From Dehalococcoidia bacterium (GTDB lineage: Bacteria > Chloroflexota > Dehalococcoidia > UBA2979): DNA of 64,000 nt. The stretch's first letter is position 1; each line of letters begins with the position of its first letter. Positions 1 through 64,000 of the stretch are shown here, piece by piece. The DNA lies in contig OZ244720.1 of assembly GCA_965219085.1 (NCBI GenBank), forward strand, positions 2,656,001-2,720,000. Reading direction: 5' to 3'. Both the position numbers and the translations under genes were made by a program. The notes beneath the pieces were generated by a model. It was not told the DNA's origin. It worked only from the letters and a program-made list of their open reading frames with translations, and searched no databases.

Positions 1-1044
1 GAGGCCGACGGCTACCTGTGGGAGCGCGTCAACTACGACGGCCAGCGCGGCTGGATGGCCGGCGTGTACCTCGCCCCGTTCACCGCCCCGGATGACACAG
101 AGGATGACGGGGAGGACGACGGCGACGACGCGATCGACGGTGACGAGGACGGCGAGGACACGACGCCGCCCGCGCCGCAGGAGCCGCGCGTGCTCGCGGT
201 CCCGCCGCCCGGCGGGTTCACGCTCGGACCGATCGGCGCCACGGACCTCGATGCCTTCGCGGAGGCTCAGTCGTTCGAGGTGTCCGCGATCTGGTTCTTC
301 CGGCTGGGCACGCAGGACTACGTGAGCTACATCCCCGGAGCGCCTGCATTCGTCAACACCCTCGATACCTCCTCGCTGCGGCCCGACAGCATCGTCATCG
401 TGTCGCGTCGGGGAGGCGAGGAGGGTGAGACCGTCGAGCCGCCCGCCGCGACGGACGACCCGGTCACCGGCGACGCGAACGCGCTGCCCTCGCCGCCGTC
501 CAACGGGCTGACGCTCGGCGTCTCCGGCACGAACGACCCCGCAACGCTCGCAGCCGCCCAGCCGTTCGAGGTCCGGCTCATCGCGCTGCTCGATGTGCCC
601 TCGCAGCAGTGGGTGACGTACGTCCCCGGCGCACCCGACATCGTGCAGACGCTCGGACGCGGGCAGCTGCAGCCGGACTCCGTGGTCTGGATCCGCGCGG
701 GAGCCGTGGTGGAGGTCGTGGAAACGGTTCACGCTACGCTCAGCTACTACTACTGCAACCAGGGAACACTCGCGGCGTCGATCGGTGACGGGGGCGGGTT
801 CTGCGGCGCGATGGCCAGCGGCGAGATCGTGCACGAGGGGGCCGCCGCCTGCGCCCAGCAGTTCCTGTGGCAGCGGTTCCGGGTCGTCGGCGATCCGCGC
901 GGTCTGATCTACACGTGCAAGGACACGGGCAGCGCCGTCCACGGCCATCACCGCGACATCTTTTTCCACAACAGCGACGACGGCTACCGGTGGATCGTCG
1001 AGGTCGGCTACACGGCCCAGATCGAGATTCTCGCCGACGAGTAA
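1..1044 (+). CDS. 5'-partial surface protein: SH3b-like end, acidic linker, two repeated YxPGAP domains, C-terminal 3D (MltA-like) domain
   Basis: Frame is open from base 1 (EADGYLWERVNYDGQRGWMAGVYL, SH3b-like). Repeats DYVSYIPGAPAFVNTL and QWVTYVPGAPDIVQTL. C-terminal MASGE...CKDTGSAVHGHHRDIFF resembles the 3D-domain DTG-x-DI motif. Confidence 0.65.
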   Translation, partial: EADGYLWERVNYDGQRGWMAGVYLAPFTAPDDTEDDGEDDGDDAIDGDEDGEDTTPPAPQEPRVLAVPPPGGFTLGPIGATDLDAFAEAQSFEVSAIWFFRLGTQDYVSYIPGAPAFVNTLDTSSLRPDSIVIVSRRGGEEGETVEPPAATDDPVTGDANALPSPPSNGLTLGVSGTNDPATLAAAQPFEVRLIALLDVPSQQWVTYVPGAPDIVQTLGRGQLQPDSVVWIRAGAVVEVVETVHATLSYYYCNQGTLAASIGDGGGFCGAMASGEIVHEGAAACAQQFLWQRFRVVGDPRGLIYTCKDTGSAVHGHHRDIFFHNSDDGYRWIVEVGYTAQIEILADE

Positions 1045-1113
1045 CACCCACCGCCCCGGCCTCGACGAGGGGAACCGGTGGGGCTACTGTGTGGCCGCTC
1101 GAAGGAGTTTCAC

Positions 1114-1908
1114 ATGCCTGATGTCGACCTCGACGGCGTGACCATTCACTACGAGGAAGCCGGCGACGGACCGCTCGCGTACGTCTACTGCCACGGGCTC
1201 GGCTCGAACGGCGCGATGTTCGTGCAGGAGGACCTCCCGTGGTACGCGGAGCACTTCCGCGCGATCGCCTGGGACCAGCGCGGGCTTGGCGAGTCCGGTC
1301 AGGCCGCGAAGTACTCCTTGCCGCTGTACGCGGCCGACCTCGCCAACCTGCTCGACCACCTCGAGGTCGAACAGGCGGTGGTCTTCGGCGTCTCCTGGGG
1401 CGGCTACCTCGTCCAGCGCTTCGCGCTCGACTTCCCCGAGCGCTGCGCGGCGCTCGTGATCGACTCCTCGTCGAGCGAGGTGAACGCGACGAGTTCGCAG
1501 GACTGGTACCAGCGCGGCGAATTCGCCCGCCTCGGGGCGAAGGCCCTCGCGGGGCAGAGCTTCGAAGCGGCGTTCGAGGGGCACCGCGCCCTCGATGCCT
1601 CGAACGCGCCCGAAGTGGCGCCCGAGCACGTCGACTCGTTTGTGGCGCAGGCCCGCACCATCGCCGGGACGCGCGAACACCCCCTCACCGGCGAGCTGCA
1701 CCGCATCGCCTGCCCGACGCTCGTCGTCGGCGGGGGCAACGATGTGGTGGCCGGCGCGGGCGGCTCCGTGGTGCTCGGGCGCAACATCCCCGGCGCACGC
1801 ACGGAGATCGTGCAGGACGCGGGACACGGCGTGTACCGCGACAAGCGCGAGACGTTCCGGCCGCTGTTGCTCGAATTCCTCGCCGACAACGGCCTGCTCA
1901 GCGAGTAA
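1114..1908 (+). CDS. alpha/beta-fold hydrolase
   Basis: HGLG, DQRGLGES, nucleophile GVSWG, GGND, AGHG. RBS GAAGGAG at 1101 precedes ATG 1114. Confidence 0.9.
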   Translation: MPDVDLDGVTIHYEEAGDGPLAYVYCHGLGSNGAMFVQEDLPWYAEHFRAIAWDQRGLGESGQAAKYSLPLYAADLANLLDHLEVEQAVVFGVSWGGYLVQRFALDFPERCAALVIDSSSSEVNATSSQDWYQRGEFARLGAKALAGQSFEAAFEGHRALDASNAPEVAPEHVDSFVAQARTIAGTREHPLTGELHRIACPTLVVGGGNDVVAGAGGSVVLGRNIPGARTEIVQDAGHGVYRDKRETFRPLLLEFLADNGLLSE

Positions 1909-1918
1909 GGGGTGACCC

Positions 1919-2308
1919 GTGGCGCTCGACCTGTCCAACCTCGGCGATGACGTGCTCGCGTTCCTTTCCGAGTACCACCTCGCCACGCTCACCACGCTGC
2001 GCGCCGACGGCAGCCCGCACGTCGTGCCGGTGGGGTTCAGCTACGACCCCTCGGACCGCACGGCGCGCGTGATCACGTCCGGCGGTTCGCAGAAGGCGCG
2101 CAACATCGGCGGGGGTGGATCGGCGGTGCTCGCGCAGGTCGACGGCGGGCGCTGGCTCTCGCTTGAGGGCGAGGCGCGCGTCGTACGCGACGCGGACGGC
2201 GTCGCGCGCGCCGTCGACGCCTACGCGAGCCGCTACGGCCAGCCGGGCGAGAGTTCCACTCGCGTCGGTATCGAGGTGTCGGTGACGCGGATGATGGGCA
2301 ACGCGTAG
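1919..2308 (+). CDS. PPOX-class F420-dependent oxidoreductase
   Basis: [32 protein letters not shown]; about 130 aa split-barrel size. Confidence 0.85.
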
Positions 2309-2396
2309 CGGCAGAGCACCGCGGCTACGAGGTTGCGCCCCGTCAGGCGCGCCTCGCAGCCCGCTCCTCCCGGATACCCTCGCAAATCGTGCGGAA

Positions 2397-2871
2397 CTAC
2401 TGTCTCAGGTTCAGGAGTTCGAGGTCGTCACCGTCGGACAACTGCGCGATCAGTTCGCTGATCGGCCGGCTCACCTGCGCGCCGTGTCGCGGGAAGAGCA
2501 GACCGACGCGCTCGATCGCGTACTCGTCCATGCGGCGCAGGCCGGGGTCAACGCGAAGTCATGCACTTCTTGAGGCGGCTCGGGGGCAGCGCAATTGGGA
2601 TTCGGTCCGGCCTGACCACAAAGGGGACCCCTTTTCTCGCAACGAGGTCTCGCCATGGCGTGTGATCGAAGTGGTGGCGGAAGCGGTAGTCAATTGCCGT
2701 CCCGATCTGGCGATAGGCGGCGCGAGGGGCGGCATTGCCGAGGCGGATGAGCGCGGGCGCGGAGAGCGCCTCGCTACACTCGTCGAGCGCGCTGTCGGTA
2801 GTCGGGAACGTCTCGCTGAAGAACTGCCAGACCGGTGACTGCTTCTTTTCGAGTTGAGAAGTCAGGCTCAG
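2397..2871 (-). pseudogene. internally deleted remnant of a probable PD-(D/E)XK nuclease-like gene
   Basis: Manual translation gives (L)SLTSQLEKKQSPVWQFFSETFP...YRQIGTAIDYRFRHHF..., then a frame change to ...DEYAIERVGLLFPRHGAQVSRPISELIAQL...RQ*. The start position is CTG, overlapping the MFS stop. Confidence 0.5.
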
Positions 2872-4649
2872 GCGAGCCCCTCGTGCGAGAGCGTGGCCAC
2901 GGTGCGCCCGTTTGGGCCGGGGGTGTCGCCGTTCGCTGCGTGCTCGATGCGCTCAACAGGCCGCTCGACCGGCTCGGCGGCAGCGATCGCGGCGACCGGA
3001 TCCGCTGCTTCGAGGCCTGCGACGGGCTCAGGGATGTCCATCGCTGCCGCGGGCTCGGCGCCGTCCATCGCCACGATGGGCTCGGGCGCTTCGGCGGGCG
3101 CGGCAGCCTGGAAGGCGACGACGGGTTCAGCGCCTTCGATGGCCACGACGGGCTCAACGGCTTCGACCGGCCTGTCGGCCTCGATGGTAGCGACCGGTTC
3201 GGCCGCTTCGACGGCGGCGACGGGAGCCCATGTGGCGGCGACCGGCGCCGCCGCGGCCATGGCCGGGCGCATGCTCGGTACCAGCCCCCTGGCCTGCCTC
3301 GCGAGCCACGACGGCGGCGGGGCGGGGCGCGTCGAGAAGACGAAGGCGATCGAGCCGAGCCCGCCAACGAGTGCAAGGCCGATGAAGCCCGTGCGGTAGG
3401 AGCCGGTGAGGTCGTAGCTCAGCCCGGCGAGGATGGGGCCGAACACCATTCCGAGGAGGATGATCAGCGACGAGAACCCCATCACCGTCCCGAACGCCGC
3501 GCGCCCGAAGTACTCGGCCCGGATCGCCATCGTGAGTGGACCTCGGGCGCCGAACGAGAGTCCGTGGATGATCGAGAATGCGATGGCGCCCGACAACGTC
3601 GTCCACAACGTCAGCACCAGCAGCGACACCATGTGCCCGATCATCGCCACGGCGAGGATGTGGCGCATCGGCATGCGGTCGCCGAGGTAGCCCCCCACGA
3701 GCATCCCGATCACGGTCGCCACCGTGATCACGAGCAGCAGGTTCGCCGCCTGGCCCAGCGAGTAGCCGAGGCTGTCGCTGACGTACGAGACGAAGTGCAC
3801 CATCACGGCGCCGATGACGAGCAGCGAGAGGGCGTGGCCGACGGAGATGAGCCAGAAGGCGCGCGTTCGCATCGCCTCCTGCCACGTGAAGTTGATCTCG
3901 TCGGGGTCGTAGTCCTCGATCGGTCCGCCGGCGCGGAAGCCCTGGCGCGGCGGGTCGCCGTCGACGCCGTAGCCGTACTGCTCGGGGCGGTGGCGCATGA
4001 GCAAGGCGAGCGGGAGCCCAACGCCAAGCACGAGCAGCCCTGAGATGAACGATGTTTCCCGCCAGCCGATGTTCTCGAGCGCCCACGCAACGCCCGGCTG
4101 CAGGAACCCCCCGAAGGCGAAGCCAATGGTCATGATCGCCGTCGCGAGCGCTCGCTTGCGGTTGAACCAGTTCACGACTGCAACCGCGACGCCCATCATC
4201 GAGCCGACGCCCATGCCGAGCGCGATCACGATGAAGGCGATGTAGAACTCGGTGAGGGTGTTGATCTGGCTCAGCATGAAGAAGCCGATGCCGAAGATCG
4301 TGATCCCGACGAGCATGATGCGCCGCGGCCCGTACTTGTCGAGGACCCAGCCCTGGATGGGGCCGAGAAGGCCGGCTTCGACCATCTGGATGGAGAAGGC
4401 GATCGAGAGCGCCGTGCGGCTCCACCCGAACTCCTCGACGAATTCCACGACGTACAGTCCGAAGGCGTGGAACATCAGCCCGCCAAGGATGGCGTTAAGC
4501 ACGAAGCCGCCGGCGACGATATACCAGCCGAAGAAGATGCCCTTGCGCTTCGGCGGCGCGGGCGGCGGCGCCGACAGCGGCGCGAACGAGCCGTTGCCGG
4601 CGCCGACGTCGGTCGGCGTCGTGGCGTCGCGCTCGCGCGTGGCGGTCAT
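2868..4649 (-). CDS. MFS transporter with repetitive acidic C-terminal tail
   Basis: Many hydrophobic segments, motif A GWVLDKYGPR, F(F)GWYIV N-terminus, EYFGR. Confidence 0.9.
   Translation of the reverse strand: MTATRERDATTPTDVGAGNGSFAPLSAPPPAPPKRKGIFFGWYIVAGGFVLNAILGGLMFHAFGLYVVEFVEEFGWSRTALSIAFSIQMVEAGLLGPIQGWVLDKYGPRRIMLVGITIFGIGFFMLSQINTLTEFYIAFIVIALGMGVGSMMGVAVAVVNWFNRKRALATAIMTIGFAFGGFLQPGVAWALENIGWRETSFISGLLVLGVGLPLALLMRHRPEQYGYGVDGDPPRQGFRAGGPIEDYDPDEINFTWQEAMRTRAFWLISVGHALSLLVIGAVMVHFVSYVSDSLGYSLGQAANLLLVITVATVIGMLVGGYLGDRMPMRHILAVAMIGHMVSLLVLTLWTTLSGAIAFSIIHGLSFGARGPLTMAIRAEYFGRAAFGTVMGFSSLIILLGMVFGPILAGLSYDLTGSYRTGFIGLALVGGLGSIAFVFSTRPAPPPSWLARQARGLVPSMRPAMAAAAPVAATWAPVAAVEAAEPVATIEADRPVEAVEPVVAIEGAEPVVAFQAAAPAEAPEPIVAMDGAEPAAAMDIPEPVAGLEAADPVAAIAAAEPVERPVERIEHAANGDTPGPNGRTVATLSHEGLA
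2972..3225 (-). repeat. degenerate 27-bp (9-aa) coding tandem repeat
   Basis: AAVEAAEPV, VAIEGAEPV, VAMDGAEPA, AAMDIPEPV, AGLEAADPV, AAIAAAEPV. Confidence 0.75.
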
Positions 4650-4814
4650 CGCTGCGGTCCCGCCTCGCGGCGTCCGCGCGTGTGTGGACGGCTCGAAGTC
4701 AGCATGTTGTCGCCGATGATAACGCGCCGGGGCGTTGCGGTCTGAAGGCGATGCACAGGGTTCCCGGGGAGCAGGCGCAGCCTCATGGCCCGGACGACTT
4801 CCCGTGCGACGACC

Positions 4815-6134
4815 TCAACCGCTCGCGTCCTCGAGGTAGACGGTGCCGATCACCTCGTCGTCGATGAGTTGCTGGTAGCGCGCCTCGTCGATGCCGAGGA
4901 GGCCCTGCAGGATTTCGGCGTTGTGCTCGCCGAGCGTCGGCGCGGGCGTCTCGAGGTCGGCCGGGCCGCGCGCGAACTTCGCCATCTCGCCGGGGTAGAG
5001 GTAGGGGCCGATGACGGGGTGGCCGATCTCGGCGAAGAAGTCGCGGGCCAGCAACTGCGGGTCGTCGAACATGTCGGGCTGGTGGTAGACGATCGCCGCC
5101 GGTAGGCCCACCGCCTGCAGCCGCGCCATCCACTCCCCCGGCGTACGGTCCGCCGTCGCGCCCGCCACGAGCGCCTCGAGGGCGTCCTCGTTGCGCTTGC
5201 GTGCGACGACGGTCGCGAAGCGCGGGTCGCCGGCGAGCCCGGGCAGCCCGAGCTCGGTGGCGAGTGCGCCGAACGCCGCGTCGCTCGGGACGGCGATCGC
5301 GATCCACGCGTCCTCGCCGCGTGCGGGGAAGACGCCGCATGGCGCCATCGAGGGGTCGCGGTTGCCCTGCGGCTCCTGCACGCGGCGGTTGAGCGAGTAG
5401 TCCATGAAGCCGTACGAGACGTGGTGGGCGACGGCCTCCGACTGCGAGATCTCGATGAACTGTCCGCGCCCCGTGTGCTCGCGGGCGATGAGCGCGGCGA
5501 TGATCGAGAAGGCGGCGTGTGCGCCCGCGTTCGGGTCGCCGTGGAACGTCGCCGTCACCTCGGCGGGCGACTCGCCGCGGTAGCCGCGCAGCATCGTGTG
5601 GCCGGCGACGGCCTCCATCGTCGCGCCGTAGCCCTTGAAGTGGCTGTACGGCCCGCTCAGCCCGAAGCCCGGGAAGCTCGCCATCACGAGCCTCGGGTTC
5701 AACTCCGACAGCGCGTCCCAGCCGCCGAAGAGCCGGTCGACGACGCCCGCGGCGTTGTTCTCGATGTACGCGTCGGAAATGCGCACGAGGTCGAAGAACA
5801 GCTCACGGCCCGCCTCGCTGCGGAGGTCGAGCGTGACGCTCTTGTGGCCGCGCGAGGCGTAGTTGAAGGAGTTGCGGCGGTTCCAGAAGCCCTCGCTGAT
5901 GTCGCGGCGGGCGAAGCTCGCGCCCATCGGTCCCTGCGCCTGCTCCCGCGGCACGTGGCGGACGTTGCCGCGCGTGGGCGTGAAGTGCTGGATCGACTCG
6001 ATCTCTATCACCTCGGCGCCGAGGTCGGAGAGCATGAGCGTGCCGGTCGGCCCCGCCCACACGATCGCCTGCGAGAGGATGCGCACACCCGCCAGCGGGC
6101 GAGGGTCGTTGGCGGCGTCGGGCGCGGCGGCCAT
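4815..6134 (-). CDS. class III CoA-transferase (CaiB/BaiF), Asp-containing subunit
   Basis: PLAGVRIL, AGP, DLGAEVIEIE, HKSVTLDL, GFGLSGPY, FHGDPNAG, APTLGEHN. Confidence 0.92.
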   Translation of the reverse strand: MAAAPDAANDPRPLAGVRILSQAIVWAGPTGTLMLSDLGAEVIEIESIQHFTPTRGNVRHVPREQAQGPMGASFARRDISEGFWNRRNSFNYASRGHKSVTLDLRSEAGRELFFDLVRISDAYIENNAAGVVDRLFGGWDALSELNPRLVMASFPGFGLSGPYSHFKGYGATMEAVAGHTMLRGYRGESPAEVTATFHGDPNAGAHAAFSIIAALIAREHTGRGQFIEISQSEAVAHHVSYGFMDYSLNRRVQEPQGNRDPSMAPCGVFPARGEDAWIAIAVPSDAAFGALATELGLPGLAGDPRFATVVARKRNEDALEALVAGATADRTPGEWMARLQAVGLPAAIVYHQPDMFDDPQLLARDFFAEIGHPVIGPYLYPGEMAKFARGPADLETPAPTLGEHNAEILQGLLGIDEARYQQLIDDEVIGTVYLEDASG

Positions 6135-7342
6135 CAGACGATGCTCCGCTGGCGCAGGACGGCGACATCCTGCCTCGTGTAGCCGAGCTCCCCGGTCAGC
6201 ACCTCGACGGTGTGCTGGCCGAGGGTGGGCGCCGGGAGCACCTCGCCGGGCGTGTCCGACATGCGCAGCGCCAGCCCCGGCAGCACGACGTCGCCCGTGG
6301 CCGGCTGCGTGACGGTCGCGAAGAACCCGCGCTCGCCCAGGTGGGGGTCGGCGAACAAGTCCGCCATCGTGTTGAGCGCGCTCACCGGCAAGCCCTCGGC
6401 CTGGCCCTTCTCCATCGCCTCACGCTTCGTGCGCGTGCGCAACCAGTCGGTGAGCAGCGGCTCGACCACCGGAAGGAAGTCGGGATCCTCGAGGCGCCCG
6501 AGGAACGCCTCGTCGTCCGCGATGTCGGGACGGTCGATCATGCGGGCCAGGCGAGGGAAGAAGTTCGATTGCCCGGTGATCGAGACGTAGCCGTCGCTGC
6601 AGCGGAACACGCCGTTCGGCATCGCGGTGCGGAACTGGTTCACCGCGCGCGTCGACATGAGGCCGCCCGTGTACTGGTACGCGACGAGGTTGGGGCCGCC
6701 CCGGTCCATCGAGCTGGCGAGGATCTCCATCAGCGAGGCGTCGACGCGCTCGCCGCGGCCGGTGCGGCGCGACCCGAAGACGGCGCCGATGGTGTAGGTG
6801 GCGAGCACGCCGCCCGCGAGGAAGAGCGGCGCGTAGAGCCCGATCCGCGTCGGCTCGCGACCCTCGGCGCCGGTGAGCGAGAGCACGCCGCCGATGGCGT
6901 ACGCGCCGAGGTCGTCGAGCTCGAAGTCGCGGTAGGGGCCGTCCTGCCCGAAGTTGCTGAGCTGTACGAGCGCCGCCGCCGGCTGGATCGCGTCGAGGCG
7001 CTCGGCGTCGAGCCCGAGCCGCGCGAGGGCGCCCGGCCGGAACGACTCGATCACGAGGTCGGCGTTGGCCGCGAGGCGCTGGAGGATGCGCCGTCCCGTG
7101 GCGGTCGCGAGGTTGAGCGTGACACTGCGCTTGCCGCTGTTGAGCTCGAAGAACAGGCCGCTGCGGTCGGGGTGCGGGCGGTCGCCGGGGAAGGGTCCGA
7201 TCCGCCGCGTGGGGTCGCCGCCGCCGGGGCGCTCGACCTTGATCACGTCGGCGCCGTAGTCGGAGAGCAGCATGGTGGCGTAGGGAGCCGCGACCCCCTG
7301 TGTGAGGTCCAGCACGCGGATGCCGAGCAGCGGTCCGGCCAT
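6134..7342 (-). CDS. class III CoA-transferase (CaiB/BaiF), subunit apparently lacking the catalytic Asp
   Basis: PLLGIRVLDLTQ, DYGADVIKVERPGGGD, LNSGKRSVTLNL, FGQDGPY, APTLGQHT. Stop overlaps the next start. Confidence 0.9.
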   Translation of the reverse strand: MAGPLLGIRVLDLTQGVAAPYATMLLSDYGADVIKVERPGGGDPTRRIGPFPGDRPHPDRSGLFFELNSGKRSVTLNLATATGRRILQRLAANADLVIESFRPGALARLGLDAERLDAIQPAAALVQLSNFGQDGPYRDFELDDLGAYAIGGVLSLTGAEGREPTRIGLYAPLFLAGGVLATYTIGAVFGSRRTGRGERVDASLMEILASSMDRGGPNLVAYQYTGGLMSTRAVNQFRTAMPNGVFRCSDGYVSITGQSNFFPRLARMIDRPDIADDEAFLGRLEDPDFLPVVEPLLTDWLRTRTKREAMEKGQAEGLPVSALNTMADLFADPHLGERGFFATVTQPATGDVVLPGLALRMSDTPGEVLPAPTLGQHTVEVLTGELGYTRQDVAVLRQRSIV

Positions 7343-7444
7343 CGAGGCCCCCTCAACCGGTGGCCTGACGGTAGGCGGCGCGGGGCTGTCTTTCAAGCGG
7401 CGGGACGCCGTAGCCACCGGGAGCGAGGTGATCGGGGCGCGCGA

Positions 7445-7456
7445 TCGCTAGACTGC
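7445..7456 (+). promoter_or_regulatory. probable -10 element (TAGACT) for the first crotonase
   Basis: The identical 12-mer TCGCTAGACTGC recurs at 8309-8320 before the paralogue. Confidence 0.55.
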
Positions 7457-7514
7457 GCTCGTCGGAGAGCGCACGCCGGAGCGGGCGGGCGCCGTGGGCG
7501 AAGGGAGTTGCGGG

Positions 7515-8276
7515 ATGGCGGACGTGATCTACGAGAAGCGCGACTTCTACGCGCTGTTCACGATGAACCGGCCCGAGCGCCTGAACGCTCAGAGCCTCGG
7601 TCTCCAGCAGGAGATGGAGGAGGCCGTGGCCGACTTCAACGAGGACGTGCACATGCGGGTCGGCATCCTCACGGGCGCCGGCCGCGCGTTCTGCGCGGGC
7701 GCGGACCTCAAGGAGATGGCGGAACGCATCGGCGCGCAAGACGAGTCCTACACGGATTGGGACGAGACGATCTTTCTGCGGAGCCCCAAGCCGTTCATCG
7801 CGGCGATCAACGGCCTCGCCATCGGGGGCGGCCTGGAGTACGCGCTCGACTGCGACATCCGGATCTGCTCGGCGGAGGCCTACTTCGGACTGTTCGAGGT
7901 GCGTCGCGGGATCGCTGCCGGTTACGCCTGGTACCACCTGCCGCGCGTCATCGACATGGCGGCCGCGAACTACGTGCTGCTGACCGGCGAGCGCATCTCC
8001 ACGGAGCAGGCGCTGCGGTTCGGCATCGTGACGGAGGTGGTCGAGCCGGACCGCCTGATGCCGCGCGCGGTCGAGATCGCGGGGTTGATCGCGCAGAACG
8101 CGCCGCTGTCCGTGCAGGGCACGAAGGAGGTCGCGCGCACCTGGCGCACGGCCCAACTGGACGACTCGGTGCGCGTCGGCGACCTGGTGCTCGAGACGAT
8201 CATGGCCTCCGAGGACGCAATCGAGGGCCCGACGGCCTTCGCGGAGAAGCGCGAGCCGCGCTGGCAGGGTCGCTAA
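7515..8276 (+). CDS. enoyl-CoA hydratase/isomerase
   Basis: NRPERLNA, GRAFCAGADLKE, GGGLE, FGLFEV, AFAEKREPRWQGR. Confidence 0.93.
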   Translation: MADVIYEKRDFYALFTMNRPERLNAQSLGLQQEMEEAVADFNEDVHMRVGILTGAGRAFCAGADLKEMAERIGAQDESYTDWDETIFLRSPKPFIAAINGLAIGGGLEYALDCDIRICSAEAYFGLFEVRRGIAAGYAWYHLPRVIDMAAANYVLLTGERISTEQALRFGIVTEVVEPDRLMPRAVEIAGLIAQNAPLSVQGTKEVARTWRTAQLDDSVRVGDLVLETIMASEDAIEGPTAFAEKREPRWQGR

Positions 8277-8308
8277 CGTTCACGCCGCGAGGCGCTGAGG
8301 CCGCGTGT

Positions 8309-8320
8309 TCGCTAGACTGC
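8309..8320 (+). promoter_or_regulatory. probable -10 element (TAGACT) for the second crotonase
   Basis: Second copy of TCGCTAGACTGC. Confidence 0.55.
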
Positions 8321-8392
8321 TTGCGCCCGGAAGTGACGGGCCGGCGCGAACGTCGAGCAGGCGAGGGCGCTGAAGTCGGGAGGAGCTGGCGA

Positions 8393-9166
8393 ATGCCGGA
8401 CGTAATCTATGAGAAGCGTGACTTCTATGCGCTGTTCACGCTGAACCGCCCCGAGCGCCTCAACGCCCTCGGCGGCACGCTCATGTCCGAGATGGAGGAG
8501 GCGGTCGCCGACTTCAACGAGGACGTGAACATGCGGGCCGGCATCGTGACCGGCTCGGGCCGCGCCTTCTGCGCGGGCGCGGATCTCAAGGAGATGGCCG
8601 AGCGCGTCACCGGCGAGGGCCAGGCCTTCCGCGGCGGCCAGCCGCAGATGGATGGCATGGTCTACTCGCGCAGCCCCAAGCCGTTCATCGCCGCGGTCAA
8701 CGGCCTCGCTATCGGCGGCGGCATGGAGACCTCGCTCGACTGCGACATCCGCATCTGCTCGACCGAGGCGTACTTCGGCCTGTTCGAGGTGAAGCGCGGC
8801 ATCCTCGCCGGGTACGGCATGTACCACCTGCCGCGCGTCATCGGCGCGGCGGCCTCGAACTACGTGCTGCTGACGGGCGACCGCATCTCGCCGGAGCAGG
8901 CGCTGCAGTTCGGGATCGTGACCGAGGTGCTTGAGCCCGACCGGCTGATCCCGCGCGCGGCCGAGATCGCCGAGCTGATCGCGAGCAACGCGCCGCTGTC
9001 CATCCAGGGCACGAAGCAGGTCGCGCAGTCCTGGCGCAAGGCCAAGATGACCGACTCGATGGCCGTCGGCGCGCTCGTCAGCGAGAAGGTGCTCGCGTCC
9101 GAGGACTCCAAGGAAGGCCCCGTGGCCTTCGCCGAGAAGCGCGAGGCACGCTGGCAGGGCCGCTAG
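8393..9166 (+). CDS. enoyl-CoA hydratase/isomerase (tandem paralogue)
   Basis: True start MPDVIYEKRDF follows GGAGGAG inside the long 6212-9166 ORF; same motifs as the upstream copy. Confidence 0.93.
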   Translation: MPDVIYEKRDFYALFTLNRPERLNALGGTLMSEMEEAVADFNEDVNMRAGIVTGSGRAFCAGADLKEMAERVTGEGQAFRGGQPQMDGMVYSRSPKPFIAAVNGLAIGGGMETSLDCDIRICSTEAYFGLFEVKRGILAGYGMYHLPRVIGAAASNYVLLTGDRISPEQALQFGIVTEVLEPDRLIPRAAEIAELIASNAPLSIQGTKQVAQSWRKAKMTDSMAVGALVSEKVLASEDSKEGPVAFAEKREARWQGR

Positions 9167-9343
9167 CGCCCACCTCGCAGCATCGTTCGTAACGGACGGC
9201 CCGCGCCGAGAGGTGTGGGCCGTTCTGCGTCTCCGGATGCTCGCGCCCGTACCCGGTACGCGGCCCTCGCCAGTACACTACCCCGGCGGGGTATGCGGGC
9301 GGCTTGTGGCCGCGCTCAGAGGGCGCCTGTGACGCACGGAGCA

Positions 9344-10660
9344 ATGGCGGACGTGGATGCGACGCCGCGCCGGCCGCGCGTCTTCTGGGGCTGGTGGATC
9401 TTCGCCGCCGCGATCATCGCGCAGTTCGTCACCATCGGCTTCGCTGCGCAGGTCACCGGCGTGTTCCTCAAGCCGATGACCGAGGAGCTCGGCTGGACGC
9501 GCTCCGAGTACGTGCTCGCCGCCTCGCTGGGGTTCGGCATCGGCGGGATCAGCGGCTTCTTCATCGGCCCGCTCATCGACCGCTACGGCGCGCGTCCGAT
9601 CATGCTCGTGGGCGCGACGCTCGGCGGGCTGTCGCTCATCGTCGTCTCGCAGATCGAGGCGCTGTGGCAGTTCATCCTCGTGCGAGGTGCATTCAGCCAA
9701 CTCGGGCTCTTCATGGTCGGCCCGTTCGTCGTGAACGTGACGCTCTCGAAGTGGTTCGTGATCAACCGGGGGCGCGTGATCGCGCTGGCCTCGATCGGCC
9801 CCGCGCTCGGCGGGGTGATCCCGCCGCTGGTGCTCACGCCGATCGTCGACAACTACGGCTGGGAAGCGGGCTGGGTGGTGATGGGCATCACCACGCTCGT
9901 GCTCGTGTACCCGTGCGCGCTCATCATGCGGAGGCAGCCGGAGGACTATGGCATCCTGCCCGACGGCAAGACCGGCTACGAGGAGTCGACCGAGGAGGAG
10001 CGGCGGCAGAGGGAGTTCGTCCGTCGCGACTTCGCGAGTTCCTACACGCGCGGCGAAGCCGTGCGGACCAGCTCGATGTGGTTGCTTGTGGTGGGGTTCG
10101 CCTTCGCGGTAGCCGTGGTGGGCTCGGTGTTCGCGCACGTCATCCCGTTTATCACCGACGCGGGCTACACCCGGCCGCAGGCGGCGTTCGTGTTCGCGAC
10201 GCAGGGCGTGGTCGCGCTTGTCTCGAAGTTCTTCTGGGCGTGGATCATGCAGAAGAGCTCACCGCGCGGGCTGACGGTGCTGTCGATGGCGATGATGGGC
10301 GCCTCGGTGGCGCTGCTCTCGCCGGCCGCCGACCACTCGTTGGGGGCGCTGCTTGTGGCGTTCTCGATGTTCGGGTTCGGCGTCGGCGGGATGTTCCCGC
10401 TGTTCGAGTTCGTATGGGCGTGGTACTTCGGGCGGCGCTACATCGGGGCGGTGCGCAGCACCGGACTGCCGGTGAGCGTGGTGATCGCGGTGACGGGGCC
10501 GATCCTGACCGGGCTCTACTTCGACTCGGTCGGGAACTACACCGGCGCATTCTTCGCCCTCGCCGCCGTGCTCATCATCGGCAGTGCGCTCATCCTGATC
10601 TCGCGTCGGCCTGCGCCAAAGCAGCCCGCCGAGGCGCCGCCGATGGCGCGGGGGGCGTAG
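9344..10660 (+). CDS. MFS transporter
   Basis: VFWGWWI, GPLIDRYGAR, WYFGRR; multiple TM segments. Confidence 0.9.
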   Translation: MADVDATPRRPRVFWGWWIFAAAIIAQFVTIGFAAQVTGVFLKPMTEELGWTRSEYVLAASLGFGIGGISGFFIGPLIDRYGARPIMLVGATLGGLSLIVVSQIEALWQFILVRGAFSQLGLFMVGPFVVNVTLSKWFVINRGRVIALASIGPALGGVIPPLVLTPIVDNYGWEAGWVVMGITTLVLVYPCALIMRRQPEDYGILPDGKTGYEESTEEERRQREFVRRDFASSYTRGEAVRTSSMWLLVVGFAFAVAVVGSVFAHVIPFITDAGYTRPQAAFVFATQGVVALVSKFFWAWIMQKSSPRGLTVLSMAMMGASVALLSPAADHSLGALLVAFSMFGFGVGGMFPLFEFVWAWYFGRRYIGAVRSTGLPVSVVIAVTGPILTGLYFDSVGNYTGAFFALAAVLIIGSALILISRRPAPKQPAEAPPMARGA

Positions 10661-11614
10661 TTGGGCGAGGCAGCCGCAGTGGGCGCGGCGGTCAGTTGGG
10701 CCTTCTCGAGCGTCGCGCTCACCTCGGTGAGCGCGCGCGTGCCGGCGCTGGTGGTCGGCGCGCTGATGGCGTCGTTCGCGAGCCTCATCCTCCTCGGCGC
10801 ACTCGTCGTCACAGGGCAGTACGAGGACCTGACGGCGGCGAGCGCGACAACGCTGCTGGCCCTCCTGGGGAGCGGCGTCATCGGCTTCGTCATCGCGGAG
10901 CCGCTCTACGTGCGCACGCTCTCCATCCTCGGTATGCAGCGCACCTACCCGGTCGCCATGGGCCTGTTCATCCTGTTCGCGACCACCGGCGGCATCGTGC
11001 TGCTGGGCGAGCGTTTCACGCCCGGGCTGATTGCGGGAGGGGTGCTGATCGTGGGCGGCGCGTATCTCATCGCGGCATTCCGCCGGGAGCAGTTGCCGCA
11101 CGCGAGCCATGCCGGTCCGCAGTCCGCCGGTGAGGGCGGGACCCGGAGGGCGACGGCTCCTGCCGCGGTCAGCGCGAGCCCCAGACGCCTCCAGGCGTAC
11201 GGCATGCTGGTGCTCGTGCCCGTGATGTGGACGACGGCCACACTGGTGCTCGCCCACACGGGCGACGAAGTCGGCCCGATCCCGGCGGCCGCGCTGCGCG
11301 TACCCGCGGGCGCGATGTTGCTGACGGCGTTCCTGCTGCTCGCGCGTCCGCGCGATCTGGAGGCCGCGCTGCGGAGTCGGCGCGACGTGCTCACGATCGC
11401 CGGGGCAGGCGTGGTGGGCATCTCGATCGCGAGTCTGCTGTTCGTCTTCGCGCTGTTCGAGGCGGGCGCGGCGCGTACGTCGGTGCTGACGGCCAGTTCG
11501 CCGCTGTTCGCGATGCCACTCGCCGTTGCGTTCCTGGGCGAGCAACTGACGCGGTACGTGCTGCTGGGGACGACCCTGAGCGTGGCGGGCATCATTATCG
11601 TCGTCACGCTCTGA
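10661..11614 (+). CDS. DMT/EamA family transporter
   Basis: MGEAAAVGAAVSWA, LLGERFT, FLGEQLT; two EamA halves; TTG start. Confidence 0.85.
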   Translation: MGEAAAVGAAVSWAFSSVALTSVSARVPALVVGALMASFASLILLGALVVTGQYEDLTAASATTLLALLGSGVIGFVIAEPLYVRTLSILGMQRTYPVAMGLFILFATTGGIVLLGERFTPGLIAGGVLIVGGAYLIAAFRREQLPHASHAGPQSAGEGGTRRATAPAAVSASPRRLQAYGMLVLVPVMWTTATLVLAHTGDEVGPIPAAALRVPAGAMLLTAFLLLARPRDLEAALRSRRDVLTIAGAGVVGISIASLLFVFALFEAGAARTSVLTASSPLFAMPLAVAFLGEQLTRYVLLGTTLSVAGIIIVVTL

Positions 11615-11647
11615 GCCCTCGGGCCGGCGGCGCGCTGGAGGCCAAAC

Positions 11648-12562
11648 GTGGGTGAAGCTGCGGCACTGACGATGGCGGTGAGCTGGGCCGCCACGGGCGC
11701 TGCCGTCACCTCGCTCAGTGCCCGCCTCCCGGCGATGGCGCTGACGGGCCTGGAGATCTCGTTCGCCACCATCGTCATCCTCGGCGCGCTCATCGTGTCG
11801 GGGCAGGCGGGAGACGTGGCCGGCGCCAGCGCGGTCACGCTGCTGGCGGTGGCGGGCAGCGGCGTCATCGATTTCGCCGTCGCCGAGCCGGTCTACATTC
11901 GCGCACTGCGCGTGGCCGGGATGCAGCGCACCTACGGCGTCACGACGGGACTCTTCATCCTGCTCACCACCGCTGGCGGCGTCGTCATCCTCGGCGAGCG
12001 CTTCACGCCCGGCCTCCCGATCGGCGGCGCGCTCATCGTCTGCGGCACCTACCTCATCGTCGCGCGCTGGCAGGCGCCCGCCAGTCGCGAGGCGGCGCCG
12101 CCCGGCTCCTCGGCGGTCGCTGCGCCGGCGCGGGCCATCGAGGGCTATGCGTTGCTGGTGGCGGTGCCGATCCTGTGGGCCGCCTCGACGCTGTGGCTCG
12201 CGGGCGCGGGCGGCGACCTCGGCACGATCCCGTCGGCTGCACTGCGTGTGACGACAGGCACCGTCTTGCTGATGGCGGTGCTGCTGACCGTGCGCCGCAA
12301 GGACCTGCGGTTCGCGGTCTCGCGGCGGCGCGACGTGGTCACGATCGCGCTCGCGAGCCTTGTGGGTATCTCCGTCGCCAACCTGCTCTACGTCTACGCG
12401 CTGGTCGAGGCGGGCGCGGCGCGCACGGCCGTACTCGCGGCGAGCGCCCCACTGTTCGCGATCCCGTTCGCGATCGTGTTTCTTCGGGAGCCGCTGACAC
12501 GGCGAGTGGTGCTGGGGACTACCCTGAGCGTGACGGGCATCATCGTCGTCGTCACGTTCTGA
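11648..12562 (+). CDS. DMT/EamA family transporter (tandem paralogue)
   Basis: Colinear with the upstream copy (GMQRTY, LGERFTPGL, EAGAART, LGTTLSV); GTG start. Confidence 0.85.
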   Translation: MGEAAALTMAVSWAATGAAVTSLSARLPAMALTGLEISFATIVILGALIVSGQAGDVAGASAVTLLAVAGSGVIDFAVAEPVYIRALRVAGMQRTYGVTTGLFILLTTAGGVVILGERFTPGLPIGGALIVCGTYLIVARWQAPASREAAPPGSSAVAAPARAIEGYALLVAVPILWAASTLWLAGAGGDLGTIPSAALRVTTGTVLLMAVLLTVRRKDLRFAVSRRRDVVTIALASLVGISVANLLYVYALVEAGAARTAVLAASAPLFAIPFAIVFLREPLTRRVVLGTTLSVTGIIVVVTF

Positions 12563-12598
12563 GCCCTCGCGGCGCGGAACGCCGGGAGGAGGGCCGAG

Positions 12599-13621
12599 GT
12601 GAGCGCGAGCGAACACGACGCGGACGAGCAGGGCGCGGACGAGCACGACGCGGACGAGCAGAGCCCGCCAGAGCAGACCGCGCCGGGGCCACGAGTCCCG
12701 GGACTGGGCCTCCCCAGGGCCGGTGCAACGGAGCAGGGCACACCTGAAGCGGACCCAGCGGGACCGGGCGCACCGGGACCGGGCGCACCGGGACTGGGCA
12801 TACCGAGGGCGGACGCCCCCGAACAGCCCTCGCCCGACCGCAGCCCGAGCGACATCGCCAACGAACTCAACGAGCGCGGCATCGCGTTCGCGCAGTCGGG
12901 CGAGACCGAGCGCGCGCTCGCCGAGTTCACGCGCGCGATCGAGACCGCGCCCGACGCGAAGGAGCCGTACAACAACCGCGGCAACCTGCTGCTCGACGTC
13001 GGCCAGCCCCAGCGCGCCGAGGACGACTACAACCGCGCGCTCGAGATCGACCCCAACTACGTCGACCCGTACTGCGGCCGCGCGGCGGCGCGCCGCACCC
13101 TCGGGCGCGTGGACGAGGCGCTCGAGGACTACGAGCGGGCGCTGGCGCTGCAGCCGGGCAAGGTGAACGCGTTCCTCGGGCGCGGCGAGACGCGCCGCCT
13201 GCGTGGTGACCTGGACGGCGCGCTCGATGACTTCGACCAGGCGATGGAGATCGGGAGCGACCCGGACCGCGTGGCGGCGCTGACGGGCCGCGCGGCGGTC
13301 CTCGCCGACGTCGGCGAGTTCGACCGGGCGCTCGAGGATCTGGACCGCGCAATCGGCATTGCGCCGAACAGCGTCACCGCGCTGAACAACCGGGGCGTGG
13401 TGCTGCTCGGCGCGGGCCGGGCGGAGGGGGCGATCGCGGACTTCGACAAGGTGCTGGAGCAGCAGCCGCTACTGGTGGCCGCGCTGGTGAATCGCGGTCG
13501 CGCGCACGCCAGCACGGGGGCGAGGTGGAAGGCGCGGTCGGACTTCGAACGCGCCCTGGCGGTGACCGCCGACGAGGGGCTGCGGGCACGCATCAACACG
13601 CTCATGGAGCGATTGACGTAG
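12599..13621 (+). CDS. tetratricopeptide-repeat protein with low-complexity N-terminus
   Basis: About seven 34-aa TPR units (YNNRG...A..DY.RALEIDP); N-terminal EHDADEQ and GPGAP repeats. Confidence 0.88.
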   Translation: MSASEHDADEQGADEHDADEQSPPEQTAPGPRVPGLGLPRAGATEQGTPEADPAGPGAPGPGAPGLGIPRADAPEQPSPDRSPSDIANELNERGIAFAQSGETERALAEFTRAIETAPDAKEPYNNRGNLLLDVGQPQRAEDDYNRALEIDPNYVDPYCGRAAARRTLGRVDEALEDYERALALQPGKVNAFLGRGETRRLRGDLDGALDDFDQAMEIGSDPDRVAALTGRAAVLADVGEFDRALEDLDRAIGIAPNSVTALNNRGVVLLGAGRAEGAIADFDKVLEQQPLLVAALVNRGRAHASTGARWKARSDFERALAVTADEGLRARINTLMERLT

Positions 13622-13738
13622 CCCCGAGGCACTGCGAGGCTGCCCGCAACCGACGCAGGCAACGGGTGCCAGGGTGCCTCGTGGCCCGCGGGCCGATGAC
13701 AGCGAATCAGCGCGTTCGCGCGTGTGAGAGGGGATGCA

Positions 13739-14956
13739 ATGGACTGGGGAGACAGCACCGAGCAGGCGACGTTCCGCGAGGACGTGTCGAGCTTCATCCA
13801 GTCCCGGCTGCCCGAGCACTACCGCCGGCTGGCCGAGCAGGGCGACGCAGGCGACTGGCAGACCGACCGCCACCTCGGCGACGATCAGGCGAAGGCCGCC
13901 GCCAAGGAGTGGGAAGAGGCCGTCGCGGAGCGCGGCTGGGTCGCGCCCCACTGGCCGACCGAGTACGGCGGCGCCGGCATGTCCTCGATGGAGCACTTCA
14001 TCCTCAACGAGGAGATGTCCAAGGCGGGCGCCCCGCAGGTCGGCGGCCAGGGCGTGGCGATGCTGGGCCCGACGCTGATCGTGCACGGCACCGACGACCA
14101 GAAGAGCAAGTTCCTGACGGCGACGCTCAGCGGCGAGATTGACTGGGCGCAGGGTTACTCCGAGCCGAGCGCCGGCTCCGACCTCGCCTCGCTGCAGACG
14201 CGCGCCGTCCGCGACGGCGACGAGTGGGTGATCAACGGCCAGAAGATCTGGACCTCCAACGCGCACCGCGCCGACTGGATCTTCGCGCTCGTGCGCACCG
14301 ACCCGGACGCCCCGAAGCACCGCGGTATCAGCTTCATGCTCATGGACATGGCGACGCCCGGCATCGGCGTGCGCCCGCTCATCAGCGGCGGCTGGAGGCA
14401 CTTCTCCAACGAGACGTTCTACGAGGACGTCCGGGTGCCGGCCTCGCAGGTGGTGGGTGAGGTCAACCGCGGCTGGTACGTCGGCATGACGCTGCTCGAC
14501 TACGAGCGCTCCTCGATCGGCGGCGCCGTGGAGATGAGCCGCCAGCTGATGGCGGCCATCGAGTACATCCACACGGACGAGGGCGGCGAGAAGTCGCGCG
14601 TCGGCGAGCTGCCCTCGGTGCGTGCGGAGATAGCGGACCGCTACATCGAGATCGAGGTGAGCTTCAACCTGTCGTTCCGCATCGCGTCGATGCAGGCGTC
14701 GGGGCTGATCCCGAACATGGAAGCGTCGATGGGCAAGGTGTTCTCGTCCGAGGTGAGCCAGCGGGTGCACCGCACGGGCACGCGCATGTTCGGGCTGTAC
14801 TCGAACGTGTGGGACGAGGAGAGCGAGTACTCGCCGTACCGCAGCCGCTTCACGCAGAACTACTTCCACCGCATCCCGGCCACGATCGCGGGCGGGACAT
14901 CGGAGATTCAGCGCAACATCATCGCCACGCGCGGGCTCGGCCTGCCGCGCGGTTAG
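13739..14956 (+). CDS. acyl-CoA dehydrogenase
   Basis: WPTEYGG, QGYSEPSAGSDLASL, INGQKIWTS, GEVNRGW, TIAGGTSEIQRNII. Confidence 0.95.
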   Translation: MDWGDSTEQATFREDVSSFIQSRLPEHYRRLAEQGDAGDWQTDRHLGDDQAKAAAKEWEEAVAERGWVAPHWPTEYGGAGMSSMEHFILNEEMSKAGAPQVGGQGVAMLGPTLIVHGTDDQKSKFLTATLSGEIDWAQGYSEPSAGSDLASLQTRAVRDGDEWVINGQKIWTSNAHRADWIFALVRTDPDAPKHRGISFMLMDMATPGIGVRPLISGGWRHFSNETFYEDVRVPASQVVGEVNRGWYVGMTLLDYERSSIGGAVEMSRQLMAAIEYIHTDEGGEKSRVGELPSVRAEIADRYIEIEVSFNLSFRIASMQASGLIPNMEASMGKVFSSEVSQRVHRTGTRMFGLYSNVWDEESEYSPYRSRFTQNYFHRIPATIAGGTSEIQRNIIATRGLGLPRG

Positions 14957-14979
14957 CCACCCTCGCACGCTCGCGAACA

Positions 14980-15008
14980 CGCAGCCCCCGCTTCGTGCGG
15001 GGGCTGCG
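14980..15008 (+). terminator. 12-bp GC stem-loop after the acyl-CoA dehydrogenase
   Basis: CGCAGCCCCCGC-TTCGT-GCGGGGGCTGCG; no clear U tract. Confidence 0.55.
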
Positions 15009-15114
15009 GCGTTAACGGCGGCGCGGGAACACGACGCGGATGTGAACGGTCCGCCCGCCTCCGGGTATATGCTCGGGCCGCGCATGACGCTCCCACAGCG
15101 GTCATGAGGAAAGC

Positions 15115-15387
15115 GTGATGAAGGGCAAGTACCAGCCGGACGAGGTGGCGGCTCGAGGAGACGCCATCTACCACGAGCAGATCAAACCGAAGGTCGGGGA
15201 CCTCGAGAAGGGTACGTTCGTTGTCATCGACATCGAGTCGGGCGACTACGAGATAGCTCCCGACGACGCCACGGCTACCTTTCGGCTGCTTGACCGGCAT
15301 CCGTCGGCCGTGACCTGGGCGGTGCGCATCGGTTACCGCGCGGCATACTCGCACCTCGGCCCGTGGCCGTCCCCTCGAGATGCCTAG
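15115..15387 (+). CDS. small conserved protein (DUF5678-like) paired with a clan AA protease
   Basis: RGDAIYHEQI...GTFVVIDIESGDYEI...HP...RIG; overlaps the downstream protease start. Confidence 0.7.
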   Translation: MMKGKYQPDEVAARGDAIYHEQIKPKVGDLEKGTFVVIDIESGDYEIAPDDATATFRLLDRHPSAVTWAVRIGYRAAYSHLGPWPSPRDA

Positions 15388-15760
15388 CGGGACGGTGAGG
15401 GCGGACCGGCGCGCGCAGCTGACGATCGAGACACTCGACCGAGACGGTCGCTCTCACCCGGTGGATGTGGTTCTGGACACTGGATTCACGGGTAGTCTGA
15501 CGTTGCCGCCCGAGACCATCCGGCTGCTTGGCCTGCTCTACATAGGTATGAGGACATTCGAGCTGGCCGATAGCCAGCAGGTCCGTTTCGATACCTACCT
15601 CGGATCGGTGTCCTGGCATGATCGTGAGCGGTTGGTCGTCACCCTGGAATCGGACGGAGCGCCGCTCCTCGGGACGCGGCTGCTCTGGGGCAGCCGCGTC
15701 ACGATGGACGCGCTGGCCGGAGGAGCCGTCGAGATCGAGGAGCTGGCGACGGCCGAATGA
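15380..15760 (+). CDS. clan AA (retropepsin-like) aspartic protease, AF_0612-type
   Basis: VVLDTGFTGSLTLP, ELAD, PLLG. Confidence 0.85.
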   Translation: MPSGTVRADRRAQLTIETLDRDGRSHPVDVVLDTGFTGSLTLPPETIRLLGLLYIGMRTFELADSQQVRFDTYLGSVSWHDRERLVVTLESDGAPLLGTRLLWGSRVTMDALAGGAVEIEELATAE

Positions 15761-15790
15761 TGGCGTTGGCGTCCTGTCGGTGAGGGCAGC

Positions 15791-16180
15791 GTGGAGCGCC
15801 TGATCGTCGACGGGATGAACGTCATCGGCAGCCGCCCGACAGGCTGGTGGCGCGACCGCGACGGTGCGAAGCGAGAGTTCATCGCCACGCTCCAGGACTT
15901 CGCCAACGCCTCCGGCGCCTCCATCACCGTCGTCCTCGACGGTCGCCCGCTACCCGACATGCCCGAGGGCTCGCACGACGGCGTGCGCGTGCTCTACGCA
16001 CGGAGGCGCGAGCGCGACGCTGCCGACGACCGCATCGTCGAGCTGGTTGAAGGTGACGCCGAGCCCGAAACGCTCGTCGTGGTCACCTCGGACGCGGCGC
16101 TGCGGCGTCGCGTACAGCGGCTGGGCGCCGGCGTGGTCGGGAGCTCGCAGCTGCTGCGACGCATCGAGGAGTCTCGGTAG
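15791..16180 (+). CDS. NYN/YacP-like PIN-fold ribonuclease
   Basis: LIVDGMNV, VVLDG, ADDRI, VVTSD. Confidence 0.85.
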   Translation: MERLIVDGMNVIGSRPTGWWRDRDGAKREFIATLQDFANASGASITVVLDGRPLPDMPEGSHDGVRVLYARRRERDAADDRIVELVEGDAEPETLVVVTSDAALRRRVQRLGAGVVGSSQLLRRIEESR

Positions 16181-16276
16181 CCACGTCCGCCCTCGGCGCG
16201 CTCGCGCGGCGTGCCGCGCGACGACCTACAATGCGGCGCGAACTGCATCGGAAACACCGAAGAGCGGAGGAACTAC

Positions 16277-17074
16277 ATGGCCATCACACCGACCGACACG
16301 CTGCGGTACGAGACCGAGGGCCGCAAGGCGATCATCACCCTCACTCGCCCCGAGGCGATGAACGCGCTGAACCGCGAGATCCTGAACGCCATCGGCGAGG
16401 CCATCCACGAGTACGAGGCCGACGACAACCTGCTGGTGGCCATCATCACCGGCGAGGGCGGGCGCGCGTTCTCGGCCGGCGCCGACCTCAAGGAGATGAC
16501 CCAGCGCGACCAGGCCGAGGGTGTCGACGACACCGACATGGGCCCGGGCTACAACGGCTTCGACGAGCTCGACGCCTGCCGCAAGCCCCTCATCGCCGCC
16601 GTCGATGGCTACTGCCTGGCGGGCGGCCTCGAGGTGACGATCTACTGCGACATGGTGGTCGCGACGGAGCAGTCGCGCTTCGGCCTGCCGGAGCCGCGCC
16701 GCTCGCTGCTGGCAGGCCCCGGCCTGCACAACCTCGCGCGGATCATCCCGTACCGCGAGGCGATGATGATCCAGCTCACCGGCGGCCACATGCCCTCGGA
16801 CCGCGCCTACGACATCGGCCTCATCCAGCGGCGCGTGCCCGACCGCGACGCGATGTGGGCAGCCGCCCACGAGTTGGCCGACGAGATCCTCGAGTGCGCC
16901 CCGCTGGCCGTGCAGGCCATCAAGCGCATCGTCAAGACCGGCCGCCAGTTGCCGGTCGAGTACTCCGAGAAGCTCGCCGAGCCGATCGCCGACTTCATCG
17001 CGACGACGGAGGACCGCCTCGAGGGCCCGAAGGCCTTCGCCGAGAAGCGCACCCCGAACTGGAAGATGCGCTAG
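16277..17074 (+). CDS. enoyl-CoA hydratase/isomerase
   Basis: RPEAMNAL, AFSAGADLKE, GGLE, FGLPE; RBS GGAGG. Confidence 0.92.
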   Translation: MAITPTDTLRYETEGRKAIITLTRPEAMNALNREILNAIGEAIHEYEADDNLLVAIITGEGGRAFSAGADLKEMTQRDQAEGVDDTDMGPGYNGFDELDACRKPLIAAVDGYCLAGGLEVTIYCDMVVATEQSRFGLPEPRRSLLAGPGLHNLARIIPYREAMMIQLTGGHMPSDRAYDIGLIQRRVPDRDAMWAAAHELADEILECAPLAVQAIKRIVKTGRQLPVEYSEKLAEPIADFIATTEDRLEGPKAFAEKRTPNWKMR

Positions 17075-17099
17075 CGCGAAGCAGCCACAGCCGCACAAC

Positions 17100-17132
17100 C
17101 GACGAGCCCTCGGTGCGTCCGAGGGCTCGTCG
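17100..17132. terminator. perfect 14-bp stem-loop between convergent genes
   Basis: CGACGAGCCCTCGG-TGCGT-CCGAGGGCTCGTCG. Confidence 0.65.
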
Positions 17133-17172
17133 CATGCGGTCCGCCCACGTGGCCAGAGCCACGTCCTGCGCC

Positions 17173-19884
17173 TCACGTACTGGGCTGGCCGAGCACCGTG
17201 AGCCGGTCTTCCGCCCCACTGAGCCGCTCTTCGGCCCACGACCTCACATCGTCCTCGTGGGTAAACAGGATCACCTGCGTTGACTCGCTAATCGACAGCA
17301 GCGTCTCAAGCAGTTGCCGCTTACGTTCGCTGTCAGCAGCACTGACCACGTCGTCGAGGATGAGCGGGCACGCTTCTCCTGCCGGGTCGGTGAGATGCCG
17401 GGCGAGCGCGACACGCAGGAGCAGATACAGTTGCTCGGCTGTTCCATGCGACAGTAGCCGCGCCGCCCGCCACCGCCCCGCAGCATCAGCCACCTCGACT
17501 TGCAGCGACTCGGGGTTGACGCGGCAATCGGTGTACCGGCCACCAGTCACGTGCTCGAGTTGCTCCAACACGGTGGCGCGCAAGACCGGCGCGATGTCCC
17601 GGTGCACGCGTTCCTGTGCCGCCTGGAGGAACTTGATCGCGGTGCCGAGGGTCTGATCGAGGCCTTCGACGCGCGCAAGCTCCGCCTGGCCGTGCGCGAC
17701 ACGCTCCTCGGCTTCCGCGACATCCGGCAACCCGCTCTCGAACTCGGTCAGTTCGCCGCGCGCCGTATCGCGGCGGGCGCGGGCCTCGTCCAACCTTGTC
17801 TCCAGATCCTCAAGATCTCTTTTGGACGGCTCGCGTTGCCTCGCCTGAGCGATTGCTTCCGGGGCTGAGCTGGCGACCAGCGAGTCCGCGTCGTTACGGA
17901 GCGCCTCAGTCTCCGCTTCGAAGTTCGCGAGTGTCCGCTCGCCTAGCAGTCGCTGGAGTTCTTCCCACTCATTGGTCTTACGACGATCCTCGGCGAGGAT
18001 TTGGTGCCGACGCTCCGTCCATCCGGTGAGGGCTGACTCCTGCTCGTCCGGGGTGGGCGCCTCACTCCTGATCGCTACGCCTGCATCGCGAAGCCCTGCC
18101 GATGCCTCGTCTCGCGCGGCCGCGGCTTTGTCGAATCGGGTGTCCTGCTCTTCGCGCATTCGGAGACGGCTCTCCGTCTCCGCACGGCCGGCGGCGCTCG
18201 TCCGTGCCCGGAGTTCGGCAAGCTCGGCGTAGTCGAGCGGCTGAGCGAGAGCGCGGCTGAGCCGGTCATGGTCCGTCGCCGCCGCTCTCGACTCTGCTTG
18301 GCGCCGTGCGCGAGCGGCGTCTCCTTCCACGTCATCGAGGCTCTGCTCACCGAGGACTCGCTGCAGCTGTGCCCACTCGTCGCGCCGCGCATCGGCTTCA
18401 CTCATCTGCTCTGCCCGTGTCGCCTGCCACTCGTGAAGGCGCGACACCAGCACCTCAGGCGAACCATCAGTGAGCCCGGCGGCGCGCACCGCGTGGCGGA
18501 GGGCGGCCAAGGCTTCCTCGACCCGTGTTGCGTCTTCGATGTCCCGTTCGACGGTTCTGCGGCGCTCGACCAGGTCCGTGTTGTCAGGCTCAGATCCTTG
18601 TGGATCACGGCCAAACAGGCGAGCGAACCAATGAATGATCGAGCGTAGGAGGCCCAACAGGCCCCCGTTCTGCGTCGCGGCGAGACCTTGGTCGAGCTCA
18701 TCGAGTTGTCTGCGGAGGTCGCTGATCGGTCTGCCGCTCACGGCCGGACGCGCTTCCCATGCGGCGAGCGCGTTTGCGATCTCCAGGCTGAGTTCGTCTT
18801 CTTCGCTTGGACGTCTCGGCGCGCCGTCGGGGAAGGCCGCACTCAACTCATGCGCTCGGGCGAGGCGCCCCTCGGCCGCTGACGCATCGGCCTCGGCGAG
18901 GATGGCCAGATGCAAATCCTCGTCGGCGAGTTGCGCCCGGAGTTCGCCTGCGGTTGGACCTACAGGCTCTTCTGGGTGGGGGGCATTACTCCACTGCTCG
19001 AGCGCTCTCGTAACCTGCTCGGCGAGCTCACTGTCGTCAGCGGGATGCCTAGGCTCCCCCTCCGGGAAGGCCTCACTCAAGACTCTGGCCCGAGCAAGCC
19101 GCTCTTCTGCCGATCCGGCAGCCGCCTCAGCTAGCACTGCGCGAGTAGCGTCCCGCTCGCGCTCAATGGCCTGCAACTCGGCCTCGAGGTCGTCGACGCG
19201 ATGGCGGCGCTCTGTGGCTTCGGCCCGTGCGTTCCCCGCCGAGCTGAGCGCGATTTGAGCGTTCTCGACCTCTGTCCGCGACTTGGCGAGCGGTCTCGTC
19301 CAAGCTCGTTCCGTCCCGACGTGCTCGGTGCGGTAGTCATTCAGCAGTACCAGCGCGTCGGCCGCGGTCTCGCCGGTGCGGGCTGTGGCGGCTGCGCTCT
19401 GCAGCTCGTCCTGAAGGTCACCCGGGTCATCGAGCACGGCAAGGATGCTCGTCTGCCGCACGCAAGCCGTGTTCAGGAATGATCTGCGATCGAGGCCCAG
19501 CCAGCGAGAGCCGTCAGGGGCTCCATCGTTCATGATCTCGCTCGAGTAGTCTCGTTCGGCGAGGTCTGCGTCGCGGGCGCTGCTGTCCACACGACCATCG
19601 AGGTCGTGCCGAAGTACGACACGCCGATCCTTGAGCGCGATGGCCGCTCCAACTTCCCACCCATCGCCGTCCCATGGCTTGTGGCGCTGCTGGAAGTCGC
19701 TGTCTTCGGTACGCGCTCGCCCCCGGGCCCGTCGCATACCGCAGAGCCCGGCATAGAGTGCGGCGTGCCACGTCGACTTCCCGGCTTCGTTGGGCCCGAA
19801 GATGACGTTCATTCCGGGGGCGAGCTCCAGCGATTCGTCCCGGAAGCGCCCGAAGGCATGAGCTGTTACTGACTCGAAACGCAT
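17173..19884 (-). CDS. Rad50/SbcC-like (YhaN-type) coiled-coil ABC ATPase
   Basis: Walker A GPNEAGKST, signature LSHGTAEQLYL, Walker B LILDD, FTH; long heptad region. Confidence 0.9.
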   Translation of the reverse strand: MRFESVTAHAFGRFRDESLELAPGMNVIFGPNEAGKSTWHAALYAGLCGMRRARGRARTEDSDFQQRHKPWDGDGWEVGAAIALKDRRVVLRHDLDGRVDSSARDADLAERDYSSEIMNDGAPDGSRWLGLDRRSFLNTACVRQTSILAVLDDPGDLQDELQSAAATARTGETAADALVLLNDYRTEHVGTERAWTRPLAKSRTEVENAQIALSSAGNARAEATERRHRVDDLEAELQAIERERDATRAVLAEAAAGSAEERLARARVLSEAFPEGEPRHPADDSELAEQVTRALEQWSNAPHPEEPVGPTAGELRAQLADEDLHLAILAEADASAAEGRLARAHELSAAFPDGAPRRPSEEDELSLEIANALAAWEARPAVSGRPISDLRRQLDELDQGLAATQNGGLLGLLRSIIHWFARLFGRDPQGSEPDNTDLVERRRTVERDIEDATRVEEALAALRHAVRAAGLTDGSPEVLVSRLHEWQATRAEQMSEADARRDEWAQLQRVLGEQSLDDVEGDAARARRQAESRAAATDHDRLSRALAQPLDYAELAELRARTSAAGRAETESRLRMREEQDTRFDKAAAARDEASAGLRDAGVAIRSEAPTPDEQESALTGWTERRHQILAEDRRKTNEWEELQRLLGERTLANFEAETEALRNDADSLVASSAPEAIAQARQREPSKRDLEDLETRLDEARARRDTARGELTEFESGLPDVAEAEERVAHGQAELARVEGLDQTLGTAIKFLQAAQERVHRDIAPVLRATVLEQLEHVTGGRYTDCRVNPESLQVEVADAAGRWRAARLLSHGTAEQLYLLLRVALARHLTDPAGEACPLILDDVVSAADSERKRQLLETLLSISESTQVILFTHEDDVRSWAEERLSGAEDRLTVLGQPST

Positions 19885-20990
19885 CAGAGCACCTCAAGGT
19901 CGCGTCGACCCTCGAGAGCCCGCAGCCCAGCCATGAGCACACGCCGCTCCTCCGCTGGGTCAAGGTCCGCTTCCGAGACATCGGCGACAAACTGTCCTCG
20001 CACCGTCGGCTCGCTCCGGAGGGCTTCGAAGTCGTAGCCGGGGCTCAGTGCTCCTAGCCGAACCTGAACGGCGTCGAAAGCACGCATTGCGTCGTGCAGG
20101 TCGGTTTCCGTGACGCTGACTTCAGGGGCTACTTCCCCGCGCACGGTGAGCCTCGCGAAGCCTCCAAGTCCTTCGGTTCGCTTCGCGATACCGTCACGAA
20201 TCTGTTGCAGTGTCGTGTAGCCCGAGATGTCGATCTCGATGTCATGGACGGACGTATGCGCAACGATGTGGCGCTCATGGGTGATGCGGCCCTCAGCGTC
20301 GACGGTCGCGACGATTGCGCCGCGCGTGCCGTCCTCACCGAATGCGAGAGGGTCTGGGTTTCCCGGATACGTGTGCCGGTCGCCGTCTTTCGGACGGTGA
20401 TAGTGGCCCAGGAACGCGTGGTCGATGCCTACTTCAGCAATCTGAGTGGCGTCGAATGGTGCATGTGGCTGCTTCCCCTCACCTTGCTCGCTGAACCACG
20501 AGTTCTCGGCACCGTGGAACAGCGCGAGGTGGGTCCCTGGGCCTTCAGCGCGGAACCCGTCGAGGAAGTTGTCAGTGTTCGCCGGTGCGCAGTGTGCCGC
20601 GCCCCAGAGCGTGACTCCGGACGAAATCTCCACAGGCCGGAGATTGGGCTCAGTGAAAACGTGGACGTTTGGACTCCAATCAACCAGGGCATAGAGGCTG
20701 TCCGGCCCGTACCAGTCATGATTGCCCGGCGCGAGGTAGACGGGTATCGGGTCGAGGCTGGCGAACGCCTGACGCAGAAACTCTGCGGTGTCGTGGCCGG
20801 CCTGTTCATGCTCATAGAGGTCGCCGCCACTGAAGAGAGCGTCCGCCTTTTGCGCTCGCGTCAGATCCACGATCTGCACGAGGGTGTCTCGCAGCGCCTG
20901 ACGGCGGTGCCGAGCCGCCTCCCCTGCGGCGCCAGCCCAGGAGAATGTGGAGTCGAGGTGCAGATCCGAGAAGTGAACTATTCTTACCAC
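19884..20990 (-). CDS. Mre11/SbcD-like (YhaO-type) metallophosphoesterase nuclease
   Basis: SDLHLD, GGDLYE, PGNHD, FHG, LGHYH, YPGNP; translationally coupled to the ATPase. Confidence 0.92.
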   Translation of the reverse strand: MVRIVHFSDLHLDSTFSWAGAAGEAARHRRQALRDTLVQIVDLTRAQKADALFSGGDLYEHEQAGHDTAEFLRQAFASLDPIPVYLAPGNHDWYGPDSLYALVDWSPNVHVFTEPNLRPVEISSGVTLWGAAHCAPANTDNFLDGFRAEGPGTHLALFHGAENSWFSEQGEGKQPHAPFDATQIAEVGIDHAFLGHYHRPKDGDRHTYPGNPDPLAFGEDGTRGAIVATVDAEGRITHERHIVAHTSVHDIEIDISGYTTLQQIRDGIAKRTEGLGGFARLTVRGEVAPEVSVTETDLHDAMRAFDAVQVRLGALSPGYDFEALRSEPTVRGQFVADVSEADLDPAEERRVLMAGLRALEGRRDLEVL

Positions 20991-21089
20991 GATCCGAATC
21001 TAGGGATGGTCATCGATGCGATCTACTTGAGCCGCAGCGTAGTACCGGCTGCGCGATGCGACCGCACACGATTGCGGCGACCGCGAGGC

Positions 21090-21629
21090 TCAGCGGTTGG
21101 GGCGACGCTCCGACGCGCCCTCGGCGAAGTTTGGCACGTAGTCCGACTCCTCGCCGCGGATCTGCGCGCGGTGCATGCGGTCGTGGCGGTAGTACGAGCG
21201 CAGCCACTGCATCACCGTCAGCTCGCCGAACGCCGGCACGAACGCGGTGCGCTCGTACTGCTCGGGGTCGATGCCGCGTGCGAGCTCCAGCGTCTCGGCT
21301 CGCTCGGCGTTCATCTGGGCGATGAGCGTGGGGAGGTTCGCCGAGTGTGCATCCTCCTGCGGGACGTCGAGCGGGACGTCCGGCGTGTTGCCGTCGGAGG
21401 TGTCGGGGCGGTCCTCGGCGAGGGCGCGGATGACCCACTGCCGGTAGCTGCGGTCCATGCCGGCGAGGTGCGTCAGCTGCTCCTTGACGGACCAGCCCTC
21501 CTCGCCGTCGCCCTCGGGCGGCTGCACCTCGGCCTGCTCTTCATCGACCTCGGTGAGGGCGGCAAGCAGCACGGTGCGCTCCTCCTCGAGCTTCTCGAAT
21601 AGGTCGTCGATCTGTGCCTGTGTCGCCAT
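21090..21629 (-). CDS. DinB family protein
   Basis: WSVKEQLTHL...RHDRMHRAQI. Confidence 0.85.
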   Translation of the reverse strand: MATQAQIDDLFEKLEEERTVLLAALTEVDEEQAEVQPPEGDGEEGWSVKEQLTHLAGMDRSYRQWVIRALAEDRPDTSDGNTPDVPLDVPQEDAHSANLPTLIAQMNAERAETLELARGIDPEQYERTAFVPAFGELTVMQWLRSYYRHDRMHRAQIRGEESDYVPNFAEGASERRPNR

Positions 21630-21633
21630 GACG

Positions 21634-23064
21634 TTACTCCTCGGCGTCTATCTGCGCGCGCCAGCGGTAGTAGGCGCTGACCTTCGCGAGCGCGCGTGCT
21701 GCGCGGTCGTAGCTCGGGTATGCGGCGATGCCCAGCGCCTGGAGCTCATGGTCCAGCTCCCGCATCGCCTCGCCGTGCGCCATCGGCGTCGGCGAGTGCA
21801 GCAGCACGATATGCGGCTTCGAGGAGCGTGCGTTCGCCGTCGCGAGCGCGGCGACCGGCTCGTCGAGCTGCTCGCGCTCCGGGTCGTCCTTGGGCCGCGG
21901 GCGGAGCTGCATGCTGATCACGTCGACGTGCTCGTCGCTATCGAGGATGCCGAGGATCTGCTCGAGCTCGGTGCGGTTCGTGCCCATGTCGATGGGGTTG
22001 CGGAAGCTCGCCCCGACGAGGCTGAACCACTCGCCGAGCTGGGTGAGTGAGGCCTCGCCCAACTCGGGCACGTGCATCCCGTGGTCGCTGAAGGCGTCCG
22101 TCATCGAGACGGACTGGCCGCCGGAGCCACCCATCACGCCGACGCCGGTGCCGGTGAACGGCGGCACGAGCGAGAGCGTCTTGAGGAGGTCGACCGCCTC
22201 GGTCAGCGAGTCCGCCTGGATGGCGCCCGTCTGGCGGCAGAGCGCGTTCCACACCTCGGTCGAGCCGGCGAGCGAGGCGGTGTGGGAGCGGGTGGCGCGG
22301 CTGCCGTCTGAGCTGCGGCCGCCCTTCCACAGCACCACGGGCTTGATGCGCGTGGCCTTGCGGAGCTGCTCGAAGAAGGCGCGGCCGTCCTGCAGGCCCT
22401 CGACGTACATCGCGAGGTACTCCGTGCCGGGGTCGCCGGCGAAGTACTCGAGGTAGTCGGCGTTCTCGAGGGTGATGCCGTTGCCGAAGCTGACGGCCTT
22501 GCCAATGCGCACACCGGCGTCGTGCGCGCCCATGATGAAGTCCATCGCGTGCGCGCCGCTCTGCGAGACGAAGCTCACGGGCCCGTCGAAGCCTGCGGGC
22601 TGGCTCGGCCCGAAACGCACGCCGGCGGCGGGGTTGTAGAGGCCCATGCAGTTCGGCCCGATGACCACGAGGCCGGACTCGGTGGCCGCGGCCTTGAGTG
22701 TGTCCTGTAGCTCGCGGCCCTCGTCGGTGTCGGTCTCGGCGAAGCCGGAGGTGAAGAACGCCGCGCCGGCGACATCGCGTGCGATGCAGTGGCGCATGAT
22801 GAGCGGGGCGACCTGCCTGGGGACGGCGACGAGGACGTAGTCGATGTCGCCGGGGACGTCGGCGAGGCTCGAGAAGTTCTCGACGCCGAGCGCCTCGATC
22901 TCCGCGAGTTCGTTGGGGTCGACCTGCACGGAGTAGAGGTTGCCGTTGCCCTCGACGGTCTTGTTGCTCCGGAGCCAGCGGTTGTTGCGAGCCTTGGCGT
23001 CGCCGACGACGACGACGGTCCTGGGGTTGAGTGCCCGGTCCAGCCGCTCCCGATCCACGCGCAT
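21634..23064 (-). CDS. acyl-CoA synthetase (ADP-forming) alpha-type CoA-binding protein
   Basis: LNPRTVVVVG, SGFAE, IGPNCMG, VSQSG, SHTASLAG (phospho-His), NPID. Confidence 0.9.
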   Translation of the reverse strand: MRVDRERLDRALNPRTVVVVGDAKARNNRWLRSNKTVEGNGNLYSVQVDPNELAEIEALGVENFSSLADVPGDIDYVLVAVPRQVAPLIMRHCIARDVAGAAFFTSGFAETDTDEGRELQDTLKAAATESGLVVIGPNCMGLYNPAAGVRFGPSQPAGFDGPVSFVSQSGAHAMDFIMGAHDAGVRIGKAVSFGNGITLENADYLEYFAGDPGTEYLAMYVEGLQDGRAFFEQLRKATRIKPVVLWKGGRSSDGSRATRSHTASLAGSTEVWNALCRQTGAIQADSLTEAVDLLKTLSLVPPFTGTGVGVMGGSGGQSVSMTDAFSDHGMHVPELGEASLTQLGEWFSLVGASFRNPIDMGTNRTELEQILGILDSDEHVDVISMQLRPRPKDDPEREQLDEPVAALATANARSSKPHIVLLHSPTPMAHGEAMRELDHELQALGIAAYPSYDRAARALAKVSAYYRWRAQIDAEE

Positions 23065-23150
23065 GAGTGTCCGCCCTCCATGGTGACCCGTCAGCGGCGA
23101 CAGGCTACCGCGTCGGCGGTGCGCCTGTCGCCTCGATGGTGGGGGGCGGG

Positions 23151-23579
23151 TCAGACCGCGGTGACCTCGACGCGGATGCTGCGGCCCACGGCCCGGAGCG
23201 CCCTCTGGACCTGGCTCACGTGGGAGCGGTGGTCGAGGTTGGCCAGCTTCCGCACTGCCGACTCGCTGATGCCGAGCCGCCGGGCGAGTTCGACCTTCGT
23301 GACGCCCCGCTCGCGCATGGCCGAGTAGAGTGCGAGCTTGGCGGCCACGACCGGCGGGACGGCGACGAGCTCCTGGTCGTCGGCAGCCTCACCGGGAGCC
23401 GGGATCTCTCGCTTCTCGTGGACGTAGCCGGCGAGGGCGGTAGCGAGCGCGTCCTCGGCCATCGAGAGCGCCTCGGCCCGGTCGTCGCGGCCGGTGATGG
23501 CTTCTGGTACATCCGGGAAGGTGACGGCGAGCCCGCCGTCTTCGTCAGCGGCAAGTTCGCACGGGTACGCGTAGAGCAT
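23151..23579 (-). CDS. hicB: HicB family antitoxin with C-terminal HTH (no hicA adjacent)
   Basis: MLYAYP...VTFPDVPEAIT...AEDAL...KLALYSAMRERGVTKVELARRLG. Confidence 0.85.
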   Translation of the reverse strand: MLYAYPCELAADEDGGLAVTFPDVPEAITGRDDRAEALSMAEDALATALAGYVHEKREIPAPGEAADDQELVAVPPVVAAKLALYSAMRERGVTKVELARRLGISESAVRKLANLDHRSHVSQVQRALRAVGRSIRVEVTAV

Positions 23580-23610
23580 GGCTCGGCCCTCGTCCGCCGC
23601 CACACAACGA

Positions 23611-23628
23611 TCGCACCTTTCGGTGCGA
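23611..23628. promoter_or_regulatory. inverted repeat upstream of hicB, candidate operator
   Basis: TCGCACC-TTTC-GGTGCGA, about 30 bp before the hicB ATG in a divergent intergenic region. Confidence 0.45.
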
Positions 23629-23788
23629 CGCCGCAACGACCGCTGCGGCGTAGCGCGGCCGGCAGTCGCGGCTGATTGCCCCGCCTCGCCCGTGAGCACG
23701 AAGCCGGTATGATTCCCTCGACGCCTGCTACGGGCCGCGTACGCGGCCGGGGTGGCGTCCCGACGTTCGTACGTTCGCAGCGAAGGAG

Positions 23789-26089
23789 TTGAGCGTGGTC
23801 GCGACCGATCAGGAATACCAGGTCATCGGCACCCGCCCCGTGCGCCCAGACGGCGCCGACAAGGTGACCGGCCGTGCCGAGTACGGCGGAGACGTGCGCC
23901 TCCCCCGCATGCTCTACGGCCGCGTCAAGCGCAGCCCGCACGCGCACGCCCGCATCATCAGCATCGACACCTCGAAGGCGCTTGAGCTCGACGGCGTCAA
24001 GGCCGTCGTCACCAACGCCGACTTCCCGCGCGTCGACGGCGACATGGTCGACCTCGGCGAGACGTTCGCGCCCTTCAAGTGGGTGCGCGACAACGTGCTC
24101 GCCTCGGACAAGGTGCTCTACGCCGGCCACGCCGTGGCCGCTGTCTGCGCCACCGACCAGCACATCGCCGAGGACGCGCTCGACCTCATCGAGGTGGAGT
24201 ACGAGGTCCTGGACCCGGTGCTGAACGTGCACCAGGCGATGGCCGACGGCGCGACGCAGCTGCACGACTCCATGCACACCACCGAGATGGCCGCTCGCTT
24301 CGTGCCCGGCGACCAGCGCTCCGAGGCCCCGAGCAACATCGCGAGCCACCTGCGCTTCGACGTCGGCGACGTCGACGCCGGGTTCGTCGAGGCCGACATC
24401 GTCCTCGAGCGCGAGTTCGAGACCGCGATGGCCCACCAGGGGTACATCGAGTACCACAACGGCACCGCGTTCTGGAGTTCCGACGGCGAAGTCACGGTGT
24501 GGTGCAGCTCGCAGGCGCCGTTCTCGATTCGCGACTCGGTGGCGGCGCTGCTTGACCTGCCGGTCTCGAAGGTGAAGGTGATCCCGATGGAAATCGGGGG
24601 CGGCTTCGGCGGCAAGATCAGCGTCTATATGGAGCCGATGGCCGCGATGATGTCGAAGATGACCGGCCAGCCCGTGAAGATGCTGATGACCCGCGAGGAG
24701 GTCCTGACCGCCACCGGCCCGACCTCCGCCACCTACGTGCGCTGCAAGATCGGCGCGATGCGCGACGGCACCCTCGTCGCCGTCGAGTCGGAGCTGGCCT
24801 ACGAGGCCGGCGCCTTCCCCGGCTCACCCGTGGCCTCCGGCGCGGGCTGCATGTTCGGCTCGTACGACATTCCGAACCAGCGCGCCGACGCCTACGACGT
24901 GGTCACGAACAAGCCGAAGGTCGCCGCGTACCGCGCTCCCGGCTCGCCGCAGGGCACGTACGCGATGGAATCGCTCATGACCGAGCTGGCCGAGCGGCTC
25001 GAGATGGACGAGATGGAGCTTCGGCTCAAGAACGTCTCCACCGAGGGCGTGCGCCGCACCGACGGCGTCCAGCACGGCCGCATCGGCGCCGAGGAGGTCA
25101 TGCAGGCCGCGCAGGAGACCCCGCACTACCGCTCCGAACTCACCGGCAAGAACCGCGGCCGCGGCATCTCGATGGGCTACTGGGGCAACGCGGGCCTCGA
25201 GTCGAGCGCGTTCGCGCTCGTGAGCGCCGACGGCGACGTGAGCCTCGTGCTCGGCTCGGTCGACATCGGCGGGCAGCGTGCGGCACTCGCGATGCAGCTC
25301 GCCGAGACGCTCGGTCTCGCGTACGAGAACATCCACCCGCGCGTGGTCGACACCGACTCGATCGGCTTCACGCACGTCACCGGCGGCAGCCGCACGACGT
25401 TCGCGACCGGCTGGGCGGTCTACGAGGCGGGCATGGACATCCGCCGCCAGTTCGAGGAGCGCGCGGCGACCATCTGGGAAGTCGACCGCGACTCGGTCGC
25501 CTACGGCGCCGACGGCGTCGTGCGCGGCCCGGCCGACGAGGACGGCAACGACCGCTCGTTCACGTTCGCCGAGATGAGCGCGCAGCTGCCGCTCACCGGC
25601 GGCCTCATCCAGGGCCACGCGGACGTGTTGCCGACGGGCGTCGGCGCGGCCTTCGGCTGCCACATCGTGGACGTCGAGGTGGACCCGGAGACCGGCAAGG
25701 TCGACGTGCTCCGCTACACGGCCGTCCAGGACGTCGGCAAGGCGATCCACCCCTCGTACGTCGAGGGTCAGATCCAGGGCGGCGCCGCACAGGGCGTCGG
25801 CATGGCGCTGACGGAGGAGTACTTCTACCGCGAGGACGGCGCGATGGCGAACTCGAGCCTGCTCGACTACCGCATGCCGACCGCGCTCGACCTCCCGGAG
25901 ATCGAGACGGTGCTCGTCGAGGTCCCGAACCCCGGCCACCCGTACGGGGTGCGGGGCGTGGGCGAAGTGCCGATCGTGCCGCCGCTGGCAGCGGTCGCGA
26001 ACGCCATCCACGACGCCACGGACATCCGCGTCACGCAGCTCCCGGCCTCGCCGCGCTGGCTGCTCGACCAGATGGACGACGAGGGGTAA
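23789..26089 (+). CDS. xanthine dehydrogenase family molybdopterin-binding subunit
   Basis: KVTGRAEY, RSPHAHA, GGGFGGK, AYRAPG, EGQIQGG, GVGEVP; TTG start after AAGGAG. Confidence 0.93.
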   Translation: MSVVATDQEYQVIGTRPVRPDGADKVTGRAEYGGDVRLPRMLYGRVKRSPHAHARIISIDTSKALELDGVKAVVTNADFPRVDGDMVDLGETFAPFKWVRDNVLASDKVLYAGHAVAAVCATDQHIAEDALDLIEVEYEVLDPVLNVHQAMADGATQLHDSMHTTEMAARFVPGDQRSEAPSNIASHLRFDVGDVDAGFVEADIVLEREFETAMAHQGYIEYHNGTAFWSSDGEVTVWCSSQAPFSIRDSVAALLDLPVSKVKVIPMEIGGGFGGKISVYMEPMAAMMSKMTGQPVKMLMTREEVLTATGPTSATYVRCKIGAMRDGTLVAVESELAYEAGAFPGSPVASGAGCMFGSYDIPNQRADAYDVVTNKPKVAAYRAPGSPQGTYAMESLMTELAERLEMDEMELRLKNVSTEGVRRTDGVQHGRIGAEEVMQAAQETPHYRSELTGKNRGRGISMGYWGNAGLESSAFALVSADGDVSLVLGSVDIGGQRAALAMQLAETLGLAYENIHPRVVDTDSIGFTHVTGGSRTTFATGWAVYEAGMDIRRQFEERAATIWEVDRDSVAYGADGVVRGPADEDGNDRSFTFAEMSAQLPLTGGLIQGHADVLPTGVGAAFGCHIVDVEVDPETGKVDVLRYTAVQDVGKAIHPSYVEGQIQGGAAQGVGMALTEEYFYREDGAMANSSLLDYRMPTALDLPEIETVLVEVPNPGHPYGVRGVGEVPIVPPLAAVANAIHDATDIRVTQLPASPRWLLDQMDDEG

Positions 26090-26129
26090 CCACTCCTCGT
26101 CGCAGGGCAGAATCCACATGCACTCACAG

Positions 26130-26153
26130 GGCCGCCGGCACACGCCGGCGGCC
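26130..26153. terminator. GC stem-loop between convergent genes
   Basis: GGCCGCCGGC-ACAC-GCCGGCGGCC. Confidence 0.55.
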
Positions 26154-26190
26154 TTCGTGTATCCCGCGCACCCCGCGCGCCCGGTCGCGC

Positions 26191-26835
26191 TCAGGCTCGG
26201 GGTTCGGTGAGGGTGTCGGTGAACCAGTCGAGGAGGAGGGCGCGGACCTCCTCGCGGCGCTGGCGCAGGCTGTGCGTCGCGCCCTCGAACAGTTCGAGGC
26301 GCTTCGGTTCGCCGGCCATCTCGTGCAGCAGCCGCGAGCAGTCCGGCGGCAGCCGATCGTCGGCGAGGCCGTGCATGAGCAGCAGCGGCGTCGGCGCGAG
26401 CTCGGCCACGCGCTGCGCGCCGGCGGTCTGTGTCGCCAGCGTCGCCACCGACGCCACGAGCTCTGAGCGCACGCCCGCCTCGATCACCACAGCGCCGCCG
26501 AAGGAGTGGCCGGCAAGCCCGACGCGTCGTGCGCCCTCGCTCGCGAGGAACTCGACGCCGAGCAGCACGTCGAACACGCCCTCGTCCATCGGACCGGGGA
26601 ACGCGTGGACGCGGAAGTCGAGCCGCAACGCCGCGATGCCCCGCGCGGCGAGGTCGGAGGCGAGGTCGGGGTAGAGCGCGTTCGCAGGGCCGTCGAGGCC
26701 GCCGTCGCCGCCGCCGACCATGACCACGGCCGCCTCGGCGTCCGCGGCCGCGTGCCAGGCGCAGCGGAGCGCGCCTCGCTCGGACTCGATCTCGATGATG
26801 CGAGGGTCGCCGGGTGCCTCCACAGGATCGTCCAT
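26191..26835 (-). CDS. alpha/beta hydrolase
   Basis: GHSFGG, HGLADD, GATH. Confidence 0.85.
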   Translation of the reverse strand: MDDPVEAPGDPRIIEIESERGALRCAWHAAADAEAAVVMVGGGDGGLDGPANALYPDLASDLAARGIAALRLDFRVHAFPGPMDEGVFDVLLGVEFLASEGARRVGLAGHSFGGAVVIEAGVRSELVASVATLATQTAGAQRVAELAPTPLLLMHGLADDRLPPDCSRLLHEMAGEPKRLELFEGATHSLRQRREEVRALLLDWFTDTLTEPRA

Positions 26836-26846
26836 GGTCGCGGGCG

Positions 26847-29021
26847 TCAGGCCGGGACTTCCTCGGGGACCGCTTCGACGTCGGCCGGGCGCTCCACCGG
26901 CAGGTCGATGATCATGTCGGTGCCCTCGCCTGCTTCGGACTCGACACGGATGCCACCGCCGTGCCTGCGCACGATGTCCGCTGAGATCGCGAGACCGAGG
27001 CCGGTGCCCTGGTCCGTGGGCTTGGTCGTGAAGAATGGGTTGAAGATCTTCTCGATCACGTCTTCGGGCATTCCCATACCGTTGTCCCGGATCCGGATCT
27101 CGATCTGGTCGCCGTCGCGCCTGGTGACCAGCGTCAGCGTGGGCATGAACTTGCCGGGGCCGATGCTCCCGTCGCCCGTCGACATGCGCCTCTCGTGTGT
27201 CGCGTAGCCGGCGTTGCTGACCATGTTGAGGAAGACGCGGCCGAGGTCCTGCGGGATGGCGTCGATCTCCCCGACATCGGGGTCGAAGTCCTCCTTGATG
27301 TCGAGCTGGAACTCCTGGTTCGTGCCGCGTGCGCTGTGGTAGGCGAGCCGCGCGTGCTCCTCCAACAGTGCGTTAATGTCCGTCGGGCGGAACTCCTGAC
27401 CGCCGCGGCCCATCTGCAGCATGTCGTTCACGATGCGGTCCGCGCGCTGGCCGTGTGAGCTGATGCGCTCGACGTTGCTCACGAGGTCGTTCGTGATGTC
27501 GTCGACGAGTCCGCGCTGCTCCTCGCTGAGCTCGACGCCTTCCTCTTCGAGGACTTCCTTGAGTTCCTCGACCAGGTCGCCCGATGCCTCGGAGAAGTTC
27601 TTCACGAAGTTGAGCGGGTTGCGGATCTCGTGCGCCACGCCGGCGGTCAGCTCGCCGAGCGCGGCCAGCTTCTCGCGCATCACGATCTGGTCCTGTGCCG
27701 TCTGCAACTGGGCCAGCACGGACTCGAGCTCGTCGTTCTTGCCCTGCAACTCGTCGGCGAGCTGCTCGACGAGGTTGAGGCGCTGCACCTCCAGTGCGTG
27801 GCGGCGGAACACCTCCAGCGCGGCGGCCATCTCCGCGACTTCGTCTCGGCCGCCCACGTCGACGGTGGTTTCGAGGTCGCCCTGCGCCATGCCGCGCATC
27901 CAGTCGGAGACCATGCCGATGCGCCGCAGCAGCACCCGTCGCACGAACGCCACGACGATCATCACCGTGCTGGCGACGCTGACGACGCTGATGGCGAGCA
28001 GCAGGATCAGGCCGGTGCGCATCGCCTGTGAGGATCCCGCCGTCGCTTCCTGGACGCTCGCCTGCGCAGCGCTGATGAGGCCGTTGACCTCGGCGTTCAG
28101 TTCGAGCGAGACGTCGCGGTTCTGGCTGAGCAACTCCTCCTGCTGCATGGAGATCGTGAGCTCGGAAGCGAACAGGTCGAAGACGCTGTCGTCTCCCGAC
28201 CCGAGTGCGACCAGCCGCTCGAACACGGAAGCCGATTCGTAGTGGAATGCCGTGCCCTCCAGGGGTGAGAGGTTCCGGTTGATGCGATTGATGGTCGCCT
28301 CGAAGCGCTCGCGCAGCGGCTCGATGAGCGAGGGGTCGGACAGCGTGAAGGCGTTCGCGAGGAGTTCCGTGGCGATGTTCACATCGCCGTGCAGCTCGGA
28401 GAGGCGCCGGTACTGGACGAGCTCGGCCTCCGAGAAGTGCGCCTCGCGTTCAGCGGGAGAGTCGGCGAGGGCGCGGTATCCGGTCAGGATGTAGAAGAGC
28501 TGGTCGTCGATGGCCGGCGCCAGCGCGGTCCCGAGCTCCGAGCGCACGTTGGCGAGTTCCGTCTCCAGCAGTTCCCGCGTTGCTGTCAGGGCAAAGACTC
28601 CGGCGGTCTCGCTCTCCAGTTCCTCGATGTTGGCGATCAGCGTGTCCGCGTGGGCGCGGATGCGAGCCACCCGGGCGGGGTCGCTGTCGGTCTGCTCCAG
28701 CGCTCCCACCTGCTGCTCGAAGGCCGCATAGGCCACGTCAATGTCGAGGCTGATCTGGCCGAACTCTTCGGGTGTGGCGGCGACGGTGAGGTTGGGGGCC
28801 GCAGCCACCAGCACGCCGCTCTGGCGGGCAACGTCGAAGGCAGCGGCCATCTCCGGCACGCTGCCCTCGTTGACGTTGCTCTGGACCTCGCCCACGCGGT
28901 TGAACGAGAACCAGCCGACGAGGCTGGCGGCGAGAGTCAGCAGCACCGCTCCGCCGAAGGCGAGGTAGAGCTGGGTGGAGATCCGGTTGCGGCTGGCGAG
29001 CAGCCGTCTGAGGTGCGACAT
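26847..29021 (-). CDS. membrane sensor histidine kinase (TorS-like extracellular domain, HAMP, HisKA, HATPase)
   Basis: Two TM segments flank a long helical domain; DEVAEMAAALEVFR (HAMP), AHEIRNPLNF, DNGMGM, FFTTK, GTGLGL. Confidence 0.9.
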   Translation of the reverse strand: MSHLRRLLASRNRISTQLYLAFGGAVLLTLAASLVGWFSFNRVGEVQSNVNEGSVPEMAAAFDVARQSGVLVAAAPNLTVAATPEEFGQISLDIDVAYAAFEQQVGALEQTDSDPARVARIRAHADTLIANIEELESETAGVFALTATRELLETELANVRSELGTALAPAIDDQLFYILTGYRALADSPAEREAHFSEAELVQYRRLSELHGDVNIATELLANAFTLSDPSLIEPLRERFEATINRINRNLSPLEGTAFHYESASVFERLVALGSGDDSVFDLFASELTISMQQEELLSQNRDVSLELNAEVNGLISAAQASVQEATAGSSQAMRTGLILLLAISVVSVASTVMIVVAFVRRVLLRRIGMVSDWMRGMAQGDLETTVDVGGRDEVAEMAAALEVFRRHALEVQRLNLVEQLADELQGKNDELESVLAQLQTAQDQIVMREKLAALGELTAGVAHEIRNPLNFVKNFSEASGDLVEELKEVLEEEGVELSEEQRGLVDDITNDLVSNVERISSHGQRADRIVNDMLQMGRGGQEFRPTDINALLEEHARLAYHSARGTNQEFQLDIKEDFDPDVGEIDAIPQDLGRVFLNMVSNAGYATHERRMSTGDGSIGPGKFMPTLTLVTRRDGDQIEIRIRDNGMGMPEDVIEKIFNPFFTTKPTDQGTGLGLAISADIVRRHGGGIRVESEAGEGTDMIIDLPVERPADVEAVPEEVPA

Positions 29022-29025
29022 CGAT

Positions 29026-30291
29026 CTACTCCGGGGCGGCAACGCCGCGCAGTGTCTTCACATGATAGTAGCGGCCGTCGAAACCGATCACGGTCAGGAA
29101 CACCGCGTCCGATCCCTGGTTGTCGTCTGCACCGAATTGGAGCGGGAATCCGTCGATCTCCAGTGGCTCGTCGCTGCGGAACGTCTCGAGGAAGCACGTC
29201 CGGTCGACCTCGGCCCCGCAGCGCTCCAGCCCGATGATGGCGAGCCGGCCGGCGAGGTAGCCCTCGAGCGAGACGAACCCGGGTTCAGCCTCCGGGTCGT
29301 GGGCCTCGAGGGCGCGCTGGTAGGCCGCCACTACCGCCTGCGAGTCATCCCACGGGAAGGGGACCACCTGGGTCACGAAGACGCCCACGCCCCGGTAGCC
29401 GAGCGCCCTGGCGAGGGCGTTACTCCCGACGAAGGAGACGTTCATGAAGACGGGCTCCCAACCCGTGCGCCGGGCCCACATGATCATCTCGGCGACCGGC
29501 TCATACGCGCCGATCTGAATCACGGCTTCGGGCTCACCCTCGCGGAGGTCGAGCAGCGCGGTCTTCACGGCCGTGGTATTGCGCGGATAGATACCGATCG
29601 CAACGGGCTCCATGCTGCGCCGGTCGAGCGCCTGCACGACGCCTCCGTAGCCGGCGCGGCCGTAGGAATCGTCCTGGTACATGATGCCGACGCGCGTCAT
29701 GCCGAGATCCTCGATCAGGCGCTGGACCATCTCCTCGGTCTCCTGGTTGTAGGAGGCGCGCAGGTTGACGATGTTGTCCCACCCGGGGTCGCGCAGGAAC
29801 GCCGCGCCGGTGAACGGCGCGATGTATGGCACGTCGGCGTCCGCGGCGATCGGCGTCGCGGAGCGTGAGGTGGGTGTGCCGACGGCGCCGATGAGCGCGA
29901 AGACCTCGTGGTTCTCGATCAGGTCTCGGGTGTTGGCGATGGCCGCCTCGGGCTCGTAGGCGTCGTCGAGGGAGACAAGTTCCAGTCGCCGGCCGTTGAC
30001 GCCGCCCGCGTCGTTGGCCTCCTGGAACGCCGCGAGGATCCCGAGCCGCATGTTCTGGCCGAGCTGGGCTGCGGGTCCGTCGAACGCCGCGGACTGCCCG
30101 AACAGGATCCGGTCGGCGGAGACGCCGGGAATCCCGGCTTCCGGCGTTGCGGTCGGTGAAGGAGTGGCGGTCGCGGCGTCGTCGTCGGGATCGTTGTCGC
30201 TGCCGAGGCAGGCGGCGAGGAGCAGCGTGGTGGCGGCGAGGGCTAGCCATACCACCGGCCGGAGGACCCGGGCAGGCGGCTTCCGGGTCAT
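29026..30291 (-). CDS. LivK-type substrate-binding lipoprotein
   Basis: Lipobox LLAAC; FGQSAAFDGPAA, GGVNGRRLEL, DDAYEP, VGTPT. Confidence 0.88.
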   Translation of the reverse strand: MTRKPPARVLRPVVWLALAATTLLLAACLGSDNDPDDDAATATPSPTATPEAGIPGVSADRILFGQSAAFDGPAAQLGQNMRLGILAAFQEANDAGGVNGRRLELVSLDDAYEPEAAIANTRDLIENHEVFALIGAVGTPTSRSATPIAADADVPYIAPFTGAAFLRDPGWDNIVNLRASYNQETEEMVQRLIEDLGMTRVGIMYQDDSYGRAGYGGVVQALDRRSMEPVAIGIYPRNTTAVKTALLDLREGEPEAVIQIGAYEPVAEMIMWARRTGWEPVFMNVSFVGSNALARALGYRGVGVFVTQVVPFPWDDSQAVVAAYQRALEAHDPEAEPGFVSLEGYLAGRLAIIGLERCGAEVDRTCFLETFRSDEPLEIDGFPLQFGADDNQGSDAVFLTVIGFDGRYYHVKTLRGVAAPE

Positions 30292-30707
30292 CTGACCTTG
30301 CGCGTCACCAGCTTCAGGTGATTCTTGCCCAGCTCGCGCTTGTAGAGCACCTCATCCATGAGCGTGCGCATGAAGTGCACGCCAAGTCCGCCCACGCGGC
30401 GCTCGCCGACTGCGGAGGTGAGATCGGGTGGCGGGGCGTCGTGGAGCGGGTCGAACGGGCGGCCGCCGTCGACGATCTCGATCGTGACCTGGTCGGCGTC
30501 GGTGGTGAGCGCGATATCGATCTCGTGGGTGTCGTCGTCATGGCCGTGGTCCATAACGTTGAGGTTCCACTCCTCGAGCACGAGCTCGACGCGGTAGAGG
30601 AGGTCCGCCGGCCAGCTGTCGCTTTCGGCGAGGCTCTCGACGGCAGCGTTGATGCGGTCGAGTTCGTCGTGGGCGGTCCGGATCGTGAGGGACATAGTGG
30701 TGCCCAC
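30288..30707 (-). CDS. RsbW-like anti-sigma factor kinase
   Basis: LEEWNLNVMDHG, DGGRPFDP, GGLGVH. Confidence 0.88.
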   Translation of the reverse strand: MGTTMSLTIRTAHDELDRINAAVESLAESDSWPADLLYRVELVLEEWNLNVMDHGHDDDTHEIDIALTTDADQVTIEIVDGGRPFDPLHDAPPPDLTSAVGERRVGGLGVHFMRTLMDEVLYKRELGKNHLKLVTRKVR

Positions 30708-30710
30708 GGG

Positions 30711-31859
30711 TCAGTTCCTTCGCAGGGTCAGGCAGGTGATGTCGTCGCTCTGGGGGGCATCGCCCGCGAACGCGGACACGGCCTGCATGACCTGCAGGCC
30801 GGTGGCCTCCGGGTCGCCCGGAGGCGTGGCCTCGAAGTACGACCGCAGGCCCTCGAGGCCGAACAACTCGCCGTCGTGGTTCATGGCCTCGGTGACGCCG
30901 TCGGTGTACAGCACGATGGTCTCACCCGGCTCGAGGTGATGCGTCGTCTGTCGGTACTCGAAGCCGGGCAGCACGCCGAGGGCGATCCCGCCGGTGAGCG
31001 GGAGCAGGGTGGAGGAGCCGTCCGGGCGGACCAGGAGTGGGGCGTCGTGACCGCCGCTGGCATAGGTGAAGATTCCCGTCTCCGGGTCGTACACGGCGTA
31101 GAGCATGGTCACGAACATGCTGTCGGTCTCGTCCTCCTGGAGCAGCGTGTTGACCTCGGAGAGCACGCTGCCCGGGTCCTGGTGGCTGATGGCGGAGCCC
31201 TTGAGCAGCGTGCGGCTGGACATCATGAAGAGCGCCGCGGGCACGCCCTTCCCCGAGACATCGGCGATGGCCAACCCGACGCGGTCGTCTTGCAGGCGGA
31301 CGACGTCGAAGAAGTCGCCGCCGACATCGAGCGCCGGATGCATGGCGCCGAACGTCTCGTAGGTGGTGCTGCTCGGGAAGGTCGTGGGCAGGATCGATTG
31401 CTGCATCTTGCTGGCGACATCGAGCTCGTTCTGGAGCGCCACCAGCCTGTCGCGACTATCGAGTGCGGCACGCCACTCCTCGATGTGCTGGAGGGTGCGG
31501 TCCACGGTGACCCGCAGGTCTTCGAAGTCCACGGGCTTGGTGACAAAGTCGAACGCGCCGCGGTTCATCGCGGTGCGGATGTTCTGCATGTCGCCGTAGG
31601 CGGAGATGATCACTGCGCGGAGGTTTGGGTTGACCTTGGGGATCTGCTCCAGGAGGGTCAGGCCGTCCATCTGGGGCATGTTGATGTCGGAGAGGACCAT
31701 ATCAATGGTGTCGTCCGCCGCGAGCTTCTCGAGCGCTTCGACTCCGTTGCCGGCGAAGACAAATTCGTAGCGGCCCGCCCGGATCTGACGCCGCATGCGC
31801 TGCAACATCAGGGGCTCGAGATCGGGCTCGTCGTCTACGACCAGGATCCTGTACGGCAT
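30711..31859 (-). CDS. response regulator with SpoIIE/PP2C phosphatase output
   Basis: ILVVDDE, SDINMP; VGGDFFD, ADVSGKG, YTDGVTEA, SDDIT. Confidence 0.93.
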   Translation of the reverse strand: MPYRILVVDDEPDLEPLMLQRMRRQIRAGRYEFVFAGNGVEALEKLAADDTIDMVLSDINMPQMDGLTLLEQIPKVNPNLRAVIISAYGDMQNIRTAMNRGAFDFVTKPVDFEDLRVTVDRTLQHIEEWRAALDSRDRLVALQNELDVASKMQQSILPTTFPSSTTYETFGAMHPALDVGGDFFDVVRLQDDRVGLAIADVSGKGVPAALFMMSSRTLLKGSAISHQDPGSVLSEVNTLLQEDETDSMFVTMLYAVYDPETGIFTYASGGHDAPLLVRPDGSSTLLPLTGGIALGVLPGFEYRQTTHHLEPGETIVLYTDGVTEAMNHDGELFGLEGLRSYFEATPPGDPEATGLQVMQAVSAFAGDAPQSDDITCLTLRRN

Positions 31860-31902
31860 CTACCTCGCCCCGGCCCGGAGGTTCCGCTCGGCGATGGGGC
31901 GG

Positions 31903-32241
31903 CTAGCCCTTGACGGACGCGACGGCCTCCGCGCGGGAAGCGTGAATCGGGATGATGCTGTCGAACCCGCTGATCCCGAATACCTCGCGGATGGGCTCAT
32001 CCAGGGAGCAGAGCGCCAGCTCAGCGCCGTTGCCCTGCAAGGTCTTGGCGGTAACGAGCAGGACGCGCAGGCCGGCACTGCTGATGTAGGAGACTTGTTC
32101 GAAGTCCAGGATGAGCGCGCGCTCGGCCTCCTGGATCACCGTGTCCAGGGCCTCCTGGAATTCGCGCGCATTGGAACCGTCCAGCCGCCCCGTTGGCGTC
32201 GCTACGACGGTTCCACCATCCTTCTCGGTGCTGATTTCCAT
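31903..32241 (-). CDS. STAS anti-anti-sigma factor (RsbV/SpoIIAA-like)
   Basis: GRLDG, LILDFEQVSYISSAGLRVL, VFGISGF; start MEISTEK follows CAGGAG. Confidence 0.92.
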   Translation of the reverse strand: MEISTEKDGGTVVATPTGRLDGSNAREFQEALDTVIQEAERALILDFEQVSYISSAGLRVLLVTAKTLQGNGAELALCSLDEPIREVFGISGFDSIIPIHASRAEAVASVKG

Positions 32242-32439
32242 TTGGTCCGTCTCCTGAACCTTGCTCGGCACTCGAAGCATCGTACTACAGGGACGTCCGA
32301 GCACGTGTCCGCCGCCTCCGACCTGGGAGTCGCCGTACAACCGGGTTGAGAGGCGCGGACGCGACCGGGGACGCTCGTGCCCATCATAGCCCTGCCGAGC
32401 CGTGCGTGCCCCTCGCGCAGCCCACATCCGCGCCAGGCC

Positions 32440-33932
32440 GGCGGCGGTGTTCGGCGGGACGAAGTCCCAGATCTCCGGCCCGACGGGCCCCATGGCCGTG
32501 GCCATGGCGGTGATTGTCACGACGCACGCCGAGACCCTCGCCGAGGCATTCACCATCGTGATCATGGCCGGGCTGGTCCAGATCGCGCTCGGCGTCATGC
32601 GTATTGGACGGTTCGTCGCCTATACGCCGTACTCGGTGATAGCGGGCTTCATGTCGGGCATCGGGGTGATCATCATCTTGCTGCAGACCATCCCGTTCAT
32701 GGGTGCTCCGGTCCGGACGGGAGGCCCGCTGGAGGCGGTCCGCGCCTGGCCGGAGACCATCGGCGATCTGAACTTCAACGCATTGACCATCGCGCTGGTC
32801 ACGCTGGCGGTTGGCATCTTGTGGCCGGCTCAGCTCCGGAAGTACCTGCCACCTGCGCTCGCGGCGCTCATTGCCGGAACGGCGCTCAGCGTGCTCTGGT
32901 TGAGCGACACGCCGGTCATCGGCGAGGTCCCGACGGGCCTTCCGAGCCTGCACCTGCCGGAGTTGGCGCCAGGACTGCTGGCGCGAGCCGTGGAACCGGC
33001 GCTGATCCTCGCCCTGCTCGGCTCCATTGACGGCCTGCTCACCTCGCTGGTGGCGGATGCAATGACCCGCACGCGCCACAACCCGAACCGCGAGCTGGTG
33101 GGGCAGGGCATCGGCAACACCATCGCCGGACTGATCGGGGCGACGCCGGGTGCGGGCGCGACGATGGGCACCGTGGTGAACATCCGCGCAGGCGGGCAGA
33201 CCCAGATCTCGGGGGGTGCTGCGAGCGGCCATCCTGCTCGCACTCGTGCTGGGCCTGGGGCGGTACGTCGAATCGATCCCGCACGCCGCGCTGGCGGGCA
33301 TCCTGATGAAGGTCGGTTGGGACATCATCGACTGGCGCTTCCTCACCCGGATCCACCGCGTGCAGCGTGAGCATTTGCTGGTGATGTTGATCACGCTGGG
33401 GCTCGCGGTGTTCCTCGACCTGGTCACGGCGGTGGCCCTCGGGTTGATTGCCGCCGGCATGGCCAGCGCCAGGGCGCTGGAGCGCCTGCAGCTGGACAGC
33501 GTCGTCTCGGTGCCGCTGCTGGACCACAGCTTCCTGCGCGACTCGGGAGACCCGGCAGAGGCCGATGCGTTCGCCGCGCGGGTAGGACTGGTGGCGCTGC
33601 GAGGTACGTTCTCCGTCGCGTCGTCGAGCGAGTTGATCACCACGATCAGCGTCGACATCCGCGATCACCAGGTGGTGATCCTCGACTTCACCGATACCGT
33701 CTATGTCGATGACAGCGCCGCGCTGGTGGTCGAGAGCATGATCGAAACGGCGATCGCCGAGGATACGGAGTGCATCGTCATGGGCCTGGCTGGCATGCCC
33801 GCGGTCACCCTCAATGCACTGAACGTGCTCCAACACGTTCCGGCGGATCGCTTCGTGGCGGACCTCGACGAGGCGAGGGAGGCAGCCGAGCGGGTGCTGG
33901 AGGCCCGAGCGCAGCGCGAGGGGGTGGCCTGA
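32440..33932 (+). pseudogene. SulP/SLC26 anion (bicarbonate/sulfate) transporter, 5'-truncated and frameshifted
   Basis: Similarity begins abruptly at AAVFGGTKSQISGPTGPM. A G6 run at 33211-33216 shifts frame (G5 would read QISGVLRAAILL). C-terminal STAS domain (VILDFTDTVYVDDS). Confidence 0.85.
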
Positions 33933-34068
33933 GCCCGTAGGGCACGGTCGGCCCCGGGGGCGATCTGCGACGACGAAGAGCGCGCCAGCTTCATGTGGGT
34001 CGGACGCCACGAAGCCGTAGGGGCGGACCACCGCTTCGCGCTCCTTTGTTGGAGCGCCCCGAACCGGA

Positions 34069-35403
34069 CTACACGCTCGTCGCGTCGACGGCTGCGGCGG
34101 CCGTGAGCCCGCTGCGCACCGCCGACTCCATGGTCGCGGGCCAGCCGGTGTCCGTGTACGCGCCCGCGAGGTAGAAGTTCGCGAGCGATGTGCGTGGGCC
34201 CGGACGCCGGAGTCCCGGGGCCGGCACGAACGTCGCCTCCGGCTCCTTCACGACCGCGTAGTGCACCAGCGCCGCCTCGCGCGAGGCGGGGAGCGCGCGG
34301 TGCAGCTGCGGCAGCAGCCGGGCACGCAGCTCCTCCCGGCCGAGCGCGAAGAGCTCGCCCGGCGCGCTGATCGACACGACGAGGTGCTGGCCGCGCGACT
34401 CGTCCTCGCCGCCCGCGCGGCTGCGGTTGAACACCCACTGCACCTCGGAGCGCACGAAGGCGGCGAACGCGAAGTCCGCGACGGGCCGGTCGAACCAGAG
34501 GTGGACGTTGAGGATCGAGGCCGGCTCGAAGCTCGTGAGCGCCGCGAACGCTCCCTCGCCGCGCAGGTGGTCGGGCAGCAGCGGTAGCAGCCGCCATGGC
34601 GCGAGGGCGCTCACGTACGCGTCGAATGTGCGCTGCTCGCCGCCGCGCAGCGCAAGCGCGACAACCCGCCCGTCCTCGACCTCGATGCGCTCGACGGGTG
34701 CGCGCGTGGTCAGCGTCCCGCCGCGCGCCTCGATGGCGCGCATGGCCGGCTCGACGTGCAGCTTCGACAGTCCCACGGCAGGGACGCCGAGCGCCGCCGC
34801 GCCGGGGCCGCGCTGGAAGCCCTCTTCCAGCACGAACAGCGCCTGGCGCGCGCTCGCCTGCTCGGCGCGGCAGTTGAGGGTGGGGATCACGAGGAAGTCC
34901 CAGAACGCGCGGATCGTGTCGGGTGACTGGCCGCGTTCGCGGAGCCACTCCTCGAACGTCAGGTCGTCGAGGCGGGCGCGCTCGGCGCGGCCGAGCAAGC
35001 GGAGCGCGAGGAACGCGCGCGCGACCTGCGCCTTCTGACGCCACGTGAGGTGGCCGTAGCGCAGCAACGCGGGCGCCAGATGCAGGCCGAGGGGCAGGTT
35101 CGCGGCGCGCAGGTCGGAGCGCCTGCCATCCTCGTCGAACACCGGCACGTGCAGCCGCCGCTGGCGGTGCGTGAGCGCGAGCGTGCCGATACGTTCGAGG
35201 AACGCTGTGTAGGCCGTCGTGCATTGCATGAAGACGTGCTGGCCGTTGTCGACCTCGTCGCCCGTCTCTTCGTCGCGGAAGGAGTAGGTGGCGCCGCCGG
35301 CCCAGGGGCGACGTTCGAGCAGTTCAACCTCGTGGCCGCGGTCGGCGAGTTCCAGCCCCGCCGAGAGCCCGGCGAGGCCCGCACCGATGATCCCGACGCG
35401 CAC
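34069..35403 (-). CDS. hpnE: hydroxysqualene dehydroxylase
   Basis: GAGLAGLSA, GGATYSF, VDNGQH, TGWPATMESAVRSG; follows hpnC-hpnD. Confidence 0.9.
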   Translation of the reverse strand: MRVGIIGAGLAGLSAGLELADRGHEVELLERRPWAGGATYSFRDEETGDEVDNGQHVFMQCTTAYTAFLERIGTLALTHRQRRLHVPVFDEDGRRSDLRAANLPLGLHLAPALLRYGHLTWRQKAQVARAFLALRLLGRAERARLDDLTFEEWLRERGQSPDTIRAFWDFLVIPTLNCRAEQASARQALFVLEEGFQRGPGAAALGVPAVGLSKLHVEPAMRAIEARGGTLTTRAPVERIEVEDGRVVALALRGGEQRTFDAYVSALAPWRLLPLLPDHLRGEGAFAALTSFEPASILNVHLWFDRPVADFAFAAFVRSEVQWVFNRSRAGGEDESRGQHLVVSISAPGELFALGREELRARLLPQLHRALPASREAALVHYAVVKEPEATFVPAPGLRRPGPRTSLANFYLAGAYTDTGWPATMESAVRSGLTAAAAVDATSV

Positions 35404-35416
35404 GATCGTGCCGGCG

Positions 35417-36337
35417 TCAGCCGGAGCGCGCCGGCCCGAGGAGGGCGGCGCCGGCCCAGAGCCGCGCGATCGCGGCCACCTTCTCGGGCCCGCTGAGGCG
35501 CACGCGCTCCGAGAGCACGTCGTAGTTGCGCGCCTCGATGCGCTTGAGCAGCTCGAAGTACACGCCCTGCAGCACGTTCACGCACATCCGCGAGCGCACG
35601 TCGAGCAGTGGCAGCAGGTTGCGGCCGAGGGCGAAGTAGTGGCGGGCGCGCGCGCCTTGCGCCGCCATCATCGCGGCGAAGCGCTCGTCGTAGCGGCACG
35701 TGAGGATGTCGTCCGCGGTGAGGCCGTGCGCGGCGAGCTCGTCGGCCGGGAAGTAGACGCGGCCACGGGTGGCGTCCTCGCGCACGTCACGCATGATGTT
35801 CACGATCTGCAGTCCCAGCCCCATGCTCGTCGCGAACTCACTGGCGCGCGGATGCGGCTTCGCCCCGAAGATCGCGACGCAGATGTGCCCCACGATCGAG
35901 GCCACGCGGTAGCAGTACTGCAACAGGTCCGGCCAGGTCGCGTAGCGGTCGATGGTGAAGTCCATCTCGACGCCACTGATCAGCTGCTCGAAGTACTCGT
36001 GCGGGATCCCGAAGCGGTCCACGGCCTCGCCGAGGGCGGTGAAGAGCGGGCCCTGGCGCTCGCCCGCGTAGCACTCCTCGACGCGCTGGCGGGCGAGTGC
36101 GATCTCGCGCTCCTGGCGCCCGCGGTCGGTGAGCTCGTCGGCGATGTCGTCGACGTAGCCGCTGAACGCGTAGGCGGCGTAGATGGCGTTGCGCTTGCGG
36201 GTCGGGAGGATCGTGAAGGCGTAGTAGAAGTTGGAGGCGCGATCCTTGGTGTAGGCGCGGCACCAGGCCGAGGCCTCCTCGGGCGTGTAGGGCTCGCTCC
36301 CGTGGGCTTCGAGTTCGGCCAGCACGTCGAACGCCAC
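35417..36337 (-). CDS. hpnD: presqualene diphosphate synthase
   Basis: SNFYYAF, VDDIADE, YCYRVAS, NIMRDVREDA.RGRVY. Confidence 0.85.
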   Translation of the reverse strand: MAFDVLAELEAHGSEPYTPEEASAWCRAYTKDRASNFYYAFTILPTRKRNAIYAAYAFSGYVDDIADELTDRGRQEREIALARQRVEECYAGERQGPLFTALGEAVDRFGIPHEYFEQLISGVEMDFTIDRYATWPDLLQYCYRVASIVGHICVAIFGAKPHPRASEFATSMGLGLQIVNIMRDVREDATRGRVYFPADELAAHGLTADDILTCRYDERFAAMMAAQGARARHYFALGRNLLPLLDVRSRMCVNVLQGVYFELLKRIEARNYDVLSERVRLSGPEKVAAIARLWAGAALLGPARSG

Positions 36338-36353
36338 GCTCGCCCCCTCCCGA

Positions 36354-37250
36354 TCAGCGCCCGAGCAGCACGCGCGCGCCCTGGACGAGCATCAGCCACG
36401 CCTTCGCCGCGCGCGTCACGCGCGGCCGCGCCGTGAGCGTGTCATAGCCCGCGGCCTCGATCGCGTCGAGGATCGCCTCGCCGCCGAGGCGGAACAGGCG
36501 GATTTCGGTGCGCACTGAGCGTGAGACGAGGTCTTCGAGGGGCTCGCCGGCGGAAAAATGTGACCGCGCGCGTTCGACCTGGAAGCGCATCAACTCGCGG
36601 AAGCGATTGTCGAAGCGGGCCTCGATGATCTGCGCGTCGTCGCAGCCGAAGCTGCGCAGGTCCTCCTGCGGCAGGTAGACGCGACCCTTGCGGATGTCGA
36701 CGGAGATGTCCTGCCAGAAGTTCGCGACCTGCAGGCCGATGCAGATCTGGTCCGACAGCGCGATGCGTTCCGCATCGTGGTAGCCGAGCACGGCGAGCAC
36801 CATCTGCCCCACGGGTGTCGCCGAGTACGAGCAGTACTCGAGCACGTCGTCGTAGGTCTCGAACCGCGAGACGCGCTGGTCGATGCGGTTCGCCTCGATC
36901 AGCCGCAGGAACGGGTCGAGCGGCATCGAGCACTCCTCGATGGTGCGTGCGAGGGCGACGAAGAGCGGGCGCTGCGGCCTGCCGGCGACGGCCTCTCGAA
37001 GCTCGTGCTCCCACCCGTCGAGCATGGCGAGGCGGTCGCCCTCGGCCTCATCGCCGAGGTCGTCGGTGAAGCGGCAGAAGGCGTAGAGGGCGAAGAAGTG
37101 CGGCCGGAGCTTGCGCGGCAGCAGGAACGTGACGACGGAGAAGTTCTCGCTGTGCCGGCGGGCGTAGCGCTCGCACTCCCGGTACGCCTCGCGGAGCGAC
37201 ACAGGCTGTGGGGCGGGGCTGTGCAGTGTGGCGCCTGGGCTCGTCGTCAT
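36354..37250 (-). CDS. hpnC: hydroxysqualene synthase
   Basis: HSENFSV, TDDLGDE, SDQICIGLQVANFWQD. Confidence 0.9.
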   Translation of the reverse strand: MTTSPGATLHSPAPQPVSLREAYRECERYARRHSENFSVVTFLLPRKLRPHFFALYAFCRFTDDLGDEAEGDRLAMLDGWEHELREAVAGRPQRPLFVALARTIEECSMPLDPFLRLIEANRIDQRVSRFETYDDVLEYCSYSATPVGQMVLAVLGYHDAERIALSDQICIGLQVANFWQDISVDIRKGRVYLPQEDLRSFGCDDAQIIEARFDNRFRELMRFQVERARSHFSAGEPLEDLVSRSVRTEIRLFRLGGEAILDAIEAAGYDTLTARPRVTRAAKAWLMLVQGARVLLGR

Positions 37251-37275
37251 CGCGGCCGGTCCCGGTGAGCGGCGG

Positions 37276-38208
37276 TCAGTGCGCCCCCGTGAGCACGGCG
37301 AGGCGCGCCTCGACCTCATCGATCGAGCTGTCCGGCGTCGAGGCGCCGGCGGTGAGGCCGATGCGGCCGGCGCCCACGAACCAATCAGGCTCGAGCTCGT
37401 GCGCGCTCTCGACCTGGAAGGTGCGCGTGCCTTCGCTCTCGCAGACCTCGCGGAGGTGGCGGGTGTTGGCGCTCTTGCGTCCGCCGACCACCACCATCAC
37501 GTCGACCTCGTGGGCGAGCTCGGCGGCGGCGGCCTGCTGGCCGGTGGTGGCGTGGCAGAGCGTGTTGACCACGTGCATCTCGAAGTTCGCCTCGCGCTGC
37601 AGCAGCATGAGGTTGCCGACGAAGCGGGCGAAGTCGTCCATGCGGTGCGTGGTCTGCGCCATGACGCCGATCTTGTTCGGGAAGCCGCCGGGGAAGGTCT
37701 CGATCACGTCGCGCAGGTGGTCTATGTCCGGATGTTCGATCACGGAGACCTGCGAGCGGCCCGTGGAGTCGAAGCCCCAGCCGGTGATGCCGCGCACCTC
37801 CTTGTGACCAGGGTCGCCGAAGATGAACACGTGCCAGTTCTCGCGCACGAACTTCTGCGCATAGCGCTGCGCGCGCGTCACCACGGGGCACGTCGTGTCG
37901 ACGATGTCGAGCCCGGCGCGTTCGAGGTCGATCAGCACGCGCTCACCGACACCGTGGGCGGTGATGGCGACGCGGCCGGCGCCGACACTCTCAGCAGTGA
38001 TGGCGCCGAAGTCCCCGTCGATGTCGTCGGGGCCCGGCAGCTGTCGAACGCCCGCGCGCTCGAGCTGATCGACGACGTGGGGGTTGTGGACGATCTCGCC
38101 GGCGCTGGAGATCGGGCGCTCCGGGGTCGCCTCGCTCTCCATCATCTGGACGGCGCGGCGTACGCCCATGCAGAAGCCCATTTCGCTTGCACGGATGATC
38201 ATGGCCAT
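37276..38208 (-). CDS. ispH: 4-hydroxy-3-methylbut-2-enyl diphosphate reductase
   Basis: GFCMGV, VHNP, AHG, DTTCP, HKEV, QTT, TLCHAT, SANT, AGASTP; RBS GGAGG. Confidence 0.95.
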   Translation of the reverse strand: MAMIIRASEMGFCMGVRRAVQMMESEATPERPISSAGEIVHNPHVVDQLERAGVRQLPGPDDIDGDFGAITAESVGAGRVAITAHGVGERVLIDLERAGLDIVDTTCPVVTRAQRYAQKFVRENWHVFIFGDPGHKEVRGITGWGFDSTGRSQVSVIEHPDIDHLRDVIETFPGGFPNKIGVMAQTTHRMDDFARFVGNLMLLQREANFEMHVVNTLCHATTGQQAAAAELAHEVDVMVVVGGRKSANTRHLREVCESEGTRTFQVESAHELEPDWFVGAGRIGLTAGASTPDSSIDEVEARLAVLTGAH

Positions 38209-38304
38209 CGCGTACCTCCGGCGATACGCCGCGAGAGTAAGTCGCAATAAGTATAGGCCAGAGCCGAGCGCCGTGCGCCTCCCGCTCGCGTGAGACCTCC
38301 GACC

Positions 38305-38332
38305 TTGCGCTGCCTTGGCGATGCGGTATGCT
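38305..38332 (+). promoter_or_regulatory. sigma70-like promoter for the small AT-richer unit
   Basis: TTGCGC-16 nt-TATGCT. Confidence 0.5.
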
Positions 38333-38415
38333 AGTTGGGCGGGCAGGGCTACGCTCGTCGGTGTCTGGTTTGGGCGGCGGGATCGAGAATTCCCGGTTCT
38401 AGAACGATCGTTGGA

Positions 38416-38601
38416 GAGGAGAATCAAGGCGCTTATGAGCTAAACAAAGTCGCTCCGAAGAGAGCTTGAATTAACGTGGGGTTATACCGCCTTCCGGGCG
38501 GTCGTTGCGTTTAAGTCGAGAAATGAGGAGGAGAACCAAGATGTTGTAGCAAGAGCAAAGTATGGAAGTCATAAGATCGAGAATGCCGCCCTCTGGGCGG
38601 T
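38416..38601 (+). repeat. degenerate ~100-nt direct repeat, each copy ending in a CCGCC/GGCGG hairpin
   Basis: GAGGAGAAyCAAG at 38416 and 38528; CAAAGT at 38445 and 38556; hairpins at 38486-38502 and 38585-38601. Confidence 0.55.
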
Positions 38602-38626
38602 TGAGTTGTATTGGAGGCGGGGAACC

Positions 38627-38797
38627 GTGAAACAGAGCGACGGAAAACCAAGCGACGTGCATCGTTCATGCATTATCAAGTTTCGGACAGTTACTACGCT
38701 TCGGGATGGTATTCGACACCGGGCTGACGAATACGGCTATCGAGCGTGGGCACTTCATTTCCGAGTCAGCAAGCCACCAGAGAAGGGTGAAGCATAG
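38627..38797 (+). CDS. small basic hypothetical protein (56 aa)
   Basis: GGAGG then GTG; MKQSDG...IIKFRTVTTLRDGIRHRADEYGYRAWALHFRV; stop overlaps the next start. Confidence 0.5.
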   Translation: MKQSDGKPSDVHRSCIIKFRTVTTLRDGIRHRADEYGYRAWALHFRVSKPPEKGEA

Positions 38798-39072
38798 TGC
38801 GAAGACAACATATCAACGAAAGAAACTCTGGTCTGATGGCCACTGACATGCGGATTCGCTGGCACATGCCTGATGACCCGGACAAAGAGACGCGACGGGG
38901 CGTCGAGGCACTCTTGCGCCGCCCCCCGCTGCTTCTCACTGGCGAGACTGAGACTCGTCGCTACGTCTGGCTCGACGTGACGTTCGAGGTCACGTGGATA
39001 CGATCAGACCATGGCCCGTACAACGCCTATGTGAAGGCAGTGGGTTCAAATTGGCGTGAGCGGCTCAACTGA
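38797..39072 (+). CDS. hypothetical protein (91 aa or shorter)
   Basis: TAG/GTG overlap with the upstream micro-ORF; followed by a hairpin. Confidence 0.45.
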   Translation: MRRQHINERNSGLMATDMRIRWHMPDDPDKETRRGVEALLRRPPLLLTGETETRRYVWLDVTFEVTWIRSDHGPYNAYVKAVGSNWRERLN

Positions 39073-39140
39073 TCCCTCAGCGCTCGAGCGGTAGGCCAAT
39101 GCCGACTTGAGCCCTGAGTACCGTTCCACCTCGCGACGGG

Positions 39141-39173
39141 CGCGCGTGACAGCCAATACGGCTGTCGCGCGCG
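39141..39173. terminator. stem-loop between convergent genes
   Basis: CGCGCGTGACAGCC-AATAC-GGCTGTCGCGCGCG. Confidence 0.6.
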
Positions 39174-39179
39174 TTCTCG

Positions 39180-40121
39180 TCAATACGCCCCCTGTGCGTC
39201 GAAGATGCGGCGCGGGTTGTCTACCACCATCGCGCGGATCTGCTCCTCGGTGACACCGAGGCGTTCGAGTTCGGGCAGCACGTGGTTCGGGATCGTGAGG
39301 AAGTGCCACTCCGGCGAGTTGCGCGCGATGGCCTCCAGCGGGACGCCCAGGAAGTGGCACGCGGCGTCGTGCGACAGCACCATCTGCGAGGCGAACCCGC
39401 GCCGGCACAGCTCCGCGATCGTGGCGATGCGCTCCTCGGTGCTCGCGAGCATCGACAGCCCGAAGCGGTCCATGCCGATCGTGCTGCCGCGTTCCATGAG
39501 CCCCGACAGGTAGTCGACATCCGTGGTGTCGCCGGAGTGCCCGATCACGACGCGTTCGAGGTCGACGCCCTCCTCCCCGAAGACGCGTTGCTGGTCCGCG
39601 CCCGAGCCGATGGTGGGGTTGCTGTGCGTCATCAGCGGGGCGCCGGTTGCGCGGTGCGCGCGCGCGGCGATGCGCAGTTGGAACTCGTTCTCCGGCGTGC
39701 ACTCCTCGGTCGCGATCTTGATCGCGCCCGCACGGATGTGGGTACCGGCGATGCCGTTGTTGAGGTCGCCCAGGTACAGCTCGAGGACCGGGTCGGGGTT
39801 GCGGCGCAGGAAGTAGCCCGGCGGATTGAGGTGGACCCCGGTCGCGACGACGATCTGCATCCGGGTACGCGCGGCGACATCGGCGACGAGCGCGATGTCG
39901 CGACCCAGGTCCACCGTGGTGAGGTCGACGATCGTGCGCACTCCGGCCTCGTACGCTTCATCGAGTGTTGCGGCGGCGCGTTCGACCTCGGCTTCGCGGT
40001 CGAAGAGCTGCGGGTAGCTCGCGTAGAGGTCATGCGAGAGCAGGAAGACGTGCTCGTGCATGAGCGTGAAGCCGAGGCCAGCGGTGTCGAGGTCGCCTGC
40101 GGCGGTGGGGATGAGGGTCAT
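39180..40121 (-). CDS. phosphotriesterase-like amidohydrolase
   Basis: TLMHEH, AIKIA, MTHS, IGHS, LSHD metal ligands. Confidence 0.9.
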   Translation of the reverse strand: MTLIPTAAGDLDTAGLGFTLMHEHVFLLSHDLYASYPQLFDREAEVERAAATLDEAYEAGVRTIVDLTTVDLGRDIALVADVAARTRMQIVVATGVHLNPPGYFLRRNPDPVLELYLGDLNNGIAGTHIRAGAIKIATEECTPENEFQLRIAARAHRATGAPLMTHSNPTIGSGADQQRVFGEEGVDLERVVIGHSGDTTDVDYLSGLMERGSTIGMDRFGLSMLASTEERIATIAELCRRGFASQMVLSHDAACHFLGVPLEAIARNSPEWHFLTIPNHVLPELERLGVTEEQIRAMVVDNPRRIFDAQGAY

Positions 40122-40184
40122 CGTGTACCTCGCGGGTTGGCCGGGCGCGATCCGACGCGGGTCTGCCGCTGGTCGATGGGGGCG

Positions 40185-40259
40185 TGGTGGGCCCGGTGGG
40201 ACTCGAACCCACGCGCGACGGATTAAAAGTCCGCTGCTCTGCCACTGAGCTACGGGCCC
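40185..40259 (-). tRNA. tRNA-Lys (anticodon TTT)
   Basis: GGGCCCGTAGCTCAGTGGCAGAGCAGCGGACTTTTAATCCGTCGCGCGTGGGTTCGAGTCCCACCGGGCCCACCA: cloverleaf with encoded CCA. Confidence 0.97.
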
Positions 40260-40423
40260 GGCCGCATTTGACGCCCGGCCGCGCGCGCCTGTCCAGCCCG
40301 CGTCCGCCTACGCTCCAGTGCCACCCCCACGTCCGACGTAGCGCGCCATCCCTCGCACCCTGTCCTGGCTCGCCTCGCATCGTGAGGCGACGCGGAACTC
40401 GATGTGCGACGCGAGGGGGAAGA

Positions 40424-40684
40424 ATGGCGACAGCCAACCCACCAACCATCCAGCCGCTCGGAAAGCCGACGGGGAGCGTGCGCGCGTACCTCGCGCTCGG
40501 GATCCTCGCCGCGTTCCTGATTACGCACGCGCTGGCCGCCGCGTGGCTGCTGCACGCCGGGAACGTCGAGGCGGCCATTGGACTGCTCGGCGCGCTCGCG
40601 CTCGAGGCAGGGACGGTGACGGGGTTCTACTTCGGGAGCCGCTCGGCGCGGTCCGACGCCCCGACGGCGGACGCCGCCGTCTGA
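40424..40684 (+). CDS. small two-TM membrane protein
   Basis: PLGKPTGSVRAYL, two hydrophobic helices, GFYFGSR; RBS GAGGGGG. Confidence 0.7.
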   Translation: MATANPPTIQPLGKPTGSVRAYLALGILAAFLITHALAAAWLLHAGNVEAAIGLLGALALEAGTVTGFYFGSRSARSDAPTADAAV

Positions 40685-40699
40685 GCACGCCTCGGCGCG

Positions 40700-41707
40700 T
40701 TACTCGGCGGCGTCGGGCTTCGGCTTGCGACGGCGCGAGGGCGCGACGCGCGGGGGTTCGTTCGGCTGCTTCGCGTAGTGCGGCGGCCACGGCAAGTCGG
40801 GCAGTCCGCGCTCGTCGTCGGCGTCGGCGAGCGCGAGCAGGCCGTCGAGACGGCCGGTCGCGTCGTCCATGCCGGCGGCAAGGTCGCCGACCTCGTCCCA
40901 TCGTTCGGCGAACCCGCGCAGGTCGAGCGCGAGCGGGTCGATGGTCGCGAGCTCGTCCCAGCGGAAGGGCGCGGAGACGCGGCCGGTCTCGCGCACGCTG
41001 TAGGCGCTCGCGATGGTCTTGTCGCGCGCGTTCTGGTTGTAGTCGAGGAATACGCCGCTGCGCTCCTCCTTCCACCACGCGGTGGTCGCCAGGCCCGGCG
41101 CGCGGCGCTCGACCTCGCGCGCGAAGGCGACGGCGGCGCGACGCACGTCGTTGAACTCCCAGCGCGGCTCGATGCGCGCGTAGATGTGGATGCCGCGCGA
41201 TCCCGAGGTCTTTGGCCAGCCCGTCAGGCCGTGCTCCCCCAGGAGCTCGCGGCAGACGGCCGCGACCTCGCGTGTGTCGTCGAAGGTCGCGCCCTCGGCG
41301 GGGTCGAGGTCGATGCGGAGCTCGTTCGGGTGGTCGAGGTCGTCGGTGGTGACGGGCCAGGGGTGGATGTCGATGCAGTTGAGTTGCGCCATCCAGATCA
41401 CGTCGCGCAGCTCGCGCGCGACGACCATGCGGCCGGGACGCGCGGCGGGGAAGCGGATGGGCGTGGTCTCGCGCGCGTCCTTCGGGGCGCGCTTCTGGTA
41501 GAACGGCGGCTCGCCCACGCCCTTCGTCCAGCGCTTGAGCATGCACGGCCGCCCGCGCACCGCGTTGAGGATGCCCGGCCCGCAGCGCAGGTAGTGCTCG
41601 ACGACGTCGAGCTTGGTCCAGCCCTGCTCGGGGAACATGACCTTGCCCGGGCTGGAGACGCGCACCGGCTCGCCGTCCGCGTCGACGTAGACCTCGTCCT
41701 TCGCCAT
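40700..41707 (-). CDS. LigD-type primase-polymerase (Prim-PolC-like)
   Basis: SSPGKVMFP, FYQK, IDLDP, KTSGSRGIH, FLDYNQN; tail WPPHYAKQPNEPPRVAPSR. Confidence 0.9.
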   Translation of the reverse strand: MAKDEVYVDADGEPVRVSSPGKVMFPEQGWTKLDVVEHYLRCGPGILNAVRGRPCMLKRWTKGVGEPPFYQKRAPKDARETTPIRFPAARPGRMVVARELRDVIWMAQLNCIDIHPWPVTTDDLDHPNELRIDLDPAEGATFDDTREVAAVCRELLGEHGLTGWPKTSGSRGIHIYARIEPRWEFNDVRRAAVAFAREVERRAPGLATTAWWKEERSGVFLDYNQNARDKTIASAYSVRETGRVSAPFRWDELATIDPLALDLRGFAERWDEVGDLAAGMDDATGRLDGLLALADADDERGLPDLPWPPHYAKQPNEPPRVAPSRRRKPKPDAAE

Positions 41708-41735
41708 GGCGCCGCTCCGGCTCCTCGCCCCGCCG

Positions 41736-42551
41736 TCAGCTCCGCAGCTGCGACCGCCAGGCGTCGATCGCGCCGCGCACGCCCAACTCGCGCACGCTGT
41801 CGCGCATCGCCTCCACGTCGGGCGAGAAGTGCGCGATGGCGTCGAGTTCGGCGCCGGCGCGGAGAGCCGCGCGCATGCCCCGGATCTCCTCCACGCGGTT
41901 CGCGGAGAGCTTGTGGATGGCGAGCACGTCCTTCGGGACCATCGAGATGCGCTGCACGTAGTCCTCGACGTACTCGTCGAGGATCTCGGGGTGGATGGCC
42001 TCGTTGAACAGGCCGTACTCGGCGGCCTGGATGCCGGTGATGAACTCGCCGGACGGGAACGCGAACTGCTTCGCGCGCTTCGGGCCCATGTGCCACGCCC
42101 AGAACGCCGTGACATAACCGGCACCGAGGGGTAACTGCGGCCCGCTGCCGACGCGCGTGTCCTCGGCGACGAACGTCACGTCGCAGATCGCAGCGAGCTG
42201 CGTGGCGCCGGCGATGCAGTAGCCGTGCACCTTGGCGATGACCGGCAGCCGCAGCTCCGGGATGCGCAGCCACAGCCGCAGGCCGTCCTCGATATTGTCG
42301 CGGTCCGAGGTGGGCGAGTAGGGGCGGTCGCTGTCGGCGTCGCTCGGCGCGCCGAGCTGGTAGCCGGTGGAGAAGGCGCGGCCCGCGCCCTGGATCAGCG
42401 CGACATGCACGCCGTGGTCGCGCTCGGCCTCCTCGAGCGCCTCGATGATCTCGCGCTGCATCTGGCGGCTGATCGCGTTCAGGCGCTCAGGGCCGTTGAG
42501 CGTGATGGTCGCTATCCGTCCGTCGACCTCGTAGAGGATCTCCTCGGGCAT
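41736..42551 (-). CDS. crotonase-fold protein, non-canonical active site
   Basis: LNGPERLNA, GRAFSTGY, HGYCIAGATQL. Confidence 0.85.
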   Translation of the reverse strand: MPEEILYEVDGRIATITLNGPERLNAISRQMQREIIEALEEAERDHGVHVALIQGAGRAFSTGYQLGAPSDADSDRPYSPTSDRDNIEDGLRLWLRIPELRLPVIAKVHGYCIAGATQLAAICDVTFVAEDTRVGSGPQLPLGAGYVTAFWAWHMGPKRAKQFAFPSGEFITGIQAAEYGLFNEAIHPEILDEYVEDYVQRISMVPKDVLAIHKLSANRVEEIRGMRAALRAGAELDAIAHFSPDVEAMRDSVRELGVRGAIDAWRSQLRS

Positions 42552-42667
42552 CACGCGCCTCCTCGCTCGGCATGCCGCCCCTCGGCGGGCGGAGTATAGC
42601 GGGCGCGTCCGCATACACTCGCAGCCGTGCCGGACCCGCCGGCATCGAGGGTCGAAGGGGTGGGGCC

Positions 42668-43537
42668 ATGCAGCTCGGCATCGTGGGGTTGGGCCGGATG
42701 GGCGCGGCGATGCGCGAGCGGCTGCGCCGCGGCGGCCACGAGGTGACGGGATTCGACCTCAACGCCGAGGTGAGCGACGTCGCTTCGCTGCACGAGCTCG
42801 TCGACGGCCTCGACGTGCCGCGCGTGGTGTGGCTCATGGCTCCCGCGGGCGAGACGACCGAGGCGCTCGTGGCGGAGCTGGCCGGGCTGCTCACGCCGGG
42901 CGACATCCTCGTCGACGGGGGGAACAGCCTCTACAAGGACTCGATCCGCCGCGGCGAGATGCTGGCCGGGCGCGACATCCGGTTCCTCGACGCGGGGGTG
43001 TCGGGCGGCATCTGGGGGTTGGAGCACGGCTTCTGCGTCATGGTCGGCGGCGACCGCGACGCCTTCGAGGTCGTCGAGCCGGTGATCGCCACGCTCGCGC
43101 CGGAGGACGGCTACCTGCACGTCGGGCCGGGCGGCGCGGGGCACTACGTGAAGATGATCCACAACGGCATCGAGTACGGGCTGATGCAGGCCTACGCCGA
43201 GGGCTTCGACCTGCTCCGCGCGTACGACGACGACCTCGACCTCCCCGCGATCGCGGCGCTCTGGCAACACGGCTCAGTGGTGCGGTCGTGGCTGCTCGAG
43301 CTCGCCGGCCGGGCGCTCGCCGATGACCCCGAGCTCGAGCGCTTGCAGCCGTACGTGGAGGACTCGGGCGAGGGGCGCTGGACGGCCATCGAGGCGGTCG
43401 AGCGAGGGGTGCCCGCGAGCGTGATCACCGAATCGCTGTTCGCACGCTTTGCCTCGCGCGACGAGCAGTCGTTTGCGCTGCGCATGCTCGCCGCGCTGCG
43501 GCAGCAGTTCGGGGGTCACGCGGTGCGCGAGGCGTGA
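42668..43537 (+). CDS. gnd: 6-phosphogluconate dehydrogenase (short, NAD-dependent type)
   Basis: GLGRMG, DGGNS, GVSGG, GHYVKMIHNGIEY, DSGEGRW, FGGH. Confidence 0.93.
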   Translation: MQLGIVGLGRMGAAMRERLRRGGHEVTGFDLNAEVSDVASLHELVDGLDVPRVVWLMAPAGETTEALVAELAGLLTPGDILVDGGNSLYKDSIRRGEMLAGRDIRFLDAGVSGGIWGLEHGFCVMVGGDRDAFEVVEPVIATLAPEDGYLHVGPGGAGHYVKMIHNGIEYGLMQAYAEGFDLLRAYDDDLDLPAIAALWQHGSVVRSWLLELAGRALADDPELERLQPYVEDSGEGRWTAIEAVERGVPASVITESLFARFASRDEQSFALRMLAALRQQFGGHAVREA

Positions 43538-43556
43538 TGGCCTCGACGTCGGCGGG

Positions 43557-44357
43557 CTACAGACCGTCCGCGTCTCCGTCGAGGGGGCTCAGTCCGTCGG
43601 CGCCGAGGGACCAGCCGTCGAGACTGGCGCAGCGCAGCAGCATGTGATCGCGCACCGCGCGGAGCACCTCGACACGGGCGTGGCGCTTGTTCTCACCCGA
43701 GATGAGGACCCACGGCGCGTCCTCGGTGTGGGTGCGCTCGAACATCTCGTCGGCGGCCGCGACGTACGCTTCCCAGTGCTGGCGGTTGCGCCAGTCCTCG
43801 TCGGTGAGCTTGTAGCGCTTGAACGGGTCGTCGGCACGCTCCTCGAAGCGGCGGAGCTGTTCGTCCGGGCTCACGTGCAGCCAGAGCTTGAGCACGGCGA
43901 TCCGGTCGTCGGCGTAGTGGCGCTCGAACTCGCGGATCTCGCGGTAGGCGCGCTCGTACTCCTCGGGCGACGCTAAGCCCTCGACGCGCTCGACCAGGAC
44001 GCGGCCGTACCAGGAGCGGTCGAAGATCACCATGTCGCCACGCGCGGGCATCCTGGCGTGGAAGCGCTGCAGGTAGTGCTGCTTCGCCTCCTGATCGGTC
44101 GGCGGGCCGGTGGAGTAGACGCGGTAGCCGCGGGCGTCGAGGTGGCCGGTGAGGCGTGCGATGGCGCCGCCCTTGCCGGACGCGTCGAGCCCCTCGAAGA
44201 CAATCGCGATGCCGCATTCCGCCTCGTCGCGGAGGTGCGACTGGATGTGGACGAGGTCGAGCTGCAGGCGGGTGCGCTCCAGCTTGTAGTCGGAGCTGCG
44301 AACCCGTTTCGTGGGGTCGAAGTCGGCGATGCGCGGGGGGCGCGTCAATACCTGCAT
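43557..44357 (-). CDS. ppk2: polyphosphate kinase 2 family protein
   Basis: FEGLDASGKGG, FDRSWYGRVLVERVEG, KLTDEDWRNR. Confidence 0.9.
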   Translation of the reverse strand: MQVLTRPPRIADFDPTKRVRSSDYKLERTRLQLDLVHIQSHLRDEAECGIAIVFEGLDASGKGGAIARLTGHLDARGYRVYSTGPPTDQEAKQHYLQRFHARMPARGDMVIFDRSWYGRVLVERVEGLASPEEYERAYREIREFERHYADDRIAVLKLWLHVSPDEQLRRFEERADDPFKRYKLTDEDWRNRQHWEAYVAAADEMFERTHTEDAPWVLISGENKRHARVEVLRAVRDHMLLRCASLDGWSLGADGLSPLDGDADGL

Positions 44358-44652
44358 CGGCTCGCTACTTTACGATCGGGATGGAAGGCCTGCACTGGCA
44401 CGGCGCTGTCAGAGGCATGCGCTGTCGCGATGCACCTGCGGCGGGTCCTGTTGGTCCACCACGGGCGTGCTGTTCCGAGTAGCACACCATAATGCTACGA
44501 TCGCCGCGCGGTTGGACGGCTCCCCTCGCTCCGGCCCCGTCGCCGGACTCAGCGCGGCCGCCGCCAGGCTTCAGCCATGGCCATAGCACGCCATGCCGCA
44601 TCACCGGGCGTACACGCCGGCGCACGCCGCCGCAGACCGCTGGAGTATCGAC

Positions 44653-45720
44653 ATGGCTCAACGGATTGCCGACGTCCACGTGCGCAACACCGTACCGCTG
44701 CCCACACCCCGAGAACTCGAGGCCGAGTTCCCCGTCTCCGACGAGGTGCGCGCCTCCGTGGTGCGTGGCCGCCAGGCCATCGAGGACATCCTCGACGGGC
44801 GCGACTCGCGCCTGCTCGTCATCACCGGCCCGTGCTCGATCCACGACGAGCAGGCCGCGCTCGAGTACGCCAGGCGCCTCGCCGAACTCAACGATGAGCT
44901 CGGTGACCGCGTCTGCATCGCAATGCGTGTCTACTTCGAGAAGCCGCGTACGACCGTCGGCTGGAAGGGGATGATCTACGACCCCGACCTCGACGGCTCC
45001 TTCGACATCGCCAGCGGGCTGCGGCGCGCGCGGCAGTTGCTGCTCACGATCGCTGGGATGGGCCTGCCGACGGCGACCGAGTTCCTGGACCCCATCACGC
45101 CACAGTACCTCGCCGACCTGATCTCGTGGACCGCCATCGGCGCCCGCACGACCGAGAGCCAGACGCACCGCCAGATGGCGAGCGGGCTCTCGATGCCGGT
45201 CGGCTTCAAGAACAGCACCGAAGGCAACATCCAGATCGCCGTCGACGCGATGCTCTCGTCGCGTGAGCCGCACGCGTTTCTCGGCATCGACGGCGACGGC
45301 CGCACGTGCACGGTGCTGACGAACGGGAACCCGCACGGCCACATGGTGCTGCGCGGCGGCGCCGACGGGCCGAACTACGCCGCCGACCACGTGCACGCCG
45401 TCTACGACCGCCTCGAAGCAGCCGGGCTGCCTCGCCAGGTGCTCATCGACTGCAGCCACGCCAACTCGAACAAGGACCACACGCGCCAGTCGATCGCGTT
45501 CCGCGACGTGCTTGCGCAGCGCACCGCGGGCGACACCGGTGTGATCGGCCTGATGGTCGAGAGCCACCTGCACGAGGGCAAGCAGTCGCTCGGCGGCGAC
45601 CCGGACGAGCTGCGCTACGGCGTGTCGATCACCGATGCCTGCATCGGCTGGGACGAGACCGTCGAACTGCTGCGCGAAGCAGCGGCCATGAGCCGCGAGC
45701 CCGCCACCGCGTCCGCGTAA
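44653..45720 (+). CDS. DAHP synthase, type I-alpha (AroF/G/H family)
   Basis: GPCSIHD, RVYFEKPRTTVGWKG, IGARTTESQ, DCSHANS, SITDAC. Confidence 0.95.
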   Translation: MAQRIADVHVRNTVPLPTPRELEAEFPVSDEVRASVVRGRQAIEDILDGRDSRLLVITGPCSIHDEQAALEYARRLAELNDELGDRVCIAMRVYFEKPRTTVGWKGMIYDPDLDGSFDIASGLRRARQLLLTIAGMGLPTATEFLDPITPQYLADLISWTAIGARTTESQTHRQMASGLSMPVGFKNSTEGNIQIAVDAMLSSREPHAFLGIDGDGRTCTVLTNGNPHGHMVLRGGADGPNYAADHVHAVYDRLEAAGLPRQVLIDCSHANSNKDHTRQSIAFRDVLAQRTAGDTGVIGLMVESHLHEGKQSLGGDPDELRYGVSITDACIGWDETVELLREAAAMSREPATASA

Positions 45721-45751
45721 GCGCGCCCCGGCGCGGCTACCCTGCCTCCGG

Positions 45752-46309
45752 CTATCGAGCCGTCCAGCGCGGCTCGTCGACGCCCGCCTGCGCGTTGACG
45801 CTGCGCGCCGCCACGAACAGGAAGTCGGACAGCCGGTTGAGGTAGCGCAACGCCTCGCCCGAGACCTCCTCGGAGGCCGCGAGGGTGACCGCGCGCCGCT
45901 CCGCGCGCCGGCACACCGTCCGAGCGTGGTGGAGCGAGGCCGCCGCGGGCGCGCCGCCGGGCAGGATGAACTGCGTCAGCGGCTCCAGGTCCTCCTCGAT
46001 CTCGTCGATCCAGCGCTCGAGCCGCTCGATCGACTCGACGGGCACCTGCGGGGCGAGTTGGCCCGCGGCCACGCGCTCGCGCACCGTCGGCGTCGCGAGC
46101 TCGCCGCCGAGGTCGAACAGCGTCGACTGCACCTCGAGCAGCATCTCGCGCAGCCCGGTCTCCGCGAGCGCGGCGACGGCGGCGCCGAGCACGGCGTTGA
46201 GCTCGTCGACGGCGCCGTAGGCCTCGACGCGCTGCGCGTCCTTGCGCACGCGCGGGCCGCCGAACAGCCCGGTCTCACCCTCGTCGCCGGTGCGCGTATA
46301 GATCTTCAT
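45752..46309 (-). CDS. pduO: PduO-type cob(I)alamin adenosyltransferase
   Basis: MKIYTRTGDEGETGL, YGAVDELN, FILPGG, RRAER, YLNRLSD. Confidence 0.93.
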   Translation of the reverse strand: MKIYTRTGDEGETGLFGGPRVRKDAQRVEAYGAVDELNAVLGAAVAALAETGLREMLLEVQSTLFDLGGELATPTVRERVAAGQLAPQVPVESIERLERWIDEIEEDLEPLTQFILPGGAPAAASLHHARTVCRRAERRAVTLAASEEVSGEALRYLNRLSDFLFVAARSVNAQAGVDEPRWTAR

Positions 46310-46421
46310 GCGGCGCGGTCCTCCCTCGGTCACCGTAGCAGCATCCCCGGCCTGCGCGCAGCGGAGCTTCGAGGGCACTTGCGGGGTCGCTGCGCGCGTG
46401 GCGGTGCGGCAAGATGCGGGC

Positions 46422-47174
46422 ATGACGCCGCCTGCTGTGCTGTTGCCGCCGTACCGTTTCCCGGCGTGGTTCTTCGTGCGCTGGCTGTGGACCGTGCTCG
46501 TGCTGCGTCGGCGTCGGCACCCCGGCCGAGACGCCCTCGAGATGCTCGCGGGCCAACCGCAGCCGCGCGTCGAGGGCATCGAGCGGGTGCCGACGACGGG
46601 GCCGTGCGTGTTGGCGATGAACCACTACGAGCGGCCGGGGCTGCGCGTGTGGTGGGGCGTCGCGCTGATGAACGCGGCGGTATGGCAGCACCGCGGCGAC
46701 CCGCCGATGCGCTGGCTCATGACCGACCGCTTCGAGGGCTTCCGCGCGGGCATCCGCTGGCCTGACGCGATCATGGGGTGGCTCCTCGGCCGCATCGCGT
46801 GGGCGTACGGGCACATGCTCGTGCCGAAGCCGACCGGCGACGCCGCCCCGCGCGCGCTCGTGCTCCGCGAGGCGAGGCGCGCGCTGCGCGACGGCGGTGT
46901 GGTCGGCGTGACGCCGGAGGCGGCCAGCGGCTTCGGCTCGGAACTCGCGGCGGCCTGGCCGGGGTCCGGCGCGGCCCTCGCGTGGCTGTCGGGCGGGTCC
47001 GTACCAATCGTCCCGGTCGCGTTCTTCGAGGACGATGAGGCGCGACTCGTCGCCCGCGTCGGCGAGCCGTTCACCCTCGATCGCGTGGGCGACGATGAGG
47101 GCGCCGAGGCGGTGATGGGTGCGATCGCGGCCTTGCTGCCGCCCGAGTTGCGCGGGCGGTACGGCAGCGCGTGA
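46422..47174 (+). CDS. PlsC-like acyltransferase, atypical catalytic motif
   Basis: VEGIERVP..GP.VLAMNH, VTPE, PIVPV, VGEPF. Confidence 0.7.
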   Translation: MTPPAVLLPPYRFPAWFFVRWLWTVLVLRRRRHPGRDALEMLAGQPQPRVEGIERVPTTGPCVLAMNHYERPGLRVWWGVALMNAAVWQHRGDPPMRWLMTDRFEGFRAGIRWPDAIMGWLLGRIAWAYGHMLVPKPTGDAAPRALVLREARRALRDGGVVGVTPEAASGFGSELAAAWPGSGAALAWLSGGSVPIVPVAFFEDDEARLVARVGEPFTLDRVGDDEGAEAVMGAIAALLPPELRGRYGSA

Positions 47175-47207
47175 CCGATCTGCCGTAGCATCGTCTGCCC
47201 CCAGTAG

Positions 47208-48671
47208 ATGGCGCACTGGGATGGCGCGGAGGGCCCAGTGGCAAGCGACGCAGCGAGTACGTGGCGGCCGTTGCGGGTGAAGCTCGCCTACTCGGCGGGC
47301 AACTTGCCGGGCCAGGTGATCTCGCAAGCGTTCGCGCTGTGGCTCATCTTCTTCTACGCACCACCCGCCGGCGAGGACGCCCCGACGTTCATCCCCTCGC
47401 TCGGCCTGCCCGACCTCGACCTCGGGCTGTTCGCGCTGCCGGACGAGCTCGCGCCTAGGGTGCTACTCGGTCTCACGCTGACCATCGCGGGCATCGTCGA
47501 GGCGTTCGACGACCCGATCATCGGCTACCTGACGGACCGCACGAAGTCGCGGTGGGGGCGTCGCATCCCGTACGTCGTGCTGGCGACGCCGTGGTGGGCG
47601 TTCCTGTTCTTCCTGCTGTTCGTGCCGCCGTTCGGTGACGGCAGCATCGCGAACCTGCTGTGGCTGGTCGTGGTGCTCGAGGGCTACTGGCTGGCCAGCA
47701 ATATCTCAGGCGCTCCGCTCGAGGCGCTCATGCCGCACATTGCGAAGAGCCATGCGGACCGCGTATCGGTGGCCTCGATGCAGCTCGTGTTCGGCATCCT
47801 CGGCGCGTTCATCGGGCTCGCGGTCAGCTCGGTGCTGATCGACATCGTCGGGTTCCCGACGATGGCGGGCATCCTCGCGGTCGTCGCGTTCGTTGGGCGC
47901 TACGCGTCGTTGGCGGGGTGCTGGGACTACGCGCGGACGGACGACGAGCCCTCGACGCCCGGACTCGTGCGGTCGGTGCGCGAGACGCTCTCGAACCCGC
48001 ACTTCATCGCGTTCCTGCCGGGCTTCATCTTCTTCCGCATCGCGCAGATCATGATCACCGCGTGGATCCCCTTCTACGTCGCCGCAGTACTCGGGGATGT
48101 CGAGGCGTTCGGGTTCAGCGGCGCGGAGGACGAGGGCGCGTTCACGTCGGCGATGACGGCGCTGATCATCCTCGGGGTGCTGGCGGGGATCGCGATCTTC
48201 GCGCCGCTCGCGCGGCGCGCTGGCAAGGCGCGCGCGTTCCGCGTGTCGATGCTGTGGGGGGCGGCGACGCTGTTCCTGCTGTTCTTCGTCGGGTTCGTGC
48301 CGGGCGTGCCGAAGCTGGTGCAGACCGCCGTGACCGTGCTGTTCGCCGCCTTCCCGCTAGCCGGCGTGTTCATGCTGCCCAACATCCTCATCGCCGACAT
48401 CGTCGACCACGACGCGGAGCGCACCTCGACGCGTCGCGAGGGGATGTTCTACGGCACGCAGAACCTGCTGGAGAAGAGCGCCTCGGCGTTCGCGCCGCTG
48501 ATCTTCGCGCTCGTGTTGCTGGCCGGCGACAGCGCCGAGGACCCCCTCGGCATTCGCCTCGTCGGCCCCGTGGGCGGCGTGCTGCTCCTCATCGGCTGGT
48601 TCTCGTTCCGCCGCTACGCGCTGTACGACGATGTGCGCGGTGGCCAGGCGAGCGAGGTCGATGCAGGGTAG
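47208..48671 (+). CDS. GPH/MelB-type MFS symporter
   Basis: DPIIGYLTDRTKSRWGRRIPY, ADIVDHD, RREGMFYG. Confidence 0.88.
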   Translation: MAHWDGAEGPVASDAASTWRPLRVKLAYSAGNLPGQVISQAFALWLIFFYAPPAGEDAPTFIPSLGLPDLDLGLFALPDELAPRVLLGLTLTIAGIVEAFDDPIIGYLTDRTKSRWGRRIPYVVLATPWWAFLFFLLFVPPFGDGSIANLLWLVVVLEGYWLASNISGAPLEALMPHIAKSHADRVSVASMQLVFGILGAFIGLAVSSVLIDIVGFPTMAGILAVVAFVGRYASLAGCWDYARTDDEPSTPGLVRSVRETLSNPHFIAFLPGFIFFRIAQIMITAWIPFYVAAVLGDVEAFGFSGAEDEGAFTSAMTALIILGVLAGIAIFAPLARRAGKARAFRVSMLWGAATLFLLFFVGFVPGVPKLVQTAVTVLFAAFPLAGVFMLPNILIADIVDHDAERTSTRREGMFYGTQNLLEKSASAFAPLIFALVLLAGDSAEDPLGIRLVGPVGGVLLLIGWFSFRRYALYDDVRGGQASEVDAG

Positions 48672-48732
48672 CGGGGGGCAGGACTGTCGCCAGGGTCACA
48701 GGCTGAGTAGTGCCCGGGTAGCCCGTACTATC

Positions 48733-48742
48733 GTAATATTAC
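48733..48742. promoter_or_regulatory. perfect AT-rich palindrome containing a -10-like hexamer
   Basis: GTAATATTAC, 7 nt before the ATG at 48750. Confidence 0.5.
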
Positions 48743-48749
48743 AAACTCG

Positions 48750-51116
48750 ATGGCCATCGCGTATGAGCGGATCGAATACTCGGAGGGACCTGCCGTGGCG
48801 TGGGATTTCTTGGACGACATTCCGATGGATAAGAGCTACACGCTCGATCAGCTCACGGGCCGCTTCCAGTCCATGAGTAACGGGCTCCCGGAGCTCGTCA
48901 AGAACTCCAAGGACCAGTACATGAGACTGGGAGTGGATGAGCGCTCAGACCGACAGATTCTCGTGATCGCCTCTCCGACTCACGGAACGCTTGGTGTGAT
49001 CGATTTTGCGGGAGCTGGATTGGCGGATTTCGACGGTTGGCTAACCTGGTCGAGCCGCACGGCGGGTCGTGGCGACCTTTCTGGTGATATCGAAGCAGGG
49101 CACGGGAATGGCGGAAAGGCGTTCATGGTGCGTGGCTCCTCGGGCGAGTCCTTCATGGAGTCCTGCGCACTGGGCAAGCGAACGAAGATGGGCTTCGATA
49201 GCTCCTCCTCACGGTATCTATACATTCCGGCTTACGCTCGGGAGGGCAGCGTACAGGTCAAGGACGTAGACGAGAATGACGTTGTCGGTCGACTCGCTGA
49301 TGTGCTCACGGCCTTTGGCTTGGAATTCTCGGAAATCCCACCAGCGTGTCAGCGAGCGTTCGAACAAAGAAATGCCTTCACAGCTGTCGTGATCGGGGAC
49401 GTGCGGGACTGGCGAGGACGGAGAGCGCAGACTGTACAGCGACTCGCCGCCGAGATCCCCGAGGCCCTGTCCACGCACGCGCAAGCTTCGCTCACTATCG
49501 AGATGTGCGAGGTCCTGGTCATGGCAGGGAGCCAAGTCATCACGCCCGGACCGATCTCAGTCGAGTACCCCGATCCACGTGGGGGCTTCGAGGACCTGCC
49601 GCTGATTTCAGTGCCGAGCAGGTTGCCAGACCCCCGGACCAGAGAGCAGGTTTCCACCCTCGGTGAGCGGGGAGGCTCGGGGTCACTTCAGCTGCGAACG
49701 AGTGCCACCCACTTGCGCATGTCGGATCGGAACAAACCGCTAAACGTGATCAGGGTGCGCAACGCCCGCAACATCGTGGGCTCCTGGACCTTGGCCGACT
49801 TGGCACCGATTGCGGAGTCGGCCTTCGTCTACGGCGTGCTCTCGCTCCCCGCATTGAGAGGTGAACATCTCGCCGGCGCCGACCGGATGGGATTCGCCGA
49901 TACACCGCTGGTCCGCGCGGTGGCGAGCTGGCTGTCGGAACAGGTCGAGGATCTAGCGGAGCGAATCCGGGCCGCCAACGCAGCGCAGAACAGGCCCGAA
50001 GATCACGAGAAGGCGACGAACGCACTCGACAAGATGCGCGATCTGATGCGGAAGTATGTCGAGGCGAATAGGCCTGACGCTGGCCGTGGGCACGGTGAAG
50101 GGGAAGGCCAGGAAGGCCCGTTCCCTCCGCCACCGCCCGGTCCTCAGTGGGGCACAAGCGTTGACGAGATCGTACTTGAGCAAGGCAGCGATATGATCGC
50201 AGCGGCGGTCGGCACACAGGTTCCCCTAGTGTTCAGGGCTTACGAGATCACCGATTCAGGCGAGCGCCACCCGGTACGGCACGCAGAACTGGTTCTTGAG
50301 GCCGACGTTCCGGGGATAGTTGATCTTGAAGGGCGCGCTTTGCAAGTATTGAGTGAGGGCGCCACCGACGTGCGCCTTGTATCGCTCGACACGGGAGCAC
50401 GCTCAGATACAGTTCTTGTGGAGGCTGTTGTTTGCACCGGCGTGGACATCATCCCGCCCGGCGATCAATTGAAGCGGGGTCAGCGGTCACGGCTGACCGC
50501 GTCGTTCCATACTCCGTCAGGACACCGGACGGATCTGCTGATGCAAGCTTGGGTCGATGAAACAGACATGGGTACCTTGGGACGCACAGGTTACTTTACG
50601 GCCGGGTACTTGGAAGGCACCGCGACTTGTGCCGTACGCTATGGCGAGGCCAGGATCGATGTTCAGCGTGAGTTCGTAAACATCGGGCCAGAGGTCGCCG
50701 AGCGGCCTGGCGTCGGTGGGAGCGACATTCCGCTCATCCTGCTTTGTAGAACAGATGCTCCTGGCACCGAGGATCGCACCGCCGAGCAACGGACGCATCC
50801 GGGAGGGCCCGAGCACGCTACCATTATTGAGGAACCTCAGTGGCCTAACGTCGTTTGGATCAACCCTGAGAGTCAGGAAAGTCGGCGAGTTCGGCGGCGA
50901 GGGCCCGTAGGCCAAACGAGGATCACTACAAAGACGTACACTCAGTTCTTGGCGCTGAAGTGCTTCGAGATACTGAAGCGCCTGATAGTCCGCTCGGCCT
51001 TAGCTGGGGAGCGCGTTACTGAGGTGCGCTACACTGCTGAACTCACGCAGGCCGAGATGGATGCCGCAGGGTTCATCGATGACGCATATGCACTTGCCGA
51101 CGAGTTGACCCAGTGA
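48750..51116 (+). CDS. GHKL (MORC/Hsp90-like) ATPase with two Ig-like domains
   Basis: N-box LPELVKNSKD, G1 VIDFAGAG, G2 GHGNGGKA; helical segment, poly-Pro linker, two Big_2-like repeats, C-terminal VVWINP region. Confidence 0.75.
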   Translation: MAIAYERIEYSEGPAVAWDFLDDIPMDKSYTLDQLTGRFQSMSNGLPELVKNSKDQYMRLGVDERSDRQILVIASPTHGTLGVIDFAGAGLADFDGWLTWSSRTAGRGDLSGDIEAGHGNGGKAFMVRGSSGESFMESCALGKRTKMGFDSSSSRYLYIPAYAREGSVQVKDVDENDVVGRLADVLTAFGLEFSEIPPACQRAFEQRNAFTAVVIGDVRDWRGRRAQTVQRLAAEIPEALSTHAQASLTIEMCEVLVMAGSQVITPGPISVEYPDPRGGFEDLPLISVPSRLPDPRTREQVSTLGERGGSGSLQLRTSATHLRMSDRNKPLNVIRVRNARNIVGSWTLADLAPIAESAFVYGVLSLPALRGEHLAGADRMGFADTPLVRAVASWLSEQVEDLAERIRAANAAQNRPEDHEKATNALDKMRDLMRKYVEANRPDAGRGHGEGEGQEGPFPPPPPGPQWGTSVDEIVLEQGSDMIAAAVGTQVPLVFRAYEITDSGERHPVRHAELVLEADVPGIVDLEGRALQVLSEGATDVRLVSLDTGARSDTVLVEAVVCTGVDIIPPGDQLKRGQRSRLTASFHTPSGHRTDLLMQAWVDETDMGTLGRTGYFTAGYLEGTATCAVRYGEARIDVQREFVNIGPEVAERPGVGGSDIPLILLCRTDAPGTEDRTAEQRTHPGGPEHATIIEEPQWPNVVWINPESQESRRVRRRGPVGQTRITTKTYTQFLALKCFEILKRLIVRSALAGERVTEVRYTAELTQAEMDAAGFIDDAYALADELTQ

Positions 51117-51129
51117 AGGTGAGGCCACG

Positions 51130-51798
51130 ATGCCCCCGACGGCTGCACAGGTCGTTGTGCTTGCCGCTGTAGACCTCGTTGATACGGGGAGTGACGAATT
51201 CTCCGAGTGGGACTTGACCGTCGCGGCCTGGAAGCGCGACGCCAGTCGCTTCGGATGCCGCGGATACGAAGATCTCTATCCGGACCACAAGCGTGTGATG
51301 ATGGAGATCATGAGCCGGAAGAAGAAGGATAACCCGCTGCGTCGAGGCTGGATGGAGAAGGTACGGCCGAACTACTACCGGGTTACTCCGCTGGGGGTCG
51401 CTGAAGCTCGAAGGATCGGCGGATCTGGCCTGACTCCGTCGGCAGCTCCGGCGCCTCACGCGGTGTACGATGCTGTAATCCGTTACGTGGAGCATCCAGT
51501 TTTTCGTCGCTACCTTGAGGACAGCGATGAGCCAAGATCATGGGTGAGTGCCGCGTCATTCTTGAATCTCAATCAAATGACCGCCCTTGAGCTGGATGAC
51601 ACCTTGCGAGCAGCCTCAGGGGCGGCACGGGCGGCGTGCGAGTGGTTCCGAGAGTCAGGGGAGGTCACCCTTCGGAGGGGCCAAGGCGGTGGCGGACGAT
51701 CGATCCTGCGAGCCGAAGTAGAGCGGCTCCCGGAGTTCCTTGGTACCCTCGAGGCGCGTTTCGCCCCCCAGATGGAGGCACTCCGCGAGCGCACTTGA
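51130..51798 (+). CDS. hypothetical protein with N-terminal winged-helix-like domain
   Basis: DLTVAAWK...FGCRGY...YPDHKRV...GWMEKVRPNYYRVTPLG ends like a wHTH wing; RBS GAGG; 13 bp after the ATPase. Confidence 0.65.
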   Translation: MPPTAAQVVVLAAVDLVDTGSDEFSEWDLTVAAWKRDASRFGCRGYEDLYPDHKRVMMEIMSRKKKDNPLRRGWMEKVRPNYYRVTPLGVAEARRIGGSGLTPSAAPAPHAVYDAVIRYVEHPVFRRYLEDSDEPRSWVSAASFLNLNQMTALELDDTLRAASGAARAACEWFRESGEVTLRRGQGGGGRSILRAEVERLPEFLGTLEARFAPQMEALRERT

Positions 51799-51827
51799 GG
51801 AAGCGACTGCTTGGGATGCAACGATCT

Positions 51828-52810
51828 CTATTGGAGTGAGATGTCGCGGAAACGTGCCTCCGAAGTCGCGGCGTACGTCTCGTCAGCTTCGATAGCTAGC
51901 CATCTACGCTCGAGCGATTCCGCGACAAAGCCTGTAGTGTTACTGCCGGCGAACGGATCTAAGATAGTGTCACCGGGATCAGTAACGAACTTCACAAAGA
52001 ACTCTACGAGCTTCTGCGGCATTCGGGCGGGATGTGGATCTAACCCGTGCTTTCGACAGAACTCTTGGTAAGGATCGGCCGATCGAGTATTTGCGATCGG
52101 CAGGACGTCGTAGAGATCCATTAGGAGATCCTCAGCTGGTGGCGCCAAGACGTTCGGTGGAACGGCACCACCGCGATCGTTCAGGAACGATGTCTGTCCT
52201 ATCAGGTGCTCTGACGGTCGAGTTCCAGCGTTGTACGTGCCACGCCGCAGTAGACGCTTCATGGCGTCGCTATACTCTGTAAGGACGTGATGGTTATCTG
52301 CTTTCGGGCGCTCACTCGGAGCGAGCCACCACACACGTGTGAAGGCATCCTTTACGCGGATGTGCTCGACGTTCACCCATTGGACGGGTGATGGTAGACG
52401 GGCAGGGTTGAAGCAGATGAACTCTTGGCAAAGATGGAGCCCGGCGGATTCTTGAAATTCGAGAAGAGCCTTGAGCGGAAGGGTCGACATGGTCGGACTT
52501 CCTGGCTCCCAAGCGTTGCCTATTCGAGCACAATCGATCCATCAGGGGCCACATAGTCGCGGAACGTACTCGCAAATGAGGCGAGCCACGTCACATATGC
52601 TCGACCGGTGAGATTGCCGTACTTCTTCTTGCGATTGAGTGGGAAAGGTGGCGAGGTCAAGATGAGCTGTATGTGCTTGCGGTGTGCAGTGATTGGTTCT
52701 GCTTCAAGCAATGACTCTGCTTTGCCATAGAACATTGAGCCGCGGTGCGTGGAGTACAGAGGCTCCGCCGGGCGGGGGGATCTAGGCACCGCGAGCAACC
52801 TGCCTGCCAC
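51828..52810 (-). pseudogene. beta-class N4/N6 DNA methyltransferase (M.PvuII-like) split by a 1-nt frameshift
   Basis: LTSPPF in the 5' part; HPARMP and LDPFAGSNTTG in the 3' part. GAATAGGC near 52520 reads E-I-G-N-A-W if one A is restored. Confidence 0.88.
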
Positions 52811-52948
52811 AACAGCTGGCAGTCAGCGGCGGGTAGGCTAGGGCGGACAGCCAGTGCATGCGTGCACCGTATCACGCCGCCCCGCGCGGGCGCGATGTAG
52901 ACTGCGCCCCGGCCCGCCGCGCGGCGGGCGCTTCGAAAGGACGACGCG

Positions 52949-53908
52949 ATGCCGCTACATCCACAGGCGCAGGCATTCCTCGAAGTGGTCGAGGCAGCCA
53001 ATGCCGCGCTCCCGCCGCTCGAGGAGCGCGACCCGGCAACGTGGCGGCAAGAGGGCCTCGACCTGGCCGCGCAGGCGCGCGACCTGCCGTTCAGCCCGCC
53101 CGTCCACGCCGAGACCGACCGCACGATCCCGGGCCCGGCCGGTGACATCCCGGTGCGCGTGCTCACGCCGGCCGCGGGCGGCCCCTACCCCGTGCTCGTG
53201 TGGTTCCACGGCGGCGGCTGGGTACTCGGCGGGCTCGACGGCGGCATCCACGCGCTGCGGCTGCTCGCCAACGTCGCGAACTGCGTGATCGTCTCGGTCG
53301 ACTACCGGATGGCGCCCGAGCATCGCTTCCCCGCGGCCGTCGACGACTGCCTGACCGCGACGCGGTGGGTGGCCGCGCACGCCGCCGAGGTCGGCGCGGA
53401 CCCGTCGCGCATCGCCGTCGGCGGGGACAGCGCGGGCGGCAACCTCGCCGCGGTCGTGGCGCAGCTGGCGCGTGACGGCGGGCCGGACCTCGCGTTCCAG
53501 CTCCTCGTCTGCCCCGTCACGGACTCGGACTTCTCGCGCAAGTCGTACATCTCGAACAACGAGGGCTACCTGCTCAGCACCGAGATGATGGAGTGGTTCT
53601 GGGCGCAGTACATGGGCCCCGACGGCGACCGCACCGACCCGCGCGTCGCGCCGATGCGCACCGAGGACCTCGGCGGCCTGCCGCCCGCGCACGTCATCGC
53701 CGCCGAGTACGACCCGCTCGCCGACGAAGCCGTCGCGTACGCCGAGGCGATGGAGGCCGCAGGCGTCGACGTGACGCTCGTGGTGGCCGAGGGGCACATC
53801 CACGACTACGTGATGAACCTCGGGATCATCGACGACGCCGAGACCGCCATCGCCGACGTGGCGCGCAACATGACGCGGGCGTTCCAGCTCGCCGGAAGCG
53901 AGGACTGA
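52949..53908 (+). CDS. HSL-family esterase/lipase
   Basis: HGGGW, DYRMAPEH, GDSAGGNL, YDPL, HIH. Confidence 0.93.
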   Translation: MPLHPQAQAFLEVVEAANAALPPLEERDPATWRQEGLDLAAQARDLPFSPPVHAETDRTIPGPAGDIPVRVLTPAAGGPYPVLVWFHGGGWVLGGLDGGIHALRLLANVANCVIVSVDYRMAPEHRFPAAVDDCLTATRWVAAHAAEVGADPSRIAVGGDSAGGNLAAVVAQLARDGGPDLAFQLLVCPVTDSDFSRKSYISNNEGYLLSTEMMEWFWAQYMGPDGDRTDPRVAPMRTEDLGGLPPAHVIAAEYDPLADEAVAYAEAMEAAGVDVTLVVAEGHIHDYVMNLGIIDDAETAIADVARNMTRAFQLAGSED

Positions 53909-53909
53909 G

Positions 53910-54449
53910 ATGGGCAGTATGCCTGCGGACGCGGGGATACCCCGCCGGGCGCCTGCGGACGCGGGGATACCCCGCCGGCGAGCCGAAGGCTGGGTGAAGC
54001 GCCTGGACGCGGCGTTCGAGGGTGACGCCGCGTCCGTCATCGCCAACCTCGCGACCGTTCGCGAGGAGGACTGGACGTGGCTGCCGCCCGGCGGCGCCCG
54101 CTCGATCCGCGACCTCGTCCAGCACATCGGCAGCTCGAAGCTGTTGTACGCGGACGCCGCCTTCGCCGACGGCAAGCTCGGGTTCGACGACCCGATCGTC
54201 GAGGGCGAGGGGTCGCTCGGCACGGTCGGGCTGGGGGTCGCGTGGCTGCGCGCGGCGCATGCCGCGCTGCGCGCGGGCGTCGCCACGCTCGACGACGCTG
54301 CCCTCGACGCCGAGATCGGCATGCCGTTCGGCCGCACCGCGAACGCCGAGGAGATGCTGGATCAGCTCGCGCGGCACGAGGTCTACCACACGGGCGAGAT
54401 CAACCACCTGCGCGCCCTCGCGCAGGACGACGACGCATGGGCCTGGTAG
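53910..54449 (+). CDS. DinB family protein
   Basis: RSIRDLVQH...HEVYHTGEINHLR. Confidence 0.85.
   Translation: MGSMPADAGIPRRAPADAGIPRRRAEGWVKRLDAAFEGDAASVIANLATVREEDWTWLPPGGARSIRDLVQHIGSSKLLYADAAFADGKLGFDDPIVEGEGSLGTVGLGVAWLRAAHAALRAGVATLDDAALDAEIGMPFGRTANAEEMLDQLARHEVYHTGEINHLRALAQDDDAWAW
53921..53978 (+). repeat. 30-bp-period tandem duplication with internal palindrome
   Basis: GCCTGCGGACGCGGGGATACCCCGCCGG at 53921 and 53951. Confidence 0.9.
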
Positions 54450-54468
54450 CGCAGGCAGCACGCGGGGG

Positions 54469-55422
54469 CTAGAAGACGGCGCGGCTGTCGAGGTCCTCGG
54501 AGGACATCGGCTCCGCGAAGACCTCGGGGACGGGGCCGTCGCCCCACCACTCGATCTCGGGTTGCAGGCGCACGCCCGCATGGTCGAGCACGCGGCGTTG
54601 CACCTGCGCCATGAGCTCGACCATGTCGGCCGTGGTCGCGGTGCCGTCGTGGACGAAGAAGTTGGCGTGCAGCTCGCTCACCGTCGCAGCGCCGACCGCG
54701 AGCCCCTTGCACCCCGCCGCCTCGATGAGCCGCCCCGCGTAGTCGCCCTCGGGGTTGCGGAAGACCGAGCCGGCGTTCGGGCCGGCGGTCGGCTGCGTGG
54801 CCTGGCGGTGTTCGAGGAGCGTGCGCAGCTCGGCCTCGATCTCCTCCTTGGGGCGCGGCTGCAGCCGCAGCGTCGCGCCGAGCACCATCACGCCCGCCCC
54901 GCGCAACGATGAGCGCCGGTAGCCGAAGAACAGCTCGCTGCGCGGAATCGTCGAGCGCCCGCGCCCGCCGAGCACCTCGACCTCCTCGACGAGCAGGCCG
55001 ACCGAGCGGCCGTCGCCGATGCCCGCGTTGCTGTTGAGCGCCCCGCCGACCGCGCCCGGTATGCCGATCGCGAACTCGAGCCCGCCGAGGCCGCGCTCGG
55101 CCGCCGCGCGGCTGAGCGCGGGCAGCATCACCGCCGCCCCGGCCACGACGCGCTCGCCGATGAACGTGAACGATCCGGCCGCCCGCCTAAGCGAGACGAC
55201 GAGCGCGTCGATGCCCTCGTCGGCGACAAGCAGGTTGGAGCCCCCGCCGAGCACGCGCAGCGAGAGCCCCTCGGCGCGCGCCCAGCCGAGCAGCTGCTGC
55301 AACTGCTCGATGTCCTCGGGAATCGCGAGGTAGCGCGCGGGGCCGCCGAGGCGCAGGTAGGTGTGCCGCGCGAGCGGCGCGTGCTCGTGCACCTCGATGT
55401 CAGCGGGAGGGGGTGCGGTCAT
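54469..55422 (-). CDS. murB: UDP-N-acetylmuramate dehydrogenase
   Basis: GGPA, LGGGSNLLV, GLEFAIGIPG, NAG, YRRS, AGSVFRNP, HANF. Confidence 0.93.
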   Translation of the reverse strand: MTAPPPADIEVHEHAPLARHTYLRLGGPARYLAIPEDIEQLQQLLGWARAEGLSLRVLGGGSNLLVADEGIDALVVSLRRAAGSFTFIGERVVAGAAVMLPALSRAAAERGLGGLEFAIGIPGAVGGALNSNAGIGDGRSVGLLVEEVEVLGGRGRSTIPRSELFFGYRRSSLRGAGVMVLGATLRLQPRPKEEIEAELRTLLEHRQATQPTAGPNAGSVFRNPEGDYAGRLIEAAGCKGLAVGAATVSELHANFFVHDGTATTADMVELMAQVQRRVLDHAGVRLQPEIEWWGDGPVPEVFAEPMSSEDLDSRAVF

Positions 55423-55515
55423 GGTTCGTATGGTAGGGGAGGGACCGGATGGCGGCTGGCGACCAGGGTGAGGGCAGCGTCCCGAGGACGCGGCCTATGG
55501 TTTGATGCCACCAGC

Positions 55516-55734
55516 GGGCAGGCGCACGCGAACGGCATCGAGAGCTTCTGCTCGATGCTCGAGCGCGGCTACTACGGGACGTACCACCGGATGAGCCCGA
55601 AGCTCCTGGCGCGCTACGTCGCCGAGTTCTGGGGCCGCCACAACATCCGCGACCTCGACACCATCACACAGATGGCCGTCGTCTCACGCGCGATGGTGGG
55701 CCGCCGCCTCACCTACGAGCGGCTGATCAACTGA
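55516..55734 (+). mobile_element. IS1595-family transposase, C-terminal fragment
   Basis: HANGIESF.SML.RGYYGTYHRMSPK.L.RYVAEF.GRHN...GRRLTY; N-terminal part absent. Confidence 0.85.
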
Positions 55735-55914
55735 GGCGTGACAGTTTGGGTAGATCGGGCGTAGGCCGATGACTAGGGTGAGATTTGGCGCGGGGGCGTG
55801 CCACCTGCTCGGGGCCGAAAAGCCTGTCCGGGTGGGAAACCCCACTCCCCCGCGCCATCCAAACACACTGTAAACTACGTGCCGGTCAGCGCCAGACTCC
55901 GACCGCGCCGATTG

Positions 55915-56088
55915 TCAATCGTGCCGCTCATCAGCGTTGCGCCACCAGTTAGCGATGATCAGTCCGGCAAGAAACGCCACGAGGATCGGCCCGAGTGCCT
56001 TGAAGATGGCGAAGGCGACGAACGCTGCAATGGCGAGGCCGATCGCACCGAGGACGGCGATGGTCACCCATGCCGTTACCTCGCTCAC
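55915..56088 (-). CDS. small membrane protein (57 aa)
   Basis: GTGA overlap with the upstream stop; two hydrophobic stretches. Confidence 0.55.
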   Translation of the reverse strand: MSEVTAWVTIAVLGAIGLAIAAFVAFAIFKALGPILVAFLAGLIIANWWRNADERHD

Positions 56089-57167
56089 GCCGGCTCGCAC
56101 TTGATGAGCGCCGAGGTGAGCGGATACCGCATCCAGACCTCGACTCCGTACGGAGGGTTGAACGTTGGCCACTGGCCGGGGCGAGCGGCACCGAACCAGA
56201 TGTACTGCGTGCCGGCCCCATTGCTGATCTTGGCTGTTGGCTCTCCGTCAGCGTCTCGCCCCCACACAGCCCACTGAGCGTCCTTGGCCTGCCCCTCACC
56301 GCGCACACCATAGAACTCGACGTAGCAGGCCAGCCTGCCCGCTGGTACGTAGGGGAGATCGATAATCCCCTCGCCGAGTACGTGCAGGTGCGGCGGTCTG
56401 CCGCTCGTGTCGCCCCGTACGGCGTACTCGAAGCCGCGCGCTTCCGGTAGCGGGTCGACCGGATCGCATCGCACCGTCCACTCGCCGCGCGGAGCCACAC
56501 CCACACCCAACGTGTACGGGGCGAGGAGCGAGCGCGGCCGCTCCTCGCCGTCGAACTCCCCGAAGTAGATCACCTTCGGGGGCAACTCCCCGGCGGCCGT
56601 TTCTTGATGGTAGCCGACCCATGCGCTGACGCGCGTGCGTTGCAGCCCGATCCGCCCGTCGCGCGGCCGGAGCCCCGTACCCGAGACATTTACGCCGAAC
56701 CCATCCGGGCGCCCGGATTCCATCCTGTTGCCGGTGACCTCTGCGCTACACACCAGATGTCCGGACGCCTCAACCTCTGTGGCGCCTGGCCCTTGCCCGC
56801 TGATGGTGAACCCCCGGGCGGGCTGCGCGGCGGTGGGCGTCGGCGCAGCCGTGGGAGTCGCCGTCGGGGTGGGCGCGGGTGTCGGCGTGGACGCGGGCGC
56901 GGGCGCGGGCGCCGGTGTCGGCGGCGGCGGCCCCTCGACGATGCGTGTGCCGTACTTGCTGAGGAACGTCCCGTTGACGATCTCGGGCGCGCCAGCGATC
57001 CACGTCGTCCAGCTGTCGTCGTGCTCCCTGACGTAGATGCCCCGGATGTCCGCGAACCAGATCAGCGCTCCGTTGGTCTCCCACTCATCGTCCGAGAGCG
57101 CCGCCGGCCGCATCACCAGCGCGAGGAGCAGCCCGATGGTGGCGGCGACGAACAGGCGCGGGAGCAT
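56085..57167 (-). CDS. secreted protein: signal peptide, WIAGAP motif, Pro/Thr linker, two Cys-paired repeat domains
   Basis: MLPRLFVAATIGLLLALV after GGGGAGG; WTTWIAGAPEIVNGTF; PTPAP linker; two RGF...C...FG...PY...C(D/E)P units. Confidence 0.75.
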   Translation of the reverse strand: MLPRLFVAATIGLLLALVMRPAALSDDEWETNGALIWFADIRGIYVREHDDSWTTWIAGAPEIVNGTFLSKYGTRIVEGPPPPTPAPAPAPASTPTPAPTPTATPTAAPTPTAAQPARGFTISGQGPGATEVEASGHLVCSAEVTGNRMESGRPDGFGVNVSGTGLRPRDGRIGLQRTRVSAWVGYHQETAAGELPPKVIYFGEFDGEERPRSLLAPYTLGVGVAPRGEWTVRCDPVDPLPEARGFEYAVRGDTSGRPPHLHVLGEGIIDLPYVPAGRLACYVEFYGVRGEGQAKDAQWAVWGRDADGEPTAKISNGAGTQYIWFGAARPGQWPTFNPPYGVEVWMRYPLTSALIKCEPA

Positions 57168-57491
57168 CGGGTGCCTCCCCGAGGTGGGCGGACTCCCGGT
57201 CCTCGACGAGAGGTCCCCGACACTGCAAGGGGAGGCATGATGCCGCGCCCGCGTATCGGGTCTGCCGTCAAGAATCTTCAGTTCCCGCCGTTCAGCCTCA
57301 GTATGTAGTCCCACTCTATGGCGGACAAGTATTTGCGTGGCCGGACAACTCCTCCTGCTGGATTGAATGGGCGGCCCAACGAAGGCTACCAGGGCAGTAC
57401 CACCACCGCCGGTTGACCGCCGATCGCGCGCTGCCTACGCTCGCCTGACCGCCACCCCGACCACGGACGAACCGACGAGGCCGCCCGCGCG

Positions 57492-58028
57492 ATGATCGAC
57501 TTTGGCCTGGTGGATGCCGTCGACGCCGAGGCCCTCGGCGAGCCGGGGGAGCGCACGTTCCGCCTGCGCGCCATGGCCGGCGCCAACCGCGCCGCGCTGT
57601 GGATGGAGAAGGAGCAACTCGCTGCCCTCGGCCGCGCCATCTCGCGGCTGCTCGCCGAACGCGCGGCACGCCGCGAGGAGCCGTCGCGGTCCAGCGGGGA
57701 CCTCAGCGGCTTCGGCAACCACCCCGACGTGGACTTCCGGGTCGCCCGGCTGGGGCTCGACTTCGAGAACGAGGGCGAGCGCCTGCTCATCCTCGCCGAC
57801 GACGAGGAGGCGCTCACCGGCGGCAACACGCCGGCGTTTCGCATGGAGATCGGCCGCGCCGCCGCGCGCGCCCTCGTCACGCAGATCACCGAGGTGGTCG
57901 CGGCCGGGCGGCCGCGCTGCCCGCTCTGCGGCCAGCCACTGGAGGGTGACGGGCAGCACTTCTGCCCCGGTTCGAACGGCCACTCGCAAGAACTCGAGAT
58001 CCCGACCGACGAGACCGAGCAGGCCTGA
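57492..58028 (+). CDS. DUF3090 family protein
   Basis: [37 protein letters not shown]. Confidence 0.85.
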
Positions 58029-58135
58029 CGCCCGTCGCGCGCGCCTCGGGCGTTGCAGCGGTAGGATCACCCCGGGTTGGGCACCCCGGACTTGGGCGGA
58101 CTCGCATCACGCCGCGCACCGACGGAGGCACAGAC

Positions 58136-59809
58136 ATGACGTTCGACACCCGGCATCGCAGCCGCACGCTCGTCGACGGGCCGGACCGCGCGCCCGCGCG
58201 CTCGTACCTGAAGTCGGTGGGGCTGAGCGGCGAGGACCTGCAGCGGCCGCTCGTGATGGTGGCGCACAGCTGGATCGGCACGATGCCGTGCAACTACAGC
58301 CAGCGCGAGCTGGCGCAGCACGTCATGGCCGGGGTGCGCGCCGCGGGCGGGACGCCGATGGAGGTCAACACCGTCTCCATCAGCGACGGCATCTCGATGG
58401 GCACGCAAGGCATGAAGGCCTCGCTGATCAGCCGCGAGCTCATCGCCGACTCGATCGAGTTGTGCGGCGTCGGTTACGGCTTCGACGCGGCGGTCGTGCT
58501 CGTTGGATGCGACAAGACGATCCCGGCCGCGACCCTCGCGCTGGCGCGCCTCGACATCCCGAGCCTCGTGCTCTACAGCGGCTCCATCGACCCCGGCGTG
58601 CTCGACGGGCAGGACATCACGATCCAGGACGTCTTCGAGGGTGTCGGGCAGCACGCGGCCGGCACGATCACCGACGAGCAGCTCGCCGCCATCGAGGACG
58701 CGGCCTGCCCCGGCGCGGGCGCGTGCGGCGCGCAGTACACCGCCAACACGATGGCGATGGTGCTCGAGTTCCTCGGCATCGCGCCAATGGGCAGCGGGTC
58801 GGTCGGCGCGACCGACCCGCGCAAGGACCGCGTCGGCTTCGAGGCCGGGCAGCTCGTCATGGACGTGCTGCGGCGCGGCCAGCGGCCGAGTGACATCTTC
58901 ACGCGCGAGGCGATCGAGAACGGCATCGCCTGCGCCGCCGCCACGGGTGGCTCCACGAACGTCGTGCTGCACCTGCTCGCGCTCGCGCGCGAGGCGGGCA
59001 TCCCGCTCGAGATCGACGACTTCGACGACATCAGCGAGCAGACGCCGCTGATCGGCGACCTGCGGCCCGGCGGCCGCTACGTAGCGCTCGACCTCGATCG
59101 TGCGGGCGGGATCCAGCTCGTCGCGAAGCGGCTCGTCGAGGGCGGCAAGGTCCACGGCGACGTGCCGACGGTGACCGGCCGGACGCTCGCCGAGGAGGCC
59201 GCGGAGGCCGTTGAGACGCCCGGCCAGGACGTGGTGCGCGCGCTCGACGACCCGCTCAAGGAGACGGGCGGGCTCGTGATCCTGCACGGCAGCCTCGCGC
59301 CCGAGGGCGCTGTGGTGAAGGTCGCGGGCTACGAGCGGACGCAGCACCGTGGCCCCGCGCGCGTCTTCGAGCAGGAGGAAGACGCCCTCGAGGCGGTCCT
59401 CGCCGGCACGATCAACGAGGGCGACGTGGTCGTGATCCGCAACGAGGGGCCGGTCGGCGGGCCGGGCATGCGCGAGATGCTGGGCGTGACCGCTGCGCTG
59501 GTCGGCGCGGGCCTCGGCGAGACGGTCGCGCTGCTCACCGACGGGCGCTTCAGCGGCGCCACACGCGGGCTCATGGCCGGCCACGTCGCGCCCGAGGCTG
59601 CCGCGAGCGGCCCCATCGCCGCCGTGCACGAGGGCGACATGGTCGCGTTCGACATCGACGGCCGCACGCTCGACCTCGAAGTCGACGCGGCGGAGATCGC
59701 ACGCCGCCTCGACGCATGGACGCCGCCGCCGCCGCGCTGGGAGCGTGGCGTGTTCGCGAAGTACGCACGCTCGGTGTCGAGCGCGGCGGAGGGCGCGGTT
59801 ACGGGGTAG
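58136..59809 (+). CDS. ilvD: dihydroxy-acid dehydratase
   Basis: [44 protein letters not shown]. Confidence 0.96.
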
Positions 59810-60161
59810 CGGGAGGTAACGGCCTCACCCGAACGCGGTCGTCGGTGACGACCGCGAAGTGGTCGTCCCAGTCTTCGCGAGTAACCAATGCCGCGGAGAC
59901 GACGTCCGCCTGCTCCTGCGACGAACCGCGCAGGTGCAGCAGGATGACGCCGCTGCTGGCTACTCGCCGGAAGCGGAATACGATCTCGCCGAAATCGCTG
60001 TCGGCCGTGATGAGTATGCGCTCCTCAGGCGTCGCGCGATCCAGCACCTGTGGATCGTCACGCTCCGGCGAATCGGGACGGATCCAGGCCACATCGTGGC
60101 CTTCGCGGCGCAACACATTGACGACATCGCGGGGAAGATTCTCGTCGGCGAGAAGGCGCAT
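59799..60161 (-). CDS. DUF5615 PIN-like toxin (VapC45-type)
   Basis: [24 protein letters not shown]. Confidence 0.88.
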
Positions 60162-60167
60162 GCCGTG

Positions 60168-60398
60168 CTACACGCGAAGCGGGTAGACGCTTTCGCCTCG
60201 CAGTCGCGTGCTCGCGTAGTGCAGGCAGGCGCGGATATCGTCGCGATCGAGCGACGGATACTGTTCGAGGATGGTGTCCTCATCCCAGCCGTCAGCGAGC
60301 CGCTCGATCACGAGCTCCACGGCGATCCGGGTGCCTCTGACGATCGGTTTGCCCACAAGTACGGCGGGGTTGAGTTCGATGCGCTCTTCCCAGTCCAC
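60168..60398 (-). CDS. DUF433 antitoxin (VapB45-type)
   Basis: GKPIVRGTRIAV, YPSL, DIRACLHYA. Confidence 0.9.
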   Translation of the reverse strand: MDWEERIELNPAVLVGKPIVRGTRIAVELVIERLADGWDEDTILEQYPSLDRDDIRACLHYASTRLRGESVYPLRV

Positions 60399-60471
60399 AG
60401 GTGCGCCTCCTCGACTCGCCGCCGGGATTCGGCTCTGGCGCCACGCTTAGGATAACCGCACTCGCCAGCGG

Positions 60472-61284
60472 TTACGCGCTGTCCGGGTCGAGGATCGCGT
60501 TCCAGGCCGCGAGGCCGAACCCGCCGTCGAGGTGGATCGTCTGGCCGACGAGCATCGGTGCTTCGTCGGAGCAGATCCACGCGACCGCGGCAGCCACGTC
60601 CTCGGGCGACACGTTGCGGCCCGCGGGCACGTTCGGACGCACGGCGTCGGAGACGTTGCCGCGGTACGAATGCTCGCCCTCGGACGCCTCGACCCAGCCG
60701 GCCGAGACGGCGTTGACGCGGATCCCGCGCGGCGCCAGCTCGACGGCGAGGTAGCGTGTCAGCGAGGCGAGCGCGGCCTTGCTCACCGCCACCGCCGAGT
60801 AGTCCGGCATGTACTGCCACGCGCCGGGCGAGAGCAGGTTGACGATGGCCCCGCCGCCGCGCTGCTCCATCAGCGGCACGGCGGCCTGTGCCGCCTGCCA
60901 CGGCCCGAACAGGTTCACGTCCATCGTTGCGTGGAGGTGGTTCGGGCGCTGCGTCATCGCCGGCCTCGGCCGTTCGAGGCCGCGCGCGGCGTTGTTGATC
61001 AGCACGTCGACGCCGCCCCACGCCTCGGCGTGCCGGAGGAGCGCGGCGAGGTCGTCGCGGTCCCCGGCGTCGGCGCGGAAGGCCTCGGCCTCGACGCCGT
61101 GGGCGCGGCACTCGGCGGCGGTGGCCTCGGCGGCGTCGGTGCTGCGTGCGTAGTTCACGAGCACGTGGCAGCCCTCGGCGGCGAGCCGCAGCGAGATGGC
61201 GCGGCCGATGCCGCGCGACCCGCCGACCACGACGGCGCGCTTGCCGGCCAGCGAGGGGTAGCGGGCGGGCCCGTCGTCGGTCAC
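60472..61284 (-). CDS. SDR oxidoreductase (FabL-like)
   Basis: GGSRGIG, NNAA, YSAVAVSKA (Yx6K), IRVNAVS; GTG start overlaps the upstream stop. Confidence 0.88.
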   Translation of the reverse strand: MTDDGPARYPSLAGKRAVVVGGSRGIGRAISLRLAAEGCHVLVNYARSTDAAEATAAECRAHGVEAEAFRADAGDRDDLAALLRHAEAWGGVDVLINNAARGLERPRPAMTQRPNHLHATMDVNLFGPWQAAQAAVPLMEQRGGGAIVNLLSPGAWQYMPDYSAVAVSKAALASLTRYLAVELAPRGIRVNAVSAGWVEASEGEHSYRGNVSDAVRPNVPAGRNVSPEDVAAAVAWICSDEAPMLVGQTIHLDGGFGLAAWNAILDPDSA

Positions 61285-61769
61285 GGCGCTGCCACCTCGT
61301 GCGGCCCGAACGGCCCCTTCGCGGGCTCGATCAGGACGCCGACCGCCCACTCGTAGCCGTCGGGGTCGCGCACGAGCGTCTCGCGCCAGCCGTGGCCCTT
61401 GTCCGTCGCCGGCGCGACGAGATGCGCGTCGTGCTCGCGGGCCCGCGCCTCGACGGCGTCGGGGTCGATGCCGAGCAGCCGCACCTGTGCGCCGACGCCG
61501 CGCGTCGCGCCGCCGGCGAGTTCGCCGCTCCACGGGTGGTCGTCGTGGGTGTGATCGGCGTGCAGCATCACCTCGGCGGGACCGACGCGGACGGCTGCGA
61601 AGTCGATGTCCTGATAGTGGACCTCGGCGTCCAGGACGTCGCGGTAGAAGGCGGCGGCGCGCTCGGTGTCGCGCACGATGAGGTTGAGGGCGAGCGGTGG
61701 CAGCAGCGCGCCGTAGCGGAAGCCCGGCATCCACGGCATCGTGCCTTCGGGGCGCAGTCGGGTTCCCAT
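61281..61769 (-). CDS. VOC/glyoxalase family protein
   Basis: NLIVRD...AAFYRDVL, GWRE..VRDPDGYEW. Confidence 0.87.
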   Translation of the reverse strand: MGTRLRPEGTMPWMPGFRYGALLPPLALNLIVRDTERAAAFYRDVLDAEVHYQDIDFAAVRVGPAEVMLHADHTHDDHPWSGELAGGATRGVGAQVRLLGIDPDAVEARAREHDAHLVAPATDKGHGWRETLVRDPDGYEWAVGVLIEPAKGPFGPHEVAAP

Positions 61770-62275
61770 CAGGGCTCCTCCCGTGGCGGCAGCGCGCGCA
61801 GCGCCGCGATCTGCGTGGCGTGGTCGCGGTCGTGGTTGGTGAGGTGTTCGAGCATCCCGAGGACCGAGAGTGCGCGACCGGGTGACGGATGCGGCGAGGT
61901 GAGATCGATGGCATCGGCGAGCCCGCCGAACAACTCGAGCGTGGCGGCGCGGTGCTCATCGAGGCTGTCGAGGAGGTGCTGCAGGCGGTTGCGCTCGGCG
62001 GGCCGGCGCGCGCCGCGGAAGCGGGTGACGGCCTCGCCGCGCATGGCAGCCTCGGCCCACTCGCGCCAGCAGCGCTCGCTGTCGGCGACGTGCCACAGCA
62101 CCTCGCGGATCGACCAGCGAGCGTCGTGCTCCTCGTCCGGCTCGGGCGGGCGGCGCGAGAAGGCCGCCTGATCGAGGCCGTCCAGCGCGTCGAGCAGCGC
62201 GCGGCGTGCCTCGTCGAAGGCGACGAGGCGCTCGGTCAGCGCGGTGGTGTGGGAGCTGGTTTGGGTGTCTGGCAC
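61769..62275 (-). CDS. DinB family protein
   Basis: WSIREVLWHV...HDRDHATQI; GTG 62275 lies 6 nt after TATCCT. Confidence 0.85.
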   Translation of the reverse strand: MPDTQTSSHTTALTERLVAFDEARRALLDALDGLDQAAFSRRPPEPDEEHDARWSIREVLWHVADSERCWREWAEAAMRGEAVTRFRGARRPAERNRLQHLLDSLDEHRAATLELFGGLADAIDLTSPHPSPGRALSVLGMLEHLTNHDRDHATQIAALRALPPREEP

Positions 62276-62341
62276 GAGAGCAGGATAGCGCGGGTCGGCT
62301 GTCGCGGGGCGTGCGGACACGACCCGATCGCAGCCGCCAAT

Positions 62342-62617
62342 CTACGGCTCTGCTCCTGCCTCGCCGTGGATGCTCTCCCAGCAGAGCGTGGAGTCCCACA
62401 CCTCCAGATCGACGCGCGCCTGCCACTCCTCGTACGTCTCGTCCGACTCCCAGTACCAGTTCGGCTCGTGGCACTCCTGACTGACGCGCCAGTCTTTGTA
62501 GCGCTCGTCACACTCCACCATCCCGAAGATGGCCGCGACGACGAGGGCGAGAAGGGTGAATCCCTTGACGGACTCCCAGCGCCTACTACCGTGCCAGCGG
62601 TGGTTCAAGTACCGCAT
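62342..62617 (-). CDS. hypothetical single-TM protein, probably 5'-truncated
   Basis: One TM segment, then a Cys/Trp/Glu-rich domain; the frame stays open upstream through HCDRCGR to a TGA at 62714-62716. Confidence 0.45.
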   Translation of the reverse strand: MRYLNHRWHGSRRWESVKGFTLLALVVAAIFGMVECDERYKDWRVSQECHEPNWYWESDETYEEWQARVDLEVWDSTLCWESIHGEAGAEP

Positions 62618-62713
62618 CGGGTGCGGGATGAAGGTTCGGTGTTCGGCGTACCGGCCGCAGCGATCGCAGTGCGTTGCGGGTCCGGTTTCGACAGGTCTGG
62701 GCCAGCCCCTTGG

Positions 62714-62803
62714 TCACCCTGGCGAGCAGGACGGGGCGACGAGCCGCTCGCTGAGCGCGGCGGGCGTCGAGGTCGTGTGGGCGTCCGGCACGCTAGCAGG
62801 ATA
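62714..62803 (-). pseudogene. diverged copy of the DinB promoter and first 19 codons
   Basis: MPDAHTTSTPAALSERLVA vs MPDTQTSSHTTALTERLVA; 53/69 nt identical to 62219-62287 by manual alignment. Confidence 0.75.
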
Positions 62804-62924
62804 CAGCCGAAGGCGCGTTGGGAGCGCTCGCTGAGCTCGCTACGCGGTCGTGCAGCACCAGGCTGAGCCGCCGATTGTCCCCCGCTCGCCGGGCGGCCTA
62901 CGCTCGGAGCCGCGAGGTGTAACG

Positions 62925-63857
62925 ATGCGGATCACCGTGCTGGCCGGGGGCGTGGGAGCCGCGAGGTTCCTCGAAGGGCTGTGCCGCGCCGTCGATCCGG
63001 CGGACGTGACCGCGATCTGCAACGTCGGCGACGACTTCGAGTGGCACGGCCTGCACGTCTCGCCCGACATCGACACGGTCATCTACACGCTCGCCGGCCT
63101 CGAGGGCGAGTTCGGCTGGGGCGTGCGCGGCGACACCGTGGCCGCGCTCGGCGAACTCGCCGAACTGGGCGAGGAGCCGTGGTTCCGGATCGGCGACCGA
63201 GACCTCGCCACGCACGTGTGGCGCACCGAGCGCCTGGGCGCGGGAAGCTCGCTGAGCGAGGTCACGGCGGAGCTCGCGCGGCGGCGAGGGCTCGAACTGT
63301 CGCTGCTCCCGGTGACGGACGACCCGCACCCGACCGTCGTGGTCACGCCCGACGGGCCGCTCGACTTCCAGGACTACTTCGTGCGTGGGCGCGCGTCGGC
63401 GGAGGTGGTCGGGATCGAGTTCCCCGAGGCGGCGTCGGCGTCCCCGGCGCCCGGCGTCCTCGACGCCGTCGCCGCGCCCGACGTGCTCATCGTCGCGCCG
63501 AGCAACCCGTTCGTGTCGATCGAGCCGATCCTCGTCGTCCTGGGCGTCAGCGAGGCGCTCCGCGACACCTCGGCGCCGGTGGTGGCGGTGAGCCCAATCG
63601 TGGGCGGCGCGGCGGTAAAGGGCCCGGCTGCCGCCATGATGCGCACGCTCGGCCACGAGGTCTCCGCGCTCGGCGTGGCGCGCCTGTACGCGGGGCTTGT
63701 CGACGTGTTCGTGCTCGACGAAGTCGACCGCGCGCTCGCCCCGGCGGTCGAGGAGCTCGGTATGCGGGCGGTCGTGACCGACACGATGATGACGAGCCCG
63801 GAACGGCGGCTCGATCTCGCCTCGACGGTGCTCGACGCGGCAGGGGGGGCGCGCTGA
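62925..63857 (+). CDS. cofD: 2-phospho-L-lactate transferase (F420 biosynthesis)
   Basis: LAGGVGAARFL, NVGDD, SPDIDT, WFRIGDRDLATH, FQDYFV, PSNP, VKGPA. Confidence 0.95.
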   Translation: MRITVLAGGVGAARFLEGLCRAVDPADVTAICNVGDDFEWHGLHVSPDIDTVIYTLAGLEGEFGWGVRGDTVAALGELAELGEEPWFRIGDRDLATHVWRTERLGAGSSLSEVTAELARRRGLELSLLPVTDDPHPTVVVTPDGPLDFQDYFVRGRASAEVVGIEFPEAASASPAPGVLDAVAAPDVLIVAPSNPFVSIEPILVVLGVSEALRDTSAPVVAVSPIVGGAAVKGPAAAMMRTLGHEVSALGVARLYAGLVDVFVLDEVDRALAPAVEELGMRAVVTDTMMTSPERRLDLASTVLDAAGGAR

Positions 63858-64000
63858 TGGCGGGCACCCAGGCGCCCGCCCCGTGCGTGATCGTGCCCGT
63901 GCAGGCGCTGGCCAGCGCCAAGTCACGGCTCGCCGAGGTGCTGCCCGACGACGACCGAGCCGAGCTCGTGCTCGCGATGGTGGGCGACGTGCTGGATGCC
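63857..64000 (+). CDS. cofC: 2-phospho-L-lactate guanylyltransferase, 3'-partial
   Basis: Manual translation MAGTQAPAPCVIVPVQALASAKSRLAEVL...LAMVGDVLDA; overlaps the cofD stop. Confidence 0.85.
   Translation, partial: MAGTQAPAPCVIVPVQALASAKSRLAEVLPDDDRAELVLAMVGDVLDA

Follow-up and report, generated by a model that had tools for sequence, protein, structure and literature searches.

A low-GC island of 4.2 kb, inserted at positions 48675-52885 of the window (the whole 64,000-nucleotide stretch that was analysed, from a Dehalococcoidia bacterium), carries three genes as its sole cargo. These are gene A, coding for a GHKL ATPase, gene B, coding for a winged-helix protein, and M, a predicted N4-cytosine methyltransferase gene. 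The gene set is probably an uncatalogued defence system of the restriction-modification (R-M) type in which A and B would serve as the ATP-dependent effector. The fuller statement, an R-M-like defence whose last step needs no nuclease, is made tentatively and at somewhat less than even confidence. The set is a new family or architecture and not a new principle; it is a variant of the published proposal that paraMORC ATPases work in R-M systems.

The island and its genes

GC content across positions 48500-52750 is 0.55-0.65, against 0.67-0.77 in the flanks. The island was not found in any of the 18 same-genus genomes searched, and in four of the five same-genus loci that were fetched the flanks lie 19-35 nt apart. 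With its low GC, the lack of a copy in congeners and the abutting flanks in relatives, the island is horizontally acquired foreign DNA. Direct repeats and an integrase were sought at the island ends and the junctions were read by eye; no integrase gene lies within the island. A promoter and terminator scan of the sequence gave no more sites than shuffled sequence. The original prediction had described a low-GC three-gene island between other genes, with A and B co-oriented and the methyltransferase converging on them, and the GC profile, the ORFs and their strands (+, +, -) agree with it (Table 1).

Table 1. Features of the island and its surroundings (positions in the window).
Feature	Position	Strand	Basis or remark
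Gene A	48750-51116	+	ORF, 788 aa; 198 homologues; structure model pLDDT 89.4
A residues 21-413: GHKL ATP-binding fold and S5/transducer domain	48810-49988	+	
A residues 466-650: two Big_2-type Ig-like domains	50145-50699	+	
A residues 655-788: conserved C-terminal alpha/beta and three-helix domain	50712-51113	+	Secondary structure of model, conservation
Gene B	51130-51798	+	ORF, 222 aa; 519 homologues; partner of A
B residues 1-99: winged-helix domain	51130-51426	+	
B residues 109-222: helical domain	51454-51795	+	No fold match
M C-terminal part, other frame: target-recognition region and DPFAGS AdoMet motif	51828-52519	-	PF01555 E 1.3e-20; PDLC03323 E 6.2e-62; frame by eye
M one-base frameshift	about 52520-52523	-	Sequence and read contigs
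M N-terminal fragment, 96 aa: motif IV TSPPF, premature stop	52520-52810	-	PF01555 positions 1-51; PADLOC PDLC03323 E 2.5e-16
Island flanking genes			MFS_2 transporter; Abhydrolase_3 esterase

The product of gene A is a GHKL (Bergerat-fold) ATPase with an S5/transducer domain, shaped like MORC, MutL and Hsp90. After this module come long helices, then a pair of Big_2 domains and the C-terminal domain. Both the GHKL fold with its second domain and the Ig-like domains (beta-sandwich fold or Pfam model PF02368) were recognised. The ATPase module is intact: E48, N52, D55, D85, G88 and G117-G119-G121-G122-K123 vary little or not at all among 99 sequences and in both families (family A, to which this protein belongs, and a sister family), and the motif residues E48, K51, N52, D85, G88 and G117-K123 are kept in both. 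From matching by eye, we take these residues to be the N-box ExxxNxxD, the Asp of DxGxG and the Gly-rich lid. The ELVKN motif named in the original prediction is present as PELVKNSKDQ. The protein does not reach the Pfam threshold: the MORC-type model HATPase_c_3 (PF13589, gathering threshold 25 bits) has no match in A at E <= 0.1, and distant relatives score 24.3, 19.3 and 17.2 bits, all below that threshold.

Outside the ATPase, the only polar residues common to both families are E/Q694, N705, K/R737 and E/D740, all in the C-terminal domain. Family A has Glu at position 694, where the aligned sister sequences mostly have Gln. E/D740 is the only strictly acidic column of this domain shared by the families, none of its His residues is conserved, and C666 and C738 are conserved within family A. 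A profile of the domain retrieved only chance-level rows among PDB sequences, nothing from Pfam at E <= 10, and from the Atlas only clusters without names. A search of the phage collection with A gave no match, and the few A-family records that bear a name are labelled hypothetical.

Gene B encodes a winged-helix protein, as had been claimed for the partner of the ATPase: its N-terminal domain has the three helices and beta-hairpin wing of a winged helix-turn-helix. All 30 of its nearest Atlas clusters are without names. A complex prediction for A (residues 21-788) with B gave an ipSAE of 0.00 in two runs, from which no inference on binding is drawn.

Conservation of the gene set

A profile search for the A family returned 1957 cluster representatives at E <= 1e-3, with 170 at E <= 1e-30. 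Family A was found at 21 genome loci in Acidobacteriota, Planctomycetota, Alphaproteobacteria, Armatimonadota, an Exiguobacterium MAG and DPANN archaea. Where the contig left room, B adjoins A in 16/17 of these loci and a PF01555 methyltransferase is present in 15/16. It is PvuII-like in 13/16, and in two loci (L010 and L011) another PF01555 methyltransferase takes its place. In the sister family B adjoins A in 53 of 57 loci and a methyltransferase is found in 24 of 28. A and B are co-oriented neighbours across loci, and the position of M is variable.

In the typical arrangement a small accessory gene precedes A and B, and a PF01555 methyltransferase is transcribed separately. One intact four-gene set, c3-A-B plus M, lies on the Ensifer adhaerens plasmid NZ_CP118613.1, and L008 represents another. 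The accessory gene lies upstream of A in 16/22 family-A loci and is missing from the window, where about 75 bp separate the island edge from the start of A. The co-occurrence of the three genes in distant taxa, which the original prediction had proposed as a check, was thus found across distant phyla and archaea. Its three-gene composition holds in part: B and the methyltransferase do recur with A, but the usual set has the fourth, small gene.

A frameshifted methyltransferase

M is assigned by its sequence to the M.PvuII family of beta-class N4-cytosine methyltransferases, the type originally predicted. Motif IV (SPPF) precedes motif I (DPFAGS), the beta-class order; PF01555 and the PADLOC MTase_II model PDLC03323 both match. 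The intact orthologue at locus L001 matches M.PvuII (PDB 1boo) at E 3.7e-76, and the target-recognition region aligns well. The PvuII R-M system also comprises the R.PvuII endonuclease and an Xre-type C protein. Neither has a counterpart here, and A and B are found in their place.

In the window the reading frame of M is split into 96 + 220 aa, the second ORF being callable from an ATG at 52490 (51828-52490). The frameshifted form was also seen in contigs of runs X1 and X2 and in one 151-nt contig of X7. The allele thus occurs in three runs from two studies, and A and B keep every invariant residue. One contig of run X5, of depth 2, has one more base, which makes M a single open frame. A broken M beside an intact A and B fits a classical lethal restriction enzyme poorly, or else the copy is dead. 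The tolerated frameshift counts in favour of the nuclease-free reading, but it may also be explained by a dead copy, by two methyltransferase fragments that still work, or by protection of the same sites by a second PvuII-like methyltransferase of the genome (L030, 43.5% identity).

With M frameshifted and the upstream accessory gene missing, the copy in the window is probably impaired. As likely as not it is an inactive leftover that is being lost, a reading that is orthogonal to those on the function of the family. Besides the two defects just named, decay is seen elsewhere, with one locus wholly broken (L018) and another truncated (L016). On the other hand A and B are full length with all invariant residues, 6/22 family-A loci are likewise without both accessory genes c3 and c5, and another sample holds a nearly identical element in which the M frame is open, though at the depth of 2 given above.

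Search for a nuclease or a known system

Neither A nor B has a match in Pfam, NCBIfam, PHROGs or PADLOC (PADLOC-DB v2.0.0, 2023), and the only PADLOC model detected in the gene set was that of the methyltransferase. In the same database no family was assigned to seven A-like proteins from the sister family or further away, to one B of the sister family, or to the accessory proteins c3, c5 and c8. A restriction endonuclease or other nuclease was found in neither A nor B with the four HMM libraries and fold searches (residues 655-788 of A and 109-222 of B were not searched alone by fold). This agrees with the original prediction of no recognisable restriction endonuclease. Neither protein looks like a conventional type II enzyme, and the locus is not a classical type II R-M system with a recognisable endonuclease beside the methyltransferase.

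Residues 655-788 of A gave no sequence match to PD-(D/E)xK, HNH, GIY-YIG, Toprim or MutL C-terminal domain folds. Inspected by eye across both families, the motifs misfit a Toprim, GIY-YIG, HNH or MutL-type endonuclease, and these candidates were dropped. A topoisomerase- or Spo11-like mechanism through a winged-helix Tyr was also dropped by eye, as no Toprim-type acidic cluster is conserved. Across 104 loci neither a helicase nor a nuclease gene recurs next to A. A literature search whose scope excluded subscription journals, REBASE and supplements turned up no description of the set. The earlier claim that no named system has this composition is upheld in the libraries searched, but MORC-like GHKL ATPases in R-M systems have been in print since 2008 (Iyer, Abhiman and Aravind, PMC2292703).

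Comparison with known systems

As described in that paper, the prokaryotic MORC and paraMORC1-5 families resemble A in several ways. They have a GHKL+S5 ATPase with a C-terminal extension, a link to DNA (mostly cytosine) methylases, and mobile, patchily distributed loci, and they are proposed to act on DNA according to methylation state. The loci described there also contain SFII helicases and nucleases (RE-fold, HNH, Vsr, TIR), none of which is conserved here. Set against that description, the present family differs further in its two Big_2 domains, its distinct C-terminal domain and its obligate winged-helix partner.

VcSduA (Shedu type, paraMORC3; PMC12137116) and Tiamat (preprint 10.64898/2026.09.30.754977) are described as sharing an N-terminal GHKL ATPase and an anti-phage setting with A, and Tiamat genes, as here, have methyltransferase neighbours. 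As described, both contain PD-(D/E)xK nucleases (DUF4263; DUF3684 plus nuclease), whereas A and B have no such domain or PADLOC model. The m4C system of D. radiodurans (PMC10855626) is unrelated and uses a GIY-YIG enzyme.

BREX and related methylation-based exclusion systems resemble the proposed system in that a site-specific methyltransferase marks self, an ATPase is required and phage DNA replication is reported to be blocked (PMC13326643, PMC9122589). BREX has six genes against three to four here, and no PglZ, BrxC, BrxL or PglX model matches A or B. PglZ is itself reported to be a nuclease in a 2025 preprint. By fold, the ATPase module of A matches the eukaryotic DNA-clamping ATPases MORC2, MORC3 and SMCHD1 best or nearly best, at 11-15% sequence identity. 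Unlike them, A has no CW or coiled-coil/hinge domains, and its partner and methyltransferase context is prokaryotic.

Proposed mechanism and alternatives

In the proposed mechanism M would mark host sites, and self would be told from foreign DNA by methylation. B would place the complex on unmethylated DNA through basic recognition-helix and wing residues (R55, R71, K77). A would form a dimer held by its C-terminal helices, whose N-terminal ATP gate would close around DNA as in MORC, MutL and Hsp90. The closed clamp, with no nuclease of its own, would keep incoming DNA that lacks methylation from being replicated or expressed, or would pass it to host nucleases. The original prediction had also assigned the marking of self to methylation, the reading of DNA to the winged-helix protein and an effector or scaffold role to the ATPase. 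By analogy, this last step may be likened to DNA compaction by MORC, MORC2 having been described as a DNA compaction machine (PMC12216690), and to exclusion by BREX. For the last step such nuclease-free clamping is slightly favoured over a cryptic nuclease, the former falling short of an even chance and the latter being rather unlikely. The most specific version is doubtful: a MORC-type clamp with a winged-helix partner (possibly kleisin-like, as MukF or JetA) would sense the missing m4C mark and disable the DNA by using ATP to trap or compact it, leaving it uncut. On that version the system would be a prokaryotic counterpart, and perhaps a forerunner, of eukaryotic silencing by MORC, and would give methylation-based immunity a second nuclease-free logic beside BREX.

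The role of MORC-like ATPases in R-M was predicted in 2008 and is still called proposed in a 2026 preprint. With its three to four genes the family is a small, self-sufficient system in which this role can be tested. If A and B do restrict without a nuclease, they would show how a GHKL clamp alone disables DNA and would link bacterial immunity to eukaryotic MORC silencing. If instead the C-terminal domain of A cuts DNA, it would be a new nuclease type. Either way the set may be counted as a candidate for a new defence system, and tools directed at m4C could be drawn from it.

That second possibility, the same R-M-like system with A-B as a true ATP-dependent restriction endonuclease, is the main competitor of the clamp and is considered unlikely overall. 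The C-terminal domain of A (E694, N705, K737 and E740, plus C666 and C738 within family A) would be the new-type nuclease, gated by the GHKL clamp as happens with the C-terminal domain of MutL or with the nucleases of Shedu and Tiamat; N705, K/R737 and E/D740 may form its active site. All GHKL defence and repair machines found described work with a nuclease: MutL and the topoisomerases (PMC2292703), VcSduA (PMC12137116) and Tiamat. This counts against the nuclease-free reading. The domain is also the best-conserved unexplained part of A, with polar residues common to both families. In four related loci A is broken and M intact, with no case of the reverse, as would be expected of an A-B that damages self DNA when it is unmethylated; the counts are too small to reach significance, given that the length of A is 2.5 times that of M. 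Against an endonuclease, A and B match no nuclease model and, by profile, no PDB sequence. A single acidic column of the domain is kept across families, with no conserved His, and in the window it is M that is broken while A and B are intact.

An improbable alternative is that the genes serve no defence and form a mobile unit for epigenetic control or DNA maintenance. The MORC/MutL-like clamp would then work with its winged-helix partner at methylated or hemimethylated sites in repair, chromosome organisation or gene silencing. The lack of a detected nuclease, the tolerated loss of M and the position of about six loci with scanned neighbours among housekeeping genes (L005, L006, L007, L009, L012, L018) would suit it, but the family is patchily spread over bacteria and archaea at 35-50% identity, the island was not found in the congeners searched, some copies are carried by a conjugative plasmid or by viral contigs, genes of the recombinase, toxin-antitoxin or McrBC-like kind neighbour several loci, and the fusion of homologue P0067 to an N-terminal MTaX1 (methylase-associated) domain (E 3.9e-10) and HARE-HTH among the accessory genes of relatives point to an R-M context.

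Conservation and spread of the gene set

The set formed by A (a GHKL+S5 ATPase), its winged-helix partner B and the PvuII-like N4-cytosine methyltransferase M is a real, conserved and unnamed system, of which the copy in the window is probably impaired. A word-indexed search returned 198 homologues for A and 519 for B. Few of the 120 matches listed for each protein are named, and the names read "hypothetical protein" except for one B homologue, labelled "PadR family" by one source. Many of the contigs with a listed A match have the same length as contigs with a listed B match. In a collection with one genome per species A is encoded at 21 loci, whose hosts are Acidobacteriota, Planctomycetota, Alphaproteobacteria, Armatimonadota, an Exiguobacterium MAG, Phycisphaerales and two DPANN archaea.

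The original prediction had presented the three genes as one system, and in distant taxa they do occur together. Where the sequence continues for 700 nt or more behind A (17 loci), B adjoins A in 16; the exception (L016) has a truncated A. A PvuII-like methyltransferase gene was found in 13/16 loci with room on both sides (11 convergent, 1 co-directional, 1 upstream). It is missing from L016 and the two archaeal loci; the archaeal loci carry a different PF01555 methyltransferase gene in the convergent position. A profile search for A through 1.84 billion cluster representatives gave 1957 matches at E <= 1e-3, 505 at <= 1e-10 and 170 at <= 1e-30. These include a sister family with a ~750-aa A and the same layout. 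Of 80 metagenome loci of this sister family, 57 have room for B and 53 of these have it after A; a methyltransferase gene is present in 24/28 loci with room (15 co-directional, 4 convergent, 5 upstream).

Most relatives possess a small gene directly 5' of A. One such gene, c3, encodes a ~75-aa helical protein and occurs in 10/22 loci of family A (the family of the window protein) and in 23 of 83 loci surveyed. Another, c5, is found in 6/22 family-A loci and 7 sister-family loci; its ~210-aa product contains the conserved motif YEHR, and its C-terminal part, judged by eye, may be a winged helix. Four sister-family loci have a coiled-coil + HARE-HTH protein in the same position. The three are interchangeable upstream of A and may act in regulation or as additional DNA-reading proteins. 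PADLOC matches none of them. The window contains no such gene, and only ~75 bp lie between the island edge and the start of A.

Outside the set the neighbours vary (serine recombinases, VapBC-type pairs, a McrBC-like pair, DUF3987 + AAA_25 genes), and other loci sit among plain metabolic genes. One copy is carried by a conjugative plasmid of Ensifer adhaerens; RefSeq lists A, B and the small upstream gene there as hypothetical. Copies were detected on 3 of 2.9 million viral contigs and in none of 50,697 phage records.

In two alphaproteobacterial loci, L004 (3230-6180) and L119 (2935-5918, on the Ensifer adhaerens plasmid NZ_CP118613.1), genes for an AAA_5 ATPase and a ~410-aa protein lie between the methyltransferase gene and c3-A-B. 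We take this pair to be McrBC-like, and two restriction-type systems appear to be nested there. A divergent branch (L114, L116, L117, L118), 25-27% identical to the sister family, is arranged as c3, B-like gene, A-like gene and a gene for a ~380-aa protein with DnaA_C and sigma-70 region 4 helix-turn-helix domains. In L116 the ~380-aa protein also has a weak HNH_3 match (E 0.028). These four loci contain no methyltransferase gene.

Predicted structures of A and B

No family in Pfam, PADLOC, NCBIfam or PHROGs matched A at E <= 0.1, bar one chance-level row of 15.6 bits. An AlphaFold2 model built from 99 homologues has a mean pLDDT of 89.4, and the nucleotide-binding motifs are invariant or nearly so (E48, K51, N52, D55, D85, G88, G117 to K123). 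In the model, residues 386-439 form two long helices, 445-458 a disordered Pro-rich linker, and 655-788 a small sheet followed by three helices; the last region had no match in sequence-based searches. The earlier label "MORC-like" holds as a description of the modelled fold. MutL and Hsp90 are just as near to it, and A falls short of the Pfam MORC-type model, on which distant relatives score no more than 24.3 bits (cut-off 25). One 1020-aa A homologue (P0067) carries an N-terminal MTaX1 domain (PF20296, residues 54-157, E 3.9e-10). A 2024 paper suggests that MTaX1 (methylase-associated X1) discriminates modified DNA (PMC10853773).

B has no match in the HMM libraries searched. Its model has a pLDDT of 91.3, and residues 109-222 are helical and without a match. 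The MukF and JetA kleisins top the Foldseek list at only E 0.04-0.2, so the apparent kleisin likeness of the model is a lead only. The polar residues common to both families (D28, D52, R55, R71, K77, Y83, E134) would fit binding of DNA through the recognition helix and wing, not catalysis. In family A the recognition helix starts with H-K, and sister-family proteins mostly have S-N there, a difference that would suit family-specific DNA reading.

As originally predicted, no restriction endonuclease was recognised: four HMM libraries and fold searches, in which A 655-788 and B 109-222 were not queried separately, found no nuclease in A or B. In an alignment of 33 family-A and 16 sister-family A proteins (columns kept in at least 88-90%), the common columns comprise the ATPase motifs, a number of structural residues and, in the C-terminal domain, E694 (D/E/N/Q), W703, N705, Y730, F733, K737 (K/R) and E740 (D/E). 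Family A has Glu at position 694, and the aligned sister sequences inspected have mostly Gln. The domain thus has one strictly acidic column common to both families and no common His, which looks thin for a metal-dependent nuclease, though the domain may yet be one.

Comparison with known systems

That MORC-like and paraMORC GHKL ATPases act in R-M systems is an idea already in print (PMC2292703), which a 2026 preprint still treats as a proposal. The five paraMORC families are described with helicases, nucleases and RE-fold/TIR/HxH extensions. None of these was recognised in the A-B-M set. A instead has two Ig-like domains and its own C-terminal domain, and it is accompanied by B, its obligate winged-helix partner, and by an m4C methyltransferase of PvuII type. 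PADLOC v2.0.0 matched only the methyltransferase fragments, as anticipated, and holds no model for A, B or the accessory proteins. No account of the gene set turned up in full-text searches of openly available papers.

Insertion site and methyltransferase frameshift

The three genes lie on a recently inserted island between a transporter and an esterase gene, with the methyltransferase gene convergent to B. GC content is 0.55-0.65 across 48500-52750 and 0.67-0.77 on either side. The window's genome is a single contig of 3.3 Mb. The island flanks were matched in 18/18 same-genus genomes searched, and among the matches listed, which leave out 37 weaker ones, the island itself had none in these genomes. 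Because the flanks sit 19-35 nt apart in 4/5 relatives' loci compared, the island bounds can be placed at ~48675-52885. One relative (G016) has 767 nt of unrelated DNA with two small ORFs at this intergenic position (L025 3180-3946), and in another (G007) the two flank matches have about the same spacing as in G016. Small mobile cargo therefore seems to enter the site repeatedly, as in a hotspot.

Feature coordinates (window positions, or positions in the locus named; G000 is the window's own genome)
Feature	Position	Strand	Remark
MFS_2 transporter gene	47208-48671		left flank of island
A	48750-51116	+	788 aa
B	51130-51798	+	222 aa
Methyltransferase fragment with DPFAGS	51828-52490	-	220 aa, other frame
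Methyltransferase fragment with TSPPF	52520-52810	-	96 aa
Abhydrolase_3 esterase gene	52949-53908		right flank of island
123-aa ORF	55363-55734	+	
Second PvuII-like methyltransferase gene and downstream ORF	L030 488-2415		G000:C1 ~1,032,450-1,034,380
Example gene upstream of A	L036 1317-1583		
Example gene upstream of A	L039 2369-2596		
Example gene upstream of A	L008 6350-6979		
Example gene upstream of A	L062 1996-2454		

Both methyltransferase fragments match Pfam N6_N4_Mtase and the PADLOC type II methyltransferase model PDLC03323 (E 2.5e-16 and 6.2e-62). The intact M orthologue of L001 aligns with the N4-cytosine methyltransferase M.PvuII (PDB 1boo; E 3.7e-76). The alignment covers 308 residues and takes in the stretch that separates the catalytic motif from the AdoMet motif. 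The window's gene loses its frame at 52520-52523, and its downstream part runs on in another frame. The frameshifted form is present in contigs of two public runs of one study, possibly this assembly's own source, and in one 151-nt contig from a run of another study (depth 4.4). One contig of a third study has one extra base there and a single open frame, weakly supported at depth 2. These forms suggest a genuine frameshift of recent origin.

Five other intact PF01555 genes lie in the window's genome. One is PvuII-like (L030; 316 aa, 43.5% identity to the island methyltransferase) and might protect the sites of the broken enzyme too. The last 4 nt of its gene also belong to the start of a downstream 326-aa ORF, which has no Pfam match and is a candidate endonuclease.

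Proposed mode of action

Beyond the folds, motifs, gene linkage and mobility documented here, a mode of action can be proposed. M would mark host sites with m4C, B would bring A to unmarked DNA, and A, dimerised via its C-terminal helices, would close its ATP gate on the DNA. The final step is tentatively seen as a nuclease-free block or a hand-over of DNA to host nucleases, because no nuclease signature survives the comparison of the two families and because the window's genome is viable although M is broken and A-B intact.

Both observations speak against a cryptic nuclease in the C-terminal domain of A, a reading only slightly less likely. In its favour, the GHKL DNA machines taken from PMC2292703, PMC12137116 and the Tiamat preprint all use a nuclease. 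Four related loci combine a broken A with an intact M and none shows the reverse, the decay pattern of a harmful restriction gene, in numbers too few to weigh. The tolerated frameshift could also be explained by a dead copy, by two methyltransferase fragments still working together, or by cover from the L030 enzyme. A non-defence role for the module is improbable.

Other features of the window

A unit of ~50-60 nt is repeated in tandem at ~53915-53980, where an ORF starting at 53910 encodes one peptide twice. The unit has many further matches in its own genome and in congeners (80-88% identity) and resembles a dispersed REP-type repeat. The 123-aa ORF lies within a second low-GC stretch (0.64-0.65 at 55500-56250), and its translation presumably resembles the C-terminal part of an IS-family transposase.
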